Part shown: positions 1-64,000 of the stretch, one piece after another
Numbering within the stretch: the first letter of the stretch is position 1
How the letters are laid out: each line of letters starts with the position of its first letter
From: a virus
Taxonomy: Duplodnaviria > Heunggongvirae > Uroviricota > Caudoviricetes
DNA: 64,000 nucleotides
Reading direction: 5' to 3' (one strand)
IMG/VR virus record: IMGVR_UViG_3300038443_000660
Location: 130,082 to 194,081 of that record
Position numbers and translations under genes: made by a program
Notes under the pieces: generated by a model
Databases searched by the model: none
What the model saw: only the letters and a program-made list of their open reading frames with translations
What the model was told of the DNA's origin: nothing

Positions 1-59
1 CAATGTGGTTTGACAGCTACAAACGAGGCATATCCATAAACGGCTGTCTTTCGCAATTT

Positions 60-134
60 TGGCACCGGAGACAGGAATCGAACCTGCTTAAATACGGGTT
101 TGGAAGCCGCTGTTTGCCACTAAACTTCACCGGT
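60..134 (-). tRNA. tRNA-Trp(CCA), with non-canonical pairs
   Basis: Reverse complement folds as a cloverleaf: ACCGGTG/CTCCGGT acceptor, A1-U72, G73, encoded CCA, TTCGATT T-loop, loop TTCCAAA giving anticodon CCA; C31:C39 and U6:U67 mismatches. Confidence 0.75.
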
Positions 135-139
135 ATCTT

Positions 140-334
140 TTATTTATCCGTAATTGGGTAATCGCCGTGAACATGCATTCGTGGTGAAATTTGTACTACA
201 TCACTAAAAACTGAACGGTCATATTCATCAACATCACGACCACCTAGTTTAAAATATTCACGCAAAAGGTCTTGTTCGTCCTTCTTTGCGCAAATCAAAA
301 CTTCACCATCATTTTCGTATACGACTAGCTTCAT
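140..334 (-). CDS. hypothetical protein
   Basis: 64-aa ORF with ATGA overlap to the upstream gene. Confidence 0.6.
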   Translation of the reverse strand: MKLVVYENDGEVLICAKKDEQDLLREYFKLGGRDVDEYDRSVFSDVVQISPRMHVHGDYPITDK

Positions 335-549
335 GATGTCTTACCTTTTCTGATGATATTCACAACATCTTTAGACGAAACCAATATACACATCGATTGT
401 ATCTCTGTCAACCGAGTTTTTGGTATGTCATAATGAGTTTTATGAAACCAGCATCGTTTGATATTTAGCAACTCGGCCATTTTATGGAGATTTTTTATAG
501 AATACGGTTCACAGACAAGATGGCGTTTGCCGTCCGTATAAAATTTCAT
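331..549 (-). CDS. DUF4031-like small protein
   Basis: HL..LH.MA..L.....WF...HYD pattern; coupled overlaps. Confidence 0.55.
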   Translation of the reverse strand: MKFYTDGKRHLVCEPYSIKNLHKMAELLNIKRCWFHKTHYDIPKTRLTEIQSMCILVSSKDVVNIIRKGKTS

Positions 550-1025
550 GGAAGGAGGATTTTGGCGGCAGCACTAATGGCTTCGTCTAGATTGTCTGTT
601 CGGAAACCACAAATTTCCCGTACCATTCCATGATCGTGGATATTTCCTGATTTTTCCATCACCAACACAATCGGAATTCGATTGGCATCGGCCCAACCCA
701 ATTCAATCATCGTGCCAATAGAAACACGAGTTGCACCTAAAAGGTTGACAAACAAAATGTCGGCTCTTGTAGCATCAAACCTATCTCTGGTAGTAATACC
801 TTTTTGCGATGAAGTGATATTTTCTTCATAGGTATCAGCAATATTTGTTTCCTGTAGAAGATATTCTTTGTGGCGCATAGGTGAAAAACAATGAATGTAA
901 TTTTCATTTCCGGGAGACAATTTTGAACAATACCCTATCATCTGTTGACGAACATAATCTCGCCATTCAGTGACACCAGCATACGAACCAGCAGTAATCG
1001 GACCAGCCAAATAAATTTTACTCAT
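546..1025 (-). CDS. nucleoside 2-deoxyribosyltransferase-fold protein
   Basis: IYLAGP, D....AD...VNL, SIGTMIELGWA motifs. Confidence 0.8.
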   Translation of the reverse strand: MSKIYLAGPITAGSYAGVTEWRDYVRQQMIGYCSKLSPGNENYIHCFSPMRHKEYLLQETNIADTYEENITSSQKGITTRDRFDATRADILFVNLLGATRVSIGTMIELGWADANRIPIVLVMEKSGNIHDHGMVREICGFRTDNLDEAISAAAKILLP

Positions 1026-1239
1026 GGTTTACCTTCTTAGATAATATTTTTGCTAATGCACGATTTTGTAAAAATTCTTCGAATTCTGTCCTATTTTGGT
1101 CTAAAAAATCACAAACTAAGCTTGTAACGTATGGACCAGTTCCACCAATCATCCCTGAATTAAGGTCTTTTTGCCCATAATAATTGATATGATTGATGCA
1201 TTCTTGAACAGTAATCGGATATTGTTCAATATTTCTCAT
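1018..1239 (-). CDS. hypothetical protein
   Basis: 73-aa ORF in a tightly packed operon. Confidence 0.55.
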   Translation of the reverse strand: MRNIEQYPITVQECINHINYYGQKDLNSGMIGGTGPYVTSLVCDFLDQNRTEFEEFLQNRALAKILSKKVNHE

Positions 1240-1250
1240 TTAAGTTTCCT

Positions 1251-1748
1251 TTATGGAACTAAAAAGTGTTGTTGTTCTTCTGGTTTTGGTGCATTTTCTG
1301 GTGTAGGTGGCTTCGGCCAAAGCTGCATTTCATTGTTGTCGCCACGACCATGCATTCCTGAAATTTCCAAATCGACGCCATTGGCATCTGGATTATTTCC
1401 GTCCATACCGTCTTGAAGTTTTTGGGCTGATTCAGTTGAATATGGGATATAGCACAATTTTGGACCAGAGTCGGGAGTGTCAAGAAACAAATGAATTTTA
1501 TCGTTCTGAATAGCCTGAAACCCTATAACCGTGTATTTTCCGGGTTTGAAATACATTTCAACTGAACATGGAATGGACCAACCAACAGAAAATAATAATA
1601 TAGCTGCCGATACGAGAGAACCAATGAAAAACGCTACAACTGATAACAGCCGTGGTTTATATTGTCCCGTCCGTGCCCATATAGCAAAATGCGCCACCAA
1701 TCCTAAAATAAATGTGAGAGCAAGCCATGCGGAAACGAGAAATATCAT
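1251..1748 (-). CDS. membrane protein, two N-terminal TM helices and Pro-rich C-terminus
   Basis: Hydrophobic segments at about residues 2-24 and 34-57; tail WPKPPTPENAPKPEE; ATGA overlap with the upstream gene. Confidence 0.75.
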   Translation of the reverse strand: MIFLVSAWLALTFILGLVAHFAIWARTGQYKPRLLSVVAFFIGSLVSAAILLFSVGWSIPCSVEMYFKPGKYTVIGFQAIQNDKIHLFLDTPDSGPKLCYIPYSTESAQKLQDGMDGNNPDANGVDLEISGMHGRGDNNEMQLWPKPPTPENAPKPEEQQHFLVP

Positions 1749-2308
1749 TTTTTCGAATTTCTTAGCGGTGTAAATACGTGGTTTATAGAATTCGGTACTA
1801 TATGTTGTTTGTCATCAATTTTAAATCTAACTACTGTTATTTCCTGATTTGGCTTACGAAGCGTAACCTTGTCTGAAAATATTCTAAGAGCGGGTTTTCC
1901 CGAACCTGCATTCAGTAAAACTTCGACATTGACAACCATTGGAAACGTATTGATGCGATACGAGTGAATATTTACTACATATTCACCGGGCGGTAATCCA
2001 CGAGAAAATGCATTCTCATAATTAAAGCCGATTGTGTCATATAAAGCTAAGCCAGTATCGTCACGTAACAGATTCCAAACTTCACCATCTTTGTTTGAAT
2101 AACCAACGGGAATCTTCTCGCCCGGTCCCATTAGCCATAAGTCAACGTCTGTATTTCCATCCGGCCATGTGATAGTGACAACTAAATTCCCCGGCGCATT
2201 GATTTGCCCGTTTTCCTTGGAATTCGGATTCCAGTTGGCCAACATGACCAAAGCCATCATTCCAAGCAACATATTCAAGAGGACATCACGAGAAATGATG
2301 TTATTCAT
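1745..2308 (-). CDS. single-pass membrane protein with DUF2135/YfaP-like beta domain (ExbD/MotB-like topology)
   Basis: N-terminal RDVLLNMLLGMMALVMLA (Asp at TM start); LVVTITW..DVDLW..PG and GEYVVNIHSY. Confidence 0.7.
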   Translation of the reverse strand: MNNIISRDVLLNMLLGMMALVMLANWNPNSKENGQINAPGNLVVTITWPDGNTDVDLWLMGPGEKIPVGYSNKDGEVWNLLRDDTGLALYDTIGFNYENAFSRGLPPGEYVVNIHSYRINTFPMVVNVEVLLNAGSGKPALRIFSDKVTLRKPNQEITVVRFKIDDKQHIVPNSINHVFTPLRNSKK

Positions 2309-2849
2309 TCAATAGCTGCCTATCAGGCTTAGATTCGGCGTGTGCCTTTTTAGTGTCCTCGATAAAGGTCGTGGTAGCTGTTTCCAGCATGGAAAAATTA
2401 ATCCATGTCCATAAGCCAGTAATCGCACCTGCCAGTGTTGAACCAAAGGCTACACCCATGCCCATTAGGAGTTGGGGAGCAATTTGTGCCGGGTCCGTGC
2501 CCGCCATGTCTAAGGCGATAAAAAATCCTAGAGCATTGCCGATAAGGCCGAGAGTCGCCAAATATTCTGCTATTTTATAGATATGGAGATTTTTAGCTTC
2601 AATTTTCTTGGCACCAGTAACATCAAGTAACTCACCCCTGTCAAGATTATTTTTAGCCCTAGATACTTTCCAAATTCTGATTGCAGAAGAAACCAACCCT
2701 ATCACAAAAAGCAGAACGATGATTTCGCAAATTTTAGAAACGTCACGCTCAAAAACTTTATGGACATAGCCCATCGACCATGCCCATATAAAAATTGCAA
2801 AACCTAAGCCATTTGTAATAAGATATCGAAAAAGTAAAAGATTTTTCAA
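2301..2849 (-). CDS. MotA/TolQ/ExbB proton-channel family protein
   Basis: LGLIGNALGFFIAL and GMGVAFGSTLAGAITG helices; start moved to TTG at 2849 because the longer ORF runs through the tRNA. Confidence 0.78.
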   Translation of the reverse strand: MKNLLLFRYLITNGLGFAIFIWAWSMGYVHKVFERDVSKICEIIVLLFVIGLVSSAIRIWKVSRAKNNLDRGELLDVTGAKKIEAKNLHIYKIAEYLATLGLIGNALGFFIALDMAGTDPAQIAPQLLMGMGVAFGSTLAGAITGLWTWINFSMLETATTTFIEDTKKAHAESKPDRQLLNE

Positions 2850-2872
2850 ACGAAACTTTCTATAAAAAAGAG

Positions 2873-2950
2873 TGGTTGCGGGTGGAAGATTTGAACTTCC
2901 GTGATCGGCGTATGAAACCGTGCTGGAACCAGACTCCAGTCCAACCCGCA
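2873..2950 (-). tRNA. tRNA-Met(CAT), initiator-like
   Basis: TGCGGGT/ACCCGCA acceptor stem + ACCA, TTCATAC anticodon loop, GGAAG-TTCAAAT-CTTCC T-arm. Confidence 0.9.
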
Positions 2951-2963
2951 ATATTCGTACTCT

Positions 2964-2971
2964 TATTTATA
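2964..2971 (-). promoter_or_regulatory. T4-type late promoter (TATAAATA)
   Basis: Exact gp55 consensus 14 nt upstream of the tRNA-Met 5' end. Confidence 0.7.
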
Positions 2972-2976
2972 CAAAT

Positions 2977-3561
2977 TTAGATGAATTCTTTTTGTTTGTC
3001 AAGATATTTCTTTCTTTCTTTTTCTTTTAATACAGCTTCGATATATTCTTTAGCGTATGAACATTCTGACAAATGGCTACAAATCAGTGGTGATTCCATA
3101 GCAAAAAGATTAGCATCATATTCATGCGGCAAAATCGCATATTCAGTTGGTTCGGGCCACTTTGCATTTCCATTCAAAACGAGTTCACCGTTATAATATA
3201 ATCTGTTATCAGATGTATGTATCAATCGCCCCCTCATGAATTGATATGCATGGCGTATTTCATGAAGAAAGGTGAACATCAGGTCGTATTGGGTTAAATC
3301 CCAAAGCAACGGAGATAATGCGATAAATTTCCAGTCATCTTTAAAATAACAACAAGAATGATGTAGGTTATAAAATATATCAAAAGATGATACCAAATGA
3401 AATTCCGACAAATCAATATTAGGTACGGATTTAAGAACTTTGGCCAGCAATCCTGTCATTCTGGTATCGGTAAAATGACACGATTTCATCCGATATTTGA
3501 CATAGGAAAAGTTTGGGTCATATGGAGTATCAATAAAATTAAGCGACTTGAAAACTTTCAT
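2977..3561 (-). CDS. HExxH zinc-metallopeptidase-like protein
   Basis: FLHEIRHAYQ..GRL ... LPHEYDAN. Confidence 0.7.
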   Translation of the reverse strand: MKVFKSLNFIDTPYDPNFSYVKYRMKSCHFTDTRMTGLLAKVLKSVPNIDLSEFHLVSSFDIFYNLHHSCCYFKDDWKFIALSPLLWDLTQYDLMFTFLHEIRHAYQFMRGRLIHTSDNRLYYNGELVLNGNAKWPEPTEYAILPHEYDANLFAMESPLICSHLSECSYAKEYIEAVLKEKERKKYLDKQKEFI

Positions 3562-4105
3562 GTGATATATCCATATTTCTAATTAATTTCAAATATCGGA
3601 TTGTCATAAAGACTACTTTAGAATAACAAGAAATTCCCGAAATTCTATCACGAATCAATGGATGATTAAGTGTATACTTATTTGCATCTAATTCTTGTGG
3701 CAGTGTTATATAATCATCCCAAGTGATTACATTTTTAATACGTTTACCATCCCAATATGCAATATCGTCTATATAATCATAAGTTAATCGGCCAGTTTGA
3801 TTTTGTTCTATATGACGAAGTTCATGAATAAAAGAATATAAAACATCAACTTCTGTTCCTATATTTAATGCCAAAGCATCAACGATATCTAATCTATGTT
3901 CACTGTGAACACAAGCAGAACCGAGTTCTTTAGAAACAGAAAATAAATTCCAACGAGATAAGTCAAGGTTCGGGAACGAATCAATAGCCTGTACGGCCAA
4001 TTGCATCGTCTTAGGACAAAATGTTTCGTAACTGTTGAATCTTGATAATCCGAAAGTTTTTATAGGCTTTAGATTGCGAAGTTTTTCAGAAAAATTAATA
4101 TTCAT
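3539..4105 (-). CDS. HExxH zinc-metallopeptidase-like protein (tandem paralog)
   Basis: FIHELRHIEQ..GRL ... LPQELDAN. Confidence 0.7.
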   Translation of the reverse strand: MNINFSEKLRNLKPIKTFGLSRFNSYETFCPKTMQLAVQAIDSFPNLDLSRWNLFSVSKELGSACVHSEHRLDIVDALALNIGTEVDVLYSFIHELRHIEQNQTGRLTYDYIDDIAYWDGKRIKNVITWDDYITLPQELDANKYTLNHPLIRDRISGISCYSKVVFMTIRYLKLIRNMDISHESFQVA

Positions 4106-4505
4106 ATTCTTCCTTCCTCAAACCGGGGAAATGTTGAATCGCTTCGCTAAAAGAAATCTTAAGGCCATTCGCCATAATCCAACCGGTAAATTCAGAATAT
4201 GACGGGTCATCATAAGATACATCAGGTACAATGCCTGCATAGCACCGATATTTCTTAGCGTAGTCTAGTACCAGAACCGCCAAAATGACATATTCACCAA
4301 TTGGGCTTGGATATCGACGGGCAGAATGATTGACATACTGCATAGATTTTTCCTTTGCAATTTCTTTAAGCTTTTCTCTCACTTGACCAATTGTCCAATC
4401 ATCCGGCGAATTGAATATGACATGCATCGCTTCGATAGGTATTTTTTCGCCAAACAACGTTTCCAATTCAATTTGTGTTAATCTACCGGTCACATGTTTC
4501 TCCAC
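4095..4505 (-). CDS. hypothetical protein
   Basis: 136-aa ORF, GTG start, coupled. Confidence 0.55.
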   Translation of the reverse strand: MEKHVTGRLTQIELETLFGEKIPIEAMHVIFNSPDDWTIGQVREKLKEIAKEKSMQYVNHSARRYPSPIGEYVILAVLVLDYAKKYRCYAGIVPDVSYDDPSYSEFTGWIMANGLKISFSEAIQHFPGLRKEEYEY

Positions 4506-5066
4506 CTAGAAGCTGTAATTTTTTGTAAGTTTCCGACACTTCACTTGCCAGTTGGCATTCAAACCATCTTTGTAACAAAATTTCAATCTCGATTCCGGGT
4601 CTTTAAAAACTAACCCTTCGTCAATTTCTTCGGTCAAAGAATCGAAAACTTTTCTAAAATTCGAGTAGATATTCTCAACTTTGATGATATTTTTACCATC
4701 TGGCAAATGCTTGATGATATTCAGTCGGTCATTCAACGTTTCGCCTACTTGTTCAATACCCCTGTAAACCAAAACGTCAAACAAGTAAATGGTGTTTTTT
4801 ATCGTTGTCGATTTGTTGTGGAGAAGTTCGCCAACAAAAACGGAATCAGGAAATTGTTTAAAATAATCGATGATATGTTGGGGAGCAACCCACGCCTTGT
4901 GTATTTCTTTATGGCGATTCCAAAATTCGATATCGCCACATTCATCAATCGAAATTACCGTGCATGTGCCATTCTTTTTCAGTTGAGCGATGTAACCGGA
5001 TTTTTCATAAAACCCAATCATATCTGGTGGAATCGCCTTTTCCGGTCGTGGTGGCCAAAGAAACAT
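4506..5066 (-). CDS. minimal ATP-dependent ligase-fold nucleotidyltransferase
   Basis: Motifs I KKNG, III FVGEL, IIIa YLFDV, IV EGLVFK, V QVKCRK; no OB domain. Confidence 0.75.
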   Translation of the reverse strand: MFLWPPRPEKAIPPDMIGFYEKSGYIAQLKKNGTCTVISIDECGDIEFWNRHKEIHKAWVAPQHIIDYFKQFPDSVFVGELLHNKSTTIKNTIYLFDVLVYRGIEQVGETLNDRLNIIKHLPDGKNIIKVENIYSNFRKVFDSLTEEIDEGLVFKDPESRLKFCYKDGLNANWQVKCRKLTKNYSF

Positions 5067-5073
5067 GACTGCC

Positions 5074-5418
5074 CTACTTTTCTTGCAACAACCGTTCTAG
5101 TTCTTTCTTATCCCGTTCGATACGAGCCTGAATATCCATTATATCTTTTTCTTTCTTGGTAACATCTGGACCAAGAATTTCCACGTCGCCAAGAACGGTG
5201 GCAAGTTCTTCCGCTTGAAAAAAGGCGGCATTAAGATGACCTTGACGACTCCCTTTTATGGAACACCAGTTCGAATCAAACTGGTTATTTTTGAAAACGG
5301 TGAATTTATCACCCTTATCGTTTTCAAGGACGACTTCAAAAGCCGACGATGGATGTCTTTGGGTATCACGATCACCATTTGGCATGAGTGACACAGTTTC
5401 AAAAATTTTGATTTTCAT
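5074..5418 (-). CDS. hypothetical protein
   Basis: 114-aa ORF, coiled-coil C-terminus. Confidence 0.6.
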   Translation of the reverse strand: MKIKIFETVSLMPNGDRDTQRHPSSAFEVVLENDKGDKFTVFKNNQFDSNWCSIKGSRQGHLNAAFFQAEELATVLGDVEILGPDVTKKEKDIMDIQARIERDKKELERLLQEK

Positions 5419-6104
5419 TATTTCGCCTTCTTAGCCTTCTTTTCCTTGGCTGGTTCATCAGCCAACCCGGCCAGCTTCATTCCCTCATTCAGTGCATCCT
5501 TTAGCGAAGCGTCATAAGTTGGCTTCACTGCCAGCGTACCGACAATTTCCAGCAACGTCTTTTGCAGTCCCCGTTCAAAGACCTTATCGACGGTTTCTGC
5601 CGAAACTACCGTCTTGACCTGTCGTTCCTGCTTAAGAATGAAATCTTCCGGCAACCCCTTGACCTTTTCAAGCGCCTTTGAAACAGTTTCCAGAAGTTGC
5701 GAATCACCGAAATATGCAGGATTGATGACATAACAATCTGCCTTAGTTTCGACTTCCTCTACAGGGATTTCCAGTCGAGTAAGAACGTCGATTTCTTCGG
5801 GAGTCAGCGGCGAAGCCGACGAGCGAGTCCGAAGTTCACAGGAAGCGGAAGCAAGATCGCCATCAACACCCCGAAAATTTTCGGGACGCTTCTTAATCTG
5901 GTTTCCAATACCAATGAAGGTATTGGCCATTTCTTCCTTGACCTTTTCGTCAAGAGTCGCCCGAATGGCCGTAAACCCCTTGACGATAGCATCAACTACC
6001 GCAAGGTTGGCTAGACCGGGGATGTTAATTCGTTCGGCGGTGCTTTTCTTCTTGGCTGGCGGTGCGACCGCTTCAATCTTCTTGGCTTTATCAAAAATCG
6101 ACAT
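5418..6104 (-). CDS. hypothetical early protein with Lys-rich termini
   Basis: 228-aa ORF with GGAG RBS and its own sigma70-type promoter. Confidence 0.75.
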   Translation of the reverse strand: MSIFDKAKKIEAVAPPAKKKSTAERINIPGLANLAVVDAIVKGFTAIRATLDEKVKEEMANTFIGIGNQIKKRPENFRGVDGDLASASCELRTRSSASPLTPEEIDVLTRLEIPVEEVETKADCYVINPAYFGDSQLLETVSKALEKVKGLPEDFILKQERQVKTVVSAETVDKVFERGLQKTLLEIVGTLAVKPTYDASLKDALNEGMKLAGLADEPAKEKKAKKAK

Positions 6105-6134
6105 TCACGTTCTCCATGTCTTATTCTCGATTCC

Positions 6135-6163
6135 AATATAAAAGAAAAATGTAGAATGTCAAG
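6135..6163 (-). promoter_or_regulatory. sigma70-type promoter
   Basis: CTTGAC-N17-TATATT. Confidence 0.75.
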
Positions 6164-6174
6164 CAATTTAGATA

Positions 6175-6206
6175 ATAAAAAAGAAGGGGAAATTACTCCC
6201 CTTCTT
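6175..6206 (-). terminator. intrinsic terminator
   Basis: 10-bp stem AAGAAGGGGA/TCCCCTTCTT with U-tract on the minus strand. Confidence 0.8.
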
Positions 6207-6360
6207 GCAACTCATATGCCACCGATTTGAAGCAGACTGGACAACTCGCTACCAGATAACGCTTGCCTTTGTACAATTCCTCGATAGCGTCACTTCGCAG
6301 AATGCCGATTCGCTTCTGACAAAATCGGCAAGTAGTTGGGTACATTTTTTCTTCTGTCAT
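6193..6360 (-). CDS. small zinc-ribbon protein
   Basis: CRFC...CPVC; ATG at 6360 preferred over the longer ORF that overlaps the methyltransferase. Confidence 0.5.
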   Translation of the reverse strand: MTEEKMYPTTCRFCQKRIGILRSDAIEELYKGKRYLVASCPVCFKSVAYELQEGE

Positions 6361-6388
6361 ATTAATCCTTTGTCTGTTCAAAAATCGA

Positions 6389-6955
6389 TCAGTTTTCTTC
6401 GAACGTGCCTGTCTGATTACCCCAAACCGTCCATTTTTCTCGTGTCGTTCGGGAAAATAATTCGAGATATGGTCCGTCCACCAGAGACTCGATTCTCTCA
6501 TATATTTCAATGGGTTTGCGGGAATGCTCACGCCGGGGAGCGACAATTAATTGTGGAACGGATTTCGATTTTCGAGGCAAAACGTTACCTCTGGTGGCCA
6601 GTAGGCAATATTCTGCATTCTGCCGAGTGTAATACCCCATCCCCATGAAAAATCCGGGTGTTTTTTGATTTTCCTTCGCCCATGTGAAGGCGACGGTCTT
6701 ATATTGAAATCCCCATGAGCGGATTACCGAAAAAGATTCTTCCAATTTCGGGGAAGTCGTCCACAAAAATAAAATTGCGGAGTCAGCGGCAATCTGGCTG
6801 ACCGGCATATCACATATCTCGGAAATATCCATGGATGGATAATGAGATTCGATACTCCTAGATTTGGACTTGGAAAAATTATATTTCCAAGGCGGGTCAG
6901 CTAGAATGACGGGGAATTTTTGATTATTAAGTTCAGAAAATGTTATTGGTTGCAT
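6389..6955 (-). CDS. MT-A70 family N6-adenine methyltransferase
   Basis: VILADPPW, LFLW, WGF.YKT, HSRKP, YLELFSR. Confidence 0.9.
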   Translation of the reverse strand: MQPITFSELNNQKFPVILADPPWKYNFSKSKSRSIESHYPSMDISEICDMPVSQIAADSAILFLWTTSPKLEESFSVIRSWGFQYKTVAFTWAKENQKTPGFFMGMGYYTRQNAEYCLLATRGNVLPRKSKSVPQLIVAPRREHSRKPIEIYERIESLVDGPYLELFSRTTREKWTVWGNQTGTFEEN

Positions 6956-6973
6956 ATATCTATATATGCAACT

Positions 6974-7522
6974 TCACGCCTCATTTTTTGAAATCGGGCC
7001 ATTTGCTGTCATAATTATTTTTCTGACATTCGCTGGTTTATTATTATACGTAGGGCGTCTGACTGCATACAATCTGGATTTTTCAATTCTGGTGATAGAA
7101 ACCGAATCAGACTGGTTTCCGCCCATTACGTGGAAACATTGCTTGTCCTCGGCTACGTACAAGGCGACATGCCCACCACCATTCCGCTTGAACGTGAGAA
7201 TATCTCCCAATTGGGCATCATCCTTGCCCACGGCGTCACCAACTAGGGACCAGTTCAAGGCCCAGAGCATTTTTTGATTATTCAAAGTTTTTGGCAGAGA
7301 CTTGTCTGCCTTAAGATATACGTAATTCATCCATAGGCCACACCATGCGATACCATCATTTGTATATACATTTGAAAGACCCAATTCCCTAGCCCAACCC
7401 ATGATAATCGGAGAGGATTTCGGTCCCGGAACTTCAAGTGTTCCAAATGTTTTCAACGCTTCCGTCAACATTTTTGGGCCAGTTTCGTTATTTAGCCATT
7501 GATATTGTTTCGGTAATACCAT
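6974..7522 (-). CDS. TIGR02594-like NlpC/P60 cell-wall amidase (endolysin candidate)
   Basis: G..E.PG....I..W, D.IAWCG, GGHV, GGNQSD.V. Confidence 0.8.
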   Translation of the reverse strand: MVLPKQYQWLNNETGPKMLTEALKTFGTLEVPGPKSSPIIMGWARELGLSNVYTNDGIAWCGLWMNYVYLKADKSLPKTLNNQKMLWALNWSLVGDAVGKDDAQLGDILTFKRNGGGHVALYVAEDKQCFHVMGGNQSDSVSITRIEKSRLYAVRRPTYNNKPANVRKIIMTANGPISKNEA

Positions 7523-7640
7523 AAATAATACTCCTGTTAATGAGTCTATTTAGGGGAATTGGAAAATGGACAAAGATTGCACTGGTTATTTGTTTTTCAA
7601 CACGACTAAGATGCTGTATCGTTCAGCGCCCAATCGGTTC

Positions 7641-7683
7641 AATAAAAAGAATCATGGCGACAAAATTGATACTGCCGCCATGA
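7641..7683 (-). terminator. probable intrinsic terminator
   Basis: TCATGGCGGCA/TGTCGCCATGA stem followed by TTCTTTTT on the minus strand. Confidence 0.6.
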
Positions 7684-7714
7684 ATGAGATTGAAAATCGA
7701 AATGATTCGGTTGA

Positions 7715-8296
7715 TTACGAACGTGATTTAGTCGAATAGGACAATGACGGGTTTGCTGCGTTGTCAGCAATCCAGATGAACCACGCATAGTTGTGGCGTG
7801 GCGAACCGGTAGAATCCGCAATCCATTTTGGTCGCCACGTCAATACTCGTTTTTCCGTGAAATAACGGCAATTTCCGAAATATTTCATTCTTCCAGAAGC
7901 AGAATCAAGTTCGTTTCTCGCTAGAATGGCAGCATTTTTTCCTTTGGATAACCAGAATAGAATTCTGTCCATAAATTTGTTGATTTCTTTTCCATATGGA
8001 GGATTAGTTACAATCCAGTCAAAATGTTGTTCTGGTTCGTAACTATAGAAATCGGCTTTTAATGCATCATCCATTTGTGGATTGATATCGGAATTTATTA
8101 CTGATTTAAAACGATTTTTGAGAACATTGGACATAGCGCCATTGCCACAAGCCGGTTCCCACACAATTTCATCTTTACAATAGTATAATGCACCTGAACC
8201 AAACAATGCATTAGTAGCGTCCTTTGGCGTAGGATAGAAATCAAGGGGAACACGTTCGTAATCAGAATTCCCAATCATAGCCGGGTCATTCCGCAT
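7715..8296 (-). CDS. DNA N6-adenine methyltransferase
   Basis: DFYPTP, WEPACGNG (SAM binding), IVTNPPY. Confidence 0.85.
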   Translation of the reverse strand: MRNDPAMIGNSDYERVPLDFYPTPKDATNALFGSGALYYCKDEIVWEPACGNGAMSNVLKNRFKSVINSDINPQMDDALKADFYSYEPEQHFDWIVTNPPYGKEINKFMDRILFWLSKGKNAAILARNELDSASGRMKYFGNCRYFTEKRVLTWRPKWIADSTGSPRHNYAWFIWIADNAANPSLSYSTKSRS

Positions 8297-8573
8297 TAGA
8301 ATTCGTATCCTTCTTAGAATTTCTATTCTTGTAGTTCTTTGCTCTTGCTAATTTTTCCTTATGTTTTTTCCAAACTTCGAAATCCACAGGCGGCAGATTA
8401 TCATAACGACCTGAATCGATATGTTTTTTAATTCTATCAAAACGCCATGTTTCATCGTCACAAACATGGATGTTAATATTTCCATGCTTGGTTTGCTGTA
8501 CTGTTCTGTTTTCTGGTGTTTGTCTATTTCCGGTAGTATCTGGTGGTAAAAAGTGTGTTGAGGTTTTAATCAA
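8286..8573 (-). CDS. hypothetical protein
   Basis: 95-aa ORF, TTG start. Confidence 0.5.
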   Translation of the reverse strand: MIKTSTHFLPPDTTGNRQTPENRTVQQTKHGNINIHVCDDETWRFDRIKKHIDSGRYDNLPPVDFEVWKKHKEKLARAKNYKNRNSKKDTNSNAE

Positions 8574-8576
8574 AAT

Positions 8577-8861
8577 TTATTCCTGAAAATGTGTGTATTT
8601 CTTTGAACGTCGCCATTTATTAAAACGAGAATTATCAATATTACTTCTCGAAAGATCGCCAACTTGCACCATTTGGTCAACAATGCCAAGAAAATCACCT
8701 ATTTCTTCTTCAAGCAATACTCTATTTGTTTTGGTAACGTCGCCGTCTGGATTGTAAGATGCATATCCATGTCGAATAGTTTTATTAACATTCTTGATAA
8801 TCTCGGCGGCTTCTTCCGATAACATCGCCAATCGTTCTAATTCAGAATTTGTTAAACTCAT
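8577..8861 (-). CDS. MazG-like NTP pyrophosphohydrolase
   Basis: LSEEAAEI...K..RHG...EEEIGD. Confidence 0.8.
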   Translation of the reverse strand: MSLTNSELERLAMLSEEAAEIIKNVNKTIRHGYASYNPDGDVTKTNRVLLEEEIGDFLGIVDQMVQVGDLSRSNIDNSRFNKWRRSKKYTHFQE

Positions 8862-9109
8862 GAGTGTGTCCTAAAATATTCAACCAAATCTGTGTATCCA
8901 CCAATGTACTGATGAAATCCATCGTCTTCATTCAAAAAAATTTGCGGTACAGTCTTAGCATCTGGTAGAACAGTTCTGAATTCTTCCATCAATGCTTCAT
9001 TAGAATCAATGTATTTCATATCAAACTGTTTACCACGTTGTTCTAGTAGACTCTTAGCAGACCGACAAAACGAGCAAACTTGTGTTGAATATACTGTAAA
9101 ACTTGACAA
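8858..9109 (-). CDS. glutaredoxin
   Basis: CSFC, TVPQIF, IGGYTDL. Confidence 0.9.
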   Translation of the reverse strand: MSSFTVYSTQVCSFCRSAKSLLEQRGKQFDMKYIDSNEALMEEFRTVLPDAKTVPQIFLNEDDGFHQYIGGYTDLVEYFRTHS

Positions 9110-9310
9110 TTACTTACTTTCCTCTTCTTCTATTTCTATAACCATCTGGCAATTGTTCATTCCAGAGTCCGTAAACATTACGGCGAATTCGCCGTATTCC
9201 TCGATTAGTTCTTCAATTCTGTCTTTCCATACATATAAAGGAAGACATGGGTCGCAAAAATCCACTAAATCTTTTGTATACATTGCTCTATATTCTTTCT
9301 TAGTCATCAC
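9110..9310 (-). CDS. hypothetical protein
   Basis: 66-aa ORF in operon. Confidence 0.5.
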   Translation of the reverse strand: MMTKKEYRAMYTKDLVDFCDPCLPLYVWKDRIEELIEEYGEFAVMFTDSGMNNCQMVIEIEEEESK

Positions 9311-9557
9311 AGTATCCTAGAGCATGAAGTTGTTTCTTAATCCACCGCATAAACAATAATGCTTTATCTTCGGCCAAAAATTCGGCATCACCAATTTCTG
9401 AAACGTGGACAGGGAATTCAAAGCCGTTCTCGGCTTTGTACCAAAGTTCGTCATTCTTAAATCTGGAAAACCGAACCTTTTTGTTATCAGTCACCATCTC
9501 TTTTAAGGTTTTAGTAAATTCTTGATTGTTCATGAACACTTCCAATGGTTGTTGCAT
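9300..9557 (-). CDS. hypothetical phage protein
   Basis: 85-aa ORF in operon. Confidence 0.55.
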   Translation of the reverse strand: MQQPLEVFMNNQEFTKTLKEMVTDNKKVRFSRFKNDELWYKAENGFEFPVHVSEIGDAEFLAEDKALLFMRWIKKQLHALGYCDD

Positions 9558-10099
9558 CTGGCTTCATATTTATCCGTTCCACCTAATTCTATCGAACTAC
9601 CAGATTGAGAAATTTTATATGTTTTTCCAGCGGGCGAACCGCACACATTACAAATGGCCGTCAATTTTTTGACTTCATCAGCCATACCCAACAGTCTGCT
9701 AGTAACAAGGAATGGGTTGCCTAGATAATCCATATCTAGGCCAGCACATAAGACGTATTTATTGTTGAGTAAAAATTCTTGAACCATTCCAATAAAATTG
9801 CCATGGAATTGAGGTTCATCAAAGAATTGTACTTCATCAAACATGATAAAGTCAAGCTTTTTGTTCTTTACTATAAATTTAACTTCCTCAACAGAAGAAA
9901 CCGGAGAAGCTTCCACAGTAAGGCTAGAATGTGATTTTACAGCGTTGTCGGCATATCTATTGTCAAATTTAGGCTTAAATAACTCAACACGATTTTCAAC
10001 ATACTTATGCTTCAAGATAGTGGATAAAATCGTTGACGACTTGGCGGAAAACATGGGTCCACATATTACCGTCAAATGCCCGTAGTATTTTGATTTCAT
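9530..10099 (-). CDS. tdk: thymidine kinase
   Basis: GPMFSAKS P-loop, FDEVQFF, AGLDMD..G.PF, CNVCG...RC zinc site. Confidence 0.92.
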   Translation of the reverse strand: MKSKYYGHLTVICGPMFSAKSSTILSTILKHKYVENRVELFKPKFDNRYADNAVKSHSSLTVEASPVSSVEEVKFIVKNKKLDFIMFDEVQFFDEPQFHGNFIGMVQEFLLNNKYVLCAGLDMDYLGNPFLVTSRLLGMADEVKKLTAICNVCGSPAGKTYKISQSGSSIELGGTDKYEARCNNHWKCS

Positions 10100-10780
10100 T
10101 TATTCCAACTCTAGATTTTCGTAATAATTAAGCATTTCTTTATAAACCGAACTCGTTTTTCTATCACCCTTGGCAGCTAACAAAGAAGCGTTGGTGTCCA
10201 GCAAGTTCCATGATATGAAATTTTTATCTTTCGATAAATCATAGATATTGATGGAGTTTTTGAATTCATCCATCGTTTCCGCAAGCGCCACTTGGTCTAA
10301 TTGCCAATATTGCGGTAATGTATTTAACTTATCGACTACGGTTTTAGCAAATAGCCATGCCGTATCGTCATACATCACCGCTCCACCAAACACACGACTA
10401 CCTCTAATTTCCCATTCAGTAACGCCATATGGTTTTCTTAAATATAAGCCAATGGCCGCTTTGGGTAACTTGACAGGCTTTTGTACGATTGTATCGATAT
10501 CCAACATCAACAACTTTAATTCGTCATTGTTCGACATCAAAATGTTGGGAGCCAGAAAATATCTATTGGCGGCGTAATATTCTCTTGACTTTGGCGCACC
10601 TTCTTCAAATGAATATGAAATAAGCGGATGTTCTACCCTCTCCATACCAACATATGGATTGATAATATGAACATGAACATGATGCTTATTGGATGCTGCC
10701 GATTTCACGAAAGCTTTGGCATATTTATTATAGTAATCGGTGTTACAGGATGCGAATAGTAGTGTTTTTGAATTATTCAT
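10100..10780 (-). CDS. GT-A fold glycosyltransferase-like protein
   Basis: LMLDID (DxD), GGAVMY, WQLDQVAL. Confidence 0.65.
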   Translation of the reverse strand: MNNSKTLLFASCNTDYYNKYAKAFVKSAASNKHHVHVHIINPYVGMERVEHPLISYSFEEGAPKSREYYAANRYFLAPNILMSNNDELKLLMLDIDTIVQKPVKLPKAAIGLYLRKPYGVTEWEIRGSRVFGGAVMYDDTAWLFAKTVVDKLNTLPQYWQLDQVALAETMDEFKNSINIYDLSKDKNFISWNLLDTNASLLAAKGDRKTSSVYKEMLNYYENLELE

Positions 10781-11625
10781 TAGTATCCGAAGAAATCGTT
10801 ATAATCTTTTATTGATTGTTCTGATATAGCGTTGACAACAACTTTCTTACTCATAGCGTATAAGCCAGAACTTGAACCGGCATTAATTTCAATTATTTTC
10901 GCTTCACCAGTGTCGAGCATCGCAACGTCACATGTATATATAGTATCCGGTTGCCACTCTTTTAGCCACGCCATTTTAGTTGCCAACACACATGCAGCAT
11001 TTTCATAATCCGAACGAATATCTAAAATATCGTTCCAGCGATAGGTTGAACCTGCTACCACATGGCCGTCAACAATTAAAAATCTTGCTTCTGATTTAAT
11101 ATTTTTGACCTTAGAAATCACACAAATTGTCGAAGGTAAAACAGATGTAAGCTGCATAGACGAATTGATTTCAAAAGCAGCTTCTTTTCTCGATACGGGA
11201 AACCCCGTAAATGTCTTGAAACCAGAATTTGGACGAATGAAAAGGTTTTCTTCACCGAATAGGTCAAAGAAATAGTCAAGGTTCTTGGCAAATATCCCAA
11301 ATGGAATAAAGATGGATTCGTAATTCAAAAGCCATTCAGAAGGAATTCTAGTATAATATTCATTACAATTCATGAAACTATTCATACCGTAGGAACCGGG
11401 AGAATACCTAAACGGGCATTTTTGAACAAATCCTATCGAACCATAAAGAATAGTTGGCTGTTTTTGAAATTTCGGAAGTCCATAATCCATTTCTTCCGGT
11501 CTAGCGAAAGGAATATATTGCGTTTCGTAATAATTGTGACCGCAATCAATGATAGCTTGTTTTAGATCACCAACGGTATTTCTAGATTCTAAAATGCTTT
11601 TATCGACTACCCAATTGACTTTCAT
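10780..11625 (-). CDS. ATP-grasp (R2K/DUF4343-like) protein
   Basis: LFIRP....K.FTG, EARF.IVDG.VV, DVA......IIE.N..SSG.Y; start set at the ATGA overlap at 11625. Confidence 0.8.
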   Translation of the reverse strand: MKVNWVVDKSILESRNTVGDLKQAIIDCGHNYYETQYIPFARPEEMDYGLPKFQKQPTILYGSIGFVQKCPFRYSPGSYGMNSFMNCNEYYTRIPSEWLLNYESIFIPFGIFAKNLDYFFDLFGEENLFIRPNSGFKTFTGFPVSRKEAAFEINSSMQLTSVLPSTICVISKVKNIKSEARFLIVDGHVVAGSTYRWNDILDIRSDYENAACVLATKMAWLKEWQPDTIYTCDVAMLDTGEAKIIEINAGSSSGLYAMSKKVVVNAISEQSIKDYNDFFGY

Positions 11626-11894
11626 CTCTTTTCCTTGACCGGGTATATTGTTACCGCATGGGAATCCAAATCCCATGAAAAATATACTTGACCATTTACT
11701 TCACAAACACCCATAACCGGCCTGTCCGTTGGTTTCAAACTATATTCGCCATTATATTCAAGGCAAGCAAGTCTACTCCACAAGGAAGGTGGAATGGTGG
11801 TTCTCCATCTGTCATTTTCATAAGTTATAAACGAAACTAAAATTATCGTTAATAACAACAGCCAAACAGCCATAATATTAATATAATTTTGCAT
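11622..11894 (-). CDS. membrane-anchored hypothetical protein
   Basis: N-terminal hydrophobic helix. Confidence 0.55.
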   Translation of the reverse strand: MQNYINIMAVWLLLLTIILVSFITYENDRWRTTIPPSLWSRLACLEYNGEYSLKPTDRPVMGVCEVNGQVYFSWDLDSHAVTIYPVKEKR

Positions 11895-11897
11895 TAT

Positions 11898-12398
11898 TCA
11901 ATCCCACAAACCAGTGTAATAGATACCAAAAAGACGAAACCCATTCCTCATACGGGCATAATGTTTTTCATATCCTTCTTTATCCAGTTTCAATGTATGA
12001 TTAGGACCATGTATCATTTCATACACAGTTTCACCATTGATTTCGGTTTCCTTGGTCTGAAAATCAGCTTCACCAGAATAAAATTGATCTTCCCAATCTT
12101 TTAGATTTTCTTCAAAAGCCCAAATCATTTCATCTAGGACATAATCCCAACGCTTGAAATGATTATTATCAATGTCATAATCGTTTTCTTTTGGTGGTGC
12201 AGAAGTTGATTTTAGTTCATCAGGAACATCCGAATCATCGACAAATGGGGCACCATGCTTAGTTTCTTTCAACTGTCTCAAACATGGTGCAATAATCATT
12301 GCCAAGGTGTTATCAAGATTCCATGTATCATACGGGTCAATCTTGATTGTTACCGCACGACCGGCATTTTCTCGATATTTTCCTATGTAAACTTTCAT
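11898..12398 (-). CDS. conserved hypothetical protein of T4-like phages
   Basis: DTWNLDNTLA.II.P.L.QLK...HG.P pattern. Confidence 0.7.
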   Translation of the reverse strand: MKVYIGKYRENAGRAVTIKIDPYDTWNLDNTLAMIIAPCLRQLKETKHGAPFVDDSDVPDELKSTSAPPKENDYDIDNNHFKRWDYVLDEMIWAFEENLKDWEDQFYSGEADFQTKETEINGETVYEMIHGPNHTLKLDKEGYEKHYARMRNGFRLFGIYYTGLWD

Positions 12399-12862
12399 TT
12401 ACGTTCCTTGTAAAACAAGTGATTACCAATCTTATGGGAGAATTTCAAAGTTTTGAAAAACCTAGTTCTCTCACCAGCATGATAGAATAGAACAGAATTG
12501 TCAATTTTCATGTGAATTTGTCCATCATAGAACATATCCACAATCTTGTCAATCATTTTCCAAGTTTTCATATCTCTAATGGTGAAATCAGGATATTTGT
12601 CGTTTGTCCATTCAAATTGTGCAACTGGCGTTTGTTGCCACACAACATCACAGACAGTTGATGGAAATTCTCTACTCTTGGTTCGGGCGACCATAACCTT
12701 TATGATTTCCAACATACCTTTGAGAGACTCACCCCTTCCCTCATGGTAAATATTTAATTTCATGCATGTTTTATCGTCCGTTACTCCCATTATCGGGTCA
12801 ATATTGAGAGCATGGACAGGGAACGACAAGGCAAGAAAAATTAGGAAAATCACATACTTCAT
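12395..12862 (-). CDS. SleB-like cell wall hydrolase
   Basis: Signal/anchor; NIYHEGRGE, FP.TVC.VV.Q, QF.W, IGNH.FY. Confidence 0.88.
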   Translation of the reverse strand: MKYVIFLIFLALSFPVHALNIDPIMGVTDDKTCMKLNIYHEGRGESLKGMLEIIKVMVARTKSREFPSTVCDVVWQQTPVAQFEWTNDKYPDFTIRDMKTWKMIDKIVDMFYDGQIHMKIDNSVLFYHAGERTRFFKTLKFSHKIGNHLFYKERK

Positions 12863-12865
12863 ATC

Positions 12866-12892
12866 AAAAACTCCGCTTGTTATGCGGAGTTT
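12866..12892 (-). terminator. intrinsic terminator
   Basis: AAACTCCGC/GCGGAGTTT stem with U-tract on the minus strand. Confidence 0.65.
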
Positions 12893-12913
12893 CTATCATG
12901 AAATTATTAAGAA

Positions 12914-13309
12914 TCAGTTAAGATATGAATTAATTTTATCTATCGTTTTTGGAGAAGGAATCCAATGCAACTGTGTTTGTAGTTTCGTTTCCAAAATTGA
13001 CTTTTGTAGTATATACTCTGTTGGTCGAGCATCAGTAGGAATATTGATAAAGAATTCGATATCGTCACGATTGAATTGGCTTATTGCGCCAAAAACTACA
13101 TGAAAGCGGGTGATAGGGTCATCATAGTTCGGGAAATGCAGCATCGGAAATATTCTGTCAACGACACTTTCTTTATATCCGAATAAATTATTGGGAATAT
13201 TTTCTCTCAATTCGGCTTGCAAATCTTCATGATTCTCCAAACCCCATGTATCATGAACTTTCAAGCCAATGATTTTTTCAATAATCAACGATGGAGCATG
13301 ATATCTCAT
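12914..13309 (-). CDS. hypothetical protein
   Basis: 131-aa ORF. Confidence 0.6.
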   Translation of the reverse strand: MRYHAPSLIIEKIIGLKVHDTWGLENHEDLQAELRENIPNNLFGYKESVVDRIFPMLHFPNYDDPITRFHVVFGAISQFNRDDIEFFINIPTDARPTEYILQKSILETKLQTQLHWIPSPKTIDKINSYLN

Positions 13310-13316
13310 TTTTCAC

Positions 13317-13721
13317 CTAGTTTGTTTTAAATCTATCCATAGTTCTTTCACAATTAGCACATGTTAGTATACCATCCCACGAGTCTTGTAAAGTCTTTTC
13401 TCTTAAATCTCCTATCATACAATGCGGACATGTTTGATGCAACATATCTACTAAGCATTCTTGCTCTGTGGAGACACATTTAGATTCTTGATATGTCATT
13501 TCATCAATAAGTGTTAATTCAGCATCAGTCTCTATATAAGCCTTTGCGCCGCATGACAAACCCTTCTTATCATAGATAAGCTTTGACGGACCATTGATGA
13601 CAACCTCTCTGGCGTATTTTGTACTGCCTCGGTTTTTTATGGTATATACAGGTCTATTACCATCATCTTTTTTATTTGCGGCAATGTGATGCCTGTTAAC
13701 ATGAATAATAGATTTTGCCAT
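13317..13721 (-). CDS. hypothetical phage protein with C-terminal zinc ribbon
   Basis: IIHVN.H.I..N, LSCGAKA.IET; CPHC...CANC. Confidence 0.65.
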   Translation of the reverse strand: MAKSIIHVNRHHIAANKKDDGNRPVYTIKNRGSTKYAREVVINGPSKLIYDKKGLSCGAKAYIETDAELTLIDEMTYQESKCVSTEQECLVDMLHQTCPHCMIGDLREKTLQDSWDGILTCANCERTMDRFKTN

Positions 13722-13955
13722 TCACTTGTCATTATCCTTCGGTCTAAGTTTTGGATACTCTGAAAAAATACGTTCCCTATAATTCGTATAGAAGGTTATA
13801 TTTTCAGAAGCCAGTTCTTTAATTTCATTGTTTTCGGAATTATTAAATGTTCTAACCCAAGAATCTATCAGACCATCAATTGATTCTAGTATCTCTTTAG
13901 CCAAGCGATGATGTTCATGATATCGGTCGTCATACATTGACAGTATCCAATTCAT
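13722..13955 (-). CDS. hypothetical protein
   Basis: 77-aa ORF, coupled. Confidence 0.5.
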   Translation of the reverse strand: MNWILSMYDDRYHEHHRLAKEILESIDGLIDSWVRTFNNSENNEIKELASENITFYTNYRERIFSEYPKLRPKDNDK

Positions 13956-14251
13956 TATTCATCGTAATTTCCATAGGCAAGAGTTGTTGCCATTTTATAT
14001 TCTTTATCGAAATTACGCCATTTTGTATACAAATTCAGATAGATGTTTTGCAACTCGGCTCTACCATCCTCACTAGCGGTGATACATATCGGATTAGATA
14101 CATTTGATCGCAGATGAATGTCTAGTTTAAGCGGATAGGTTTTGTCCGCTAATTCAGCCAAAACGAGGTATGCAACATCATCGATGTCGAAAGTTATCGA
14201 TACACCATCGAAATCAACCTTATAAATTGAGGATTGTATTGTTGGAGCCAA
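13955..14251 (-). CDS. hypothetical protein
   Basis: 98-aa ORF, TTG start. Confidence 0.5.
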   Translation of the reverse strand: MAPTIQSSIYKVDFDGVSITFDIDDVAYLVLAELADKTYPLKLDIHLRSNVSNPICITASEDGRAELQNIYLNLYTKWRNFDKEYKMATTLAYGNYDE

Positions 14252-14331
14252 AATGTTTTCCTTATTGATGCAAATAATTGTTCAGGTTTTATATATACAT
14301 ATGACGAAAAGTTTAACAGCAAAGGAAACAA

Positions 14332-14520
14332 ATGTCAATAACTTTTAAAGCTTCCTGCCCCTGCGGCGATTTTGATTTTACATTGAAATATAATAGCCCG
14401 TCTGATGAACCGGTTCAGATTTATTGCCCATTCTGCGGTGTTGAAATCGAAGATAAGGCCGATGATGTCGAGGAAGAAGACTACGAGGATTACGATAGTT
14501 ACGATTATGACGAAGACTAA
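14332..14520 (+). CDS. zinc-ribbon protein with acidic tail
   Basis: CPC...CPFC and a D/E-rich C-terminus. Confidence 0.7.
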   Translation: MSITFKASCPCGDFDFTLKYNSPSDEPVQIYCPFCGVEIEDKADDVEEEDYEDYDSYDYDED

Positions 14521-14938
14521 TTGGCTATTCGAAGGACACGAATTTGAACAGCCCACAACCGACATAATCGGTTTTGTCTATATGATGACGAACCTCTCGA
14601 ATGGCAAGAGGTACATTGGCAAAAAAAATTTCTGGACAACTAAGGTATCACAGAAGAAGAACAAGAAAACCGGGAAAATCAAAAAAACCAGAACCAAAAT
14701 ACCATCGGACTGGCTTGATTATTTTTCTTCAAACGATGAAATTAAAAAGGAAGTGGTTGACGGCGTAGCGTTTAAGCGGGAAATTTTACAGCTATGCAAG
14801 TCGAAAGCTGAAATGACCTATTGGGAAACTAAATTACAGTTCGAATATGACGTTCTATTAGATGACAATTTTTACAATGGATGGGTCATGTGCCGCATCA
14901 GAAAGGCACATCTTAAGTCCCTACAGAAGCACGTCTAA
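14507..14938 (+). CDS. GIY-YIG nuclease
   Basis: GFVY.MTN..NGK.YIGKK.FW; ATG at 14507 preferred. Confidence 0.85.
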   Translation: MTKTNWLFEGHEFEQPTTDIIGFVYMMTNLSNGKRYIGKKNFWTTKVSQKKNKKTGKIKKTRTKIPSDWLDYFSSNDEIKKEVVDGVAFKREILQLCKSKAEMTYWETKLQFEYDVLLDDNFYNGWVMCRIRKAHLKSLQKHV

Positions 14939-15108
14939 TCGTCGGAATCATCCTCAAAATAATCGTCAATCTCTTGCTGTGCATAATCCTCACGCAACCG
15001 GTTCTTGTTCAGATTGGAATCGACACGTTCCACGAACTTATGATTGCCGTACAAAGCAGCCGTAACCACATTGCGGGGCTTAATTCGAACTTGCTTAAAC
15101 TGTTTCAT
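14935..15108 (-). CDS. 57-aa basic/acidic protein not in the ORF track
   Basis: MKQFKQVRIKPRN...DYFEDDSDD; GGAG RBS and its own promoter. Confidence 0.7.
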   Translation of the reverse strand: MKQFKQVRIKPRNVVTAALYGNHKFVERVDSNLNKNRLREDYAQQEIDDYFEDDSDD

Positions 15109-15133
15109 TTACTTTTCTCCTATACATATCATT

Positions 15134-15162
15134 AATATATAGGGATTATATAATTTGTCAAT
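15134..15162 (-). promoter_or_regulatory. sigma70-type promoter
   Basis: ATTGAC-N17-TATATT. Confidence 0.75.
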
Positions 15163-15192
15163 ATAAAAAGAGGGCGATTTCTCGCCCTCTTT
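15163..15192 (-). terminator. intrinsic terminator
   Basis: AAAGAGGGCGA/TCGCCCTCTTT stem with U-tract. Confidence 0.8.
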
Positions 15193-15218
15193 GATCAACT
15201 TTGCCTCTCCGGGACGGC

Positions 15219-15884
15219 TTAGTTGCTTTCTGGTACGGCAATATCCTGCTTGACTTCAAGCAACATAGTGGCAATACCGGACTGGCCGTTGTCTTCCAAC
15301 ACACTTGCAAGCATGTCTAGTGTCTTGGTTGCATGGTCCAGTCGGGAACGTGGAGGCATCGAAGCCGCCAACTGTTCCATCGGCTCATGGGCTACCGGCA
15401 TCGCAACCGGTTCCGGCTTGGGCTTGCGATTGTACTGGCGAACATTGGCAATTTCAATGCCAAACATTTCCGACAGTCGCTTGCGAAGCACATAACCAGT
15501 GGCCCGTTCATTCTTGCTGAATGCGCCGTCCTTATTCGTATAGACCATATTGGCCACCTTGAAGGCATCAGCGCCTTCCTTGGGAGTCAATGTAACCAGC
15601 GGTCCCCATGTACGGCCATTGGTCGAACGAATGCCCGACTTCGTTGCCTTGTTCTTCACCGACTTGGAAAACTTATCAAAGATTTCCTTGTTATTGAAGA
15701 ACATCAGTGGAATGCTGATTTCTTGCGATTCGGCGGGAGCCGGGTCGGTCTGTTCTTGACTCTGAACCTGATTGTCCTGTACATCAGTTTCAGTCTGTGC
15801 GGCAGCAGATTCGGTGTTTGCTGCATTCACAGCTTCGAAATCAGTGCCAGTTTCATTTTCAACTACATTACGCATGACGCTCAC
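15219..15884 (-). CDS. hypothetical early protein
   Basis: 221-aa ORF bounded by its own promoter and terminator; AAGGTG RBS. Confidence 0.75.
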   Translation of the reverse strand: MSVMRNVVENETGTDFEAVNAANTESAAAQTETDVQDNQVQSQEQTDPAPAESQEISIPLMFFNNKEIFDKFSKSVKNKATKSGIRSTNGRTWGPLVTLTPKEGADAFKVANMVYTNKDGAFSKNERATGYVLRKRLSEMFGIEIANVRQYNRKPKPEPVAMPVAHEPMEQLAASMPPRSRLDHATKTLDMLASVLEDNGQSGIATMLLEVKQDIAVPESN

Positions 15885-15959
15885 CTTTCAACTTTCAAGT
15901 GATTATCTTCACTTCTCTCAAAAAACCTATGCCCGATTGACATTTGGTTATGAGCATGA

Positions 15960-15988
15960 ATGTAGCGTAGTCACTAAACATTTGCAAG
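15960..15988 (-). promoter_or_regulatory. sigma70-type promoter
   Basis: CTTGCA-N17-CTACAT. Confidence 0.6.
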
Positions 15989-15990
15989 GG

Positions 15991-16021
15991 ATTTCTGCAA
16001 AATATTTCGTTTTGCAGAAAT
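15991..16021. repeat. perfect 12-bp inverted repeat
   Basis: ATTTCTGCAAAA-N7-TTTTGCAGAAAT. Confidence 0.9.
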
Positions 16022-16063
16022 CATAAGCAAAATCAATGACTTAGGCTGATAATAAAACTTCTC

Positions 16064-18019
16064 TTAAGCCTTGGAAGGCACCAAATCCACAATTTCACAA
16101 CCACCAGCAGCCGTACAACTAAGTTCCTGCGAACCTGTCGTAGTATCTTCAAATTCATATTCCGGCAGACGTGACCAGTCGATTTCTGGTGGCATTTTTT
16201 CAAGCAATTCCTGATACTGTTCCCTAGTGCATTCCTGATACGGGGCTTGCTGATAAGAGTGTTCCGAATGAGGAAGAAAGGATACGCCACCAATATTATC
16301 GAAATTTTTATAAACCCATGCGCCTACATCCAACCATTCGTTTTCCTTGACCGTGATTGTAACCGATGGATTGTGTTCTGTCCAATAGGTTCTGTAAATT
16401 TTCCAAATTTCTAAATGTTCAACAGCCGTCAATGAATCTCTAAATAGAGCATTTTCCGGCGATTTGATAGGAAATGAGAACACATAATTATGGTCTGGAT
16501 TCATAACGTCATCTTCTACCGGGAAGCCCATGTCAACCATCAATTTTGCCAATGGGTCTTTTTTATCGGCACGAACCGTTCTTATATAATAGGGCGAGTG
16601 ACGAGTGTGCCCGCCAGAAGCGACATCTACAAGCTGGCTAACCGTACCGGACGGCTTTTGAGTCGTGATAGCAGCCGAAGGATTAATACCAAGCTTTGCG
16701 GCCCATTTCTTATTTACATCAATAGCAACCTGTTTAAGTTCCTTTAACCATGATATCAATAATTCCTTGTCAGTGGAGCCATTCATGACTGCATGGTCCA
16801 TGACGCCGGTCAAAGATACGCCAAGCAATCTTTCTTCTTCGGCATTTTCTTTCCACTTTTTATTCAAGTATCTGAAATTGGTAATTGTCGATTGGAACGT
16901 ACCAATAATGGTCGCAATCTTTACCTTTCTTTTCAAATCATCAAGGCTATCTGTAGCACGAACTACCACTTCCGATAAGTTGCAAAAACCATTGTTACGA
17001 AGTAGAATTTCACCACAAGGATTAACACCAGCTATGAATTCACTCTTGCGGCGACCGTTTTCAGCAGCCTTCTTAATGGCAGCTTCTTTATTAAAGATAC
17101 CACGTTCACCTGACTTGGAATTGTACAACGACAACCATTCATCCATGAAAATGCCAATTTCTGGCTTTTCAGAATATGCCGCCGAATTGTTCGCCAGCGA
17201 ACGTTGTGGTTGAGTTTCCCACCATTGGCCGGATTTTGCATTTCGCATCCGGTCATCTGACAGGTTTGAAAGAGAAATAAGCGCTGAACGGCGAACACCA
17301 CCGACAACAACAATTTGTGCGATTTTGCATACAAGGTCATGACATTCCAAGGATGTCAGTTTTCTACCGGCAGCATTTTTAAAAATACGAACCGTGAATC
17401 TAAACAAATCTTCTAATGGTCCGGGACCAGATGAACGACCACCAAATGTCTTTAGACGTGCGCCCGCTGGTCTAAGCTTTGACGTATCCCACATTGGAAT
17501 TTGACCAGCATAAAGCAGATGAATCAATTCTTTTAACGCTTTAGCCCAACCAATTTTGGAATCGGCTACGGTAATGACGATAGAAGAACTATGAAAAGAA
17601 TCTGCAATTTCAGGAAGCTTCGATATGTATTGACGCTCTACAGAAAATCCAACACCTGTACCATTCATAAGAATGTAAAGAATTTCATCGAATGCCGTTA
17701 CCTTATCAACTGCAACGAAAGAACAATTGTACAGTGCTACATTATCACGCTTCAATGCAGGACCAGCGGTCATCAAGCCTCGCATCGAGGGCATGACTTC
17801 AAGATTAAGAATAGCTTCTTCTAATTCTTTTCTATCTTTGTTGGACAAATCATACTGATAATTATCTTTTAGATGTTCAGTAAAAAAGTTGAAATATCTA
17901 TCAATAGTTTCAGGCCATTCTTCCCTTCTGTTTTCCGTATCCAACCATCTGGCATAACGACTTTTGTAAATGAATTGAGAATATAGTGACGGAATATAGT
18001 TGGAAGTGGAAATCGACAT
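16064..18019 (-). CDS. nrdJ: class II (adenosylcobalamin-dependent) ribonucleotide reductase
   Basis: NPCGEI, KPSGTVSQL, C-terminal CTAAGGC; no ATP cone; no adjacent nrdB. Confidence 0.88.
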   Translation of the reverse strand: MSISTSNYIPSLYSQFIYKSRYARWLDTENRREEWPETIDRYFNFFTEHLKDNYQYDLSNKDRKELEEAILNLEVMPSMRGLMTAGPALKRDNVALYNCSFVAVDKVTAFDEILYILMNGTGVGFSVERQYISKLPEIADSFHSSSIVITVADSKIGWAKALKELIHLLYAGQIPMWDTSKLRPAGARLKTFGGRSSGPGPLEDLFRFTVRIFKNAAGRKLTSLECHDLVCKIAQIVVVGGVRRSALISLSNLSDDRMRNAKSGQWWETQPQRSLANNSAAYSEKPEIGIFMDEWLSLYNSKSGERGIFNKEAAIKKAAENGRRKSEFIAGVNPCGEILLRNNGFCNLSEVVVRATDSLDDLKRKVKIATIIGTFQSTITNFRYLNKKWKENAEEERLLGVSLTGVMDHAVMNGSTDKELLISWLKELKQVAIDVNKKWAAKLGINPSAAITTQKPSGTVSQLVDVASGGHTRHSPYYIRTVRADKKDPLAKLMVDMGFPVEDDVMNPDHNYVFSFPIKSPENALFRDSLTAVEHLEIWKIYRTYWTEHNPSVTITVKENEWLDVGAWVYKNFDNIGGVSFLPHSEHSYQQAPYQECTREQYQELLEKMPPEIDWSRLPEYEFEDTTTGSQELSCTAAGGCEIVDLVPSKA

Positions 18020-18158
18020 TTTTACCCTTTTTATTTTTATGAATAACGCTTCCGAGTGGAAGCCGAATGAATTTTAGCTGTAGAATAGTATATAGCCTTT
18101 AAGTGTTCTTAATGACCATTGATTCTATTAGCTTTTTTATTGTGTGACAAAAAATATT

Positions 18159-19085
18159 TTATTGCATTAATTCAAAATCATCGGGAACATACTCACCGGG
18201 AACAGTCTTTCTATTTTGAATATATCCAATAAAATTACCATGTAACTTTGGATTGTCCCAAGTTTTACGACCGAATTGTACCGAACCATGCTTGATAGAT
18301 TTTGTATCAGGCGTAGCCTGATGTTCGATAGGACTAGCGTGTACCAATTCAGAATTAATCAGATAATTATAACGCTTTATTTCAGCTTCTATACTTCCGT
18401 TACCGTCAAATGGTGCGTATGATACTCTGGCACAGCGGGCAGCGGAAATTTTCTTTAGGACTGCGATTACTCTCTCGTCCGTAGGATAGATGGACTGTTT
18501 TGCAAGCCAATCGTCCGCAATATCCCAATCTTCATCTCTAACATACGGAAGGTGCCACTCACCCGGCATTAATAAAGTCGGTTTCGAAGCTTTATGGGCT
18601 TCGAGCATTTTTTCTGCTAGAATATGAATCTCGATTTGTGCATCTTCATGGTTGCGGAGAGCATAAAAATTCTTCCAATTCGTAGCAGTAGCTAAAACAT
18701 CAATGTATCCAAACCATTCTAGTGGTCGATTGACCCATTGTTTATGGATACCCAAATCGCTCAATTTTTTGGTTGAAGTTTTGGTGTATTCAACCAAATC
18801 CAACCATATTCTTTCGGCTTCTAGTTGATCTTCAAGAGATAGAGGGGAAGCGGGTTGCATCCCCTTCTGATTATAGTAAAATTGAGGAATATAAGGTAAT
18901 TCATTTACCAACGTAACAAAAGGAACCGCTCTAGACGAACGGCCATTCTTGGATACTTTCCGATGGGTCATAAATTCAGAATGAATGGCCCGCCAGTATC
19001 GAAGATGAAACGTGGTAATACGAATTCCTTCTGATGAAATAGAATCTGCGATAATTTTAGCTGTAATAGAATCTTGGTTATGCAA
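18159..19085 (-). CDS. thyX: FAD-dependent thymidylate synthase
   Basis: ITAKIIADS, EFMTHR..S.N..SSRA.P, HASP.EHQA; TTG start overlapping the primase stop. Confidence 0.88.
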   Translation of the reverse strand: MHNQDSITAKIIADSISSEGIRITTFHLRYWRAIHSEFMTHRKVSKNGRSSRAVPFVTLVNELPYIPQFYYNQKGMQPASPLSLEDQLEAERIWLDLVEYTKTSTKKLSDLGIHKQWVNRPLEWFGYIDVLATATNWKNFYALRNHEDAQIEIHILAEKMLEAHKASKPTLLMPGEWHLPYVRDEDWDIADDWLAKQSIYPTDERVIAVLKKISAARCARVSYAPFDGNGSIEAEIKRYNYLINSELVHASPIEHQATPDTKSIKHGSVQFGRKTWDNPKLHGNFIGYIQNRKTVPGEYVPDDFELMQ

Positions 19086-20148
19086 TCGGTACTCTGTCTT
19101 TATAATCTGATTTGTCGTATAATTTAATTTTCTTCCATCTGGCAAACTTCATTTTAGCTGTTAGACCAGTGAAAGTATTTTCATCAATAATAGTTTTAAT
19201 TTTGGATGGTGATATACCATTCATAATACCGGCATTCACATCTTTACCGGGGAACCATTCAGGCAGCAAACACACTTGTTGGTTATCGTTGATAGCCCAT
19301 TCAATTTTCTTTACAATTTCCCTGTTTCTAGGTTGCTTGTCGAAAATTACTGTCACATTATCTTTCGGTAAGAATTTCCATATCTTTTGGAAATCAGAAC
19401 CATCAACGCCAATCGAATTTTCCATAAACATGGAATCTATTGGTCCCTCAAATGCGTATACTCGTTTTGAGATATTCAAACGTTCCTGTCCGAAAATGAG
19501 TGGAACATCTTCATTTCTTCTCAACAAAATATAACGCATATGTTTGGGGTTAATGGCACGAGCCGTAATCCCAATCAAGTCATTATTTCTAGCATGTATA
19601 GGTATAACTATTCTGGGGTCGAAGCCGAATCTGGTGTCTTCATACCTACCCGGAAACAGTGTTGCCACGTCATTTAAGTCTTTACTATAGTATAATCTGT
19701 CAAACCATGCAAATGGAATCTGTCTGTTTTTCAAATAAAGGTAGGCGGTGTGATTTTCTGGTAACGTCGAAATTTTTTGCGCTACATGTTCGATAGATTT
19801 CACTTGCAAAGAGAAATATGCGTCAGAATCAGTGACAGAAGTATCTATCTTTTTTTCTTGTTCATATTTACCACCATTCTCACGAAATCGTTCAAAAATA
19901 TACTCTTTAAACAAAGATGGATTGCATAGTTCTAAATATTTATGAAACGTGTACGAAGCGCCACAATTGTGGCACATATACCGAAAGTTATTACCCTTCT
20001 TGAATATGTATCCTCTAGCTTTTTTCTTGTTCTTCTTGGAATCGCCACAGAGATTACAAGAAAAATTGTACACCGAACCGGTTACACGTTTGAAGTTCCG
20101 TAGATTCGCAGATTGTAAAGCGATGTATTTTTGATCGAGCCATAACAT
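19078..20148 (-). CDS. gp61: DNA primase
   Basis: C..CGDS....KARGY zinc finger, CHNC, FEGPIDSMF TOPRIM, GKDVN. Confidence 0.93.
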   Translation of the reverse strand: MLWLDQKYIALQSANLRNFKRVTGSVYNFSCNLCGDSKKNKKKARGYIFKKGNNFRYMCHNCGASYTFHKYLELCNPSLFKEYIFERFRENGGKYEQEKKIDTSVTDSDAYFSLQVKSIEHVAQKISTLPENHTAYLYLKNRQIPFAWFDRLYYSKDLNDVATLFPGRYEDTRFGFDPRIVIPIHARNNDLIGITARAINPKHMRYILLRRNEDVPLIFGQERLNISKRVYAFEGPIDSMFMENSIGVDGSDFQKIWKFLPKDNVTVIFDKQPRNREIVKKIEWAINDNQQVCLLPEWFPGKDVNAGIMNGISPSKIKTIIDENTFTGLTAKMKFARWKKIKLYDKSDYKDRVPIA

Positions 20149-20180
20149 TTCTATTGGAATAACAGAAACTGGTTGTTATG

Positions 20181-20333
20181 TCAATCTAAATCTACTTGTT
20201 GCGTATAGTTAACATCTTGGACAGAAATTATAATGAATTTATTTTGCTTCACGTACTGATACCCGAAAAACAACGTTATACCAATAAAAATCCCAATAAC
20301 AGCAACAGATAGATTCTTCATATGCTTTAACAT
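20181..20333 (-). CDS. 50-aa single-pass membrane protein not in the ORF track
   Basis: MLKHMKNLSVAVIGIFIGITLFFGYQY... Confidence 0.55.
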   Translation of the reverse strand: MLKHMKNLSVAVIGIFIGITLFFGYQYVKQNKFIIISVQDVNYTQQVDLD

Positions 20334-20345
20334 GATTGCACACTA

Positions 20346-20558
20346 TTATTTTGAAATAGATTGAAGGAAAACCTTGATTGAATCCCAGAAGGCGAAGAAT
20401 GTCATGAATCCTCCAATAGCAACCAAAATGACGTTGCGCATATACTTCCCTAACCATCCAAGTGCTTCCTGACGCTTTATCATTTCTCGCATGATTTCAT
20501 AATCCTTGCGAGGAAGTTTGACATCGATTAGTTCGTCTTCCTTGTTTAGTTCGTCCAT
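20346..20558 (-). CDS. small C-terminally anchored membrane protein
   Basis: VILVAIGGFMTFFAFW; lies in the lysis cluster. Confidence 0.6.
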   Translation of the reverse strand: MDELNKEDELIDVKLPRKDYEIMREMIKRQEALGWLGKYMRNVILVAIGGFMTFFAFWDSIKVFLQSISK

Positions 20559-20571
20559 AAAATTTGCTGCC

Positions 20572-20913
20572 TTATTTTTTATTGTTATTGTTAGCGGTTT
20601 TCATTTGTTCATCATATTTTTCCATCAGACGAATTGCATCGCCAAGATATCCGTGTCTTTTTGCACAAATTATCAAATTTTTTCTATCAACTGACCAATA
20701 TCGTTCAACTTCCTCTTGTGTTAATGCTCTTTCTGGAAGCAAAACTGGAAGGTTACAGGCTTCTAGTAGTTTTGAATCGAAATATGGTTGAACGTGTGTC
20801 GGTGGAAGCAACTTAACTTCTCTCGAATTATGGGTACAAGCCGCCAACGTACTGGCCATCACGAGGATAATAAATGATAATAATATAGGACGTATAATTT
20901 TATAGATATTCAT
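20572..20913 (-). CDS. o-spanin-like lipoprotein
   Basis: Lipobox LAAC; Pro-rich; W..DR..LIIC. Confidence 0.75.
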   Translation of the reverse strand: MNIYKIIRPILLSFIILVMASTLAACTHNSREVKLLPPTHVQPYFDSKLLEACNLPVLLPERALTQEEVERYWSVDRKNLIICAKRHGYLGDAIRLMEKYDEQMKTANNNNKK

Positions 20914-20917
20914 TGCA

Positions 20918-21277
20918 TTATCTCAATTTGTTAAGACGTTTAGTAGAAGATTCAGAAATACCGTTCGTCTTAGCATTCGGGTCGGATGCAGCTTCGTTTT
21001 GGTTTTCTAGCATCAATTGTTCTATGGTATTTTCCTTGACGCTTAATTCCTGCGACAATTTGTCCTGAATTTCTTTCGCTTGTCTATTTTTTTCAAGTAA
21101 ATCATCAATTTGTTTGTTGTATTCTTTCTCTAGTTGAAGTTCTATCTGACTAATCTTCAACTCGTATTTGGTTTTCGTAGTGCTTACGCCCATGCTATAA
21201 GCTTTAATTAGGGCTAAACCTATGATTCCTACAACTACAACTGGCATAAGCCATGACGGTAATGAAAATCCAAACAT
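20918..21277 (-). CDS. i-spanin-like protein
   Basis: N-terminal TM followed by a coiled coil, directly upstream of the lipoprotein. Confidence 0.75.
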   Translation of the reverse strand: MFGFSLPSWLMPVVVVGIIGLALIKAYSMGVSTTKTKYELKISQIELQLEKEYNKQIDDLLEKNRQAKEIQDKLSQELSVKENTIEQLMLENQNEAASDPNAKTNGISESSTKRLNKLR

Positions 21278-21318
21278 TATAATTACAAATCCTATATTGT
21301 TCTATAGTATTTATGGAA

Positions 21319-21648
21319 TCACTCGTTTCTAGAATCATCGGTTGGAATTTGACTATCATCAACCGGACCGAATTGATTCGATTGTTGATTGCTGACATTT
21401 ATGGCGTTCATATAATGCTTGTCGTCAAAAACGGCCCCAAAGATGTATGTTCCGAGTAATGAAACAGCAGCAGCAATTAAGGCAATAGAAATTTGCTGAA
21501 AAAGAACTGTATCAGAGTTAGAAAATATAATATATGAAAGCCAGCAAAAAATAGAGATAAGGCATAGATCAAGCCTCAATCTACGTTTCTTCCATTCAGA
21601 CGGAGTAATGGGAAATGTGTTCTTTACTGACTTTCGATACTTATTCAT
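21319..21648 (-). CDS. holin-like two-TM protein
   Basis: Basic N-terminus KKRR, two TM helices, Y.FGA.FDD. Confidence 0.65.
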   Translation of the reverse strand: MNKYRKSVKNTFPITPSEWKKRRLRLDLCLISIFCWLSYIIFSNSDTVLFQQISIALIAAAVSLLGTYIFGAVFDDKHYMNAINVSNQQSNQFGPVDDSQIPTDDSRNE

Positions 21649-21650
21649 TT

Positions 21651-22049
21651 TTATCTTACAGGCAATACCGGGTCGGGAGAAAAGAATTTCTTCTTTCTCA
21701 TGATTGTTTTTGACCGGAGTTCAATAGCTTTCTTGACCGGATTCCACTTGAATACGACAGGAACATTAATATCTGTCCCCATGTCTTTCAAAACAGCTTC
21801 TGATTCAGGCTTCATGAATTTTATTTTATTACCAAACTTCTGATATACGAGTTTGAACAATCTCGATAATTCAGCTAGTGTAATATGTGGCTTATTACGA
21901 AAGTCATTAACTCTTTCCATAAAGTGTTTGGTAAAGCTTAAATCTACACCAAGCGTCTCAAAAAGCTTGTCTAGATACTTTTCGAGTTGCTTCATGGTTT
22001 CCCACGGAATAGAGGTTTCTTGTTCGATTAAATATTGTTTAAAACTCAT
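21651..22049 (-). CDS. putative internal head protein
   Basis: Starts MSFKQYLIE (capsid-targeting-like); start moved to 22049. Confidence 0.65.
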   Translation of the reverse strand: MSFKQYLIEQETSIPWETMKQLEKYLDKLFETLGVDLSFTKHFMERVNDFRNKPHITLAELSRLFKLVYQKFGNKIKFMKPESEAVLKDMGTDINVPVVFKWNPVKKAIELRSKTIMRKKKFFSPDPVLPVR

Positions 22050-22050
22050 T

Positions 22051-22365
22051 TTAGTACGCCACATGTGATTTGCCATCGGCATCTTTGTAATGTACACCGG
22101 GCTTTGGTTTAACTTTTTGATACGTATCCCAGAAATCTTGGCCCATACGGGTTTTGTTTCCACGACGAGTCCACTCTTTTTCGAGTTCCTTGTGTCGCTT
22201 CTGTTGTTCTGGTGTTCTTTCACTAGACCTAATATTATTGTGTTTGATATATTCTCTTTTTAGAATATCCTTATGCATATCAGAAGGATTTGCTGTTGGA
22301 GACGTAGACCAGTTTTTAGCATTAGGATTCACAAATCCTTCAACTAATAATCTTTTCATTTTCAT
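22051..22365 (-). CDS. hypothetical protein, possibly virion-internal
   Basis: MKMKRLLVE N-terminus; coupled. Confidence 0.55.
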   Translation of the reverse strand: MKMKRLLVEGFVNPNAKNWSTSPTANPSDMHKDILKREYIKHNNIRSSERTPEQQKRHKELEKEWTRRGNKTRMGQDFWDTYQKVKPKPGVHYKDADGKSHVAY

Positions 22366-22838
22366 TGTTTCGGTTCCTTCCTTCTCACTAGTTTCTTTTT
22401 CTTTTTATTATAAAAAGGTGGATTATTATCTAAACCAGCCATTCCCGATGCGTCACCCACTGACATGGTAGGAGCATCTTCATTCAAAATATCTTGCGCT
22501 TCATCAAAATATGACTGAATAGTCTCCCATAATTTTTGTTCATCAGAAAAATCGATATCATCATTTTCTCGCAACAGCATGACGGCAGCGGCATACGATG
22601 CCAATCTTGATTTACCACCGGGAACCTTACCCAACAGTTTTTTAAGATTCATAACCAGAACATCGTACATTCGTAATGAACGCTTCTGTACCGGAGTCCT
22701 TTTCTTTGGTGGAATCAATATGTTTCCTTCACCATCAATAACACCAGTCTGATACGCCTTCCATTTGTTGAAAGGCGTCACCAATCTTTTGATGAATGAA
22801 TATAACAAAACCGTATCGAATATTGATAAACTTGCCAT
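22362..22838 (-). CDS. conserved hypothetical protein of T4-like phages
   Basis: F.K.LVTPF.KW.AY..GVID..G, LKKLL.KVPGG...L.SYAAA..L.RE. Confidence 0.75.
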   Translation of the reverse strand: MASLSIFDTVLLYSFIKRLVTPFNKWKAYQTGVIDGEGNILIPPKKRTPVQKRSLRMYDVLVMNLKKLLGKVPGGKSRLASYAAAVMLLRENDDIDFSDEQKLWETIQSYFDEAQDILNEDAPTMSVGDASGMAGLDNNPPFYNKKKKKLVRRKEPKQ

Positions 22839-22839
22839 T

Positions 22840-23280
22840 TTACTTAAATCTATCTTCGTCCATCTTCTTTAGAGCCGCTTTAACACCTTCATCCATAGGC
22901 ATATTAACAGTTTGGATTACATACAACTTATCCAATATTACTTCAATTTCTCTCATATACCCTAAGTAAATCAGAAAAGGAATCAAACAATCATGATATT
23001 CAGGAAGTTTAAACAATAACATCTTTGTGCAAGCGTTATGTTCAAACACATTATAAAGAACAACCAAGTGATTGATTATCAATCTTTCTCTAAGCACTTT
23101 CTTTTTCTTGTAGGCATAAAGTAGCTTTTTTAAATACTTTATGCGATTCAAATCTTCAAGAAATTCTTCTGGTGATAAACAATTTGGATTGTCATAATAC
23201 TTTGTAGCAAACATATAAAAATTTACTTCATTCAATGTCATGCGGTTATCTGATTTACCTTTCTTCTCCATTTTATTCAT
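22840..23280 (-). CDS. conserved hypothetical protein of T4-like phages
   Basis: NF..FA.KYYDNP.C...EEF.EDL.R.KY. Confidence 0.75.
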   Translation of the reverse strand: MNKMEKKGKSDNRMTLNEVNFYMFATKYYDNPNCLSPEEFLEDLNRIKYLKKLLYAYKKKKVLRERLIINHLVVLYNVFEHNACTKMLLFKLPEYHDCLIPFLIYLGYMREIEVILDKLYVIQTVNMPMDEGVKAALKKMDEDRFK

Positions 23281-24026
23281 TTATTTCTAACGTTCCCGAT
23301 AGCGTCAGAATAAGTCAACAACATTTTGAGTAATTCATTCAAAGGCAAATCAATCACGAGCGTTGACATTTTAATTTTAGGGTCTAACAGTACAGCGAAT
23401 AGCCATCTATGATGTCCATCAACTATAAAATTATCTTTTGATGAAATCATGAACGAATTTCCAACCATCTTTTGAAATTCATCTTTTTGAAATCTCAAAC
23501 CAAACGACAAAGCCTTGTCCAAATAAATTTGTTGTTGAATAGGCTTCAACGAACCGGCTGGTTTGGTATCATGATAACATTTCACCATATCATCTGAAAA
23601 TTTACCGTCTCTCCAACCATTCGTTAACCATTTGGTAGCTAATTCCTTTGGCAAACCTTCGGGAAACGGGTTTGTGGGGTCTGTGTTTTTGGCGAATGGA
23701 GCCTTCATATCGATACTGCCACGTTCCAATCGTCTTTGAAGCATAAAAGCATCTGAACGACGAATAACCGGCATGTCTTTACGTTGTGTTTTACCTAAAG
23801 TTGCCAGTTGTTGGGCGTATCTGTAATTTTTCACAAAATCGGGTAACAGTTTCTTCGGTGATACTGTGTGGTTGTTTTTGTATACGTCATTAACTAATTT
23901 GACAGCGGTTTGTATCGGGGTCTTGACAATCTCGTATTGTCCAGCCTCGGCACCACCACCACCGCCTTGCCTTTCAAGAATGTATTCCTGATTTTCATTC
24001 TCAAGAAGAAACCGCTTAAAACCCAC
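23277..24026 (-). CDS. ParB-like N-terminal domain protein, putative internal head protein
   Basis: FIVDGHHRW; N-terminus MGFKRFLLE. Confidence 0.7.
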   Translation of the reverse strand: MGFKRFLLENENQEYILERQGGGGGAEAGQYEIVKTPIQTAVKLVNDVYKNNHTVSPKKLLPDFVKNYRYAQQLATLGKTQRKDMPVIRRSDAFMLQRRLERGSIDMKAPFAKNTDPTNPFPEGLPKELATKWLTNGWRDGKFSDDMVKCYHDTKPAGSLKPIQQQIYLDKALSFGLRFQKDEFQKMVGNSFMISSKDNFIVDGHHRWLFAVLLDPKIKMSTLVIDLPLNELLKMLLTYSDAIGNVRNK

Positions 24027-24044
24027 TTGTACGGTCCTTCCTAA

Positions 24045-24443
24045 TTAAAACAATTCTAGGCTTACACGCTTGATTACATTATTGGCGGTCTTGATATACA
24101 AATAACTATCATCATAAAATATTTTTCCCGAACTAATCCCGTCTCCTGTAGAATTGGACGGGGTAAGCTTATCACGGATGATTAGACCATCGGATTGAAC
24201 ATCAAGATTAATAATGTATGCATTTTCACTTGTAACATTTTCTGATACAACGTTACCGGTCGTGGCTGTACCATTCACCTTTAATTGCTGAACAACCGTA
24301 TTACCGGGAAGGTTTTTTAACAAATCAGCAATAGTTATTTGCTTACCGGTAGGAGTTCCGACAGTATCTACAATAATATAGAGAACGTCATTTGCAGATG
24401 CTTGTGTTGCGTGTTCTAATTCACTGACTTTACGACTAGGCAA
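24045..24443 (-). CDS. putative virion or tail-fibre-related protein
   Basis: KVSEL..A...A.D..YI N-terminus and a G.I..D..YLYI C-terminal motif. Confidence 0.55.
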   Translation of the reverse strand: MPSRKVSELEHATQASANDVLYIIVDTVGTPTGKQITIADLLKNLPGNTVVQQLKVNGTATTGNVVSENVTSENAYIINLDVQSDGLIIRDKLTPSNSTGDGISSGKIFYDDSYLYIKTANNVIKRVSLELF

Positions 24444-24444
24444 T

Positions 24445-25359
24445 TTATTTTCCTCTATTCAATAAACGTTGTGCCAGTGATAAGCCCTTTTCACGCTTCT
24501 TAATGGTTTTAGATGCACTATCAAGTTCTTTCTTGGCATTAGACTTTCCATTATCTGTCTGCGCAATATAATGATTGAAATCAGCAATACCTTTATCAAC
24601 ATGTACATTTATAAGACTGTTTCTCGATTTATTTTGGTAATTTTCAATAGTCTTTTGAGAAATTTCGTTAACTTCCTGAATTTCTTCATGCAACTTAGAA
24701 AGAAATCTCGTTGGACCTTTATAGGTCTTTCCGTTAGTAGTCTTTACGTGGACGGAATCACCTTCGAATTTTGTAATGTTTCCTGTAAAGCCTGCGCCAC
24801 CTTTTGCACCAAAACCAAGATGAACACGGTCCCCAATCTTGTGTTCCTTATAGTTTCTCTTACTTGTGTTCGTCAAAACTTCGGAAATAGCCTTGACATT
24901 CGTATCAATGGTTTCAGACATCGACTTACGATTCGCATCAATCTTATTTGATAAGTTTTTTTCAACCTTACTTAACGATTCAAGAATATCAACACGTTTA
25001 CTATTATTTAACATAGCATTAGATTTTTCGGCATTTCTAATTGCTTCGGCGTTAATAAACTTGGTGTTAAATTCTTGCAATTTATTTTCTACAATTGCTT
25101 TCTTTTTGTGCTTATTTAAACCGTTGCCGCCTTCATTGATAATCTTCTGTTCCCAATCCGGGACTTTGACATTCATAGATTCAGCCATTTTCGATACATC
25201 AATATTCGTATCGATAGAATGTTCAGTCTCGAATTTCTCTTGTGCTTCAATCATGTCAATTGAAGGAACTTCAACGCTTTCAACCATAGGGACGGGCTTT
25301 TTATCTAAAAGCCCATTCTTAATGTCGTTAACGAGTTTGTCTTTCTTTCTATAAATCAT
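24445..25359 (-). CDS. putative head core/internal protein with SH3/KOW-like insert
   Basis: Many hydrophobic-x-Glu motifs; KIGDRVH...G.G.ITK.EGD.VHV. Confidence 0.55.
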   Translation of the reverse strand: MIYRKKDKLVNDIKNGLLDKKPVPMVESVEVPSIDMIEAQEKFETEHSIDTNIDVSKMAESMNVKVPDWEQKIINEGGNGLNKHKKKAIVENKLQEFNTKFINAEAIRNAEKSNAMLNNSKRVDILESLSKVEKNLSNKIDANRKSMSETIDTNVKAISEVLTNTSKRNYKEHKIGDRVHLGFGAKGGAGFTGNITKFEGDSVHVKTTNGKTYKGPTRFLSKLHEEIQEVNEISQKTIENYQNKSRNSLINVHVDKGIADFNHYIAQTDNGKSNAKKELDSASKTIKKREKGLSLAQRLLNRGK

Positions 25360-25380
25360 AGAAATATCCTTTATAATATA

Positions 25381-25935
25381 TTAGACTACTGTAAATGTCG
25401 TAGTCGTAGCAATCACAGCGTTTACAGTTTCCGTTGTTCCACCAGCCGTTGAATACACCAGATTACCAGCAGCCATCGTTTGTGGCTTGATTGTATAAGC
25501 ACCAGCGGCGTTTGTTTTGAACGAGAATACAAGAGTGTTATCTGCGTTCTTTACAGATGCTGGATTGGTATTTGATGTTGCTGTAATAGTTGTATTTGCA
25601 GAGTCGGTAACATTGATTGTATAGGCTACCGCTGACGCACCAATCGTAATGGCTTCGGAAAAGCTAACACAAAGTTTGACATTTGTATTCGCCGTGAGAG
25701 TTGAACCGCCAGTCGCATTTTCTACATAGACATCAGTAACGATTGGTTTATTCATTGTGCTAAGCGAATCGAGATTTCCAATAGCTACCAGAGGAATTTC
25801 CTTGACACGTTCATTACCATGAACGTCTGTATATGTGATGCGACGTGTCCAACCATCCTTGGTCGCAATAACGTTTCTTTTTTCTGTTGGGATTAAGTCG
25901 GCAGGCATCTTGCCTGATTTATTCCATAAAGCCAT
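25381..25935 (-). CDS. putative virion structural protein
   Basis: MALWNK start, Thr/Ala-rich beta-strand sequence. Confidence 0.6.
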   Translation of the reverse strand: MALWNKSGKMPADLIPTEKRNVIATKDGWTRRITYTDVHGNERVKEIPLVAIGNLDSLSTMNKPIVTDVYVENATGGSTLTANTNVKLCVSFSEAITIGASAVAYTINVTDSANTTITATSNTNPASVKNADNTLVFSFKTNAAGAYTIKPQTMAAGNLVYSTAGGTTETVNAVIATTTTFTVV

Positions 25936-26075
25936 GATTTTGTTTCCTTTTTTCGTTTTTCGGTTATAACTACCTACTCGGCATGACAAATAGTTTCTGC
26001 TTATATTTATCAATTTCGGACTATTGACTTTTAAAAAATTATATTATATGAGGGATAGTAGCGAATGAGGAAGTC

Positions 26076-26750
26076 ATGAAGCTTTATCACGGAACCAATT
26101 CAGTCAGTGCAATGAATGCGCTACAGAATGGAATTCTGCCTCGCAATCTATCCAAGAAATCTAATTGGGACCATTCCGTTCAGTCGAACAAGGATTGCGT
26201 CTATCTAACCACGGCCTATGCGCCATATTTCGCTATCCAAGCCGCCAATTCGATTGAGGGTAGTTTTCCAGCAATCATTGAGATTGATACCGATTTGCTG
26301 GATATTGATTATCTCGTTCCTGATGAAGATGCACTAGAGCAAGCGACACGCAAAACTGACGATCTTCCCAAGTTGTGGTCTATGAATCGTCGGACTCGTC
26401 ATTATCGAAAGCATCTTATGAAGTTTGCAGAGCATTGGGAATGGTCGCTCAAGGCCATTGGAAATTGTGCCTATATGGGCGTAGTCCCTGCTTCGGCCAT
26501 CACCAGAGTTGTGGTCATCAATCACATTAAGCAGAGCATTCTCATGCACATGTCTCTGGACCCAAGCATTTCCATCATGAATTTTCGCTTTTGTGGTGAC
26601 AAATACGTCCAGCTTCTTAACTGGATTTTCAACAATGAATATCAGGATACCGATTCGGACAAGATGTACGGCAAGCTTGGTCATCCTACTACTGGTGCAA
26701 TTTTGCAACAGCATGGACGAGACGGAATTGAAATGATATATAATCGTTGA
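26076..26750 (+). CDS. ADP-ribosyltransferase-fold protein
   Basis: LYHGT....GILP....VYLT...IIEID pattern. Confidence 0.6.
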   Translation: MKLYHGTNSVSAMNALQNGILPRNLSKKSNWDHSVQSNKDCVYLTTAYAPYFAIQAANSIEGSFPAIIEIDTDLLDIDYLVPDEDALEQATRKTDDLPKLWSMNRRTRHYRKHLMKFAEHWEWSLKAIGNCAYMGVVPASAITRVVVINHIKQSILMHMSLDPSISIMNFRFCGDKYVQLLNWIFNNEYQDTDSDKMYGKLGHPTTGAILQQHGRDGIEMIYNR

Positions 26751-26757
26751 TATTCCT

Positions 26758-26786
26758 TTGACTTTGCTCACCCACTACACTATCTT
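26758..26786 (+). promoter_or_regulatory. sigma70-type promoter
   Basis: TTGACT-N17-TATCTT. Confidence 0.65.
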
Positions 26787-26821
26787 TTGGAAGTAACCTC
26801 TACAAAATAAAGGATATTTCC

Positions 26822-27562
26822 ATGAGATACACAAAGTCCCTTCTTGCAATTGCATCTATTCTTGCACTTGCTTCAACTTCCGCAGTAGCCGCCGATGCCG
26901 TTATTGAAAATGCTCCGGTTCCGGTCGCTTCTGATTATGACCAGACATTTAATTGGTCTGGTGCGTATATTGTCGGCCTCGCTGGCTACGGTTCTTCGAA
27001 CACAGACTATACCCATAAGAATGTGAATAATTTCGGTGGACCGGGCGGAACCTATAAGAACGATGGTGATGGTTTTATCGGTGGTATTGCTGCCGGTTAT
27101 AACTTTGCCTTCGACAATGGTTTCGTAGTTGGTGTTGAAGGTTCGATTCGTTCTGGCACAAAGCAGGATGATGGTGGAAAGTGGGAAATTTACCACAATT
27201 CCACCAAGACCGATACCAAGTTCGTTGGTACTGTCACTGGTCGTGTCGGTTATGCCTTTGATAATTGGCTGATTTACGGTAAGGCCGGTTGGGCTGGCGC
27301 TTCTATTGAAGCCAGTCAGAGTTATCATCCGGCAGGCGTTGCCGCAACCACATGGTCCGACAAAAAGTTCGCAAATGGCTATGTTGTTGGTGCTGGTGTC
27401 GATGTTGCCTTGACCAAGAACATCTTTGCTGGTGTCGAATATAACTACTCGAATTTCGGTTCGGTTAGTTTTTCTGGAAACGACTCGACCGGTAAGCTTA
27501 CCAAGATTTCTGGTAAGATGGATGACCATTCCGTCAATTTCCGTATCGGTTTCAAGTTCTAA
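26822..27562 (+). CDS. RopB/Omp25-family outer-membrane beta-barrel protein
   Basis: Signal peptide ending AVA-AD, F.WSG.Y.G..AGY, GRVGYA.DN.LIYGKAG, terminal IGFKF. Confidence 0.88.
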   Translation: MRYTKSLLAIASILALASTSAVAADAVIENAPVPVASDYDQTFNWSGAYIVGLAGYGSSNTDYTHKNVNNFGGPGGTYKNDGDGFIGGIAAGYNFAFDNGFVVGVEGSIRSGTKQDDGGKWEIYHNSTKTDTKFVGTVTGRVGYAFDNWLIYGKAGWAGASIEASQSYHPAGVAATTWSDKKFANGYVVGAGVDVALTKNIFAGVEYNYSNFGSVSFSGNDSTGKLTKISGKMDDHSVNFRIGFKF

Positions 27563-27581
27563 TCATTTAGAATTTTGACAC

Positions 27582-27611
27582 AAAAAAGAGGGGCTTTATA
27601 GCCCCTTTTTT
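27582..27611. terminator. bidirectional terminator
   Basis: AAAAAAGAGGGGCT-TTAT-AGCCCCTTTTTT between convergent genes. Confidence 0.8.
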
Positions 27612-27979
27612 CTTAATTGAATAATTTTTTCTACTAAATCCTTTTTTGACGGAAACAGTATTAGCTTATCTGGCGCTTTCTGTTTCAATTCGTCTTTGTC
27701 ATTATAGCCTCTATAAAAATCGGCAAACGAATCTTTCTCTTTTTGCTTTTTATCCTTATCTGGGTTGGCATCATCTTTACCAGATGGTTGCTGACCAAAT
27801 TGCCCAAAGGCTTCCTTCAATTCGTTTTTTAATTTGACAATCTGATTTTTATGCGCAGGAATGGTGTCAGGACGAATGATCTTGTTTTGTGCAATCGCCT
27901 TGTTAACTCCATCAATGGTTGTTTTGATTTTGCGCTCTTTGGCTTCGCCTTCTTTGGCTTGTCTGATTCGAATTCTCAT
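27596..27979 (-). CDS. hypothetical basic protein
   Basis: 127-aa ORF. Confidence 0.55.
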   Translation of the reverse strand: MRIRIRQAKEGEAKERKIKTTIDGVNKAIAQNKIIRPDTIPAHKNQIVKLKNELKEAFGQFGQQPSGKDDANPDKDKKQKEKDSFADFYRGYNDKDELKQKAPDKLILFPSKKDLVEKIIQLRKKGL

Positions 27980-28008
27980 ATCTATAATTCTCGTTATTAT
28001 ATAGATAT

Positions 28009-28785
28009 TTAGGTTTTTGAGAAATCCGGTATTTTCTTGTATTTTATTTGCGTTTCGGTATCAAGAAATTTGCAAATATTGGTTGGCGTTTGTGACATGG
28101 TAATTGGAGCGGGATGCTTACCAAACTCGTCCTGCCAATAAAATATGGAAGTCACCACACCAACCACATATCCAGTAGTTTGGTCAAACAATGCTCCCCC
28201 CGAATTGCCGTGAAAAGCGGGAATGTCCAGAAAATAAACATCTGGCGCACCATTCCGTCCAAAAAGTGATGTTTGAAATTCATTCAGTTTCTGTAACATG
28301 ACTGCACCGAATGTGGTCATCCAAGGGAAGCCATTCGGTGAACCAACTGTGTATACGGGAGTTTCAATTTTTGGAAGATTGCAATCAATAACAGGGTCGG
28401 GCAGCTTTACCGGAGTTTCGAGTTCAAGCAAGGCGATATCAATCTTGGAATTGGAAACCGTCGAATCCGCTACCTTAAGAAGCTTGGCTTTAATCTTTTG
28501 CCCATCATACGTGACAATTGTATAATTGTTATCACCTTTGTCGTTAACTAGGTGGCTAACTGTTAGAATATATTTAGAGCCGATGACGATACCGGTTCCA
28601 ACCATTGCATCTTCTGAATTGGGAATTTGATTGACAATAAAAACAGTAGATTGAATATTGTCTGTGATATCAATCTTGGTATGCGATTTAAAAAATAAAT
28701 CTGGATTGCTGTCTACAGTTAGTAAAAATGTTACTACAAGGATGAATGCTATTGCAGCAAGCATTCGAGTTATGAAATTATTCAA
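28009..28785 (-). CDS. membrane-anchored trypsin-like serine protease
   Basis: GTGIVIG, LTVSHL, DIALL, GNSGGAL; N-terminal TM. Confidence 0.88.
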   Translation of the reverse strand: MNNFITRMLAAIAFILVVTFLLTVDSNPDLFFKSHTKIDITDNIQSTVFIVNQIPNSEDAMVGTGIVIGSKYILTVSHLVNDKGDNNYTIVTYDGQKIKAKLLKVADSTVSNSKIDIALLELETPVKLPDPVIDCNLPKIETPVYTVGSPNGFPWMTTFGAVMLQKLNEFQTSLFGRNGAPDVYFLDIPAFHGNSGGALFDQTTGYVVGVVTSIFYWQDEFGKHPAPITMSQTPTNICKFLDTETQIKYKKIPDFSKT

Positions 28786-28818
28786 AGTAAAATATGAAAC
28801 TCCAATTCTCCGTTATTC

Positions 28819-28826
28819 TATTTATA
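28819..28826 (-). promoter_or_regulatory. T4-type late promoter
   Basis: TATAAATA upstream of the protease gene. Confidence 0.7.
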
Positions 28827-28879
28827 CAAAAAGGGTAGTGACCGAATTGACCACTACCCTTCACATTTTATTGAGACTT

Positions 28880-29551
28880 CTAGGCGGTTCTGCGACTCTT
28901 CAAAAGAAACGATGGAACCTCGTCATCTGAATAATTTTCTATTTTTCGTTCAGGTTCAGATGGTTCCGGTTCTTTCTCTACAACGGTTTCTTCAACCACC
29001 GGTTCTACAGTTTCGGTTACTATAGTCGGTTCAGATTCTTGTTCAGTGACTTCACCAATCTTAATCATCATATCTGCCACTATAGCTTGCGCTGTTTCGG
29101 TTATATTGGTTGTGTCTACCGTAATCGCAGCGGTAGACATAGGGTCTTGTTTGCTTTCATTTAGGGCTTCTGCGAAGGACTGCATATCCTTCATAAAATC
29201 TTTATCCATCTTGGTATGTTTGGCGGCTGGATTACGAACGTATTTAAAAACAGTGGCATAGGAAAAATCCCTGTGGACTAATGCCATTTCCTTCTCCAAC
29301 CTTTTGTAGATATCCACGAGTTGGTTGGTGTCAAACTCGTAATTATAAGCGTTTGCTAAATTACGAATCAAACTGAAATCATGTTGAATCTTCTCGATTC
29401 GAGCCTCAACTAACCGAATAAACGATTCACCTTTGTCACGCTGTTCTGCTGCTTTTGCTGCTTTTGCTGCTTTTGCCATGTCTATATCCTGTTTCATCTG
29501 CAATAAGCCCGTCCTATGACGACACATCTCGTATCGCCACAAGATTTGCAT
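28880..29551 (-). CDS. hypothetical protein (start uncertain)
   Basis: Long ORF with coiled-coil N-terminus and acidic tail. Confidence 0.6.
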   Translation of the reverse strand: MQILWRYEMCRHRTGLLQMKQDIDMAKAAKAAKAAEQRDKGESFIRLVEARIEKIQHDFSLIRNLANAYNYEFDTNQLVDIYKRLEKEMALVHRDFSYATVFKYVRNPAAKHTKMDKDFMKDMQSFAEALNESKQDPMSTAAITVDTTNITETAQAIVADMMIKIGEVTEQESEPTIVTETVEPVVEETVVEKEPEPSEPERKIENYSDDEVPSFLLKSRRTA

Positions 29552-29559
29552 ATTTCATA

Positions 29560-29589
29560 ATAATACACGGTCTTGTCCAAGATGTCAAG
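29560..29589 (-). promoter_or_regulatory. sigma70-type promoter
   Basis: CTTGACA-N17-TATTAT. Confidence 0.7.
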
Positions 29590-29601
29590 CCGTTTTATGT
29601 G

Positions 29602-30012
29602 TTATGACTTATAATTATCGAATAAATTTAGCAATTGAGAAATACTGGATTTGTATTTTTCTTTGTTTTCTGCTGATATCTCTTGACTTTCTGGAAATGC
29701 GTACTCTTTCCAGCCTATACCAGTGTTCCCGTCTTTAGACAAGCGGAAATATCCCGATTCCACGGTATCATCTATCATGAGATGGTCCATAGACTTTTTA
29801 TACGACATTATACATTTTTCAACAGCCGCAAAAGATTGTGCATAATTTGAAACAAATTCAAGAATCAGCGAACAATATAGATTCTTGAATTTTACAAGTT
29901 CATCCTCGGAATGAAAAATAAATGTATATGATTTTTCCGAGTCTGGGATAATTTTCGGAGTCTTGTTGATATCCGTATCTTTTGGAAAATTAGACCATGG
30001 AGAGTTTGACAT
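29602..30012 (-). CDS. hypothetical protein
   Basis: Start at the TAATG overlap (MSNSPW). Confidence 0.6.
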   Translation of the reverse strand: MSNSPWSNFPKDTDINKTPKIIPDSEKSYTFIFHSEDELVKFKNLYCSLILEFVSNYAQSFAAVEKCIMSYKKSMDHLMIDDTVESGYFRLSKDGNTGIGWKEYAFPESQEISAENKEKYKSSISQLLNLFDNYKS

Positions 30013-30077
30013 TAAATGTACCATATAAAGAGTGACAGAAAAATGAATGCACTAGCAAAGATTATTATTGGAGCCAT
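30012..30077 (-). CDS. 21-aa hydrophobic microprotein not in the ORF track
   Basis: MAPIIIFASAFIFLSLFIWYI; GGAGGT RBS; TAATG coupling to the next gene. Confidence 0.6.
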   Translation of the reverse strand: MAPIIIFASAFIFLSLFIWYI

Positions 30078-30081
30078 GCGA

Positions 30082-30240
30082 CTAACCTCCATCAATAATC
30101 TCGAATTGGTTTTTGGATATGTCATAGAATCCTACATCTCCGTTATCAAACTCGACTACAATTCGATGCCTCGAAACTTCTTTGATTTTTCCAATTTCAT
30201 TAGCGTAATATTGAGAAGTCAACACTTTGATTTTTTGCAT
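30082..30240 (-). CDS. 52-aa SH3/KOW-like small protein not in the ORF track
   Basis: MQKIKVLTSQYYANEIGKIKEV.....VVEFDNG; AGGA RBS. Confidence 0.6.
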   Translation of the reverse strand: MQKIKVLTSQYYANEIGKIKEVSRHRIVVEFDNGDVGFYDISKNQFEIIDGG

Positions 30241-30290
30241 GTCAATAATCCTAAATAGTATAAGGATTATTATTTATCAAGAAATTTCAA

Positions 30291-30839
30291 ATGTCAAGTG
30301 CCCCAAAATCAGCTAAGCCAATTGTTCCAACCGAAGTTAACCCATTGTATGCCGACAAATTCAAATTTGTCCTGTTAGATGCAAAAAATGTGGAATTCTT
30401 CTGTTTTCGTGCTAACCTTCCCGGTATATCCATGAACACATTTCCTGTGCAAACTCCGGTGAATCCGCATTTTGTTGGTGGCAAAAAGCTGTTCTTCGAA
30501 GATTTGCAATTATCGTTCAGAGTATCAGAAGATTTGGCCAATTACAAGGAAATTTTTAATTGGATGGTGGGAATCACTGGACCACAATCAACTGAACAAT
30601 TTAAAGATTTTAATGACAACAAAAATAGTCTGAAATCTGGATATAGGATATATGCAGATGCTACTTTGTTTTCGTTAACCAATGCAGCCAATCCTAACAT
30701 CATCATCAATTTTAGAGATATTTTTCCATATTCTCTATCTGGATTGGAAATGGATACAACCGATAAGCAGACGATTTCTGCATCTGTTGGTTTCAAGTAT
30801 AATTACTATGAGTTTGGAGATACTTCGGATTTGATTTAA
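30291..30839 (+). CDS. gp3: tail completion / sheath stabiliser (tube-fold)
   Basis: V.FFC..ANLPGI, G.KL.FEDL...F.V.EDL.NY.EI.NW; canonical position before uvsY-uvsW. Confidence 0.8.
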   Translation: MSSAPKSAKPIVPTEVNPLYADKFKFVLLDAKNVEFFCFRANLPGISMNTFPVQTPVNPHFVGGKKLFFEDLQLSFRVSEDLANYKEIFNWMVGITGPQSTEQFKDFNDNKNSLKSGYRIYADATLFSLTNAANPNIIINFRDIFPYSLSGLEMDTTDKQTISASVGFKYNYYEFGDTSDLI

Positions 30840-31460
30840 GTAATACTTGTAAATAATCGAAGATTTTCTATGAGCGATAGCAAATAGAAAACAATATTCA
30901 TTATGCGTGAGAATAATAGGGTGCTTGCGCACCTTTATAATTTCAAGAAATAACTGTAAGATTCTAGTATATGATTTCTATATACTCAAATAATATAAAG
31001 CGTAGTACCTATTCTTTTACCATATCCAGAGATTTACCCAGAATATTCACCAAAATCAATCTAGAACATCTGAAAGACTTTATCTGAACGTTAGTGAAGA
31101 TAAAGAACTGCAATGGATTATTTATTTGTAATGGATAAGATTTTATACTTGTTTAATATTTGCTAGATTCATGGTTTACCTAGATTTAATAGTATTATTA
31201 TATTTGTATTATTATCTATTGATTTGTTTCGATAGAAACATTAATAAACTGCTGAACGAAGTGAGGCCGTTTGTTAAAACGGCATAAAGAGAGTGATAAC
31301 AAATCCTAGAAATAATGTATATATGACAAATTGTCGCACCCATGACTATATACGTAAATATATGAAATTGTTGAATGATTTTTTTCGATATGTGAAAGAT
31401 TCTTCTTGACACGATATTATGACGTAAATAAGGCAACAAACTTCCTGATTAATATTTTTC
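30840..31460. other. long AT-rich non-coding region, candidate replication origin
   Basis: About 620 bp with no credible ORF; two CTGAACG(A/TT)AGTGA copies; small hairpins; lies before the uvsY promoter. Confidence 0.45.
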
Positions 31461-31489
31461 TTGACATCATATTGATTCTACAGTATATT
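31461..31489 (+). promoter_or_regulatory. sigma70-type promoter for uvsY-uvsW
   Basis: TTGACA-N17-TATATT. Confidence 0.75.
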
Positions 31490-31510
31490 TGGTAGATTAA
31501 CACTAAAAAT

Positions 31511-31972
31511 TTGAAAATGACAACAGATACACGTTCTACTTTGGAAAAAGTTCAAGATTCTTGGAAGGAAGATTCCAAAATCAATATCGATAATACGGAT
31601 GAAATGGCGAAAGCCACGATTGTTGGTGGCAATCTTCATCATAAGTATATGACCGTTATGTCGAAATGTAGAAACCAACTTGCCAGATTAGAACAAGAGA
31701 AGAACGTTTTACAATATAGACTACAGGAATTTTACCTGAATAACTTATATGTTGAAGAACTGGAAAGACGCCCATCGAATCGTTTGGCTAAAACCAAGGA
31801 CGAAGCACTAAAGATGACGGCAGTCGATCCAGAAATGATTGCTCTGAATTTGAAGATATCAGAACTAGAGGAAGTTGTTCTATATCTGAAAGAAGTAGTG
31901 GAATATATTCGTTGGAATAGAACTAAAGATATTACCAATCATATTGATTGGATTAGACTAAATGGAATGTAA
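31511..31972 (+). CDS. uvsY: recombination mediator
   Basis: W..D..I, LH.KY, DP....L..KI; synteny gp3-uvsY-uvsW. Confidence 0.8.
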   Translation: MKMTTDTRSTLEKVQDSWKEDSKINIDNTDEMAKATIVGGNLHHKYMTVMSKCRNQLARLEQEKNVLQYRLQEFYLNNLYVEELERRPSNRLAKTKDEALKMTAVDPEMIALNLKISELEEVVLYLKEVVEYIRWNRTKDITNHIDWIRLNGM

Positions 31973-31974
31973 AT

Positions 31975-33471
31975 ATTAGTAATACAAAGCCTATTGTAAA
32001 TATAGATTACGTAAATTATTTTGAGATAAAGATTACATCTGAACTTTCCATAGAAAAAGAACTATGGGAATTCTTTACGTTCATGGTTCCCGGTGCTGTT
32101 CATTCTCCAAAGTACAAAGCAAAAGTTTGGGACGGAAAAAAACATCTCTATAACTTTAGAACCAAACGATTGTATTTTGGTCTGAAAGAACACGTCAAAA
32201 AGTTCTGTGAAGATCGGGACTATGAGTGTGTTGTTCATTTTGATGATTCAGATGACCCTTGTTCAATTAAGGAAATTGAAGACTTTGCCAAGACGCTAAA
32301 TCTGCCCGATGGTATTGAATTGCGTGATTATCAATTGGCGATGATTGCCCATGCCGTTCGTCAAAAAAGAATGATTGCCATATCAGCGGTGAATTCGGGA
32401 AAGTCGATTTCTCAATACATTCTATTACGGTATCTGAACAAAAAGTCTATACTTATCGTCCCTTCTAAACAGCTTGTCAAGCAGATGTATGATGATTTCT
32501 CTGCTTATTCAAAAAATGACCCTAATTGGAATGTGGACGAGAAATGTTCACAGATTATGGAAGGATTTTCAAAAGATAATAGAAGTCATCGAATACAAAT
32601 TACGACTTGGCAGTCATTACTAAATCAACCGAAAGAATGGTTCAAAGAATATCGTGTAGTTTTGGTTGATGAAGTACATGAGGCCAAAGGTCAAGCCATG
32701 AATGATATCATGGACAAAAACAATGCTCCATATCGTATTGGTTTCACTGGTACAATGGATGATACCCAACTTCATGAACTTGTATTGACTGGTTTATTCG
32801 GCAGGCCAAAAACATTCATCCGCAATCGTGAAATGATTGAACGGAAGCTTTCATCTGATATTGATATCAAGGTAATTGTTCTTAAGCACCCGGAAGAAGC
32901 TAAGAAATTTTTAGCTAAAAAAGCGAATAAGAATTACCCAACAGAAATCAAGTATATCATTGAAAATGAAGACCGTAACAAGTTTATTTCAAATCTTGCT
33001 CTGTCATTATCCGGTAACGTTTTGATATTCTATAATTATGTTGACAAACATGGAAAAGTATTGTATGATGTTATAGTAAATAACAATACAGACAACAAGA
33101 AAATTCATTTTGTTTCTGGCGATGTTTCACTTGATGATCGTGAAGATATCAAGACGGCTATGAACACAAAAAGAAACAATATTACAGTTGCTTCTTTTGG
33201 TACATTCTATCGAGGAATATCTATTACAAATATTGATTACATGATTCTGGCATCACCTGTCAAATCTCAAAACAGAATAGGTCAATCCATAGGTCGTGGC
33301 CTAAGACGAGGTAAGGAAAAGGACCATGTGACACTTTTCGACATTGCTGATGATATTACTACACCAACTAGAAAAAACCATACATTCAGACATTTGGAAG
33401 ACAGGTTAAGACTGTATACCAAGGAAGGTTTCAAATTCAAAATTTTCAAGACGAAACTAAAGAAGACTTAA
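31975..33471 (+). CDS. uvsW: SF2 helicase UvsW (proposed ATT start)
   Basis: WDGK, LRDYQ, GKS, DEVH, QSIGRGLR; the conserved N-terminal region extends upstream of ATG 32083. Confidence 0.9.
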   Translation: MSNTKPIVNIDYVNYFEIKITSELSIEKELWEFFTFMVPGAVHSPKYKAKVWDGKKHLYNFRTKRLYFGLKEHVKKFCEDRDYECVVHFDDSDDPCSIKEIEDFAKTLNLPDGIELRDYQLAMIAHAVRQKRMIAISAVNSGKSISQYILLRYLNKKSILIVPSKQLVKQMYDDFSAYSKNDPNWNVDEKCSQIMEGFSKDNRSHRIQITTWQSLLNQPKEWFKEYRVVLVDEVHEAKGQAMNDIMDKNNAPYRIGFTGTMDDTQLHELVLTGLFGRPKTFIRNREMIERKLSSDIDIKVIVLKHPEEAKKFLAKKANKNYPTEIKYIIENEDRNKFISNLALSLSGNVLIFYNYVDKHGKVLYDVIVNNNTDNKKIHFVSGDVSLDDREDIKTAMNTKRNNITVASFGTFYRGISITNIDYMILASPVKSQNRIGQSIGRGLRRGKEKDHVTLFDIADDITTPTRKNHTFRHLEDRLRLYTKEGFKFKIFKTKLKKT

Positions 33472-33503
33472 ATAATGATTCTTATGTTCGATACATAAGA
33501 TTA

Positions 33504-33812
33504 ATGAGTGGTGGAGATATGATAGGTATGATGATAGGTGAGACAAAAACATCAATAACATTATCATATGCCATGGATATGTACACTGCGGATAACGGCG
33601 ATTCACTAGTCATAAGTTTTCAATCGACCATTCCATTCGGTTTACGACAAGATATTACTATAAAGAAAAACAATATAATATTCATGACTGAACCTAACGA
33701 ATTTTTGTATGATTTATACATGCATAAATCGCATGAAGCTTTGGATATACTTACTGATATGGTGAATAAAGTAGATAAACAAAAAGAATTAAAGAACAAG
33801 AGGCTAAACTGA
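33504..33812 (+). CDS. Sm-like conserved protein between uvsW and gp55 (true start may be upstream)
   Basis: IRLMSGGDMIG resembles the IKL.SGE.II N-terminus of this family. Confidence 0.6.
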   Translation: MSGGDMIGMMIGETKTSITLSYAMDMYTADNGDSLVISFQSTIPFGLRQDITIKKNNIIFMTEPNEFLYDLYMHKSHEALDILTDMVNKVDKQKELKNKRLN

Positions 33813-33818
33813 TTTAAC

Positions 33819-34418
33819 TTGACTTCCAAAAATACAACAAATCATAAAAAGACTAAAGATACTCCTACTAAGAAGCGTAAAGAAGATACGGCTCATTATG
33901 TAGACAACAAGAAATTTTTCACTGAAATGGTGAAATATTCATCATCAATCAAATTGGCTGTAGATACTGGTAAACCAAAACCACAAGTATCTGATTACAT
34001 TGGTGAATGTATCTGGAAAATTGCAGAAAAACTATCCCATCTCCATCAATTTCGAAAATATCCGTTTCGTGATGAATTGGTGCAAGAAGCTATTTTGAAT
34101 TGTCTACAATACATTGACAATTTTGACCCGGAAAAGTCTAACAATCCATTCGCTTATTTTACTCGAATATGCTGGTTTGCCTTTCTAAGACGCATTGAGA
34201 AAGAAAAGAAATATCTGTATACTAAGTATAAGTCTATAGAAAATACAGAAATTTTCCATCATGTTTCTGATAATGCAAATAATGACGGTATCAATCAAAT
34301 TCAATATTCAGAATCTGCCAGAGAGAATATGGTGGAATTTGTTGAGAAGTTCGAAACTTCTCTGGCCAAGAAAAAGGCTAGGAAAGAAGAACGAGACGCT
34401 GACACAGATAATTCTTGA
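33819..34418 (+). CDS. gp55: late sigma factor
   Basis: HYVDNKKF, YIGECI.KIA..LS, NFDPEKS.NPFAYFT.I...AF.RRI.KEK. Confidence 0.93.
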   Translation: MTSKNTTNHKKTKDTPTKKRKEDTAHYVDNKKFFTEMVKYSSSIKLAVDTGKPKPQVSDYIGECIWKIAEKLSHLHQFRKYPFRDELVQEAILNCLQYIDNFDPEKSNNPFAYFTRICWFAFLRRIEKEKKYLYTKYKSIENTEIFHHVSDNANNDGINQIQYSESARENMVEFVEKFETSLAKKKARKEERDADTDNS

Positions 34419-34468
34419 TTTTTTACGTTACTTGTAATATAATTGCTGAAAATAACTAATAGGTACGA

Positions 34469-35524
34469 ATGAAAGTAGCATTGATTTGCGACACGCACGT
34501 TGGCGCACGTAACGATAATTTGACTGTTTTGAAACATACTGAACGGTTCTTCCAAAATACGTTCTTTCCATATTTGAAAGAGCATAAAATCAAGAAAATA
34601 ATTCATCTTGGTGACGTTTTTGACCGTCGCAAGTATACAAATCATGCGATTCTATCAAGAGCCAGAAGATTCTTGTTTGACCCGATTGTTGAAGCTGGAA
34701 TTGATATGGATATCATTATAGGCAATCACGACTGCGCCTATAGAAATACGGCTGATGTCAATTCTCCGTCACTATTATTGAAAGATTACCCATTCAATGT
34801 TTATTCAGAAGCTGAATACGTTGATGTTGGTGGGTTAAAGTTATTGTACGTCCCATGGATTACACCAGAAACTATTGAAAACACCATGGAAAAGATTAGC
34901 GAAGCGAAAGCTAAGATTATCATGGGCCATCTGGAAATTCAGGGATTTGAAATGGATAGAGGTCGGGTAGCGGATCACGGCTTGAACGCCTCCATTTTTG
35001 AACCTTACCTATCGGTGTTTTCTGGACACTTTCATTACAAATCTTTTTCCAACGGCATCATCTATCTGGGTACGGCTGTTCCACTCACATGGGCTGATTA
35101 CAACCTAACAAAAGGATTTCATGTTCTGGATACCGAAAGTCTGGAATTGGAATTTGTCGAAAATCCCATCAATTTCTTCAAGCGAGTTGTCTATGACGAT
35201 TCAGAAGGCGAAATGAATATCGATTTTTCTGAATATGATGATTGTTATGTCAAAATCGCTGTATCGAAAAAGACAAACCCGATTTGGTTTGAAAAATTCG
35301 TTGATTCCATGAACAAGACAAATGCAGCCAATGTCATGATTGTTGAAGAAAGCTTATTCAAGGCGCATACCATAAATGATGGTGGAAATATTGAAATCGA
35401 AGATACGATGACATTTATTTCCAAATATATTAAAGATACGGACCAAAAATTTACAGTATCAAAGGATAAACTTCTATCTCTATTCGATAATTTATATAGA
35501 AAGGCAAACGAACTTGAAATTTGA
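34469..35524 (+). CDS. gp47: Mre11/SbcD-like recombination nuclease
   Basis: D.H.G, HLGD.FD.R, GNHD, GHLE, SGHFH. Confidence 0.93.
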   Translation: MKVALICDTHVGARNDNLTVLKHTERFFQNTFFPYLKEHKIKKIIHLGDVFDRRKYTNHAILSRARRFLFDPIVEAGIDMDIIIGNHDCAYRNTADVNSPSLLLKDYPFNVYSEAEYVDVGGLKLLYVPWITPETIENTMEKISEAKAKIIMGHLEIQGFEMDRGRVADHGLNASIFEPYLSVFSGHFHYKSFSNGIIYLGTAVPLTWADYNLTKGFHVLDTESLELEFVENPINFFKRVVYDDSEGEMNIDFSEYDDCYVKIAVSKKTNPIWFEKFVDSMNKTNAANVMIVEESLFKAHTINDGGNIEIEDTMTFISKYIKDTDQKFTVSKDKLLSLFDNLYRKANELEI

Positions 35525-35786
35525 TGTATTAATACGTTCACCAATAAAGAAAAATATTTTTAGATGCATCTTTTCCAAGGAAAAGAAAATTTCAGATAAC
35601 AAATCCTTTGAAATTGAAATGTTTTGGTTTTCCGATGAACTGTTTAGGTTCGCCATAGATATTAAATTTGGTGGCGATGACCATGCAGGCCCAGAGTTGG
35701 AATTAAACATTCTTGGTTTAACGTTCGCTATGAAAATATATGACCATCGTCATTGGAATTATGAAAATAATTCATGGGAAGAATAG
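35514..35786 (+). CDS. hypothetical protein
   Basis: 90-aa ORF, coupled. Confidence 0.55.
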   Translation: MKFDVLIRSPIKKNIFRCIFSKEKKISDNKSFEIEMFWFSDELFRFAIDIKFGGDDHAGPELELNILGLTFAMKIYDHRHWNYENNSWEE

Positions 35787-35938
35787 TGTACGTTAGGGCT
35801 TTGTTTAAGAAGTTGTTCTTTTGGAAAAAGAAACCAAAAGAACAACATATCCAATCACCATATGATTTAGAGTATATCATACGAAGCGGTCAAGATAGAA
35901 TTAAAGACGCTGTAAAGAATAAAAACATTAATACATGA
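35786..35938 (+). CDS. 50-aa hypothetical protein not in the ORF track
   Basis: GTG start overlapping the previous stop; ATGA overlap with gp46. Confidence 0.45.
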   Translation: MYVRALFKKLFFWKKKPKEQHIQSPYDLEYIIRSGQDRIKDAVKNKNINT

Positions 35939-37650
35939 TACGATTTAAAAAGTTACGATATAGAAATTTCCTATCTTCCGGCAATGATTTTATCGAACTG
36001 GAATTCAATAAATCCGCCAGAACACTCGTTTTTGGTGCTAATGGCGAGGGTAAATCGACCTTCATTTCGGCGTTGACGTTCGGATTGTTCGGTAAGGATT
36101 TTCGCAAGATTCCCAAGCCATTGTTGGTCAATTCAATTAACAAAAAGAATTGCTTGGTTGAAGTAGAGTTTGAAACCAAAGGACGAAATTACATGATTCG
36201 TCGTGGTATCAAGCCATCTGTTTTTGAAATCTACATGGATGATGTTTTGATTAATCAAACCGCATCATCTAAGGATTATCAAAAATATATTGAAGAAAAC
36301 GTTCTGAAACTGAATTTTAATTCCTTCAAGCAAATTGTTGCATTGGGGTCCAACAACTATATTCCGTTTCTACAATTGACTGCCGCCCAGAGACGAGAAA
36401 TTGTAGAAGACCTATTAGAGATTTCCGTGTTTTCTAGAATGAATTCGTTGTTGAAGGAACAAGCGGATGAAACGAGAGAACATATCAGAGAAATTGAACG
36501 TTCACTGGCAATTGAAGAAGAAAAGATTAATCTAAATGAGTCTTTCCTTGAATCCATCAATAAACAAAAGGAAGATCGCAAGGAAAAGGCCAGAACGGAA
36601 ATTGACCGGCTTGTCAAAGAAAATGAAGTATCGTCAATCGAAATCGATAAATTGCTGAAAACAAATTCTGACCTAGCGACCCGCAAGGGCAAGTTCGATT
36701 TGTTATCTACAAAAAAATCTGAAATAGAGAACGTCAAATATTCGATAGAGGCTAATATTGCTGACCACAAGAAACGTTTAACGTTCTTCAACAAAAACAA
36801 TTACTGCCCTACATGTAAACAGAGTATTGACGAAACATTCAAGGCCACGGAAATTTCCAAACACGAGCATGAATGTGATGAATTAACGGTGAAGTTGAAT
36901 TCTGAATTGGAAAAGCTTGATAAAATCTCGGAAATTCTAGCTAAGCAGTCTGAACTTACATCAGCAATATCAAAATTAACTAGAAAAATCAATGATTTAC
37001 AATCTTCTGTTCATATCAACAACAAATATATTTCCAAACTAGAAAAAGATTTAGTTGAACAACAAAAGGATATCAGACAGGAAGTTGAAACACAGAACAA
37101 CTTAAAGAAGTCAAAGAGACTTCAAAAAGAATACATAGCAACCAAATCAAATCTGTTGAAAACCAGAGAATTGGAATCAACGGCGGCATTAATGCTGAAA
37201 GATAACGGTTTGAAGACAGCCATTGTTCAAAGATATATCCCGTACATGAATGAGTTGATTAACGAATATCTGAATACGATGGAATTCTATGTATCCGTCA
37301 CTTTGGATGAAAATTTTCAGGAAAAGATTCTGTCTCGTTTCAAGGATGAATTCATATATGAAAATTTCAGCCAAGGCGAGAAGCAAAAACTGGATATCGC
37401 CATCATGTTCGCATGGCGACAAATTGCGAAATTGAAAAACTCCATGGCCACCAATATCCTGATTCTCGATGAAATCGGTGATTCGTCGCTGGATGAGGAT
37501 GGTGTTAAAAATGTGTTCGAAATCCTCAAGGCCATGGGTGAGGACACCAATGTTTTTGTGATATCTCATAGAGAATCCATGATGGAAAATTTCGACCGGG
37601 CTATACGTGTCGTAAAGCGTGGAAATTTTTCCGTATATGAGGAAGCATGA
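35935..37650 (+). CDS. gp46: Rad50/SbcC-like ATPase
   Basis: GANGEGKST, CPTC hook, FSQGE, LILDE, VISH. Confidence 0.95.
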   Translation: MIRFKKLRYRNFLSSGNDFIELEFNKSARTLVFGANGEGKSTFISALTFGLFGKDFRKIPKPLLVNSINKKNCLVEVEFETKGRNYMIRRGIKPSVFEIYMDDVLINQTASSKDYQKYIEENVLKLNFNSFKQIVALGSNNYIPFLQLTAAQRREIVEDLLEISVFSRMNSLLKEQADETREHIREIERSLAIEEEKINLNESFLESINKQKEDRKEKARTEIDRLVKENEVSSIEIDKLLKTNSDLATRKGKFDLLSTKKSEIENVKYSIEANIADHKKRLTFFNKNNYCPTCKQSIDETFKATEISKHEHECDELTVKLNSELEKLDKISEILAKQSELTSAISKLTRKINDLQSSVHINNKYISKLEKDLVEQQKDIRQEVETQNNLKKSKRLQKEYIATKSNLLKTRELESTAALMLKDNGLKTAIVQRYIPYMNELINEYLNTMEFYVSVTLDENFQEKILSRFKDEFIYENFSQGEKQKLDIAIMFAWRQIAKLKNSMATNILILDEIGDSSLDEDGVKNVFEILKAMGEDTNVFVISHRESMMENFDRAIRVVKRGNFSVYEEA

Positions 37651-37906
37651 TATTGACTTCTTGATTCCATTCGTGTATGAATGGAATATTATGAAGAACA
37701 TATCATTTGATGATTGTAAAGAGATTGTTAAAAAATATCAACGCTATCATGAGATTGGCGTTGATTTTGATTCTATCGAATTCATCAAAATAGAGACAGA
37801 TAAACCCAAGCTGTTCAAGGCGAGGTTGGATACCATTCTGACGTTGACCCGGCTGGATACGCTATCGGAAATAGAAACGTTCTATAGCATATTGAAAGAT
37901 GTATAG
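37619..37906 (+). CDS. hypothetical protein
   Basis: 95-aa ORF (start possibly ATG 37637). Confidence 0.5.
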   Translation: MEIFPYMRKHDIDFLIPFVYEWNIMKNISFDDCKEIVKKYQRYHEIGVDFDSIEFIKIETDKPKLFKARLDTILTLTRLDTLSEIETFYSILKDV

Positions 37907-37912
37907 TAAAAA

Positions 37913-38194
37913 ATGAATTTCAAAAATATTGAAGAATTAAAACAGTTTATGAGTGGTAATAATCCTCTAGGATTAGGCGGAAAGCTATTTTCTATAGAAT
38001 ATGTTGACGAACAATTTGCAAATAGAAAAAATGATGATGTAATGGTTTTTTACGGCAAAGTAAGCAACCGGAATATCGAAGGTGGCGATGAAATTGAAAT
38101 TGTATGTTCAATAGAATCTATTTGTTTTGATAAAGATGGCAATACAATTAGCAGAGACGAACTTTATTCTAGAATAAACCGGAACGATGCATAA
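37913..38194 (+). CDS. hypothetical protein
   Basis: 93-aa ORF. Confidence 0.55.
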   Translation: MNFKNIEELKQFMSGNNPLGLGGKLFSIEYVDEQFANRKNDDVMVFYGKVSNRNIEGGDEIEIVCSIESICFDKDGNTISRDELYSRINRNDA

Positions 38195-38955
38195 TGCATA
38201 CAGAATTTGACAAGCGGATGAAATCCTATGAAAAGGAATTCACATCTAAGAAAATAGACAAGTCAAAGTGGGTGTATGCTCGTATTGATGGTCGGTCATT
38301 TTCTAAATTTACTAAGAAGATGGAAAAGCCTTTTGATGCTGAATTACATGATTGTTTCATAACAGCGATGAAAGCACTTATGAAGGAATCGAATGCTTCT
38401 TTGGGCTTCACTCAATCAGATGAAATTTCTCTGCTTTGGGAACCATTGCAAGACCCGTCTGAATTCATGTTTTCGGGTAAAATCCAGAAGTTAACTTCTG
38501 TCTTGGCTTCCATCACCACTTCTGCGTTTTATGACCGCTTTATAACGCATTTCGGCAGCAATTATGGTAAGTTGCCAGCGTTTGATTGTCGAATTATCAA
38601 TCTGCCATCAATGGACGAAGCGTGTAATATGCTTACGTGGCGTAAGCAGGACGCATTCCGTAATGCTGTGCAATCGGCGGCACATTTCTATTTTGGTCAT
38701 AAAAAGCTAATGCACAGGTCAACTACAGAAAAAATCGAGATGATGGCTGATGCTGGTATCGATTTTTTTGAAATATTCAATGAGGATTTTCGTTTAGGCA
38801 CGTCTATGAAACCGGTATCGGTAGTAAGACCTTTGACCGATGAAGAAAAGAGCAAAATTCCATCGGGCAGGGCTATACCAGAAACCGTTACACGAACCGA
38901 GTTTCAAATCTTTTATGATCCGCAAGTGATGATGAAATTTATCAAAGCCAAATAA
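38194..38955 (+). CDS. Thg1-like protein (tRNA-His guanylyltransferase / 3'-5' polymerase family)
   Basis: RMKSYE, RIDGRSFS.FT...KPFD, QSDEISL, G..QKL.S..AS, FDCR, WR..DA.RN. Confidence 0.9.
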   Translation: MHTEFDKRMKSYEKEFTSKKIDKSKWVYARIDGRSFSKFTKKMEKPFDAELHDCFITAMKALMKESNASLGFTQSDEISLLWEPLQDPSEFMFSGKIQKLTSVLASITTSAFYDRFITHFGSNYGKLPAFDCRIINLPSMDEACNMLTWRKQDAFRNAVQSAAHFYFGHKKLMHRSTTEKIEMMADAGIDFFEIFNEDFRLGTSMKPVSVVRPLTDEEKSKIPSGRAIPETVTRTEFQIFYDPQVMMKFIKAK

Positions 38956-38969
38956 TTTGTGAGAGAAGA

Positions 38970-39182
38970 ATGAAAACATTGTTTATTCTATATATCAGCT
39001 TTTGGGGTGCGGGCGGTAATACGCTTCCCGTTGCTTATTTTGATTCTATGGAAAATTGTCAAAATGCAATAACTAAGATGACTGTTCAAGATCAAGATAA
39101 CTATATAAATAAGGAATATCCGACAAAGTATTGCGTTGGTTTAGAATTGAACTATCCACATGGAGTTCTTTTGAACAATTGA
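38970..39182 (+). CDS. small secreted or membrane protein
   Basis: Hydrophobic N-terminus, two Cys. Confidence 0.5.
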   Translation: MKTLFILYISFWGAGGNTLPVAYFDSMENCQNAITKMTVQDQDNYINKEYPTKYCVGLELNYPHGVLLNN

Positions 39183-39207
39183 ATTACATAGTAGAGAAAC
39201 AATTCAT

Positions 39208-39381
39208 ATGTCAGAAATTGAGTGTGTAGCCAAGGCCATATGTAATGGTGCCGGTAAGTCTGTCAATAAGACTTATTGTGCTATCTGTATCAATGGTCCA
39301 TGTATCATGTGGAAAGAATTTAGAGAAGAAGCCCGAATGGCTGTTAAAGCTTTAGACAAATACAGAAAAGAGAATAAATGA
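39208..39381 (+). CDS. 57-aa Cys-rich protein not in the ORF track
   Basis: MSEIECVAKAIC...CAIC..PC.MW..F; ATGA overlap. Confidence 0.55.
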   Translation: MSEIECVAKAICNGAGKSVNKTYCAICINGPCIMWKEFREEARMAVKALDKYRKENK

Positions 39382-39947
39382 AAGCAGTTATTACACCTGA
39401 TTCCAGATTTGAATTATTCAATCAATATCCAAGGGAAATTCCGAAAGTTTTTCTAGGTGGCTCTATCGAAATGGGTAAAGCCAAAAATTGGCAGGAAATG
39501 GCTATCGAAGCTTTGGATGAATGTATTATTTTCAATCCAAGGCGTGATGATTGGGATTCGTCTTGGGAGCAAATTCCTTCTCCCGACACACAATTTGGCC
39601 AGCAAGTAGAATGGGAAATCAGAGCGCAACAAAATTCGGATATCATTATCTATAATTTTGAGTCTGATACACAATCTCCAATCACTCTGTTGGAACTAGG
39701 GTTTTCCTTCAATCTTCCCGCCCATAAGGTTGTATGCTGTCCAAAGGAATATTTCCGTCACGGTAACGTTGTTATAACAACTAATTTATTGGGCGGAGAT
39801 AAATCTATGGTATTTACAAATTTTGACGAAATGCTACAATCCGTCAAATGGAAGATTAATGACTTAAAATATAAGAACAATTGCTCTTTCTCTGAATGGG
39901 TGAATATGAATCAGGGTATTTCAGATGTTGAAACTAATAAAGTATAA
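39378..39947 (+). CDS. nucleoside 2-deoxyribosyltransferase-like protein (second family)
   Basis: VFLGGSI, W, FNPRR.DW, QVEWE, SPITLLELG. Confidence 0.8.
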   Translation: MKAVITPDSRFELFNQYPREIPKVFLGGSIEMGKAKNWQEMAIEALDECIIFNPRRDDWDSSWEQIPSPDTQFGQQVEWEIRAQQNSDIIIYNFESDTQSPITLLELGFSFNLPAHKVVCCPKEYFRHGNVVITTNLLGGDKSMVFTNFDEMLQSVKWKINDLKYKNNCSFSEWVNMNQGISDVETNKV

Positions 39948-40449
39948 TGACCCTATCCTGTATACAAAGACAGAGCCTTTCAACTTTGAAACGGATGGTG
40001 ATCCTGTAGCTTATGCTAACGATTTGAAAGAAACTGCGAAACACTATGGTGGATATGGTCTTTCTGACAATCAGGTTGGCCGAAATAAAGCAGTTTTTGT
40101 TTTCGGTATCAACGGCGACTATATAGCTGTATTCAATCCTGTAATAACTTATGTGTCAACCGATACATCAATGATGGACGAGGGATGCTTGTCCTTTCCG
40201 GGATTGATAGCGAAAATTGAACGTTCAAATGAAATCCGCACCAGATATATGAACGATAAGGGCGGATTACAGGTTCATAAATTTGCTGGTCTGACTGCCC
40301 GAATTTTTCAGCATGAATACGGCCATTTACAAGGAAAGCCATTTTTCTCTGGGTTTTCTAAATTAAAAGTTGATATGATGGTCAAGAAGTGTCATAAGGC
40401 TACAAAAATTGACTATTCCACAAAAGAATTGATGGGCTTACGAGCATGA
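39925..40449 (+). CDS. def: peptide deformylase
   Basis: GYGLSDNQ, EGCLS, QHEYGHL.G. Confidence 0.88.
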   Translation: MLKLIKYNDPILYTKTEPFNFETDGDPVAYANDLKETAKHYGGYGLSDNQVGRNKAVFVFGINGDYIAVFNPVITYVSTDTSMMDEGCLSFPGLIAKIERSNEIRTRYMNDKGGLQVHKFAGLTARIFQHEYGHLQGKPFFSGFSKLKVDMMVKKCHKATKIDYSTKELMGLRA

Positions 40450-40670
40450 TAAGCGATGAAGATCGTTATGATTACTACCTTAAGTCAAATTGGGAAACCG
40501 ATTGGACAAAAGTATCTAAAGAGACTTTTATAAAAGCAGAACGTAGTGCAGGGTTTAAACCCAAAGTATCATCAGATTCGCCAGAATATTGGACGACTCT
40601 GGCTACTTCTGGATTTTCTGGTGGTTCGTGCAGTGGAATGATAAAAGTTGCCAAAAGAATCGAAAAGTAG
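40446..40670 (+). CDS. hypothetical protein
   Basis: 74-aa ORF, coupled. Confidence 0.55.
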   Translation: MISDEDRYDYYLKSNWETDWTKVSKETFIKAERSAGFKPKVSSDSPEYWTTLATSGFSGGSCSGMIKVAKRIEK

Positions 40671-42336
40671 ATTTTCCTTTGAATATGCAAATGTTTTTTC
40701 TAATATTTTAGCTAAAGAACAGATTAGTATATCGATATCTGCTACAGCAAAAACAGCATCATTCAATCTCAACAGTAGAACATTGACCCTTCCTGTGTGG
40801 GAAGGGTCTACTGCATTATTGCGATTTCTACTATGCCATGAAATTTCTCATGCCATGTTGACACCGCCAGAAGATTGGGACAATGCAATTCATGAAAAGC
40901 CACAAAATCAACAGATAGCATATAAAGACGTATTGAATGTCTTTGAAGATGCTCGAATTGACAGGTTAATGCAAGAAAAGTACATCACTATGAGAAAGTG
41001 GTATGCTTTAGGAATGCATGAATTGGCTTTTGATTTAAACATCTGGGGCATGACAGAAAATTCGGATTGGAGCCGATTCGAATTGCTGGATAGAATCAAC
41101 CTATACTTCAAAACGATATATAATAGCAATCCATTTAATGTAACATTTGATAAAGAAGACCAAGATAAATGGATTGAGCCGCTAAAGGTCATTAGAACGT
41201 TTGCTGATGTTAAATTATTGGCAGATAAGTTCTTTGCCGAGATGCCGGAAGACAAAAAGGAAAAAAGCGAATCACAGACTATTTTCGTCATGGGTGATTT
41301 CAATACGGACTCGAACGAGAGTGTTCAAGATATAAACATCCCTATGGTAGGTGTTACGATTGGCTATATTCCACAGTCCAGTAATCCATATATTCCCAAT
41401 AAAAAACCTCTTATAGAAGTTCCCGATTCTGATTATCGTAAAGTAGTGGAAATAGTGGAAAATAATCAGAATTATCTACAAGCATCTGATACCTTTGATA
41501 TAACAATGGATAGTTACAATTCATTGATTAATAAAATGGTTTCTGTGTTTCAAATGAAGAAGCAGGGTCGTTTAATATCAAGGGCACAAATTGCTAAATC
41601 TGGATTGATTGACCCACTTAAATTGCATTCGTATTCTATCAACGAAGATATAATGCTAAGAAATACCATTATTGACAAGCAAAAAAATCATGGTTTCATC
41701 ATGATAGTAGATATGTCATCGTCAATGAGAAGGGTATGGACACAAGTCGTTGAACATCTTTTTGTCCTTACTACGTTTTGTAAAAAAATCAACGTGCCAT
41801 TTGAATCTTACGGTTTTCGCAATGGACATTATCAATGCGACTTAGTAAAATGTATGTTTTCTTTGGTCCCGATGATATCATCAAAAGATTCATTGAAGCA
41901 AATCAAGGATAAATCGATTCGCTTCAAATCGTTTTATGATTTTACATCAACTCCCCTGACATCAGCCGTTCATTATTCGAAAACGTTAACTCTTGATTTT
42001 ATTCAACGACATCATGTAGACGTAATGAACGTAATCTTTCTGACAGATGGTGGTTGTACCAATACGATTTTAGCTGAAAACTATGTTGATAAGGTTTCAA
42101 AATTTATTGCGTCAACAGATGAGAATTATGTGAATGCCGTTCCGGCATTAGTCAAGATTTTGCGAAAAAGGACTAATGCTAGGGTCTATAATTACTTCGT
42201 AACAGAAATGCGTGATAAGGATTTTGAATTCATGAAAGATTACGAGGGTTGGAATGGTTATTACAAAATTAATAAGTCAATTATCAGCAAAAACCCAACG
42301 TTTTTCGTTAAAGAATTTATTGAAAATATGGTGTAA
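40648..42336 (+). CDS. HExxH domain + vWA (MIDAS) protein, CobT-like partner
   Basis: TASF, CHEISHA, NVFEDARI; DMSSSM MIDAS, TPL, FLTDG. Confidence 0.82.
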   Translation: MPKESKSRFSFEYANVFSNILAKEQISISISATAKTASFNLNSRTLTLPVWEGSTALLRFLLCHEISHAMLTPPEDWDNAIHEKPQNQQIAYKDVLNVFEDARIDRLMQEKYITMRKWYALGMHELAFDLNIWGMTENSDWSRFELLDRINLYFKTIYNSNPFNVTFDKEDQDKWIEPLKVIRTFADVKLLADKFFAEMPEDKKEKSESQTIFVMGDFNTDSNESVQDINIPMVGVTIGYIPQSSNPYIPNKKPLIEVPDSDYRKVVEIVENNQNYLQASDTFDITMDSYNSLINKMVSVFQMKKQGRLISRAQIAKSGLIDPLKLHSYSINEDIMLRNTIIDKQKNHGFIMIVDMSSSMRRVWTQVVEHLFVLTTFCKKINVPFESYGFRNGHYQCDLVKCMFSLVPMISSKDSLKQIKDKSIRFKSFYDFTSTPLTSAVHYSKTLTLDFIQRHHVDVMNVIFLTDGGCTNTILAENYVDKVSKFIASTDENYVNAVPALVKILRKRTNARVYNYFVTEMRDKDFEFMKDYEGWNGYYKINKSIISKNPTFFVKEFIENMV

Positions 42337-42340
42337 TAAT

Positions 42341-43417
42341 ATGAGCGAACTAATCCCCGAACAAGACCCGTTGTTCGTCCCTTTTGGGGCCTTTTTTGAT
42401 TGTGAGAAGATTCTTAAATCGGGAATTTTTTATCCCACAATGCTATCCGGTTTATCTGGCGTCGGTAAAACTGTATTCATTCGTGAATTATGCGCCAAAT
42501 ATAAGCGAGAGTTTTATCGTGTAAATATTACCTATCAGACAGATGAAAACGATTTGATTGGTGTGACTTCTTTAAAGCAGATTATGAAATATGTTATAAA
42601 ACTGAATGACGATAAGCATGATAGTTTCTTAGCAAACCATAACATTCAAAAATCAACTAATATCGTTCTAAATGAAACAACGTTCACCGAATTCAAAAAA
42701 ATCGCCACAGATGCAGATTACACGCTGGTGAATGTTTTAGCAGATACCGAAACCGTTTTCGAAAAGGGACCGGTTATCAAAGCTATGGAGAATGGTGGTA
42801 TTCTTCTTTTGGATGAATTAGACAACGCTAATCCGCTTCTGGTATCCTGTCTTATGTCCATAACGGAAGGTTCTGGATATTTGATTAAGAAAACTGGTGA
42901 ATTTATCACTCCGAATCCGGCCTTCCAAATTTTTGCAACAGCCAACACTAAAGGTTTGGGTGATTCGACTGGTTCTTTTGTTGGAACACAAGTGCTGAAT
43001 GAAGCTTTCTTGGAAAGATTTCCGGTTACGCTGGAATGCGAATATCCACCAGAAAATATCGAGAAAAAGATTTTGGAAAAGTTGATGGATAGTTTCGACA
43101 TCAACAATGACGTTCTGGTCCTGTCTTTACTTAAGTTTGCCAATAATGTACGAGAGTCATATACTAATGGAACTATAGAACATACTATATCAACACGCCG
43201 ATTGGTTCATATCATCCGAGCATATAATATTTGGCAAGATGTTATAACGTCTGTCAAAATGGCGATGAACCGCTTTGATACACATACACGAAATGCTTTT
43301 ATGGATATTTTCCAATTGGCGTTCGATGATATCCAAGCCAAATTTGACGGTGATGAAGCTTCTCTTGGCGTAAACAAAACTATTGATGAAAGATTGCAGC
43401 CATGGCAGCCATGGTGA
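42341..43417 (+). CDS. MoxR/CobS-like AAA+ ATPase
   Basis: GLSGVGKT, LLLDE, ATANTKG, NEAFLERF, ISTRRL. Confidence 0.88.
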   Translation: MSELIPEQDPLFVPFGAFFDCEKILKSGIFYPTMLSGLSGVGKTVFIRELCAKYKREFYRVNITYQTDENDLIGVTSLKQIMKYVIKLNDDKHDSFLANHNIQKSTNIVLNETTFTEFKKIATDADYTLVNVLADTETVFEKGPVIKAMENGGILLLDELDNANPLLVSCLMSITEGSGYLIKKTGEFITPNPAFQIFATANTKGLGDSTGSFVGTQVLNEAFLERFPVTLECEYPPENIEKKILEKLMDSFDINNDVLVLSLLKFANNVRESYTNGTIEHTISTRRLVHIIRAYNIWQDVITSVKMAMNRFDTHTRNAFMDIFQLAFDDIQAKFDGDEASLGVNKTIDERLQPWQPW

Positions 43418-43428
43418 TATAATTTACG

Positions 43429-43457
43429 TTGACATCTTCATGAAATTAGGGTATCGT
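43429..43457 (+). promoter_or_regulatory. sigma70-type promoter
   Basis: TTGACA-N17-TATCGT. Confidence 0.65.
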
Positions 43458-43488
43458 TATCGTTAAATCTAAAACATAAACGGAATAC

Positions 43489-44346
43489 ATGACTAACACA
43501 AATAACCAACTTAACATAGACGTAGAAAAACTTAGAAAAAGATCGGTGTTTTTGGGTGTGCCTGCATATGGCGGGCAAATGAGTGGATACACAACCAAAT
43601 CATTATTGGACCTGACCGTTACATTAAACAATTTTGGTATCAAAAGCCTGTTTTTTGGACTCTTCAACGAAAGCTTGATTTCTAGGGCACGAAATTATTG
43701 TGCAGCAGAATTTATGCGTTCTGGTTTCACTGATTTGTTATTCATCGATTCGGATATCGAATTTGACCCAATGGACGTGATTGCAATGCTCCAAATCACC
43801 GAAAACGACAATGACAAAGATATCATTGGCGGGTTTTATCCAAAGAAATCAATAGCTTGGGAAAAAATAGTTCAAGCTGTAAACATGGGATTTGCAGATG
43901 CAAATCCGTTTTGGTTAGAACAATACATGGCTGATTTTGTATTCAATCCGGTTGCGGATGGTGTCTATAAAATGAATGAGCCTATGGAAGTTATGGAATT
44001 GGGAACTGGATTTATGCTTATTCAGCGCCATGTGTTTGAAGAATGGGACAGGCAGCATCCAGAATATCTGTATACACCAGATTCGTTCCGGTCAAAATCG
44101 TTCGATGGTTCATCCAAGATTATGGCGTATTTTCAAGACCCAATCATCAATGACCGTCATTTGAGTGAAGATTATTTTTTCTGCCGTAAATCGAGGGAAA
44201 TGGGTATGCATGTTTGGGGTTGCCCATGGATGAAGGTAAACCACATTGGCACGATGAAATTTATTGGAAATCTTCCGGCTGTAGCCGCTACAGGTTCTAG
44301 CCCGACTGTCGATGCAAATGCTATAAAAGGATTGAAGGAAATATAA
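43489..44346 (+). CDS. GT-A fold glycosyltransferase-like protein
   Basis: P.YGG, ESLI.RARN, LLFIDSDI, GTGFMLI.R.VF, LSEDY.FC, H.G. Confidence 0.8.
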   Translation: MTNTNNQLNIDVEKLRKRSVFLGVPAYGGQMSGYTTKSLLDLTVTLNNFGIKSLFFGLFNESLISRARNYCAAEFMRSGFTDLLFIDSDIEFDPMDVIAMLQITENDNDKDIIGGFYPKKSIAWEKIVQAVNMGFADANPFWLEQYMADFVFNPVADGVYKMNEPMEVMELGTGFMLIQRHVFEEWDRQHPEYLYTPDSFRSKSFDGSSKIMAYFQDPIINDRHLSEDYFFCRKSREMGMHVWGCPWMKVNHIGTMKFIGNLPAVAATGSSPTVDANAIKGLKEI

Positions 44347-44347
44347 T

Positions 44348-44629
44348 TTGCCTAAGTATAAATTTAAGGAAGATGAAATTCTCGAATTAGTAAAGAATTA
44401 CATTGACTCCACGTATAATCAGCATTATTCTGGTAAAGACAATATCCAAACGGTAGAATACCTCTATTCTACCTTTGGAAACACAGATTTTCTTAATTCT
44501 AATATCATTAAGTACGCTTCCCGGATGAATAAGAAGGGTGAGCCTAAGAAAGACGTAATGAAGATTTTCCATTACGCCTTACTGGTATATTATTACGAAT
44601 TTCTCCATAATAAAGAACAAAAAGATTAA
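44348..44629 (+). CDS. DUF3310-like protein (nucleotide kinase-like family)
   Basis: Y..HY, F...N..KY..R..KKG....D..K..HY. Confidence 0.7.
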   Translation: MPKYKFKEDEILELVKNYIDSTYNQHYSGKDNIQTVEYLYSTFGNTDFLNSNIIKYASRMNKKGEPKKDVMKIFHYALLVYYYEFLHNKEQKD

Positions 44630-45309
44630 TGAAACTATCAAAAAACACAATCAGCGTTATTCAAAATTTTTCGACAATCAACCCATCGATGTATTTTCTA
44701 GAGGGGCAGAGACAACGGATTTTATCACAACTAAAAACCGTGTATGCAGAAGCTGAAATCGAGGAAGAACTTCCATCATCTTTTGCTTTGTATGACGTGC
44801 CAAAATTTCTTTCGATTCTATCGCTGTTTTCGGAACCTGAAATAACCATTACTGATAAACAGATTATTCTAAAGGAAAACGGGCAGAAAGCTACGTATCG
44901 TTTTTGTAACCCTGATTTGATTGTTCACCCGCCCGTAGGCAAAGAGATTCCTATCGGTGAAATTGTATACTCTTTTGAATTATCGGCAGAAAATTTAAAA
45001 ACAATTATGAAGGCCGTTAATCTGTACGATCAAGAAACAATAGCTATCAAGGCTGACGGTGAGAAGATTCTGTTGACAACCTTGAATGTCAAAGATTCTG
45101 GTTCAGATGGTTTGTCTTTTGCTATTGGTGAAACAAACCAATCTTTTCAATATGTTATCAGAACCGATAGCATGAAAATGTTGAATGTTGATTATGATGT
45201 TCAGATTTCCAAGAGTAAGGCGCTCATTTTTACGTCCAAAAATTCTGAACATAAAGTAAAATATATCATTCCTTCTGAATCCAATTATTCGAGCAATCCT
45301 AATGCCTAA
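44629..45309 (+). CDS. gp45: sliding clamp
   Basis: MKLS..T...I.NFS.IN, FA.YD...FLS; order 45-44-62-regA. Confidence 0.9.
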   Translation: MKLSKNTISVIQNFSTINPSMYFLEGQRQRILSQLKTVYAEAEIEEELPSSFALYDVPKFLSILSLFSEPEITITDKQIILKENGQKATYRFCNPDLIVHPPVGKEIPIGEIVYSFELSAENLKTIMKAVNLYDQETIAIKADGEKILLTTLNVKDSGSDGLSFAIGETNQSFQYVIRTDSMKMLNVDYDVQISKSKALIFTSKNSEHKVKYIIPSESNYSSNPNA

Positions 45310-46231
45310 GTATTCTGATTTAATTTTAGCTGAAAAATATCGTCCCAATACGGTTGATGAATGTATCCTTCCGGTCAAAATCAAGGACGACTTCAATAAT
45401 ATGGTGAAGCGTGGTTCGTTTCCTAATTTGCTGTTATCCGGCCCTTCTGGTACTGGTAAGACTTCACTTGCAATCGCTTTGTGCAAGGAATTGGACCTTG
45501 ATTATATGATTGTCAATGGTTCTCTAAACGGCAATATCGATACGCTGCGAAACGAAATCCAACAATATGCATCTTCTGTGTCGATGTTTAACGATAAGAG
45601 AAAAGTTGTCATCATTGACGAAGCCGACTACTTGAGCCATGTCACTCAACCGGCACTCCGAGGATTTCTTGAAGAATATTCTAACACGTCATTCATTATG
45701 ACGTGCAACTTCCCTAATCGAATTATTGACCCAATTAAGGGCAGATGTTCAACCATCGACTTCAATTTTCCGGCAGCAGAACGTAACCAACTGTTGAAGG
45801 AAACGATTCAGCATATCAAAACGATTTTGGAAAATGAAAATATCGAGTTCGACATTCGTGCTGTAGCACAGTTTTGCAGTCAATTGTTTCCAAATATTCG
45901 AAAAATTATTAACGAACTTCAACGATACTCCGTATCTGGTAAGATTGATGCTGGCATCCTTGGTAAGAAATCCGAAATAGGTGATGTAATCAAAATCTTG
46001 AAGTTGAAAGATTTCAAGGAACTGCGAACATGGGTTGGTGAGAATTCTTCTGTAGATTTCCCTATGTTTATCCATGATTTGTATACGGAATTATCGAAAG
46101 AAATTAGAGAATCCAGCATTCCGGCGCTCGTGCTTATTCTGTCGGAATACGATTATAAAAATTCTTTTGTGTCCAATAGAGAAGTCAATATGGCAGCAAT
46201 GATGTATTCAATAATGCAGGAATGTATGTAA
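45302..46231 (+). CDS. gp44: clamp loader large subunit
   Basis: EKYRP, GPSGTGKT, IIDEAD, FIMTCN. Confidence 0.93.
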   Translation: MPKYSDLILAEKYRPNTVDECILPVKIKDDFNNMVKRGSFPNLLLSGPSGTGKTSLAIALCKELDLDYMIVNGSLNGNIDTLRNEIQQYASSVSMFNDKRKVVIIDEADYLSHVTQPALRGFLEEYSNTSFIMTCNFPNRIIDPIKGRCSTIDFNFPAAERNQLLKETIQHIKTILENENIEFDIRAVAQFCSQLFPNIRKIINELQRYSVSGKIDAGILGKKSEIGDVIKILKLKDFKELRTWVGENSSVDFPMFIHDLYTELSKEIRESSIPALVLILSEYDYKNSFVSNREVNMAAMMYSIMQECM

Positions 46232-46608
46232 AAATGCCTTCTCCGTTTGATTTTGTCAAATCTATTAACAACAAAGAATACATCTTCGAAGAAAACCTTG
46301 ACAAAAAAGACTATACCGCATACATTGTTAATAAGGTTTTTTCATTCTTTCCAGATACAATTTATCTGGTGAATGAAATCAACCAATATCCTAGTGTTGA
46401 ACCCAAACAACATTATGATTTTTTATATAATGTCGTTTCCAAGAAGAATCGATACTCAAAATGGGTAAAATCTACAAAAGATGATACAGCCTTGGCAATA
46501 TCTAAGGCGTTAAATATCAGATATGAGCGGGCCATAGAAATTATGGACACTCTAGATGAAGAAAAACTATCTCAACTGATAGATTCACTAACTATCATAG
46601 AGGGTTGA
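46222..46608 (+). CDS. gp62: clamp loader small subunit
   Basis: Y..Y.VNK..S.F.DT...VNE.N, K.R.SKW.K. Confidence 0.88.
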   Translation: MYVKMPSPFDFVKSINNKEYIFEENLDKKDYTAYIVNKVFSFFPDTIYLVNEINQYPSVEPKQHYDFLYNVVSKKNRYSKWVKSTKDDTALAISKALNIRYERAIEIMDTLDEEKLSQLIDSLTIIEG

Positions 46609-46629
46609 ACATAGAACAGCGAAAAAAGG

Positions 46630-47082
46630 ATGAAAAAATTGGCTGACGAATATAATAAGATAGTGGACTCGTTTGTATGGGTAGAATTACCAAACCCTAA
46701 CAATTTCTTGAAGGTTAAGGAAACGCTAACTAGAATTGGTGTGGCATCAACCGCCAAGCATGAATTGTATCAATCGGCGCACATTCTGCATAAGCAGGGC
46801 AGATACGCAATTGTTCACTTCAAGGAACTTTTAGCACTTGATGGCAAGGCAACTAATTTCAGCGAATCTGACATTGCTCGTAGAAACACGATTGCAAACA
46901 TTTTAGCTGGATGGGGATTGATTACTATATGCAATCCAGAAATGACTAAAACTCCCACTTGCTCTCCAAAGGAAATTAAAATTATTCCTTACAAGGAAAA
47001 GAGCAATTGGACACTTATCCCTAAGTATGCAATCGGCAAGCATTCTGTCAAATCTGGTGTATCCAAGAAAGAGACTGCATAA
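46630..47082 (+). CDS. regA: translational repressor
   Basis: FLKVKETLTRIGVA, LYQSAHILHKQGRY.IVHFKEL. Confidence 0.93.
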   Translation: MKKLADEYNKIVDSFVWVELPNPNNFLKVKETLTRIGVASTAKHELYQSAHILHKQGRYAIVHFKELLALDGKATNFSESDIARRNTIANILAGWGLITICNPEMTKTPTCSPKEIKIIPYKEKSNWTLIPKYAIGKHSVKSGVSKKETA

Positions 47083-47083
47083 T

Positions 47084-47320
47084 ATGATATTTGATAACAT
47101 TTATGATTTTCCAGCATTGGTTTCTGAAATAAATTCGTATCAACGCATGTATGATAATTGGTTATCAGAGTTGCGGCGAATTATGGTGGAAAAATATCAT
47201 CTGTCATCCGAAGTTATTGAAACGTACTCCACTCCTGAAAATTGGAAGGATTACTACGATGAAGATTTTACACCTTCCGAAGCATTGGAAGAAGATTCAG
47301 GATATTGGTACGAAGCATGA
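47084..47320 (+). CDS. hypothetical protein
   Basis: ATG at 47084; W..YY....TP.EA..E. Confidence 0.55.
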   Translation: MIFDNIYDFPALVSEINSYQRMYDNWLSELRRIMVEKYHLSSEVIETYSTPENWKDYYDEDFTPSEALEEDSGYWYEA

Positions 47321-47730
47321 GTTTAACAAATTTTCAAAAAGTTCGTGAGTTTCACGAAAAGTTCGGCCTTCTTATTAACGATAAGCCAACCGTTCCAGAG
47401 TTAAAGGTCGTGTCGCTTCGAAAGAAGTTAATCAATGAAGAACATGATGAATTGATGGAAGAAATGAATCCTCATATCAATTCTGGCGGTCATGAAGAAA
47501 TACATATGGCAAACACGGCTAAAGAATTGGCGGATTTGTTGTATGTATGCTATGGTATGGCAGTCAGTTTCGGCATTGACATTGATGCTGTCTTTGATGA
47601 AGTTCATAGTTCCAATATGTCTAAGTTGGGTGATGATGGAAAGCCGATCTTCAACGAATTCGGCAAGGTGATGAAGTCCAAAAACTATCGGCAGGCCGAT
47701 ATCAACAAGGTTCTGGAAAGGGCACAATAA
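47317..47730 (+). CDS. PRA-PH/MazG-like NTP pyrophosphatase
   Basis: V.EFH..F, LI.EE..E, KELADLLYV, EVH.SNMSKL, GKV.K. Confidence 0.85.
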   Translation: MSLTNFQKVREFHEKFGLLINDKPTVPELKVVSLRKKLINEEHDELMEEMNPHINSGGHEEIHMANTAKELADLLYVCYGMAVSFGIDIDAVFDEVHSSNMSKLGDDGKPIFNEFGKVMKSKNYRQADINKVLERAQ

Positions 47731-47831
47731 TGTTTAGTTTTGTAGTTTTGGTAGTCGTTCTGGTGGCTGTTTACGTAGTCTACCAGAAGAACAAGAATAA
47801 GTCGAAGGATGACGATTCGTCTGAAATTTGA
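47730..47831 (+). CDS. 33-aa single-pass membrane microprotein not in the ORF track
   Basis: MFSFVVLVVVLVAVYVVYQKNKNKSKDDDSSEI; TAATG coupling. Confidence 0.6.
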   Translation: MFSFVVLVVVLVAVYVVYQKNKNKSKDDDSSEI

Positions 47832-47837
47832 TAAAGG

Positions 47838-47862
47838 AAAGCCCCCGAAAGGGGGCTTTTTT
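47838..47862. terminator. bidirectional terminator
   Basis: AAAGCCCCC-GAAA-GGGGGCTTTTTT. Confidence 0.85.
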
Positions 47863-47863
47863 A

Positions 47864-48679
47864 TTAGCTAAGAAGCAGCGTGGAACCATAGCCATTATGG
47901 GCAAGTGGCCGAGAGAGATTAACCTTGCTACCTGCATCGGCACCAGCGGTTCGACCACCAATTGCATTCGCCTTCGACTTATTCTGGACCTTGTACAGTT
48001 TTGGTCCATGAAGCTTCAATTGCTCGTCAACAAAATCTTTCTTGGCGAGTGAAATCATTGCCGTTCCGGTAGTCTGTTTTGCTACCTTGGCAGCAGCTTC
48101 ATCAGACATTCCCAACATGCGTTCCTTTAGCTGTTCGGCGTGATAATCAGCAGCTTTCTTTTCGGCTACCAATCGCTCAATCGTCATTTCGTCAAGCCGT
48201 TCTGAAATCCGAGCGGCCATACCGTTGTAGAAGGAAAACGTCTGCCGCCTCTTATAAGCCGACATTTTATAAACGTCTGTCTGCTTGAATTCATCAACCG
48301 CCCGGTTAGCAGCGGATTTAATCAAGCCCGATAGATAAACGGCCATCTGCACATCCGGCTCAAGTCCGAAAAACATGAGTCGGATACCACCGATATATCG
48401 AGTGCGGTTCTGCCAGCAACGAACCTGACAAAATTTGGCTACTGCCTGTGCCGTCGAAAATGAGACAGAACGATGCTTGGATTCCGTATCAAATTCGTGG
48501 GTGACGCACTTTTCCTGCCGTACAGTCACTTCGTCCATGGTCAGATTGAAGCGGTCGAGAAGCGTTCCAATCATCTTGGATGCAGCGAAGAATTCGTTTT
48601 CCGTGCAACCATTCTCGATGGTCTTTGACGAAAGAGCCAAAATCTTTCGCTTGGCGGCTTCTAGTTCACGTTCCTGCAT
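47864..48679 (-). CDS. DUF2786-domain protein
   Basis: KI.AL..K....G.TE.E...A......L...NL N-terminal motif. Confidence 0.75.
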   Translation of the reverse strand: MQERELEAAKRKILALSSKTIENGCTENEFFAASKMIGTLLDRFNLTMDEVTVRQEKCVTHEFDTESKHRSVSFSTAQAVAKFCQVRCWQNRTRYIGGIRLMFFGLEPDVQMAVYLSGLIKSAANRAVDEFKQTDVYKMSAYKRRQTFSFYNGMAARISERLDEMTIERLVAEKKAADYHAEQLKERMLGMSDEAAAKVAKQTTGTAMISLAKKDFVDEQLKLHGPKLYKVQNKSKANAIGGRTAGADAGSKVNLSRPLAHNGYGSTLLLS

Positions 48680-48707
48680 ATTTCACCTTCCTCATTTCTA
48701 CATTTTC

Positions 48708-48736
48708 ATATTATAGGGAAATAAAGCCTTGTCAAG
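48708..48736 (-). promoter_or_regulatory. sigma70-type promoter
   Basis: CTTGAC-N17-TAATAT. Confidence 0.7.
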
Positions 48737-48738
48737 CT

Positions 48739-49194
48739 TTAATAATAGAAATTTCCATCATCGGTTATCACTGGCTTCATGAACTTCTGAAATTTCACAC
48801 CTTCCTTTGCGGCGGAAAACCAGAGATAGTATCTGTCGGCGTTCATGAACTTAATCATAAGTTCCATGTACATGCCAACGAAACCGGGGCCATGATGCAA
48901 CCCGTTGTCATGAATATTTCTAGTCATAGAATGAGCCAATTCGTGTAGAATTGTCTGTTGTGTCGTATTCTCATTTTTGGGGAAAAACACAGAGAGACGA
49001 TTCGCTTCACCCAAATTTTGATTTTTGCCGTGCATGGCTTCGACGGCTGGTGGATACTTCAATCCCATTTCTGACCAAACGTGGTCCACGTACTCTTGAA
49101 TTTCCTTAAATGAGAACGTTTTCGGTGACTTGAACAGATGATTACCGACTCGCTGTTCCCAATCGTAAACTTTCTGTTTTTGGCTGTCTCGCAT
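48739..49194 (-). CDS. SprT/Rv0185-like HExxH metallohydrolase
   Basis: RDSQK.KVY.WE, ILHELAH, HGPGF. Confidence 0.75.
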   Translation of the reverse strand: MRDSQKQKVYDWEQRVGNHLFKSPKTFSFKEIQEYVDHVWSEMGLKYPPAVEAMHGKNQNLGEANRLSVFFPKNENTTQQTILHELAHSMTRNIHDNGLHHGPGFVGMYMELMIKFMNADRYYLWFSAAKEGVKFQKFMKPVITDDGNFYY

Positions 49195-49220
49195 TTGTAT
49201 CTTGTCCTATATTCATCAAC

Positions 49221-49249
49221 AATATATAGCATCTATAGAAAATGTCAAC
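49221..49249 (-). promoter_or_regulatory. sigma70-type promoter
   Basis: GTTGAC-N17-TATATT. Confidence 0.75.
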
Positions 49250-49273
49250 CCACAAAATTCAACTCAATTTTCA

Positions 49274-49302
49274 TTGACACAACTATAAATATGGGGTAAT
49301 GT
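49274..49302 (+). promoter_or_regulatory. sigma70-type promoter for gp43 with nested late motif
   Basis: TTGACA-N17-TAATGT; TATAAATA at 49284-49291. Confidence 0.7.
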
Positions 49303-49335
49303 ACATGAAACAACTACAAGTGCAGGCTTTAAATC

Positions 49336-51891
49336 ATTACAGAATTTTATACTAAAATTGAACAACAGTTCAATACAGTTTTCATTCGTGGCTACAGAAA
49401 CGGCCAATCCTTTCAAGAAAAAGTTCATTTTGAACCTTCGCTGTATATACCACATATTGGTATGGATACGGTACATGAGTCGATTGATGGCATCAAGTTA
49501 GCCCCAAAGAAGTTTGATTCCATTTCTGATGCCAGATCATTCATGGATAGAATGAACCGGGCACCGAATTTCACGCTCTATGGTCAACATAATTGGGTTA
49601 ATCAGTTCATTCATGAACGATACCCGAATGAAATTGATTACGATGATTCTTTAATCAAAATTGGTTACATCGATATTGAAACGGATTCGGAGACAGGTTT
49701 TCCGAATGTGATGGAAGCCGACAAAGAAATCAACGCAATTACGCTGATTGTTAATGGAGAATGTTATTGTTGGGGATTGAAACCCGTCAATGTTCCTGAT
49801 GGTGTGAAGTATTTCCATTTTGAAACTGAAATGGAATTGTTACAACATTTTGTCAGAATTTGGGAACAGTTAAAACTTGATGCTATTTCCGGCTGGAATA
49901 GTCAAGGCTTCGACATGGCCTATATTGTTCGAAGGCTTACTCGTATTTTTTCTATGGAAAAGGCCAAGAGATTGTCGGTGTGGGGTATTGTAAAGCCACG
50001 TCTGATGAAATCATATCGTGGTACAGATATTGAAGTATTTGATATCTTTGGTTTAATTGACCTTGACTATCTTCCTGCTTTCAAAAAATTTCGCCCGCCG
50101 TCTCTGAATCCTGACGACAACCGACTAGATACGATTGCACATGTCGTATTAGGCGAAAAGAAACTGGACTATTCCGAATATGGTTCTTTGAGAAAGTTAT
50201 ATCGTGAAAATCCACAGCTTTTCTATGAATATAACATCAAGGATACTAAACTTGTTCAACGAATGGAAGATAAGTTGAACATAATTAAGCTAATGTTCAA
50301 CATGGCTTATTCTGCTAAGGTAAATATACAGGATTGTTATAGACCAACCGCCGTTTGGGACTCAATTATCTATGGATATTTATTTAACAAAAATAAAATT
50401 CCACATATTCCAAAAGGATATGAGGCATCAACTGGTCAATTTACTGGTGCATTGGTTAAAGAGCCACCTATCGGCAGATACAAGTGGGTGCAGGGATTTG
50501 ACCTGACATCATTGTATCCGTCAATATTTTTGCAAACAAATATCGGTCCAGATACTATTCGAGATTCTTTTGACGTTGATTTGAATTCTCTGATTGATGG
50601 TAAACCACATGGTTACGAGCAATATCTGAAAGATAATAATCTTTCAATGTCAGCATCTGGTGTAACTTTTACTAAGGATTTTACATCTTTCATTGTTGAG
50701 ATTGTTCAGATGTTTTTTGATAAAAGACAGATGTTCAAGAAAAAAATGCTCGCCGCCAAGAAAGACTTAGAAGCAGTTAAAGCTAAAACTCATACACATA
50801 AAACCAAACAAGATGAATTGGATATCAAAAAACATTCTGGTGACGTAATCAAATACGATATTTATCAGCAGAATACCAAGATTTTGATTAATGCATTCTA
50901 TGGTGCATCTGGTAATGAAGGTTTTCGTTATTTCGACCTTAGAATTGCAGAATCTATTACAAAATTTGGTCAAGTTATCATTAAGACTGGTGAAAGGGCT
51001 ATCAATAAATATCTGAACAAAATAACTGGTCTTGATTTGGATTGGATTGTGGCTTCGGATACTGACTCATTGATTATAAATCTTGAACCGTTAATCCGTC
51101 ATGTGAAGCTGATGGATAGGCCGAATGATAAAATTGTCGAGTTTATTGTTAAGTTTGGTACTGAAAAAATTCAACCCGTTTTGGATAAGGCGTTCCGTGA
51201 ACTTGGCGACAAGATGAACTCTTTCCAACATAAACTTCACATGAAACAAGAAAAGGTGTGTTCTGATTTAGTTATCATGAGAAAGAAGCGATATCTTTAC
51301 TATGTGTTGGCAAACGAAGGTGTAGTGTATGATGAACCAAAGATTGAAATCACCGGTCTAGAAGCTGTCAGAACGGTTGTTCCTGAATTTTGCCGTAACA
51401 AATTGAAAGAATATTATAAGCTTGTATTGACCGGTTCAGAAGCAGAAATGCAGTCATTTGTTGATAAAGTAAGAGATGATTTCTTCCATAAGAAATTTGA
51501 TGAAATTGCTTCGCCAAAAGGTTGTAAAGGTTTGACTAAGTATGGTGATTCTACGCTGATTTATAGACATGAAAAGGGTGCGGCTGTACCGATACATACC
51601 AGAGCGGCGCTTCTGTATAATCATTATCTACGCAAAATGAATTTGGACACACAGTATGAAACTATTCTAGAAGGTGAAAAGATTAAATTTTGCTATCTTA
51701 AGATGCCAAATCCTATCGGTGAGAATGTCATCGCCGCACCAAGAATGTTGCCACCAGAAATGGGTTTGGATGAATACATAGACTATGAAACTCAATTTCA
51801 AAAGACCTTTCTTGCTCCAATCGATGCTATGAATACTGTAGTTGGTTGGGAAAAAGAAACAAGAACTACATTAGAAGGACTATTTGTATAA
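49336..51891 (+). CDS. gp43: family B DNA polymerase (proposed ATT start)
   Basis: IDIET, GWNS..FD, FDLTSLYPS, KILINA.YG, SDTDS; N-terminal xEFY homology lies upstream of ATG 49462. Confidence 0.95.
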   Translation: MTEFYTKIEQQFNTVFIRGYRNGQSFQEKVHFEPSLYIPHIGMDTVHESIDGIKLAPKKFDSISDARSFMDRMNRAPNFTLYGQHNWVNQFIHERYPNEIDYDDSLIKIGYIDIETDSETGFPNVMEADKEINAITLIVNGECYCWGLKPVNVPDGVKYFHFETEMELLQHFVRIWEQLKLDAISGWNSQGFDMAYIVRRLTRIFSMEKAKRLSVWGIVKPRLMKSYRGTDIEVFDIFGLIDLDYLPAFKKFRPPSLNPDDNRLDTIAHVVLGEKKLDYSEYGSLRKLYRENPQLFYEYNIKDTKLVQRMEDKLNIIKLMFNMAYSAKVNIQDCYRPTAVWDSIIYGYLFNKNKIPHIPKGYEASTGQFTGALVKEPPIGRYKWVQGFDLTSLYPSIFLQTNIGPDTIRDSFDVDLNSLIDGKPHGYEQYLKDNNLSMSASGVTFTKDFTSFIVEIVQMFFDKRQMFKKKMLAAKKDLEAVKAKTHTHKTKQDELDIKKHSGDVIKYDIYQQNTKILINAFYGASGNEGFRYFDLRIAESITKFGQVIIKTGERAINKYLNKITGLDLDWIVASDTDSLIINLEPLIRHVKLMDRPNDKIVEFIVKFGTEKIQPVLDKAFRELGDKMNSFQHKLHMKQEKVCSDLVIMRKKRYLYYVLANEGVVYDEPKIEITGLEAVRTVVPEFCRNKLKEYYKLVLTGSEAEMQSFVDKVRDDFFHKKFDEIASPKGCKGLTKYGDSTLIYRHEKGAAVPIHTRAALLYNHYLRKMNLDTQYETILEGEKIKFCYLKMPNPIGENVIAAPRMLPPEMGLDEYIDYETQFQKTFLAPIDAMNTVVGWEKETRTTLEGLFV

Positions 51892-52171
51892 CATGGCAGT
51901 ATCGAAAGATATCAATTCTATTATTGGTGAATATCTTGATTTAAATAACGAATTTGGATTTGTGACATCTGACAAAGTGGTCGATGAAGATAATCAAAGT
52001 ATTCAAGACTACAAAGAAAGATTAAATCAAATAGAACAATTAATTATGCCTTTGCTGGCTAATTTACATGGAACGGCAAAGGACGATTATATATACTGGC
52101 CAAATAGAAAAGAGCCACTAGAGCAAAAAATCAAAGAGTTTCTAAAGTTAACACGAGGAACTACTGCATAA
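51884..52171 (+). CDS. conserved hypothetical protein
   Basis: I.PLL.NL......YIYWPNR. Confidence 0.65.
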   Translation: MYNMAVSKDINSIIGEYLDLNNEFGFVTSDKVVDEDNQSIQDYKERLNQIEQLIMPLLANLHGTAKDDYIYWPNRKEPLEQKIKEFLKLTRGTTA

Positions 52172-52256
52172 ATACTATGGTCGCTTAACAAGAATGGGCG
52201 ACTATAAATTAATAACATTCTATACACACAACTTACAAATATAGGAATACAAATAC

Positions 52257-53369
52257 ATGAAAGACAAAGCATTTTTAAAGCTTCTAAAAGAAGCTAATCC
52301 AGATTATGATGGCGATTCTGTCACCACAAAAGAATTCATTGATACTGGTTCGTATATTCTTAACGCCGCTATTTCTACTTCACTTTACGGCGGGTTTCCG
52401 AGCAATAGAATATCCGTAGTTCACTCTAAGGCGGGTGTTGGTAAAAGTTATTTTTGCATGTCGGCAGTGAAGACTACGTTGGATAAAAATCCAGATGCCC
52501 AAGCGTTATATTTTGACACTGAATATGCTATTGATGATGAATTCTTGCTCAAAAGAGATATTGACCCTGACAGAGTGCATGTCATGCAGCCTGATACAAT
52601 TGAAGATTTTAAAACGATTTCATTAAAATTTTTACAATCATATCAAGATTTAGAACCATCCAAACAGAAAAAGATGATTATGGTTCTTGATTCTCTTGGA
52701 ATGCTTCCATCTATCAAGGAAGATGAAGATTCCCAAAAGGGTAAACATGTCAGAGACATGACTAAACAGCAAGGCGTTCGCTCATTGTTTAGAACAATTA
52801 CCCAAAAGCTTGGTAAAGTAGACATTCCGTTTATCGTAGCAAGTCATTCATATACGGACATCATGTCTTATGGGGCACCACAAAAAATGTCTGGCGGCGG
52901 CGGACTGGAATATGCCGCTTCCGTTATTCTTGCTCTGTCTAAGGCAAAAGATACAGAAGAAGTCAACGTGAAAGGCAAAAAGGTTAAGATTCATGATGGT
53001 AATATTATTACCGTAAAGGTTGATAAATCAAGATTTTCACGAGAAGGCCGAGTTGTTAAAACTAAACTTAACTTCAAAGATGGTATTGATCGTTATTATG
53101 GGCTTCTCCCTCTAGCTTCTCAATATGAAATCATCAAGAAAGTTTCGACACAATACGAAATGCCTGATGGTTCCAAACATTTTGAAAAGAATATCGTAGC
53201 CGATCCACAAAAATATTTTACAAAAGATATTTTGGATAAATTGGAAGAAGCGGCCAAGATACATTTCAGTTTAGGGTCAACGAGTCATGATATTGTGTTG
53301 ACAGATGAAGCTGAAATCGATAGTATAGAAGATGATGAAGCGGTAGATGGAAATGGTGTAGAAGAATAA
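52257..53369 (+). CDS. uvsX: RecA-like recombinase
   Basis: DTGSYILNA, GVGKS, YFDTE, LDSLG.L, KMSGGGG.EYAAS. Confidence 0.92.
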   Translation: MKDKAFLKLLKEANPDYDGDSVTTKEFIDTGSYILNAAISTSLYGGFPSNRISVVHSKAGVGKSYFCMSAVKTTLDKNPDAQALYFDTEYAIDDEFLLKRDIDPDRVHVMQPDTIEDFKTISLKFLQSYQDLEPSKQKKMIMVLDSLGMLPSIKEDEDSQKGKHVRDMTKQQGVRSLFRTITQKLGKVDIPFIVASHSYTDIMSYGAPQKMSGGGGLEYAASVILALSKAKDTEEVNVKGKKVKIHDGNIITVKVDKSRFSREGRVVKTKLNFKDGIDRYYGLLPLASQYEIIKKVSTQYEMPDGSKHFEKNIVADPQKYFTKDILDKLEEAAKIHFSLGSTSHDIVLTDEAEIDSIEDDEAVDGNGVEE

Positions 53370-53419
53370 GAATCCTGCTTCTATATACTCACATTAATAT
53401 ATAATCAGTCAAATACTGG

Positions 53420-53449
53420 TGAACCACCTTGAATTTACTTGGTGGTTCA
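53420..53449 (+). repeat. 9-bp inverted repeat upstream of gp41
   Basis: TGAACCACC-N12-GGTGGTTCA. Confidence 0.8.
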
Positions 53450-53471
53450 TCCATTACAATAGGTATAATAC

Positions 53472-54896
53472 TTGCAATTAACAGAAATTATTATCAAAAA
53501 TCTTATGGAAAACGATGACTATATGCGACGAGTCATGCCTTTCCTTAAATCCGAATACTTTACAGGTTCTGAAAAAGTTATATTTGACCATATCAAGAAA
53601 TATACTGATACTTACAACAATATGCCTACAATTGAGGCATTAATGATTGAAATGTCTGACGACAATACAATTGTTGAAGACACATTTGAAGATATTGACA
53701 AATCTATATCAAACATCAAAGAAACAGCAAAATCTATTGATTTACCATGGCTTATCACGACAACTGAAAAGTTCTGTAAGGACAGGGCATTAGAAATTGC
53801 ACTTCAAGAATCAATCATGATTTTTGAAGGGAAATCCAAAAAGCACGGCAAAGGTGCTATTCCTGATATCCTGTCAAAAGCTTTGGCAATCGGTTTTGAC
53901 ACAACTGTTGGTCATGATTACTTCGAAAATTCAGATGAACGATACGAGTATTATCATCGAAAAGAAGAAAAGATTGCGACCGGTATTGAGTTTCTTGACA
54001 AAGTTACTAAAGGCGGATTTTCCAAGAAGACCTTGAACCTATTCATTGCCGGTACAAATGCTGGTAAATCTTTGATGATGGTGAATATTGCGGCCAATAT
54101 GTTGAAAGCCGGTAATAACGTTTTGTATATCACTGGTGAGATGGCAGAAGAAGAAATTGCCAAGCGTGTTGATGCTAACATGCTCGATATCGAAATAAAA
54201 GATTTGCCGATTATTGCCGAATCTATGTTCACAAAGAGAATTGAAAATCTAAAGAACAAGACAAGGGGCAAGCTGATTATCAAGGAATATCCTACGTCAT
54301 CGGCTTCCATTAATCATTTTCGAGCATTACTAAACGAATTATTGCTAAAAAAGCATTTTGTTCCTGATGTTATATTCGTTGATTATCTGAACATCTTTAT
54401 TTCTACGAGGTTTAAAGATGGAAATGTTTCAAATACTAACACGTATTACAAAGCGATTTCAGAAGAATTACGTGGGCTTGGTGTTGAAATGAACATTCCG
54501 ATTGTATCGGCGTCACAGTTAAATCGCAGTGGATTTCAGGATTCAAATCCGGGAATGGAATCAACATCAGAAGCATTTGGTATTAATTTCGTTGCAGATT
54601 TTGTTGCCGCAATGGTTTATTCAGAAGAATTAGCGCAACAAAACCGGTTGTTAATCAAGCAATTAAAGTCAAGATATGATAATAAAACATTATATCCTAT
54701 GTTCTTTGTCGGTGTGGATATGAAGAAAATGAGATATTTCGACCTTACTGACCCTCTCGATGGTATCCATAACATTGGTGCAGCGGTGCAACCACCGCCT
54801 ATTGGAAAACATGGTGGTTTGCAAAATAAATCTAGTTTACCCCTACCATCCACACAAACAAATACTGGCACAGCACAAGTAACATTTAATTCTTAA
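53472..54896 (+). CDS. gp41: replicative helicase
   Basis: AGTNAGKS, ITGEM, IFVDYLN, SQLNRSG, LKSRY. Confidence 0.93.
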   Translation: MQLTEIIIKNLMENDDYMRRVMPFLKSEYFTGSEKVIFDHIKKYTDTYNNMPTIEALMIEMSDDNTIVEDTFEDIDKSISNIKETAKSIDLPWLITTTEKFCKDRALEIALQESIMIFEGKSKKHGKGAIPDILSKALAIGFDTTVGHDYFENSDERYEYYHRKEEKIATGIEFLDKVTKGGFSKKTLNLFIAGTNAGKSLMMVNIAANMLKAGNNVLYITGEMAEEEIAKRVDANMLDIEIKDLPIIAESMFTKRIENLKNKTRGKLIIKEYPTSSASINHFRALLNELLLKKHFVPDVIFVDYLNIFISTRFKDGNVSNTNTYYKAISEELRGLGVEMNIPIVSASQLNRSGFQDSNPGMESTSEAFGINFVADFVAAMVYSEELAQQNRLLIKQLKSRYDNKTLYPMFFVGVDMKKMRYFDLTDPLDGIHNIGAAVQPPPIGKHGGLQNKSSLPLPSTQTNTGTAQVTFNS

Positions 54897-54908
54897 AGAG
54901 AAATATAC

Positions 54909-55097
54909 ATGGTTTCAACTACTTTATTCAAAGATGATTATTCCAAGGATGGAATATATGTTCATGACTTTATTCATTCTTTATCTCAACGCTCTATTGA
55001 TTACGAATTGATTAGATTCAAAGGCAAATACAAGAAATCCACACCAGAGCATTTAAACTATTCAGCAATCGTATATTGGGGCGACATCAATGTATAA
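54909..55097 (+). CDS. hypothetical protein
   Basis: 62-aa ORF in operon. Confidence 0.45.
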   Translation: MVSTTLFKDDYSKDGIYVHDFIHSLSQRSIDYELIRFKGKYKKSTPEHLNYSAIVYWGDINV

Positions 55098-55296
55098 AAT
55101 TAACAAAAATCACGACACGGAAAAATTTCAAGTCATCGAAGTCGAATCATCCAATGTAATCAACGAATTCGATACTCATGCGCAAGCATATGAATTGTAT
55201 TATAAGTTAAAGACAGATGTGCATATCGGTTTCGAAGGTTGGACCCCGGCATTCATGACAGTTTCGGTAGCAGACAAAACGGGTGCTGAATATTGA
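55090..55296 (+). CDS. conserved small hypothetical protein
   Basis: F.V.E......I..F...GFEGWTP.F. Confidence 0.6.
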   Translation: MYKINKNHDTEKFQVIEVESSNVINEFDTHAQAYELYYKLKTDVHIGFEGWTPAFMTVSVADKTGAEY

Positions 55297-55892
55297 TTTC
55301 CGTTACCGATCTATGTTCTGACCCTCCATTAGCCAATGACGAAAAAGCAGCAATGATATGCTTTACCAGAATGTTTTTGGAAACGGTTTTGAAGGATGAA
55401 CACAAGTATGTAAAGATTAATATATATTTGAAAGATTTGTCTGATGCACTATTCAAACACATTACAGGTTCGATAGAATATGTTGGTCAAAATGTATTCA
55501 ACATCGTGATATATTCGCAAGCACGAAAAGATATGGTTGGTGCGCTGGCACACGAACTCATACATGTGAAACAATACTTAGAAGGTGGTTTCTTTATTCA
55601 TCGTGAAAAAAATTCGGTATATTGGCAAGGCCAATTCTACATGCAATTGTCTGACCTTATACTATTTCATAAAAACACGGATAGAGGAAGATACGACAAT
55701 CTGCCATGGGAAAGAGAAGCTAATACGATGCTTCTGGCGGTTTCCGAACTGGTCAATCAAAAATTTTTGAAGTTGTGTGATGACGATCCCGGTTTGAAAA
55801 AATATATGAAATATGCGCAAAAATGCTCGTCCTACAATCTTGACATATCCTATGAATTCTATGATAATGAGATTGGTGATGAAGGGTGTTGA
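55293..55892 (+). CDS. HExxH zinc-metallopeptidase-like protein (third paralog)
   Basis: LAHELIHVKQY..G ... LPWEREA. Confidence 0.7.
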   Translation: MISVTDLCSDPPLANDEKAAMICFTRMFLETVLKDEHKYVKINIYLKDLSDALFKHITGSIEYVGQNVFNIVIYSQARKDMVGALAHELIHVKQYLEGGFFIHREKNSVYWQGQFYMQLSDLILFHKNTDRGRYDNLPWEREANTMLLAVSELVNQKFLKLCDDDPGLKKYMKYAQKCSSYNLDISYEFYDNEIGDEGC

Positions 55893-56434
55893 TTATGTAT
55901 GAAAGTTTTTATGATATTCCGCAGTATACCAAAAGTTCACGTTATGAATGTGATGTGGCTTGGCAGTATCTTGAAAATCAGTTAAACACGTTTCAGGAAA
56001 GCTATGATGGTGGCCTTGAATTGTGTCCTGATTTTCAACGTGGCCATGTGTGGACAGATAACCAGCAAATCGCTTACATTGAATTTAATTTGCGAGGCGG
56101 AACTTCTGGTCGTGACATTTATTTCAATGCTACTGATTTTGATGGTTTCACAAGTTCTATTCAGTTAGTGGACGGGCTACAGCGGTTAACCGCTGTTCGT
56201 AAATTTTTGGCGAATGAAATCCCGGCTTTCGGGCAGTTGCGGAATGAATATAAAGGTCGCCTCGATCCGGTTCGTTTCCGGTTTCGGGTACATGTGAATG
56301 ATTTGCCGACAAGGGCCGATGTTCTTAAATGGTATCTGGAAATGAATTCTGGTGGCACTCCGCATTCCGAAGATGAATTAAATCGGGTGTCTATGCTTTG
56401 GATGAACGAAGTAAGGAAGCTTAATGGGAATTAA
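55886..56434 (+). CDS. DUF262 (ParB/GmrS-like) domain protein
   Basis: PDFQRGHVW, VDGLQRLTA. Confidence 0.8.
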   Translation: MLIMYESFYDIPQYTKSSRYECDVAWQYLENQLNTFQESYDGGLELCPDFQRGHVWTDNQQIAYIEFNLRGGTSGRDIYFNATDFDGFTSSIQLVDGLQRLTAVRKFLANEIPAFGQLRNEYKGRLDPVRFRFRVHVNDLPTRADVLKWYLEMNSGGTPHSEDELNRVSMLWMNEVRKLNGN

Positions 56435-57374
56435 ACATATAGATGAACTAATCTTTGAACCAGAAAAACTGCGAGTCGTTATTGACGGAATAGTGGGGAA
56501 GAAATTCCCCACTTATCTTAAATGGGACGGCAATCCATCTTTTGTGACTGGCGTTGACGAAAATGGTTTCTTTTTGGCGTTCAAGAATGGCTATCATCGA
56601 AAAGAAAAGAAACTATTTCGAACCGAAGCGCAATTAAAACAAGAGATTATCGACCAAAATTTGCGCCATAAAATGGTTCTTCTGTTCTTGTCATTTTCGA
56701 ATTTTTATGAAAAAACAAAAGAATCACGAACGCTAGGTGGAGATTTAATTTTTACGTGTTTTGATGATTTATACGCTACCCCGAACACCATCCGATATAC
56801 GTTGAATGTCGATGCATGGGACACATGGGACAAACTTGTTGGCGTAGCTATCCATACAGTTGATGGACATATATCCGATTTCGTATCAGATTATCCTAAC
56901 ATCGAATGGATACCAACTAGACCTGATATCGAATATGCGTGTCTGTCAGACTTTTCTATATTAGATGTTCCTAATTCTTCAAAATCAGAACAAACGAAGT
57001 TTTTTAAATGGGTAAACACCAATCTTAGAGAATTTCAAAAATTAAAAAACTACGACAATCTTTGTATGTACAATCGTTCATTCAGTAATCAATCTCATTA
57101 TAGAAACGTTATCGATTTTCTAGAGGAATTGTGGGGATGGAAGCAATATCTATTGGATTCGCTCAATGTGCGATATTTTGATGTTATTCCCTACTATAAT
57201 CAAAAACATGAAGGATTGGTTATTGACACGCCTTACGGCTTGTATAAGATTGTGGATAGACGAATGTTTTCGTCTTTAAATTTCATAAACCATAAGAAAA
57301 CACTAAGGAATGAAGCATGGAATCGCTTAACTACTCCGTTGAAGAAAATCGCAAACGAGTTGTTGAATATCTAA
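56424..57374 (+). CDS. ligase-fold nucleotidyltransferase-like protein (DUF6267-like)
   Basis: LKWDG.P, GGDLIF, AIHT, HEGLVI, YKIVDR..FS..NF. Confidence 0.7.
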   Translation: MGIKHIDELIFEPEKLRVVIDGIVGKKFPTYLKWDGNPSFVTGVDENGFFLAFKNGYHRKEKKLFRTEAQLKQEIIDQNLRHKMVLLFLSFSNFYEKTKESRTLGGDLIFTCFDDLYATPNTIRYTLNVDAWDTWDKLVGVAIHTVDGHISDFVSDYPNIEWIPTRPDIEYACLSDFSILDVPNSSKSEQTKFFKWVNTNLREFQKLKNYDNLCMYNRSFSNQSHYRNVIDFLEELWGWKQYLLDSLNVRYFDVIPYYNQKHEGLVIDTPYGLYKIVDRRMFSSLNFINHKKTLRNEAWNRLTTPLKKIANELLNI

Positions 57375-57640
57375 GGGAACCAAATCTAAAGCAGACAAGT
57401 GGTGTAATGCGTGACAGTACCGGAGCCTGTTGTGCTTTTGGCCATATCTGTGATGCATTGGATATTCCGTATACGATAAAAGAAAACGGAGAATTTCTTT
57501 ATATCGATTCTGGATTTCAGACACTTAGACTTTTGAATATTGATAGTGATTACATGTATCACATCATGGGTATGAATGATTATTCTAACATGTCTTTGTC
57601 GGAAATTGCCGATATGCTTGAATTGGATTGGTCGAAATAA
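57317..57640 (+). CDS. hypothetical protein
   Basis: CCAFGHICD; ND....SLSEIAD.LE. Confidence 0.55.
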   Translation: MESLNYSVEENRKRVVEYLREPNLKQTSGVMRDSTGACCAFGHICDALDIPYTIKENGEFLYIDSGFQTLRLLNIDSDYMYHIMGMNDYSNMSLSEIADMLELDWSK

Positions 57641-58380
57641 TGGGCGGAAAAGTCTTTTCCAATTCAGTTCCAATAGAAGGTGAAAAAGCAATAGCTTTGA
57701 CACAAGACGTTATTCATCTGTTTCCTGTAGGAGTAGATTATACATTAATTGGTTCATCCGCCTATCTTGAAATTAAATCAACATACAATGATTTGGATTT
57801 TGCAATTGTAGCAAATGATTCTGAATGGTCTTTTCTTAAAGAAACCTTAGAACATAAGGGTATTCATTATAAAAACCTCAATAAAAATTGCATATCCATT
57901 GCAATGCCGAGAACATCAGATACTGTTTATCAGGTAGACGTAATGCGCTCTAAAGATATTTTGTTTACCAGACATGCATATTTTTCCGACCCGACATCAA
58001 AATATAAAGGCGCTCATCGTAATATACTTCTGAATTCCATTATAAATGTACTAACCACAGAAATACACGGTAATATTAGAATGAAATATTACATGGATAT
58101 GTATCAAGGATTGTCTTTTTTGGTGCAGACAAAAACCGAAAACTCACAGAGATATAAAACGATAAAATCTCTTTGTGTTTGCAATCCAAAACTTGGATAT
58201 ACCGAATCGGTCAGAACTATCATTCCAAATATTACCAGTTTAGACTTAACGTCATTTGAATACTTGTTTGGGTTTGTTGCCGAACATTTACCTTATAGCA
58301 ATCATGTATTTGCCGAATGTAAAAAAATCATTGAAACAACTGATTTGATTATGCCGGAAGAATTACAGGAATTAGTATGA
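57640..58380 (+). CDS. Pol-beta superfamily nucleotidyltransferase-like protein
   Basis: MGGKVF, LIGS.......NDLDFAI, QVD.M, KGAHRN.LL. Confidence 0.7.
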   Translation: MGGKVFSNSVPIEGEKAIALTQDVIHLFPVGVDYTLIGSSAYLEIKSTYNDLDFAIVANDSEWSFLKETLEHKGIHYKNLNKNCISIAMPRTSDTVYQVDVMRSKDILFTRHAYFSDPTSKYKGAHRNILLNSIINVLTTEIHGNIRMKYYMDMYQGLSFLVQTKTENSQRYKTIKSLCVCNPKLGYTESVRTIIPNITSLDLTSFEYLFGFVAEHLPYSNHVFAECKKIIETTDLIMPEELQELV

Positions 58381-58865
58381 AACATTTAGTGTTTACATGG
58401 GGAAAATTCGAAATCCCGCATGTCGGTCATATGCGCATAATTAACGCTATGTTTGCCTACGATTATGATAGGATTGTGTTTTGCTCTCCGTCTAAAACTC
58501 AATTCATTTCAAATTCGTGCAAATCGGAAATATTGAAAGAATGCTTCCATTGCCCTGTTATAGTTAAACAAAAATTTTCAGATGTTGTAAAATATATAGC
58601 TGAACAAGAATATGCAGATGCAACGATGGTCATTGGTCAAGACAGATTTGATGATTTCTCTCGTATGCTTCATACATTTTCTGCCGAATACAAGCATAAA
58701 ACGAAATTCCATGTTCATTGCCTTGATAGAACTATTTTTGATATGTCATCTACAGAAATGAGAAATTTTATTGATACGGGCAATGAGGTTGATTTTTATA
58801 CCAATTTACCAGAAAATATTACACTCAAATCGGCCCGAAAATTAATCACTTCTTTGGAAACATAA
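58377..58865 (+). CDS. HIGH-motif cytidylyltransferase-like protein
   Basis: FTWGKF..PH.GH, V.GQDR...F..ML, MSSTEMR. Confidence 0.78.
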   Translation: MKHLVFTWGKFEIPHVGHMRIINAMFAYDYDRIVFCSPSKTQFISNSCKSEILKECFHCPVIVKQKFSDVVKYIAEQEYADATMVIGQDRFDDFSRMLHTFSAEYKHKTKFHVHCLDRTIFDMSSTEMRNFIDTGNEVDFYTNLPENITLKSARKLITSLET

Positions 58866-58901
58866 ATAGAGAGAACAGCATAAAAATAAGAAAGTTCTCT
58901 T

Positions 58902-59393
58902 TTGTTCTCTTTCAAGCATTTTGTTAAAAATTATAATAAAAAATTCATTGCCCTAGAGGTTGACGATAAGTCTCAAATCAAATTGAGACGATGGTGTAAT
59001 GATAACAATTTGAATATTTCAAAGAATTACGCCCAAGAAACCATTGACCCCAAGAATTTCAATTTTCATATCACTTTATTCTATTCAAATAATAAAAAAT
59101 ATGTTCAAAATGGTGCGTTTAATATAGAACCTATCAAATTGACATTCTCTGGCATAGAGTTGCTTGGGTCAGAAAAAAACATTCCTACAATGCTCGTCAA
59201 CAAAACCGATGAATTGAAAAATCTTAGAAAGGTGTATGAAGCTGCCGGGTTAAAAGACGACTGGCCGGATTGGAAACCGCATTTAACCATATCGTATTCT
59301 TGGGCTGGAAAACCTGAAATTAAAACTATTGACCTGCCTGATTTTGATGTTATAGTAAATCGTATAATAGTGAAGAATCAAAAAGGTTCGTAA
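58902..59393 (+). CDS. 2H phosphoesterase, T4 gp57B/Acb1-like
   Basis: Two HxT motifs: FHITLFYS and PHLTISY. Confidence 0.8.
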   Translation: MFSFKHFVKNYNKKFIALEVDDKSQIKLRRWCNDNNLNISKNYAQETIDPKNFNFHITLFYSNNKKYVQNGAFNIEPIKLTFSGIELLGSEKNIPTMLVNKTDELKNLRKVYEAAGLKDDWPDWKPHLTISYSWAGKPEIKTIDLPDFDVIVNRIIVKNQKGS

Positions 59394-60482
59394 ATGTCGA
59401 GTTTCAAAAATTATCTTTCCGAGTCCAAAGGCAGTTCCTATAATTGGAATGACTATCGCTCCATCGCCCAATTCACTTTGGATGAAAAAGAAAAGGCTCG
59501 ATATATTAAGGCCATTGATGCCTTCGAAAAGGGTATCGAGAATAAGCATATTTGGAACGCTGATTTCAAGGATTTGTATTCCTATGATTTCTCCCGTAAT
59601 TATGAACGGATAATCGACAAATTGAAAAATGACGTGTACTTCTCCATGTCCGAAGAAGACAAGCAGAAATACAACGATGTTTACTGGATTAACACGACTC
59701 CGGTTGGAATCAAGAAGTCCTTCAAAGAAGTGACTCCACACAAGAATGTTTTCCCGGCGCTCTATGATGCACTGGAAAAGATGCAAACCTTTCCAGATAT
59801 GTTGAAAGAACTTAAGGGATATATCGAAAAGGGACGTAAGGTTTCCGATGAAAAGAAGGAAGCCAAGGTAGCGTTTCAGGCTATTGTTACCGGTTCGCAG
59901 GCACAGCGAATCAAGGACGTTCTCCAAAAATCGGTTGATGAACTTCGTCCACAATATGAACAGATGTTCATTAAACAGGATTTGGATAGGGTGCAAAAAG
60001 CCTATGCCCAAAAGGATGCAATCATTGAAAAAGAGAAGCTAACTACCGCAAAATATCGGTGGAAAAATTATCTTTCTCGTCCAGTTCCCATTTTGGGACA
60101 TATTATCAATCAGAATGGTGAACTACGAGACGATTGGAAGGATTATGTAATTAAGCAAGCGAAAGAAGATGTTAAGTTTATCTTGGAAGGATTTGTAGCC
60201 AAGAATGTCAAGAAGCTGGCTACGATTGTCGATAAGAAGCGTAATCTTGCTGATATCAAGTTGGTCAAGAATAATATCAACCAAGGAAATTTGGATAACG
60301 AACTTTCGTTCACGTTCACTGATGGAGCAAAATTTATCGTCTATTCCAAAACGATCTACAAATATTCCAGCCGTGGGTTGCTATTCACGCAATATCCGAC
60401 TCGTTTCACGAACGTGATTATGTCGAATGGGCAGCGCATGGCAGAGCCTTCCGAAGAAAGAATGAACAAGGTGTTTCATTAA
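59394..60482 (+). CDS. hypothetical protein, putative internal head protein
   Basis: 362 aa; N-terminus MSSFKNYLSE. Confidence 0.7.
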   Translation: MSSFKNYLSESKGSSYNWNDYRSIAQFTLDEKEKARYIKAIDAFEKGIENKHIWNADFKDLYSYDFSRNYERIIDKLKNDVYFSMSEEDKQKYNDVYWINTTPVGIKKSFKEVTPHKNVFPALYDALEKMQTFPDMLKELKGYIEKGRKVSDEKKEAKVAFQAIVTGSQAQRIKDVLQKSVDELRPQYEQMFIKQDLDRVQKAYAQKDAIIEKEKLTTAKYRWKNYLSRPVPILGHIINQNGELRDDWKDYVIKQAKEDVKFILEGFVAKNVKKLATIVDKKRNLADIKLVKNNINQGNLDNELSFTFTDGAKFIVYSKTIYKYSSRGLLFTQYPTRFTNVIMSNGQRMAEPSEERMNKVFH

Positions 60483-60485
60483 GGG

Positions 60486-60514
60486 TTGACAGGGAGAATC
60501 GATTCAAATATAGA
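60486..60514 (+). promoter_or_regulatory. sigma70-type promoter
   Basis: TTGACA-N17-TATAGA. Confidence 0.65.
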
Positions 60515-60520
60515 GTAGTA

Positions 60521-60627
60521 GTCCTTACACACGCCCCCACCCCCCCTCACTGTGTGTAGGGATATTGAGTGTTCAGTGTTGGCTTCCCTATCCCCTTCCT
60601 TAGAAGCTGATGCTGAACACTCTTTTT
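60521..60627 (+). ncRNA. predicted small RNA with two C-rich-loop hairpins
   Basis: 11-bp stem 60522-32/60552-62; 20-bp stem 60567-86/60603-22 with 4 G-U pairs; U-tract 60623-27; promoter immediately upstream. Confidence 0.65.
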
Positions 60628-60639
60628 AATTTTAAGCAC

Positions 60640-62055
60640 ATGTCTCATAAAATTAATATTCCTTCCAAAGAAGAACTTGAAAAAAAATATATAGAATTGA
60701 TTTCTATATCGGCGGTGGCTCGTTATTTCAATACATCTAACCCAACTGTTAGAAAGTGGTTGATAAACTACGGTATCGAACGTAAATCACATGCGGTTGC
60801 ATCGGCAGGCGTAAATCGAATAGAAAAACCAAAAACAAGATTATCCGACGAAACGTATAAAAAGCTGAACAGCTACGACTACCTGTATGATGCTCGTATC
60901 AATCGCAAGCTTTCCTATGAGAATATCGGGAAGGAACTAGGTTGTTCTGAAATACCTGTCAAAGCAGCCTGTATAGCGCTTGACATTCCAAAAGTTCGAC
61001 ATAATGAATCTCAACCCATGGTTATGGTAAAACTGCGTGATAAGACGTGGTTGACCGAAAAGCATATTAATCAGCACGTTACTCTCCAAGATATTGCTAA
61101 TGAAATAGGCTCATCCAAAGCAACAGTATCTGTATGGATGCGGTATCATGGCATAATCACAAATAACCCAAACTCGTATGATAGAGTGGGATGCTCGTCC
61201 AAAGAATGTGACGAACTTTCTGATTTTATTAAATCATTGGGATTTGATATAGAAACAAACAACAGAACGATATTGAATGGTTTTGAACTAGATATCGTGG
61301 TCCCCTCAAAGAAAATAGCTTTTGAATACAATGGTGTGTTTTCTCATCTGTTTAGACCAGAAGAAAGTAAATTTTCTACAAGGAAGGATGCGAAATATCA
61401 CTTATTCAAAACCGAAGAATCAAAACGTCATGGATATGATTTAATTCATATTTTTTCGGATGATTGGAAGTACAGAAACGAAATTTGTAAATCGATCATC
61501 CGATCTAAACTTGGTGTTTCTGATAGATTATTTGGCAGAAAGTGTTTAATAAAACGTGTTTCGTCAAAAGCTAAATCAGAATTTCTAAATTTAAACCATA
61601 TTCAGGGAAACGACAAATCCACTATATATTATGGATTGATATATGAAGATGTGCTAGTGGCCGTAATGACATTCTGTAAATCAAGATATAATAAACATTT
61701 TGATTGGGAGTTGAGTAGATTTGCATCAAAATGTGGAATTACAATCGTTGGTGGCTTTTCAAAATTGTTAAAGCGATTTGAAAGTGAATTTTCAGGCTCA
61801 ATTATAAGTTATGCAGATAGGTCACGTTCCAATGGAAATGTATACAGAAATAACGGTTTCACACTAATTAAAACAAACCCTCCCGGTTATTCATATGTGA
61901 ATTTAAATATGTCTGAACAGCGCTTTCATAGAGCCGCATTCATGAAAAAACGGATTGCTCCCAATGATACAAGAACCGAACGTGAAATAATGCGAGAGAG
62001 GGGATACCACCAAATTTTTGATTGTGGTTCTCTTGCATTTGGCAAAAATATCTGA
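60640..62055 (+). mobile_element. Hef-like homing endonuclease: HTH repeats + PD-(D/E)XK domain + GNAT/Mom-like domain
   Basis: Three HTH-like repeats; ELDI.VP..KIAFEYNG..SH; NHIQG, WELSRFA, SYAD....G.VY...GF; ATG 60640 preferred because 60610 lies inside the hairpin. Confidence 0.75.
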
Positions 62056-62117
62056 TGCATTTGCTAGGAAGGGGGAATCTTGATGCTTCGTTCAGGTAAA
62101 CGTAAGCAGTTTTAGTA

Positions 62118-62150
62118 AAAAGAAAGGGGCCATATTGGCCCCTTTCTTTT
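62118..62150. terminator. bidirectional terminator
   Basis: AAAAGAAAGGGGCCA-TAT-TGGCCCCTTTCTTTT between convergent genes. Confidence 0.88.
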
Positions 62151-62166
62151 GGATAATCTATGTAGA

Positions 62167-63552
62167 TTACATAAGGTTCTTGATTACAAAACCACGGTAG
62201 TACATGTTCTTCTTAGAAGAAGCAATCGCACCATCAGCCGCTGTAGTAGCGAATGGGTGAGCGACCATGCCGTACCTAGTCTTAAATCCAATCTTTGGTT
62301 GGAATGAGTCCTGACCAACGGCACGATACATTTGCAGCGGAACGTATGGGCAGTAGAAGATACCAGCATCGAATGGTGAAGTACCCTTATAACCAACTAC
62401 GGCAAGGTGATTACCGGCAGATGAATTTGCATAAGGATCGATATAAACCTTGTACTGGCCGAACAGAGTACCAGCAAAAGTGTTACCAGTGTCGTCAACT
62501 TCAAGTGTTTCTCTTTCCATAGCAGACTTGTAGTCAAGGTAGCCAGCCATACGGAAGGCAGATGCTACGTCTGATGAACAGAGAACGAAGTTACCCTTAC
62601 CACGACGAGTAGCCTTGGCAATTTGGTTAGCTTCACGTTCAATCTGGAACAGAAGACCCTTAAACTTTTCAACCATCCAGCGACCGTTTGAGTCAACGTC
62701 AAGGTCGAATGAACCAGCAGCAGCGGTATTCTCTTGTGCGCCGATAGTAGCGGTCTTATAGATTGAACGAATAACTTCACGGTTGATTTCAGCAAGAATT
62801 TCACCAGACAGAATGTTAGACAGTTCTGTTTCAGCATCCAGACCATGAACGTTCTTCAAGTCCTGTGCCAATTCGTGTGAATATTCAGCCTTCAAAGCAC
62901 GAGATACAGCTTCTACAGCTACTTTCTCGATGCTGAATGACATTTCGTTGAAAGCGTTACCGGGAGCATCACCAAGTGCTTCGGCAGCGTTACGTGTCAT
63001 ACCCTTTGCATATGTATAGGTAGTGTTAGCACCAGTAATGAGCGTTGAAGGGTCAGAACCGGCCTGTGCGCCACCAACAGCAGCCAATGATGTAGCGTTA
63101 GCAGTACCATTAGCAGCCTGTGAAGATGAAGACCAATGAGTAAGAGCCTCATTGTAGAAAGCTTCTGTACCATCCTGCTTACCATAACGTGAACGGAGAG
63201 CAAATACCAAGCCAGTAGGCATTGACATAGGCTGAACACCGCAAAGGTCATAAGCAATAAGGTTAGGCATTGAACGGCGGATCAAGGAAATCAATACAGG
63301 ATCGTATGTATCGATAGAGCCATCACCAGCAGTTGAGGATGAATTACCCATAGAGTTAGTAGGGGCAGCTTCAAGCAAGTAAGTCAGAGACTGTGTACGG
63401 TCACGAGAAATGGTTTCCATGTTTGACTTAAGCTGATTTTCCAGAAGCACAGCAGTTGTAGTTCTGCGATGAGCATCACGAATCTTTGGAAAATCTTCAT
63501 GGTCAAGGATTGGTTCCCATTTTTCCATTAATGTATTGATATCATATTCCAT
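62167..63552 (-). CDS. gp23: major capsid protein
   Basis: DPVLISLIRRSMPNLIAYD.CGVQPM..PTGL.FA, SRALKAEYS.ELAQDLK.VHGLDAE, FYCPYVPLQM. Confidence 0.97.
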   Translation of the reverse strand: MEYDINTLMEKWEPILDHEDFPKIRDAHRRTTTAVLLENQLKSNMETISRDRTQSLTYLLEAAPTNSMGNSSSTAGDGSIDTYDPVLISLIRRSMPNLIAYDLCGVQPMSMPTGLVFALRSRYGKQDGTEAFYNEALTHWSSSSQAANGTANATSLAAVGGAQAGSDPSTLITGANTTYTYAKGMTRNAAEALGDAPGNAFNEMSFSIEKVAVEAVSRALKAEYSHELAQDLKNVHGLDAETELSNILSGEILAEINREVIRSIYKTATIGAQENTAAAGSFDLDVDSNGRWMVEKFKGLLFQIEREANQIAKATRRGKGNFVLCSSDVASAFRMAGYLDYKSAMERETLEVDDTGNTFAGTLFGQYKVYIDPYANSSAGNHLAVVGYKGTSPFDAGIFYCPYVPLQMYRAVGQDSFQPKIGFKTRYGMVAHPFATTAADGAIASSKKNMYYRGFVIKNLM

Positions 63553-63586
63553 TTTATCTTTTCTCCTTGTAGGAATTTCTTATTAT

Positions 63587-63594
63587 TATTTATA
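63587..63594 (-). promoter_or_regulatory. T4-type late promoter for gp23
   Basis: TATAAATA. Confidence 0.75.
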
Positions 63595-63596
63595 TT

Positions 63597-64000
63597 TTAT
63601 CGATTTTTACGACTATTCTTGGTAATCGAAGCAGCGATTGCGAACCCAATAGGATTTGCAAGCTTTTCCTTAGAAGAAACTTCTTCCGTTAGAATAACTG
63701 GTTCGTCATCAGCATCGACAGAATTAGTTTTTACTTCCGTGTTGAAATATGACTCTTTCAATTCTTCGATTTGTGTACCAAAATCATCTGCATTTTCGAA
63801 ATCTACACTTTCGGACAGCATACGAAGTCTTTCCTTCTGATTATCAGAAAGACCATCAAAGTGTTCAGCAAGAAGTGCTTCTTTCTTTACTTCAACCAAT
63901 TCAGCTTGAAGATCGACATTCTTATTAATTTCTTCGTTCAGAGTTGCTTCTACAGACTCAAGCTTGGCTACAAGCTGTTCAACGATATCAACCTTTTCAT
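63597..64000 (-). CDS. gp22: prohead core scaffold (5' part outside window)
   Basis: Frame open to the window edge; L...QKE.L..L.E.V.FE....F...LKESYF. Confidence 0.85.
   Translation of the reverse strand, partial: EKVDIVEQLVAKLESVEATLNEEINKNVDLQAELVEVKKEALLAEHFDGLSDNQKERLRMLSESVDFENADDFGTQIEELKESYFNTEVKTNSVDADDEPVILTEEVSSKEKLANPIGFAIAASITKNSRKNR

Follow-up and report, generated by a model that had tools for sequence, protein, structure and literature searches.

A three-gene membrane cassette with a putative MotA/TolQ/ExbB-type channel subunit in a large T4-like phage and in proteobacteria

The window, the whole stretch of 64,000 nucleotides that was analysed, contains three consecutive genes, called A, B and C here, which originate from a large T4-like phage (Table 1). 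Adjacent genes overlap, A with B by 8 nt (ATGAATAA) and B with C by 4 nt (ATGA). The three open reading frames lie on the minus strand where an earlier reading, made from the sequence without database searches (the sequence-only reading), had placed three overlapping, translationally coupled genes. The motifs that it quoted, LGLIGNALGF and VAFGSTLAGA in A, SRDVLL in B and WPKPPTPENAPKP in C, are all present. The TTG start of A is matched by its homologues, the aligned sequences of which begin at the same position. The possibility that the open reading frames are spurious was rejected because they are conserved. A nucleotide search of the cultured phages with the region of the trio gave no match. 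None of the three proteins matched an entry in PHROGs, and neither B nor C was matched by Pfam, NCBIfam or PADLOC.

Table 1. Features of the trio and of the region upstream of it (positions in the window)
Feature	Position	Strand	Description
Gene C	1748..1251	minus	165 aa; two-helix membrane hairpin, periplasmic beta/alpha domain, Pro-rich C-terminal tail (predicted)
Gene B	2308..1745	minus	187 aa; single-pass, Asp8 in the membrane helix; candidate axle subunit
Gene A	2849..2301	minus	182 aa; TTG start; four membrane helices; putative ring/channel subunit of the MotA/TolQ/ExbB superfamily
tRNA-Met(CAU)-like gene	2876..2951	minus	directly upstream of A; atypical, with two extra bases between the acceptor and D stems
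TATAAATA motif	2964..2971	minus	claimed 'late promoter'; motif present, function without support
Sigma-70-like site	2974..3002	minus	TTGACA-N17-TAAATT; no more than a consensus match (10 of 12 positions); precedes both the tRNA and the trio

The tRNA-Met that had been noticed ahead of the trio is real, if atypical. At minimum energy it folds into a cloverleaf (z -2.7), and the anticodon is CAU. The gene scores 21.9 bits in Rfam, which is below the gathering score of 29, and ARAGORN called no tRNA at this position. Bona fide orthologues are found upstream of A in two related phages, L008 (an ARAGORN tRNA-Met of 64.7 bits) and L146, and the T stem carries compensatory changes. The late promoter that had been proposed for the operon is unsupported. 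The TATAAATA motif is not enriched, as there are 5 copies in the window compared to 6.2 expected, and it is conserved in neither L008 nor L146. A scan of the region for promoters and terminators yielded no more sites than were counted in shuffled sequence.

Judged by its sequence and its predicted structure, A is a member of the MotA/TolQ/ExbB superfamily, as was recognized earlier. Pfam, profile, hhalign and structure comparisons all support this assignment. A itself scores 19.2 bits (E 1e-3) against the Pfam model MotA_ExbB (PF01618), the gathering cut-off of which is 22.9. Matches to the same model are precomputed for homologues of A at 43-63% identity (P0038, P0039, P0041 and P0042) and for the bacterial orthologue in L007. 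The best sequence match of the A family profile among the solved structures is MotA (8gqy, E 1e-5), and ZorA-type chains are matched as well. Alignment to E. coli TolQ with hhalign extends over 171 columns (E 0.0018). The nearest predicted structure in the Atlas belongs to an AglR cluster (TM 0.75). PADLOC matches of A are limited to residues 43-148.

The conserved channel helices lend further support to the family assignment. Both motifs, LGLIG[T/N]xxGF and GMxVAxx(S/T)TLxGA, are present in A, and the helices that carry them align with the corresponding helices of TolQ and MotA. Residues G101, G104, G108 and T138 are 98-100% conserved among 132 members. Position 105, within the first motif, is a Thr in all 78 bacterial sequences, whereas the viral sequences have Thr (31), Asn (22) or Met (1). 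The exchange of the usual Thr for Asn, which had been pointed out before, is a genuine property of the protein and is restricted to one phage clade, in which it might change or even abolish ion conduction. The cytoplasmic domain of A is nearly absent. In the group of Rhizobium phage 16-3, A is only about 140 aa long and the loop between helices 2 and 3 is almost missing. Phage 16-3 encodes the smallest versions of the three proteins, namely p038, p040 and p042.

The single N-terminal membrane helix of B carries an Asp (Asp8) at its cytoplasmic end. This residue, correctly identified at the outset, is found in 133 of 138 family members (96%) and is invariant in a curated alignment of 22 rows. 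Compared by eye, its surroundings, R-D-V-L-L, resemble the L-D-V-L-L of E. coli TolR. The likeness to ExbD and MotB that had been suggested for B ends at this helix. An hhalign comparison of B with E. coli TolR gave no match (probability 1%), and neither Pfam nor NCBIfam detected an ExbD/TolR or OmpA-like periplasmic domain. B is not a homologue of ExbD, TolR or MotB; it is alike in architecture alone.

The description of the domain of B as DUF2135-like holds at the level of structure, but not at that of Pfam models. The AlphaFold2 model of B has a pLDDT of 88.5. A Foldseek search of AFDB with B returned many DUF2135 proteins with E values from 4e-12 to 1e-6, the best of which has the same helix-plus-domain architecture, and the leads from a structure search of the Atlas agree with DUF2135. 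VIA-align superimposed the model onto TerD (2qz7 and 2kxt) with Z scores of 10.0 and 9.0, the next best being 5.9. The Pfam HMM of DUF2135 (PF09906) did not match B at E<=1. The only match of the B profile among PDB sequences, the C-terminal domain of Tk-subtilisin, was below significance; the two share a W..D.DLW signature. Six acidic residues (D54, D56, D83, D84, E98 and E156) are 100% conserved in B, and this cluster is situated in a fold of the TerD/DUF2135/PPC type. Solved relatives with this fold bind calcium. By analogy, the β-sandwich of B probably binds calcium too.

The B family comprises 526 clusters (50% identity) at E<=1e-30. The best-scoring 150 of these 526 are all stand-alone proteins of 152-260 aa. 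In a quickly computed, unrooted tree from a biased sample, the B protein of the window falls inside an all-viral clade of 41 rows with 99% SH-aLRT, and a recent transfer of the trio from host to phage was rejected on this placement.

C is predicted to be a membrane hairpin. Its AlphaFold2 model (pLDDT 77) contains two hydrophobic helices. The loop between them is positively charged, which, by the positive-inside rule, implies that both termini of C lie outside the cytoplasm. The conserved positions are periplasmic, and include P96 and K155 (99-100%, with K155 at 100%) and P147 (91%). When the C proteins of bacteria were used to build an HMM, it matched the C of the window over its full length (E 3e-12). 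The two membrane helices and the Pro-rich tail had both been described correctly, and the tail, which is short (about 13-20 residues), has conserved Pro and Lys positions. TonB and TolA are characterized by one N-terminal helix with an SHLS-type His, a long Pro-rich spacer and a TonB_C or TolA_C domain. No clear defining feature of this kind was detected in C, which had been called TonB-like. It has two membrane helices, and no conserved His was found in them in the 25-130 aligned sequences. Pfam detected no TonB_C or TolA_C domain, and none was listed by the fold searches, in which the domain of C was searched only within the whole model. C has no detectable homology to TonB or TolA, and again only the architecture is alike.

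The fold searches with C gave few leads. Foldseek found nothing in the PDB below an E value of 0.07, with weak rows for TOBE/Mop/OB-like structures, and VIA-align matched only the helical hairpin. In the Atlas, C resembles unnamed viral and bacterial clusters and one viral cluster that carries a lysozyme. Longer fused forms of C (at least 315 aa) were not found, which is weak evidence.

The three genes travel together. The sequence-only reading had stated beforehand that its proposal would fall if they did not co-occur in other genomes, and they do. Of 80 bacterial loci with B, 78 have A and 78 have C beside it, with no other gene being present in more than 19 loci. Of 67 viral contigs, 61 contain A and 60 contain C. 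The independent loci in which the three genes co-occur number more than 130, far above what chance would give. No further gene is conserved with the trio in the bacterial or viral loci compared, nor is an envelope target encoded next to it in any lineage. The trio is a self-contained cassette. It is common in phages and in alpha- and gammaproteobacteria, where it is chromosomal, and so it is not specific to phages. In the order of Azospirillum, 35 of 118 genomes contain it, often as two paralogous trios at conserved positions. The phage carriers are T4-like jumbo phages, temperate rhizobiophages, including cultured Rhizobium and Sinorhizobium phages such as the relatives of Rhizobium phage 16-3, and proviruses. 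That so many phages carry the trio implies that it has a role in infection.

We consider it somewhat probable that the trio is a minimal ion-driven motor of the 5:2 type, consisting of a ring of A and an axle of B, with a periplasmic C that acts on the envelope. The three genes would then specify one membrane machine, installed by the phage in the inner membrane of its host. By analogy with MotAB, TolQR and ExbBD, five copies of A would surround the membrane helices of two copies of B. Ions would pass between Asp8 of B and the polar residues Asn105 and Thr138 in the last two helices of A, and their flow would turn the A ring around B. Since A has hardly any cytoplasmic domain, the motor is likely to do its work within the membrane or in the periplasm. 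The β-sandwich of B would be positioned just above the ring. The linker between it and the membrane helix is about 15 residues long, which counts against a motor that works through anchoring of B to peptidoglycan. C, held by its hairpin, would expose a small β domain and the invariant Pro/Lys tail to the periplasm, and most likely plays the part of TolA or TonB by coupling the motor to an envelope target. A structure prediction for a complex of four A chains and two B fragments (residues 1-45) had a score of 0.01 and speaks neither for nor against such an assembly.

The sequence-only reading offered two roles for the phage proteins, as a motor of the phage's own or as a poison of host motors. 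The module is chromosomal in many bacteria, which makes it more likely that the phage has its own copy of a cellular envelope machine than that it uses a decoy to poison Zorya or the motors of the host. Because the same cassette is stable in alpha- and gammaproteobacterial chromosomes, the phage copy may be regarded as a virus-encoded version of a host system that energizes the envelope and is used in infection, possibly for envelope maintenance, remodelling or exclusion. In agreement with the earlier statement that no functional description of such a module was known, a literature search found no description of the trio. Likewise, the combination of an Asp-bearing helix and a DUF2135/TerD-like domain beside a MotA-like gene was not found in the literature searched.

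Three other explanations have been considered. The first, which we regard as unlikely, is a device associated with lysis. The trio, together with the periplasmic protease encoded upstream of it in many siphophages, would sense or use the proton-motive force in order to time or assist the breakdown of the envelope, for instance by restraining a hydrolase or protease up to the moment at which the holin dissipates the membrane potential. A probable lysis cassette, with the GH19-like p029 and the nested pair p033/p034, precedes the trio of phage 16-3 by about 1.5 kb, and the trio is on the late strand. Many 16-3-like contigs have GH24 lysozyme genes 2-6 kb upstream on the same strand. However, in the window and in its T4-like relatives the trio is located among tRNA and nucleotide-metabolism genes rather than lysis genes, and the chromosomal trios of bacteria have no lysis context. 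A trypsin-like peptidase gene is situated directly upstream of A in 21 of the 67 viral loci, and overlaps A in RHph_X2_25, but this association is limited to a single phage lineage and is perhaps mere shared synteny. The Atlas cluster bearing Phage_lysozyme resembles C over 131 residues (TM 0.57). This is a lead only, being a weak match between two predicted structures.

Ranking next, and likewise improbable, is a complex that does not rotate. It would be a gated ion channel, or a membrane complex that senses calcium or another ligand, altering the host potential or signaling the state of the envelope with no mechanical output. The small size of A is in line with this proposal, as A lacks the cytoplasmic domain by which flagellar stators deliver torque. 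So are the invariant acidic cluster of B in a fold class that binds calcium, and the fact that a mechanical target is not encoded nearby. On the other hand, the ion-path Asp and Thr are conserved as in active motors, and the conserved, extended tail of C gives an impression of reaching for a partner. Furthermore, all complexes of the MotA/TolQ/ExbB family with known structure are 5:2 motors according to a 2022 Front Microbiol review (PMC9389320).

The least probable of the three is a Zorya-like module for superinfection exclusion or anti-phage defense, in which the motor senses the perturbation of the envelope by an incoming phage and blocks it, or the phage copy disturbs the Zorya, Tol or Ton motors of the host. 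The trio is found on temperate phages and proviruses and in variable bacterial neighborhoods, in phage 16-3 it has the immX immunity region within a few kb, and A has weak matches to ZorA models. Against this, the matches are confined to the channel helices that the two have in common, the ZorA tail is missing from A and a ZorB-type domain from B, and no effector gene such as ZorC, ZorD or ZorE is nearby. The two Azospirillum copies are in conserved synteny, unlike a mobile defense island. That B and C are dedicated partners, conserved together, points to an autonomous machine rather than a decoy subunit.

The 5:2 ion-driven motors drive flagella, gliding, uptake across the outer membrane, division of the cell envelope and one phage-defense system. 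The catalogue of such motors would gain a widespread unnamed member that has a non-canonical axle, a third subunit of its own and hardly any cytoplasmic portion. We suggest, tentatively and with less than even confidence, that the trio represents a further, unrecognized class of ion-driven 5:2 envelope motors beside Mot/Pom, Tol/Ton, Gld/Por and Zor, that it is the smallest known, and that phages deploy it for mechanical work on the envelope that depends on the proton-motive force. If so, the class would be defined by an A protein of 140-180 aa that dispenses with the cytoplasmic domain, a calcium-binding axle of the DUF2135/TerD type and a two-helix transducer of its own, and a phage might use it, for example, to gate lysis or to block the entry of rivals. 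In addition, the conversion of ion flow into periplasmic work could then be studied in a very small model. Tractable systems for testing are phage 16-3 with Sinorhizobium meliloti, and Azospirillum brasilense, which has two chromosomal copies.

The Tol-Pal (TolQ-TolR-TolA) and Ton (ExbB-ExbD-TonB) systems resemble the trio in consisting of three inner-membrane proteins encoded by adjacent, coupled genes. In each case a MotA/TolQ/ExbB-type channel subunit is accompanied by a single-pass partner whose helix bears an Asp at its cytoplasmic end (within D-V-L-L, as in TolR) and by a further protein, also anchored in the membrane, that contains a Pro-rich stretch in the periplasm. The output is expected in the periplasm and not in the cytoplasm. 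Because the periplasmic domain of B has no detectable homology to ExbD, TolR or MotB, and C none to TonB or TolA, the analogy is one of architecture only. The differences are considerable. A has four membrane helices, a topology like that of MotA, and almost no cytoplasmic domain, B has a DUF2135/TerD-like β-sandwich in place of the ExbD/TolR fold, and C has a two-helix hairpin with only about 110 periplasmic residues and no SHLS-type His, and no TonB_C or TolA_C domain was detected in it. Moreover, the trio is not linked to TolB, Pal or a TonB-dependent receptor.

The MotAB and PomAB stators and AglRQS share with the trio the four-helix topology of A, in keeping with its profile match to MotA and its structural proximity to AglR, and the Asp-bearing single-pass partner. 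Unlike in these systems, A has no torque-generating cytoplasmic domain, B has no OmpA-like peptidoglycan-binding domain, nor was a plug helix detected in it, there are no flagellar or gliding genes nearby, and a third subunit, C, is obligatory. Zorya ZorAB is comparable in being a non-flagellar 5:2-type module on mobile elements whose ZorA models weakly match the channel helices of A. It differs in the long C-terminal ZorA tail, the peptidoglycan-binding domain of ZorB and the effectors ZorC, ZorD and ZorE, all of which the trio lacks, and in the conserved chromosomal position of the trio in Azospirillum. Lastly, residues 40-185 of B share their fold with the domains of the DUF2135 (PF09906), TerD and PPC type, but B has no Pfam match at the level of sequence and is tethered by an Asp-bearing helix beside a MotA-like gene.

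The phage is a T4-like myovirus. Its parent record, from an uncultured virus, is 242,456 bp long with direct terminal repeats, and the gp23-type major capsid gene (window 62188-63315, minus strand) encodes a protein 66-68% identical to the capsid proteins of T4-like cyanophages. The three overlapping membrane-protein genes that the sequence-only reading placed at 1251-2849, here called A, B and C, are found there as open reading frames; A and B share 8 nt, and B and C share 4 nt (ATGA). Homologues of A in the alignment start at a residue equivalent to its TTG-encoded one. Only 12 nt separate C from the start of the next gene downstream, so the trio is part of a long co-directional gene array.

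Features of the trio and its surroundings (window positions unless another record is named)
Feature	Position	Strand	Remarks
DUF4031 protein gene	331-549	minus	flanks trio
Nucleoside 2-deoxyribosyltransferase gene	546-1025	minus	flanks trio
Gene C	1748..1251	minus	165 aa
Gene B	2308..1745	minus	187 aa
Gene A	2849..2301	minus	182 aa, TTG start
tRNA-Met(CAU)-like gene	2876-2951	minus	missed by ARAGORN; Rfam sub-threshold
TATAAATA	2964-2971	minus	neither enriched nor conserved
Paralogous HExxH genes	2977-3561, 3539-4105	minus	~190 aa each; adjacent; one with weak DUF6782 match
RNA-ligase/DNA-ligase-like protein	4506-5066	minus	186 aa; sub-threshold match
Phage 16-3 trio region (L162/L003)	record 19039-24512	late strand	after probable lysis cassette and protease p036
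Two paralogous trios, ~24 kb apart	G005:C1:921500-958000		Azospirillum genome; L156-L158

Gene A encodes a member of the MotA/TolQ/ExbB superfamily, as proposed, even though its match to Pfam MotA_ExbB (19.2 bits) is below the 22.9 cut-off and the ZorA and MotA matches in PADLOC and NCBIfam are weak. A profile built on 19 family members finds solved MotA (8gqy, E 1e-5), a ZorA-like chain (8vvn, E 4e-4), ZorA and PomA, all matches being confined to the last two helices. Alignment with E. coli TolQ by hhalign (E 0.0018, 171 columns) has both signature motifs in register, and the Atlas model is most similar to an AglR cluster (TM 0.75), all members of which carry PF01618. Residues G101, G104, G108 and T138 are 98-100% conserved among 132 members. 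The unusual Asn after LGLIG is present in the window; this residue is Thr in all 78 bacterial members, and Thr (31), Asn (22) or Met (1) in phages. The protein has four hydrophobic helices, and their charge distribution implies that both termini would be cytoplasmic, as in MotA. Helices 2 and 3 are joined in the window by a loop of about 33 residues, of which almost nothing is left in the ~140-aa Rhizobium phage versions, so the family is essentially devoid of a cytoplasmic domain.

Gene B encodes the Asp-bearing partner of A. Its N-terminal helix carries Asp8 in the context S-R-D-V-L-L, equivalent to L-D-V-L-L in TolR; this residue does not vary in a 22-row alignment, and 133 of 138 family members have it. 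The description 'ExbD/MotB-like' is apt for the helix, but no homology to TolR, ExbD or MotB was detected beyond it. After a linker of ~15 residues comes a β-sandwich (model pLDDT 88.5), which resembles TerD structures (Z 10.0 and 9.0 over 133-136 residues; next unrelated row 5.9). The DUF2135-like character suggested earlier has structural support in matches to AlphaFold DB DUF2135 proteins (E 4e-12 and weaker), the best of which shares the helix-plus-domain layout. The sole likeness at the sequence level is a W..D.DLW signature that the C-terminal domain of Tk-subtilisin also carries. D54, D56, D83, D84, E98 and E156 are 100% conserved among members, and calcium is a ligand of the solved relatives in this fold class; the sandwich thus likely contains a metal- or ligand-binding site.

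The C model (pLDDT 77) consists of two membrane helices, a 3-4-stranded sheet accompanied by one helix, and a tail that is disordered, in keeping with the expected two-helix protein with a Pro-rich tail. The strong positive charge of the loop between the helices would place the C-terminal part in the periplasm. Conserved positions there are P60, I85, P96, A108 and L111. An HMM of bacterial C proteins recognizes phage C over its full length (E 3e-12). The motif of the tail reads P-x-F-Y-A-L-P-Q-P-x-L-P-x-K-P in bacterial members, as against W-P-K-P-P-T-P-E-N-A-P-K-P in the window, with K155 invariant and P147 conserved at 91%. The label 'TonB-like' is not supported: family and fold searches found no known fold or family, no defining feature of TonB or TolA was detected, and the likeness is restricted to position and the Pro-rich segment.

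The tRNA-Met expected ahead of the trio is atypical. It folds into a cloverleaf whose anticodon is CAU, with two additional bases between its acceptor stem and its D stem. The gene is conserved ahead of A in related jumbo phages, where T-stem changes are compensatory: it aligns with a canonical tRNA-Met at this place in the 256-kb relative L008 and with the copy in L146. ARAGORN reported no tRNA anywhere in the window. A second tRNA, at 63-134 (minus strand), scores 43.6 bits in Rfam, over the gathering score. A late-promoter role for the motif TATAAATA is not supported; just upstream of it is a 10/12 sigma-70-like match (consensus match only).

The three genes occur together in other genomes. 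All three proteins were found by tblastn, in the same gene order, in the Rhizobium/Sinorhizobium phages 16-3 (p038, p040 and p042), AP-16-3, RHph_X2_25 and RHph_TM3_3_14B, where homing-endonuclease genes separate the trio genes in places. HNH and Seg-like endonuclease genes lie inside the trios of RHph_X2_25 (L002, 3412-4843) and RHph_TM3_3_14B (L004, 3289-4047), all three genes remaining intact. In IMG/VR, B is on 67 contigs, 196-360-kb phages and proviruses among them, accompanied by A on 61 and by C on 60. At least 589 stretches of the species-representative genome collection contain B relatives; in the best 80 of these loci (Azospirillum, Geminicoccaceae, Rhodospirillales and sponge-associated gammaproteobacteria), A is directly upstream of B in 78 and C directly downstream in 78, and no further gene family is common to more than 19. 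An exhaustive B profile search gave 526 clusters (50% identity) at E≤1e-30 and 1,538 at E≤1e-10; lengths of the 150 top-scoring ones all lie within 152-260 aa, so these include no fusions. Several Azospirillum-order genomes (G088-G097) have ~800-1,190-aa ORFs containing a weakly B-like β-sandwich (E 1e-4 to 4e-6), probably a DUF2135-type domain. A strong match is present in 35 of 118 genomes of this order, often with two paralogous trios ~24 kb apart at conserved positions, a pattern that suggests vertical descent and not a mobile island. In a rapidly built B tree, unrooted and with a bacterial sample biased toward the query, the window falls inside a clade of 41 rows, all of them viral (99% SH-aLRT), and bacterial rows form tight groups.

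The surroundings of the trio differ among lineages. Upstream of the window tRNA are two paralogous DUF6782-like HExxH protein genes, DUF6782 being a putative metallopeptidase; L008 also has a DUF6782-like gene upstream of the trio. The trio of the 16-3 lineage is preceded, on the same strand, by a probable lysis cassette and by the immX region. In 16-3 itself the trio comes just after this cassette, which includes the GH19-like p029 and a gene, p034, that is nested within p033 in the manner of embedded spanin pairs, and after the trypsin-like protease p036. Of the 67 viral loci, 21, all of the 16-3 lineage, have such a peptidase gene directly upstream of A, and many 16-3 relatives have GH24 lysozyme genes 2-6 kb upstream of the trio. 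Both Azospirillum trios are near cell-wall hydrolase genes: one copy adjoins Amidase_3, BON-domain and PhyR genes, the other Peptidase_M23, hemerythrin and Opp transporter genes. A lysis-linked device is nevertheless unlikely; nucleotide-metabolism genes follow the window trio, and the genes that flank it are those typically found where nucleotide metabolism, not lysis, is encoded. The neighborhood clues all point toward the cell envelope, but are leads only, because none is conserved across lineages.

The trio is best interpreted as a minimal 5:2 motor of the MotAB/TolQR class that has a periplasmic partner of its own. The analysis establishes that A belongs to the superfamily and that its partner bears the Asp; assembly at 5:2, rotation and the part played by C are inferred. 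Since A has no cytoplasmic domain, the output of the motor must be periplasmic or in the membrane. A channel or sensor that does no mechanical work, for which the putative ligand site of B could be considered, is unlikely given the superfamily of A and its Asp-bearing partner. An exclusion or defense module is likewise unlikely, even with the immX immunity locus a few kb from the trio in phage 16-3 and the weak ZorA matches of A.

Reviews and surveys cover 5:2 motors and Tol/Ton-like force transducers (PMC9389320, PMC12505986, PMC12204202); none was found to describe the trio. Literature searches turned up no functional description of such a phage module, as the sequence-only reading had anticipated. 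The minimal motor proposed here is a variant, not previously described in the literature searched, of a known kind of system.

Follow-up and report, generated by a model that had tools for sequence, protein, structure and literature searches.

IF3 discriminates against near-cognate start codons. In Escherichia coli, AUA, AUC, AUU and CUG initiate translation at 1-2% of the level of AUG, and AUU is the confirmed start of two genes, infC and pcnB (bioRxiv 10.1101/063800). In Streptomyces, sigR begins at a GTC codon whose use is repressed by IF3, this dependence on IF3 having been demonstrated (PMC5472188). Sequences downstream of the start may also contribute, as in fepA, where a stem-loop in the early coding region activates translation, as shown by mutagenesis (Jagodnik et al. 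2017, cited in PMC11979758). Regarding phage replicative polymerases, T4 limits its enzyme through an RNA operator bound by gp43, and the polymerases of T4, RB69 and RB49 repress their own mRNAs via an operator hairpin overlapping the ribosome binding site, whereas some T4-related polymerases do not autoregulate (PMC3014915).

The window (the whole stretch of 64,000 nt that was analysed) comprises bases 130082-194081 of a 242,456-bp IMG/VR virus record that has direct terminal repeats; the phage is uncultured, T4-like and of ~242 kb. On its plus strand, positions 49336..51891 (851 codons plus the stop) encode a family B DNA polymerase of the T4 gp43 type, identified by Pfam and structure matches. 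Both a DNA_pol_B domain (PF00136) and a 3'-5' exonuclease domain (DNA_pol_B_exo1, PF03104) are present, and among solved structures the T4 and RB69 polymerases match best (E ~1e-110). The motifs by which this type of enzyme is recognized are DIE, SLYPS, KxxxNxxYG (motif B) and DTDS. Of these, DIE (Exo I, D114-I115-E116), SLYPS (motif A, S393-L394-Y395-P396) and DTDS (motif C, D576-T577-D578-S579) are invariant in the polymerase alignment, residues of the translation being counted from the frame that opens at ATC 49333 (49333 to 51891). The N-terminal domain opens with the (M)xEFY strand, which reads TEFY here and KEFY in T4. Cyanophage gp43 proteins are the best cultured matches, at 39% identity, and a DNA search against cultured phages found nothing. 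On the 3' side of the gene lie a UvsX-like recombinase (52257-53369) and a gp41-like helicase (53472-54896), while its 5' neighbours are on the opposite strand, so that the polymerase gene sits behind a divergent promoter region. The minus-strand promoter of this region, TTGACA-16-TATATT (49221..49248, 11/12 matches in a consensus scan), serves the minus-strand gene 48739-49194, and the same back-to-back layout is displayed by one of the relatives described below (G001). From the divergent promoter it is evident that the polymerase gene is the first of a separate transcription unit.

The start region of this gene was then compared with that of its homologues. The polymerase frame is closed upstream by a TAA at 49330..49332 (plus strand), after which the codons read ATC (49333), ATT (49336), ACA, GAA, TTT and TAT, and the first in-frame ATG, GTG or TTG is the ATG at 49462..49464, exactly 42 codons past ATT 49336; the sequence confirms the original prediction in all these respects. 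Hence, with a stop one codon before ATC-ATT, the conserved N-terminus contains no ATG, GTG or TTG. A run of 42 codons without a start has a chance of ~0.1-0.2 and is not rare alone; what goes above chance is that this run is, as judged from its homologues, conserved coding sequence. The translation matches, over its residues 3-138, residues 2-135 of the T4 polymerase (PDB 9ea3_A; domain i-E-value 4.7e-12), which bears out the resemblance to the T4 gp43 N-terminus originally proposed for these codons, and cyanophage gp43 alignments begin at residue 1-2. Since the KEFY of T4, which starts at residue 2, is paired with the TEFY that starts at residue 3 of the translation, T4 Met1 falls on ATT 49336. 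The stop at 49330-32 together with homology from residue 2-3 thus leaves ATC-ATT (49333..49338, plus strand) as the sole possible initiation codons, ATT 49336 being the likely start. The Shine-Dalgarno (SD)-like AGG that had been pointed out is found at 49324..49326 on the plus strand, 9 nt before ATT 49336 and 6 nt before ATC 49333; the latter codon suits SD spacing as well as the former, and is considered less likely to be the one actually used.

Further upstream, a putative sigma70-type promoter, TTGACA-17-TAATGT (49274..49302, plus strand), combines a perfect -35 element (TTGACA, 49274-79) with a -10 element (TAATGT, 49297-302) that matches only 3/6 positions, for which reason the consensus scan does not list it. 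Transcription is predicted to start near 49309, giving the window a predicted leader of ~20-26 nt (~18-26 nt over the window and its relatives). The 18-codon out-of-frame uORF of the original prediction is real and overlaps the polymerase start (49299..49355, plus strand): it opens at ATG 49299, contains a second in-frame ATG at 49305 with a GGGG 8 nt before it, ends at TAA 49353-55, and its frame runs one base behind that of the polymerase. Both of its ATGs lie upstream of the predicted transcription start and would fall outside the mRNA, so that the claim made on this point stands as regards position; it is less secure as regards the promoter itself, given the incomplete -10 element.

Three relatives represented by DNA in IMG/VR, G001 (256 kb), G002 (153 kb) and G003 (196 kb), encode polymerases 59-63% identical to that of the window. 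For G001, an identical 20-kb fragment was also recovered from another sample. Their homologous start sites read GGAG, 7 nt and then ATT in G001, ATA in G002 and ATA-ATT in G003, each aligned with ATT 49336, so the conservation of this codon, which had been proposed as a check, takes the form of ATT or ATA at every site. The AGG of the window is a weaker SD than the GGAG of the relatives, and in all four genomes a codon of the AUH type (AUU, AUA or AUC) is placed at working distance from the SD. No in-frame ATG, GTG or TTG occurs between the upstream stop and the FYTK motif in G001, G002 or G003, where the first canonical in-frame codons appear 131, 57 and 26 codons downstream, respectively, at unrelated positions. 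G001 also exhibits a near-consensus promoter, TTGACT-17-TATAAT, at the matching place, which would give a leader of ~18 nt. The non-canonical codon is therefore conserved in 4/4 genomes with DNA, across three deep lineages.

Divergence within this group was estimated from third bases at 4-fold sites, whose identity between the window and its relatives is 0.32-0.33, the value expected from composition being ~0.25. Such near-chance identity indicates that synonymous sites are close to saturation, and consequently that the lineages have been apart long enough for the single substitution to ATG to occur; on this sequence evidence, the AUH codon has stayed one mutation away from ATG over a long divergence. 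Within the start-less segment, G001 and G003 differ at 3, 3 and 16 sites of codon positions 1, 2 and 3, respectively, and share 29/34 residues, a third-position bias which argues that the segment is translated. As an outgroup, 164 more distant gp43 loci (30-42% identical) were collected from viral and metagenome contigs; 162/164 begin with ATG and 2/164 with TTG, 1-5 codons upstream of the FYT motif, and none (0/164) is start-less. Further clade relatives were seen as protein calls only, in a large protein collection, and their start state was deduced from the calls: P0004, P0005 and P0006 are truncated gene calls, P0007 is the call from the contig of G002, and P0003 is an over-extended call running through what reads ...RS-R-I-I-TFFYTK. 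In a maximum-likelihood tree of the polymerases the start-less genes fall in one clade with 98/98 support, four of its members being shown by DNA and four deduced from truncated or over-extended gene calls. Its sister, P0008/P0009, has Met, P0008 carrying a Met start, and the simplest history suggested by these sequences is that ATG was lost once and not regained. No cultured member of the start-less clade was found in the search of cultured phages. The trait was also not seen in Sinorhizobium phage phiN3, whose polymerase opens with TTG and whose uvsW opens with ATG. Searches of viral contigs (for P0005, P0003, P0008 and P0122), as well as of metagenome and genome contigs, returned only known loci or outgroup genes.

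Altogether, comparison of these sequences establishes the absence of a canonical start, the conservation of the N-terminal codons, the conservation of the AUH codon together with its SD, and the restriction of the trait to one clade. The relatives, the outgroup and the tree strongly support the non-AUG start originally proposed for this replicative polymerase, which almost certainly begins, like its relatives, at an ATT codon.

The original prediction had also drawn a parallel with uvsW, and this extends to the relatives. The UvsW-type helicase gene of the window (31975..33471, plus strand) probably begins at ATT 31975; the TAA that ends the preceding gene (31970-72) is 2 nt away, a GGA is found 8 nt upstream, and the first ATG appears only at 32083. 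In G001 and G002 its start is an ATT that overlaps the upstream stop (TAATT), and in G003 it is an ATA located 10 nt after that stop. To these, a screen of the 222 ORFs of the genome with homologues in relatives, which required homology to extend 10 codons or more to the 5' side of the first canonical start and is thereby blind to AUH starts followed by an in-frame canonical codon within ~10 codons, added a single further gene, its only three real cases being the polymerase, the UvsW helicase and a small ORF of family phrog_527, of unknown function. This last ORF (33435..33812, plus strand) overlaps the 3' end of uvsW and has its likely ATT start at 33435, 6 nt after AAGGAAGG; the corresponding codon is ATA in all three relatives, and a TGA just upstream of it in G002 implies that the frame must begin there. 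The same three genes were obtained when the screen was rerun from G001 and from G003. ORFs o166 and o222 and several others with long start-less stretches were discarded as antisense shadows of real genes, and ~20 further candidates displayed canonical starts once relatives were aligned. The recovery of only these three genes indicates that the trait is gene-specific rather than a general relaxation of start-codon usage. Of 126 conserved ORFs, 99 have ATG, 20 TTG and 7 GTG as their first canonical codon, and a 4-nt SD core is found in only ~30%.

Several other explanations can be considered for the start region of the polymerase. The ATG at 49462 is the first canonical start, it is the one chosen by the gene finder, and the 809-residue database protein P0002 begins there, which would turn the upstream 42 codons into an untranslated leader. 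Those codons, however, align to the T4 polymerase N-terminus and are conserved as protein with third-position-biased changes; no relative has a start at the position matching 49462, and all 164 outgroup genes start close to the FYT motif. An N-terminus at Met 49462 is hence barely credible. The overlap of the uORF with the polymerase start, only one base out of frame, and the GGGG ahead of ATG 49305 could alternatively point to a Met start with a short extension, the uORF (from ATG 49299 or 49305) being joined to the polymerase by a sequencing indel or a programmed +1 frameshift. Such a fusion is nonetheless very unlikely. The three relatives, which come from other assemblies, have no ATG or GTG between promoter and start and therefore no uORF to fuse, yet are start-less, so that the trait recurs in four independent assemblies, three of them without a uORF. 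A slippery site was sought between 49333 and 49352 and none was found, and a prfB-like +1 frameshift was discarded because its CTT-TAA is in the polymerase frame and not in that of the uORF, and cannot join the two. The extension created by the fusion would, besides, exceed that of every one of the 164 outgroup genes, and the predicted transcription start is downstream of both uORF ATGs. In view of the relatives, the outgroup and the tree, both of these readings can be set aside with little doubt, and the uORF probably stands outside the start mechanism.

Two further explanations accept the AUH start and differ in what governs it. Autoregulation, as suggested in the original prediction, would make the weak start part of an autogenous control of the T4 kind, with gp43 binding the leader of its own mRNA, as the T4, RB69 and RB49 polymerases do. 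The predicted leaders do not favour it: folds of the four of them gave no hairpin upstream of the start that was stable or common to the set, the T4 operator hairpin with a UAAC/UAAA-type loop overlapping the ribosome binding site is absent from them, and Rfam has no match at the polymerase start region. Considering also that autoregulation is not shared by all T4-related polymerases, this reading is decidedly improbable. Alternatively, the AUH starts might be real but made efficient by a dedicated factor, whether an initiator-like tRNA, a relaxer of IF3 proofreading or a hairpin enhancer, the three genes forming a switchable regulon. This would fit with exactly three replication/recombination genes sharing the trait, with a clade-specific hairpin at +22 to +39 from the ATT, and with a CAU tRNA that in the relatives bears the C1xA72 initiator hallmark and is encoded beside uvsY/uvsW. 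Against it, no initiator-like tRNA and no IF3 or IF1 homologue were found in the genome of the window, and no anticodon matching AUU or AUA was found on an initiator-like body. As for the hairpin (7 bp with a 4-nt loop, predicted at 49357..49374 of the plus strand, inside the coding sequence), it is the only predicted structure common to the four genomes; within it, a single U-A pair is replaced by C-G, a compensatory change, and one A-U pair by G-U, its sequence codes for the EQQF motif specific to the clade, and no obvious counterpart is seen by eye in uvsW, so that the case for a functional role is thin. A dedicated factor is thus considered clearly unlikely. In a broader form, the polymerase, UvsW and the phrog_527 ORF might constitute an AUH-start regulon gated by initiation fidelity, through IF3 availability, a phage initiator-like tRNA or another factor, with the hairpin at +22 to +39 as a start-site enhancer; we regard this form as rather unlikely.

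We prefer the explanation that translation of the polymerase is throttled by a conserved near-cognate start, AUU or AUA, which arose once in the clade and was kept by selection, and this explanation is very probably the correct one. Translation would initiate at a near-cognate isoleucine-type codon, AUU 49336 most likely and AUC 49333 less so, the ordinary initiator tRNA reading this codon after being positioned by the SD, 6-9 nt upstream on a short unstructured leader. Considering that AUU, AUA and AUC would initiate at a few percent of AUG and be discriminated against by IF3, the start codon may act as a built-in throttle, ensuring low polymerase synthesis from an apparently strong early promoter. 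The same throttle would apply to UvsW and to the small ORF after uvsW. With a good promoter and SD but a weak start codon, polymerase and UvsW would both remain scarce. The trait would have appeared in the ancestor of the clade and persisted under selection. We infer initiation with fMet at the AUH codon, a low output, sensitivity to IF3, and selection for dosage control; the second and third of these are extrapolated by analogy from E. coli to whichever host this phage infects. The phage thus probably keeps its polymerase levels low via a weak start.

Compared with the systems described above, the locus most resembles E. coli infC and pcnB, which encode IF3 and poly(A) polymerase I, respectively. 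In all of them an SD is followed by AUU instead of AUG at a conserved N-terminus, the product has to be kept at a low dose (in the phage, presumably), and the codon is conserved in orthologues while being one mutation from AUG. On the contrary, the genes concerned here are a phage replicative polymerase, a helicase and a small ORF, and AUU alternates with AUA among relatives; unlike infC, the phage has no evident feedback loop, and its case is known from sequence alone. Gene 43 of T4, RB69 and RB49 is the same gene with presumably the same need, limiting the polymerase at initiation. T4 meets it with an AUG and an upstream hairpin bound by gp43, whereas the phage described here has a very short hairpin-less leader and a weak start codon, and its control would be constitutive instead of based on feedback. 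With Streptomyces sigR, the locus would share the use of a non-canonical start as a regulatory device that depends on IF3 proofreading, though the codon, the organism and the gene class differ and IF3 dependence is on the phage side a deduction. Finally, as in fepA, as this gene is presented in the citing article, a small stem-loop would lie immediately past the stretch that the 30S subunit occupies at initiation; in contrast to fepA, the phage hairpin at 49357-49374 is predicted and has one compensatory change. In the full-text literature on AUU/ATT start codons in phages, no paper was found describing such a start on a phage DNA polymerase.

These observations are useful for phage gene annotation. 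In the large protein collection, no gene call for the polymerase of this clade has the correct N-terminus: 33-60 residues of the N-terminal domain are missing from five calls (P0002, which is that of the window itself, and P0004-P0007), and P0003 carries a spurious extension. Gene finders shorten the polymerase because there is no normal start codon at its conserved beginning, and the UvsW gene call is likewise cut short. If the three genes did form a regulon gated by initiation fidelity, start-codon proofreading would become a timing switch for phage replication and recombination. In the preferred reading, that of a weak start conserved as a throttle, this clade would provide a natural, evolution-maintained case of a phage that sets the dose of its replicative polymerase and of its recombination helicase by a weak start codon, and not by the RNA-operator feedback of T4.

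SD-like motifs (AGG, GGA and AAGGAAGG) precede all three genes with an AUH (AUU, AUA or AUC) start, namely those for the T4 gp43-type DNA polymerase, the UvsW-type helicase and a small ORF, in contrast to the whole genome (G000), where a 4-nt SD core is found within 18 nt upstream in only about 30% of the 126 conserved ORFs. Start codon usage in G000 is also skewed, the first canonical codon of these same ORFs being ATG in 99 cases, TTG in 20 and GTG in 7.

The helicase gene (window 31975-33471, plus strand) lacks a canonical start and probably begins at ATT 31975, placed 2 nt downstream of the stop codon of the preceding gene, labelled uvsY in the original prediction. In two of the three related IMG/VR phage genomes, G001 and G002, the uvsW ATT and the upstream stop codon overlap as TAATT, an arrangement that reads as a coupling layout with AUU replacing AUG. 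The 3' end of uvsW is in turn overlapped by the small ORF (within 33421-33812, plus strand), belonging to phrog_527, a family of unknown function. In its start region AAGGAAGG is followed, after 6 nt, by ATT 33435, replaced by ATA at the matching site in all three relatives (G001, G002 and G003).

Upstream of the polymerase gene, back-to-back divergent promoters are predicted at 49195-49335, separating it from a pair of genes on the minus strand, 48739-49194 and the phrog_421 member 47864-48679, and G001 repeats this promoter arrangement. Within the polymerase coding sequence, a predicted 7-bp hairpin (49357-49374, +22 to +39 from the ATT) is common to all four genomes, with one compensatory pair change, and encodes EQQF, a motif found only in the clade of polymerases lacking a canonical start at the conserved N-terminus.

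Regarding tRNAs, the relatives carry an Ile(GAU)-Met(CAU)-Leu(UAA) cluster near uvsW (coordinates including the other tRNA noted: G001 155164-156496 and 218191-218268; G003 114845-116138; G002 49042-50164). Their CAU tRNA presents the C1xA72 initiator hallmark, but its anticodon stem is missing the three G-C pairs. G001 additionally encodes a tRNA closely resembling E. coli tRNAfMet, with U1-A72. Neither the CAU C1xA72 tRNA nor the tRNAfMet look-alike is present in G000, for which Aragorn predicts a 92-nt tRNA-Ile(UAU) 4.5 kb before the window (G000:C1:125529-125620), with a long variable arm, an architecture unusual for an isoleucine tRNA.

Permuted, two-piece tmRNA genes occur in G002 (66376-66720) and G003 (132542-132980), their tags ending in ...LAVAA and ...FAVAA, respectively. 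Such tmRNAs are of the type found in alphaproteobacteria, a hint as to the host group.

Follow-up and report, generated by a model that had tools for sequence, protein, structure and literature searches.

A conserved RNA element of two C-rich hairpins ahead of a homing endonuclease gene in a T4-like phage: a candidate small RNA and probable terminator

Described systems and the phage locus

To our knowledge, very few regulatory RNAs of lytic phages have been characterised, and we know of none from alphaproteobacterial T4-like phages. Small RNAs (sRNAs) of the DapZ and MicL types are derived from 3' UTRs and end in intrinsic terminators, with or without a promoter of their own. In Alphaproteobacteria, sRNAs that combine two adjacent hairpins with C-rich anti-Shine-Dalgarno (anti-SD) loops are established (PMC4615179). 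In the cuckoo (alpha-r14) sRNAs, 2-4 hairpins are directly adjacent; their stems vary, their loops (9-27 nt) contain CCUCCUCCC, and the modules are 24-50 nt long. Members are CcsR1-4 (RSs0680a-d) from Rhodobacter and NfeR1/SmelC397 from Sinorhizobium (PMC4615179). For the C-run loops of Firmicutes sRNAs, pairing with G-rich ribosome binding sites has been suggested (PMC4615179, PMC8216469).

Terminators and hairpins are also a known restraint on homing endonuclease genes (PMC2988022). The segD gene of phage T4 is in antisense orientation and has intrinsic terminators on both sides, and hardly any transcript is assumed to be made from it. Internal terminators are found in mobE and segF, and in seg43(25) a hairpin directly precedes the ribosome binding site (RBS). 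The RBS is sequestered by a hairpin in I-TevI, I-TevII, I-TevIII, segB and mobE of Aeh1. Terminators of T4 and E. coli have a loop of ~3-8 nt and a GC-rich stem (PMC2988022).

Here, we analyze a stretch of viral DNA of 64,000 nt (IMGVR_UViG_3300038443_000660:130082-194081, referred to as the window), in which a small RNA with two hairpins had been predicted. The window is part of a virus record that is complete (242,456 bp, 38% GC), and Logan run SRR35147169 contains this locus as well. The phage is large, uncultured and a deep-branching member of the T4-like phages. Its major capsid protein gp23 (gene at 62167-63552, minus strand; PF07068, E 5e-143) has just 60-63% identity to the best cultured relatives (an Ochrobactrum phage and cyanophages), and no cultured relative of its DNA polymerase exceeds 40% identity. 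The genome has dozens of near-identical strong early promoters (TTGACATTCT, ~10 nt, TATTATATAAAT); examples on the minus strand are found at window positions 6162, 48735 and 49248. At positions 63-134 (minus strand), a tRNA was called by Rfam (43.6 bits); ARAGORN called no tRNA in the whole window.

The element is flanked by two genes of the plus strand, which are 157 nt apart. The upstream gene, p362 (59394-60482), is an ORF without a known family; it closes a co-directional operon in which an Acb1-like 2H phosphoesterase is also encoded. Searches with p362 against Pfam and PHROG gave no match, no RNA-binding fold is recognisable, and there are just 12 homologues among 5.8 billion proteins. 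In distant relatives, the p362 homologue is followed by an ORF of 60-69 aa and an ordinary terminator, and the element is not found there; its assignment as the terminator belonging to p362 itself was rejected on this ground. The downstream gene (60640-62055) codes for a Hef-like free-standing homing endonuclease of 471 aa (phrog_3339 'homing endonuclease', E 1.2e-93). Its homologues are annotated as Hef-like, and the protein start (MSHKI) is conserved. The gp23 gene, which comes next, is oriented towards both of them, the endonuclease gene and the element.

The host of the phage is probably an alphaproteobacterium, as hinted by the relatives of an outer-membrane beta-barrel protein (OMP) that the phage encodes (26822-27562, plus strand; PF13505). 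GTDB species genomes contain 13 relatives of this protein, at 26-33% identity. All classified ones belong to the Alphaproteobacteria, mostly to the Hyphomicrobiales, and include Xanthobacteraceae, Afipia, Bradyrhizobium and Hyphomicrobiaceae. The cuckoo/alpha-r14 sRNAs are regarded as the closest functional analogue for this reason.

Fold and conservation of the element

The element (60521-60627, plus strand) is ~107 nt long and consists of two hairpins that are 3 nt apart, without a multiloop, followed by a U5 tract. The hairpins, the loops and the U-tract were all found where the original prediction had placed them. Hairpin 1 (60521-60563, 43 nt) has a 13-bp stem according to RNAfold, with two terminal G-U pairs, and carries loop 1 (CCCCCACCCCCCCUCAC, 60534-60550), in which 13 of the 17 nt are C. 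It had been described as an 11-bp stem with a 19-nt loop. That helix is correct, and RNAfold extends it by the closing G-U pairs. Hairpin 2 (60567-60622, 56 nt) has a 20-bp stem with four G-U pairs and carries loop 2 (CCUAUCCCCUUCCUUA, 60587-60602, 16 nt). The U5 tract (60623-60627), then AAUUUU, is directly 3' of hairpin 2 and is invariant in the relatives described below. All of these features are on the plus strand.

The fold of the plus strand has -46.1 kcal/mol (z -8.85), and none of 200 shuffled sequences is as stable. The minus strand folds far less stably (-34.1 kcal/mol, z -2.9), and the structure is thus specific to plus-strand RNA, as had been proposed from the G-U pairs of the second stem. 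In the ensemble, the unpaired fraction exceeds 90% for both loops. The original prediction had called the C-runs striking for this genome, and this is borne out: no second C7 run exists in the 242,456 bp, and runs of C6 or longer number three in total. A scan of the whole genome for hairpins with C-rich loops (uninterrupted stems of at least 9 bp, loops of 9-25 nt) retrieved no second hairpin that combines a stem of at least 13 bp with a loop of at least 50% C. The element also contains a small ORF (25 codons from GUG 60552). This was dismissed as non-coding because the relatives show mainly non-synonymous changes, which are accounted for by the stems.

Two ENA contigs from related metagenomic phages (L084 and L085), which were found by protein search, keep the element. 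In L084, p362 has 76% amino acid identity; in L085, the downstream gene has 86%. The conserved block begins with GGGTTGACA and ends with the U-tract. Just upstream of it is a 14-nt indel, and just downstream is a divergent spacer with a 3-nt indel. The spacing between the -35 hexamer (see below) and hairpin 1 is fixed, while that between the -35 hexamer and the stop codon of p362 varies. The element is 82-84% identical to that of the window, while third codon positions in the genes on either side reach 56-60%. The next intergenic region has 72% identity with 25 gaps.

Across the three sequences, 99 of 99 helix cells are paired (RNAalifold -48.76). Seven pairs vary and all of them are still paired, four in hairpin 1, among them a double change from C-G to U-A, and three in hairpin 2. 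By our own count, all eight stem substitutions are compatible transitions. The chance of this is estimated at 0.02 when only transitions are considered and at 0.0007 when transversions are allowed. Covariation in related phages had been proposed as a check of the prediction. The changes in L084 and L085 preserve the structure, with the limit that a shuffle control for covariation is non-significant (173/500), since there are just three sequences, two of which are nearly identical. Support is real but thin.

The loops vary more than the stems, yet they are constrained. Loop 1 reads CCCCCCGCCCCCUCAAA in the relatives (one C shorter in L084) and retains the pattern of C-run, purine, C-run and UCA, with differing run lengths (C5-A-C7, C6-G-C5 and C5-G-C5). 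Loop 2 reads GUCUCCCCCUUCCUUA in the relatives. Its last 11 nt (CCCCUUCCUUA) are invariant, while its first 5 nt all differ. The probability that 11 nt stay invariant by chance is estimated at ~0.003 for neutral divergence. We conclude that the structure formed by these ~107 nt of plus-strand RNA is real and under selection, and that it ends in a probable intrinsic terminator.

Promoter-like boxes, termination and the endonuclease gene

A -35-like box (TTGACA, 60486-60491, plus strand) that matches the consensus at 6/6 positions is located 3 nt past the stop codon of p362. It is followed, after a 17-nt spacer, by a -10-like box (TATAGA, 60509-60514, plus strand), which predicts a transcription start at ~60520-60521. 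The two boxes of the promoter that had been proposed are thus in place, but the second is weak: it agrees with TATAAT at 4/6 positions and is devoid of the conserved final T. A -10 box of this quality is found at 31% of the TTGAC[AT] sites in the genome, and a consensus promoter scan did not report the TATAGA site. The site is unlike the strong early promoters of the phage. Both hexamers are invariant in L084 and L085, and 5 of the 17 spacer bases differ. Compared to the early-promoter consensus of the phage, the putative promoter of the element is weak. Transcripts of the p362 operon may equally well give rise to the RNA as their 3' end. The element is similar to the DapZ and MicL types in being positioned right after a stop codon, in sharing its terminator with the upstream operon and in having a possible promoter, but it is not homologous to them. 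Some cuckoo members also arise from the 3' end of the transcript of an upstream gene.

Hairpin 2 has the features of an intrinsic terminator, a 20-bp stem (-28.0 kcal/mol for the hairpin alone) followed by UUUUUAAUUUU, and these are kept in the relatives. Atypical for a terminator are its 16-nt loop and the four G-U pairs. A terminator scan did not call hairpin 2 because the loop is too large. The other terminators of the phage have short GC-rich stems and loops of 4-5 nt. A GC-rich bidirectional terminator (GGGGCC AUAUU GGCCCC, 62117-62147) is found between the endonuclease gene and gp23. By the logic of T4-like terminators, hairpin 2 and the U5 tract would very plausibly halt most transcription ahead of the endonuclease gene. 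An attenuator that limits the endonuclease had been considered as the alternative to a small RNA. Control of the endonuclease is at least equally well supported for hairpin 2. However, no antiterminator fold competes with its 20-bp stem, which argues for constitutive insulation rather than regulated attenuation.

The ATG of the endonuclease gene (60640) is 13 nt 3' of the U-tract. This gene has neither an SD sequence nor a late promoter of its own, the nearest late promoter (TATAAATA, 63587-63594) being that of gp23. Homologues of the endonuclease (44-58% identity) were compared in very different T4-like phages (cyanophage B23, L088, L169-L172 and L173), with genes at L083 2222-3703, L088 3001-4422, L169 2501-3997, L172 2501-3985 and L173 2501-3880. 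All those examined are encoded directly behind gp23 and convergent to it, and the gene on the other side varies. This distribution points to a lineage of endonucleases that homes to the 3' flank of gp23. The adjacency of endonuclease gene and element is attributed to such homing, not to shared ancestry or co-evolution. We also considered the element as part of an endonuclease cassette, but the regions upstream of the homologues in B23, L088, L169, L172 and L173 (28-196 nt) do not contain it. Several homologues carry a late-promoter-like box and an SD sequence (L169 and L172). In L173, which like the window has a co-directional upstream gene, an ordinary GC-rich terminator precedes the endonuclease gene.

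The main rival to an sRNA is that the element acts only in cis. Hairpin 2 and U5 would then terminate the p362 operon ahead of gp23 transcription, hairpin 1 would stabilise the transcript or cause pausing, and there would be no function in trans. After the endonuclease gene had been inserted behind gp23, the terminator would, incidentally or usefully, keep it nearly untranscribed. The position of the endonuclease lineage, which is always behind gp23, is consistent with this, as are the ordinary terminator in L173, the terminators that flank segD in T4 together with the known restraint by hairpins (PMC2988022), and an endonuclease gene that, unlike homologues, is devoid of late promoter and SD sequence. 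The likeness to T4 is that a very stable hairpin or terminator directly precedes a free-standing gene that is antisense to late genes, and that expression of the endonuclease would hinge on read-through. There are also differences from the T4-type hairpins. The hairpin of the element includes neither the RBS nor the start codon of the endonuclease gene, nor an internal late promoter; its loops are large, conserved and C-rich; a promoter-like site precedes it; and endonuclease homologues in other phages do without the element. A function restricted to cis leaves several features unaccounted for: a loop size of 16-17 nt compared to 4-5 nt, the 11 invariant bases, the C-run pattern that is kept, and the conserved TTGACA-N17-TATAGA at a fixed spacing to hairpin 1. 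In the absence of an antiterminator fold, its variant as a regulated attenuator is impossible. We consider a cis-only function possible but rather doubtful. If it applies, the locus would be a clear natural case of a genome that confines a promoterless selfish endonuclease gene.

The 3' arm of hairpin 2 contains an invariant AUG (60610-60612, plus strand) that is in frame with the endonuclease (ORF 60610-62055). In the window, it precedes the endonuclease ATG by 30 nt, without a stop codon in between, and in L084 and L085 by 33 nt. In these two, the AUG opens a uORF of 10 codons, and its TAA abuts the endonuclease ATG. The AUG might be a real ribosome entry site that is hidden by hairpin 2, as with the T4 hairpins that hide start sites; it would then continue in frame into the endonuclease in the window and start a 10-codon uORF with a TAA-ATG junction in the relatives. 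The invariance of the AUG, the two distances that are both multiples of three, and the RBS-sequestering hairpins described for I-TevI, I-TevII, I-TevIII, segB and Aeh1 mobE (PMC2988022) speak for translational control. However, no SD sequence precedes AUG 60610, the hairpin has no internal late promoter that would free it, a conserved frame is expected by chance in one of three cases, and the AUG is also fixed by stem pairing. As hairpin 1 and the C-rich loops are left unaccounted for as well, translational control is very unlikely to be the function of the element.

C-rich loops, possible partners and RNA families

Both loops had been described as anti-SD-like. They are indeed exposed, conserved and C-rich, but the anti-SD core CCUCC is present in neither of them, and loop 2 resembles the 16S tail by virtue of a 6-mer (UCCUUA). 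Judged from the loop sequences, the label 'anti-Shine-Dalgarno' is just loosely true. The UUCCUUA of loop 2 is complementary to UAAGGAA, and AAGGA and AGGAA are the commonest enriched 5-mers ahead of gene starts in the phage (39 and 36 of 368, ~5-6-fold). Duplex energies were computed over all translation start regions of the phage and compared to composition-matched shuffles of the loops. They are -4.72 for loop 2 (shuffled loops -4.98 +/- 0.30) and -3.92 for loop 1 (shuffled loops -3.72 +/- 0.45). Tuning of the loops to the RBSs of the phage itself was thus rejected, as pairing is no better than for shuffled loops. A 9-nt match of loop 2 to AGGAAGGGGG in the 3' UTR of the endonuclease gene (~62066-62075) is not conserved in L085 and was attributed to chance. 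The lack of a target signal is in line with a terminator that has no function in trans.

According to the original prediction, an anti-SD sRNA could spare the phage genes, which were taken to be SD-poor. This part was not upheld. AGGAG is 15-fold enriched ahead of phage gene starts, and an SD-like 4-mer precedes 35% of the crudely called genes, compared to 11% of controls. The phage is not clearly SD-poor, and the proposed sparing is therefore not shown.

Our preferred explanation, which we favour only tentatively, is a terminator-ended sRNA of ~107 nt, the C-rich loops of which act in trans while the endonuclease gene is insulated. Transcription would start at the weak sigma-70-type promoter after the stop codon of p362, or result from read-through of the p362 operon, or both. 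It would pass two very stable hairpins and stop at hairpin 2 and the U-tract. The two C-rich loops of the released RNA might then bind G-rich, SD-like stretches of host or phage mRNAs, a design that parallels sRNAs of the cuckoo/CcsR/NfeR1 and RsaE/RNAIII types. As a by-product, the endonuclease gene, devoid of promoter and SD sequence, would be left to rare read-through. Conserved C-rich loops of 16-17 nt are unnecessary for termination, given that the usual terminators of the phage have loops of 4-5 nt. The hairpin with the most extreme C-tract of the genome sits exactly at the predicted 5' end. Together with the large loops and the fixed spacing to the -35 box, we take this as the mark of an sRNA that has its loops as working parts.

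In favour of the sRNA we count the z-score of the fold, the same fold in three phages, the boundaries of the conserved block, the constraint on the loops, the uniqueness in the genome, the probable host and the complementarity of UUCCUUA to enriched 5-mers ahead of gene starts. Counted against it are the weak -10 box, loops without CCUCC or CCUCCUCCC, the lack of an Rfam match, pairing at the level of shuffled loops, the availability of just three sequences and the missing homologues in the nearest complete relatives and in bacterial genomes (see below). Of the trans-acting sRNA that had been predicted, the extent is supported, as the -35 box and the U-tract precisely delimit the conserved block, which would fit an independent transcription unit of ~107 nt; the proposed action of the loops and the strength of the promoter are less well founded.

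The C-rich loops might instead bind a protein. Such a decoy would titrate or recruit a protein that prefers C-rich single strands, candidates being Rho, a chaperone similar to Hfq, ProQ or CcaF1, and p362. The rut sites of Rho are C-rich and G-poor. In loop 1, composition is better kept than the exact sequence, and the varying lengths of the C-runs fit recognition by composition better than precise base-pairing; the missing signal for a pairing target agrees with this. Relatives have few runs of C6 or longer, and most of these are in loops of intergenic hairpins, one of them (in G001) right after the operon of the p362 homologue. However, these hairpins are non-homologous to the element according to a covariance model, and G002 does not have the one of G001 at the corresponding position. 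For a Rho hexamer, a loop of 16-17 nt is short. With p362 having no recognisable RNA-binding fold and the protein partner being putative, we consider a decoy improbable.

A trans-acting sRNA, which we continue to prefer, should be compared to known families. A cmscan of 60400-60700 against all 4227 families of Rfam 15 did not assign the element to any family at E values up to 10; the sole match in this region is a chance one to snoR97 on the minus strand. Thus, a search of Rfam, which had been recommended with the prediction, was negative. Rfam matches with gathering score across the window are restricted to one tRNA. Sub-threshold Rfam matches to SraG, sraA and DapZ were discarded because they reflect just the terminator hairpin at 62117-62147 (DapZ match at 62117-62205) and not the element. 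A covariance model (R1) was made from the three sequences of the element. R1 recovers just the element from the phage genome, where blastn-short did not detect paralogues either. Neither a DNA search nor R1 identified a homologue in the nearest complete relatives (G001-G004). R1 was also applied to 151 genomes that belong to the same bacterial order as G005, a genome of the Alphaproteobacteria in which a relative of the phage OMP is encoded. There was no match at E values up to 0.1; a single chance match with E 9.7 is seen in 5 genomes. An origin from the host was rejected based on the search of this order. In exact-word scans of sequence collections, the 17-mer of loop 1 matched one GC-rich viral contig by chance, and an 18-mer from loop 2 and its stem had 0 viral and 8 chance metagenome matches.

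The parallel to the cuckoo and AbcR sRNAs, which was part of the original prediction, is reasonable given the probable host. As in cuckoo RNAs, the hairpins are directly adjacent, the stems are variable, the large single-stranded loops are C-rich and the 3' hairpin is terminator-like; the probable host belongs to the same class. Hairpin 1 (43 nt, 17-nt loop) is within the 24-50 nt of a cuckoo module, while hairpin 2 (56 nt, 16-nt loop) exceeds it. On the other hand, neither loop has CCUCCUCCC, be it in the window or in the relatives, and the Rfam models do not match, which rules out membership in cuckoo/ar14 or AbcR. A further difference is that a lytic T4-like phage encodes the element, which was not found in the 151 genomes searched. 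With the UCCC loops of RNAIII and the C-rich regions of RsaE/RoxS from Firmicutes, the element shares exposed C-runs in hairpin loops (PMC4615179, PMC8216469). This is a likeness of design only, as sequence, organism and architecture are unrelated.

It is tempting to speculate that a T4-like lytic phage of an alphaproteobacterium makes a cuckoo-like sRNA that silences G-rich or SD-led host mRNAs, or titrates a factor that binds C-rich RNA (Rho or a chaperone), with the same terminator starving the endonuclease. Such an RNA would have evolved in the phage as an analogue, not a homologue, of a class of host sRNAs. This scenario as a whole is unlikely. If the element acts in trans, the phage would have independently reached the design of adjacent hairpins with C-rich loops that its probable hosts use in translational control, and loop swaps would be a simple handle on host takeover at the level of translation.

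Other hairpins were seen in relatives of the phage. L087 has a near-perfect palindromic hairpin with 17 bp (5432-5490, corresponding to G001:C1 ~186,522-186,580), with a minus-strand loop (AUGGGCCUCCCUCCCCCCC) that is close to CCUCCUCCC. It comes right after the operon of the p362 homologue, with a bidirectional terminator on one side and a convergent OMP gene on the other. It looks like an inserted small palindromic element, since G002 lacks it at the same place. Hairpins with C-run loops are also found 1.9-2.4 kb behind gp23, on the convergent strand, in G001 (C1:151511-151557, minus strand) and G002 (C1:118287-118322, plus strand). They follow a shared gene of 178-183 aa, the stop codon of which overlaps TTGAC. 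Their sequences are conserved neither between each other nor with respect to the element in the window. Despite the similar theme and the position behind gp23, they were not used as evidence because they are non-homologous and their structure is weak (z-scores of -2.1 and -1.8).

The same two genomes share a non-coding block of ~105 nt that is conserved amid a diverged intergenic region (G001:C1:151061-151165, minus strand; G002:C1:118685-118789, plus strand). It reads …CTGAAACGATAGG…CACGGTC.ATTGGTT…GCCCGGCCACC…GG.CGGGCA and may be another structured RNA.
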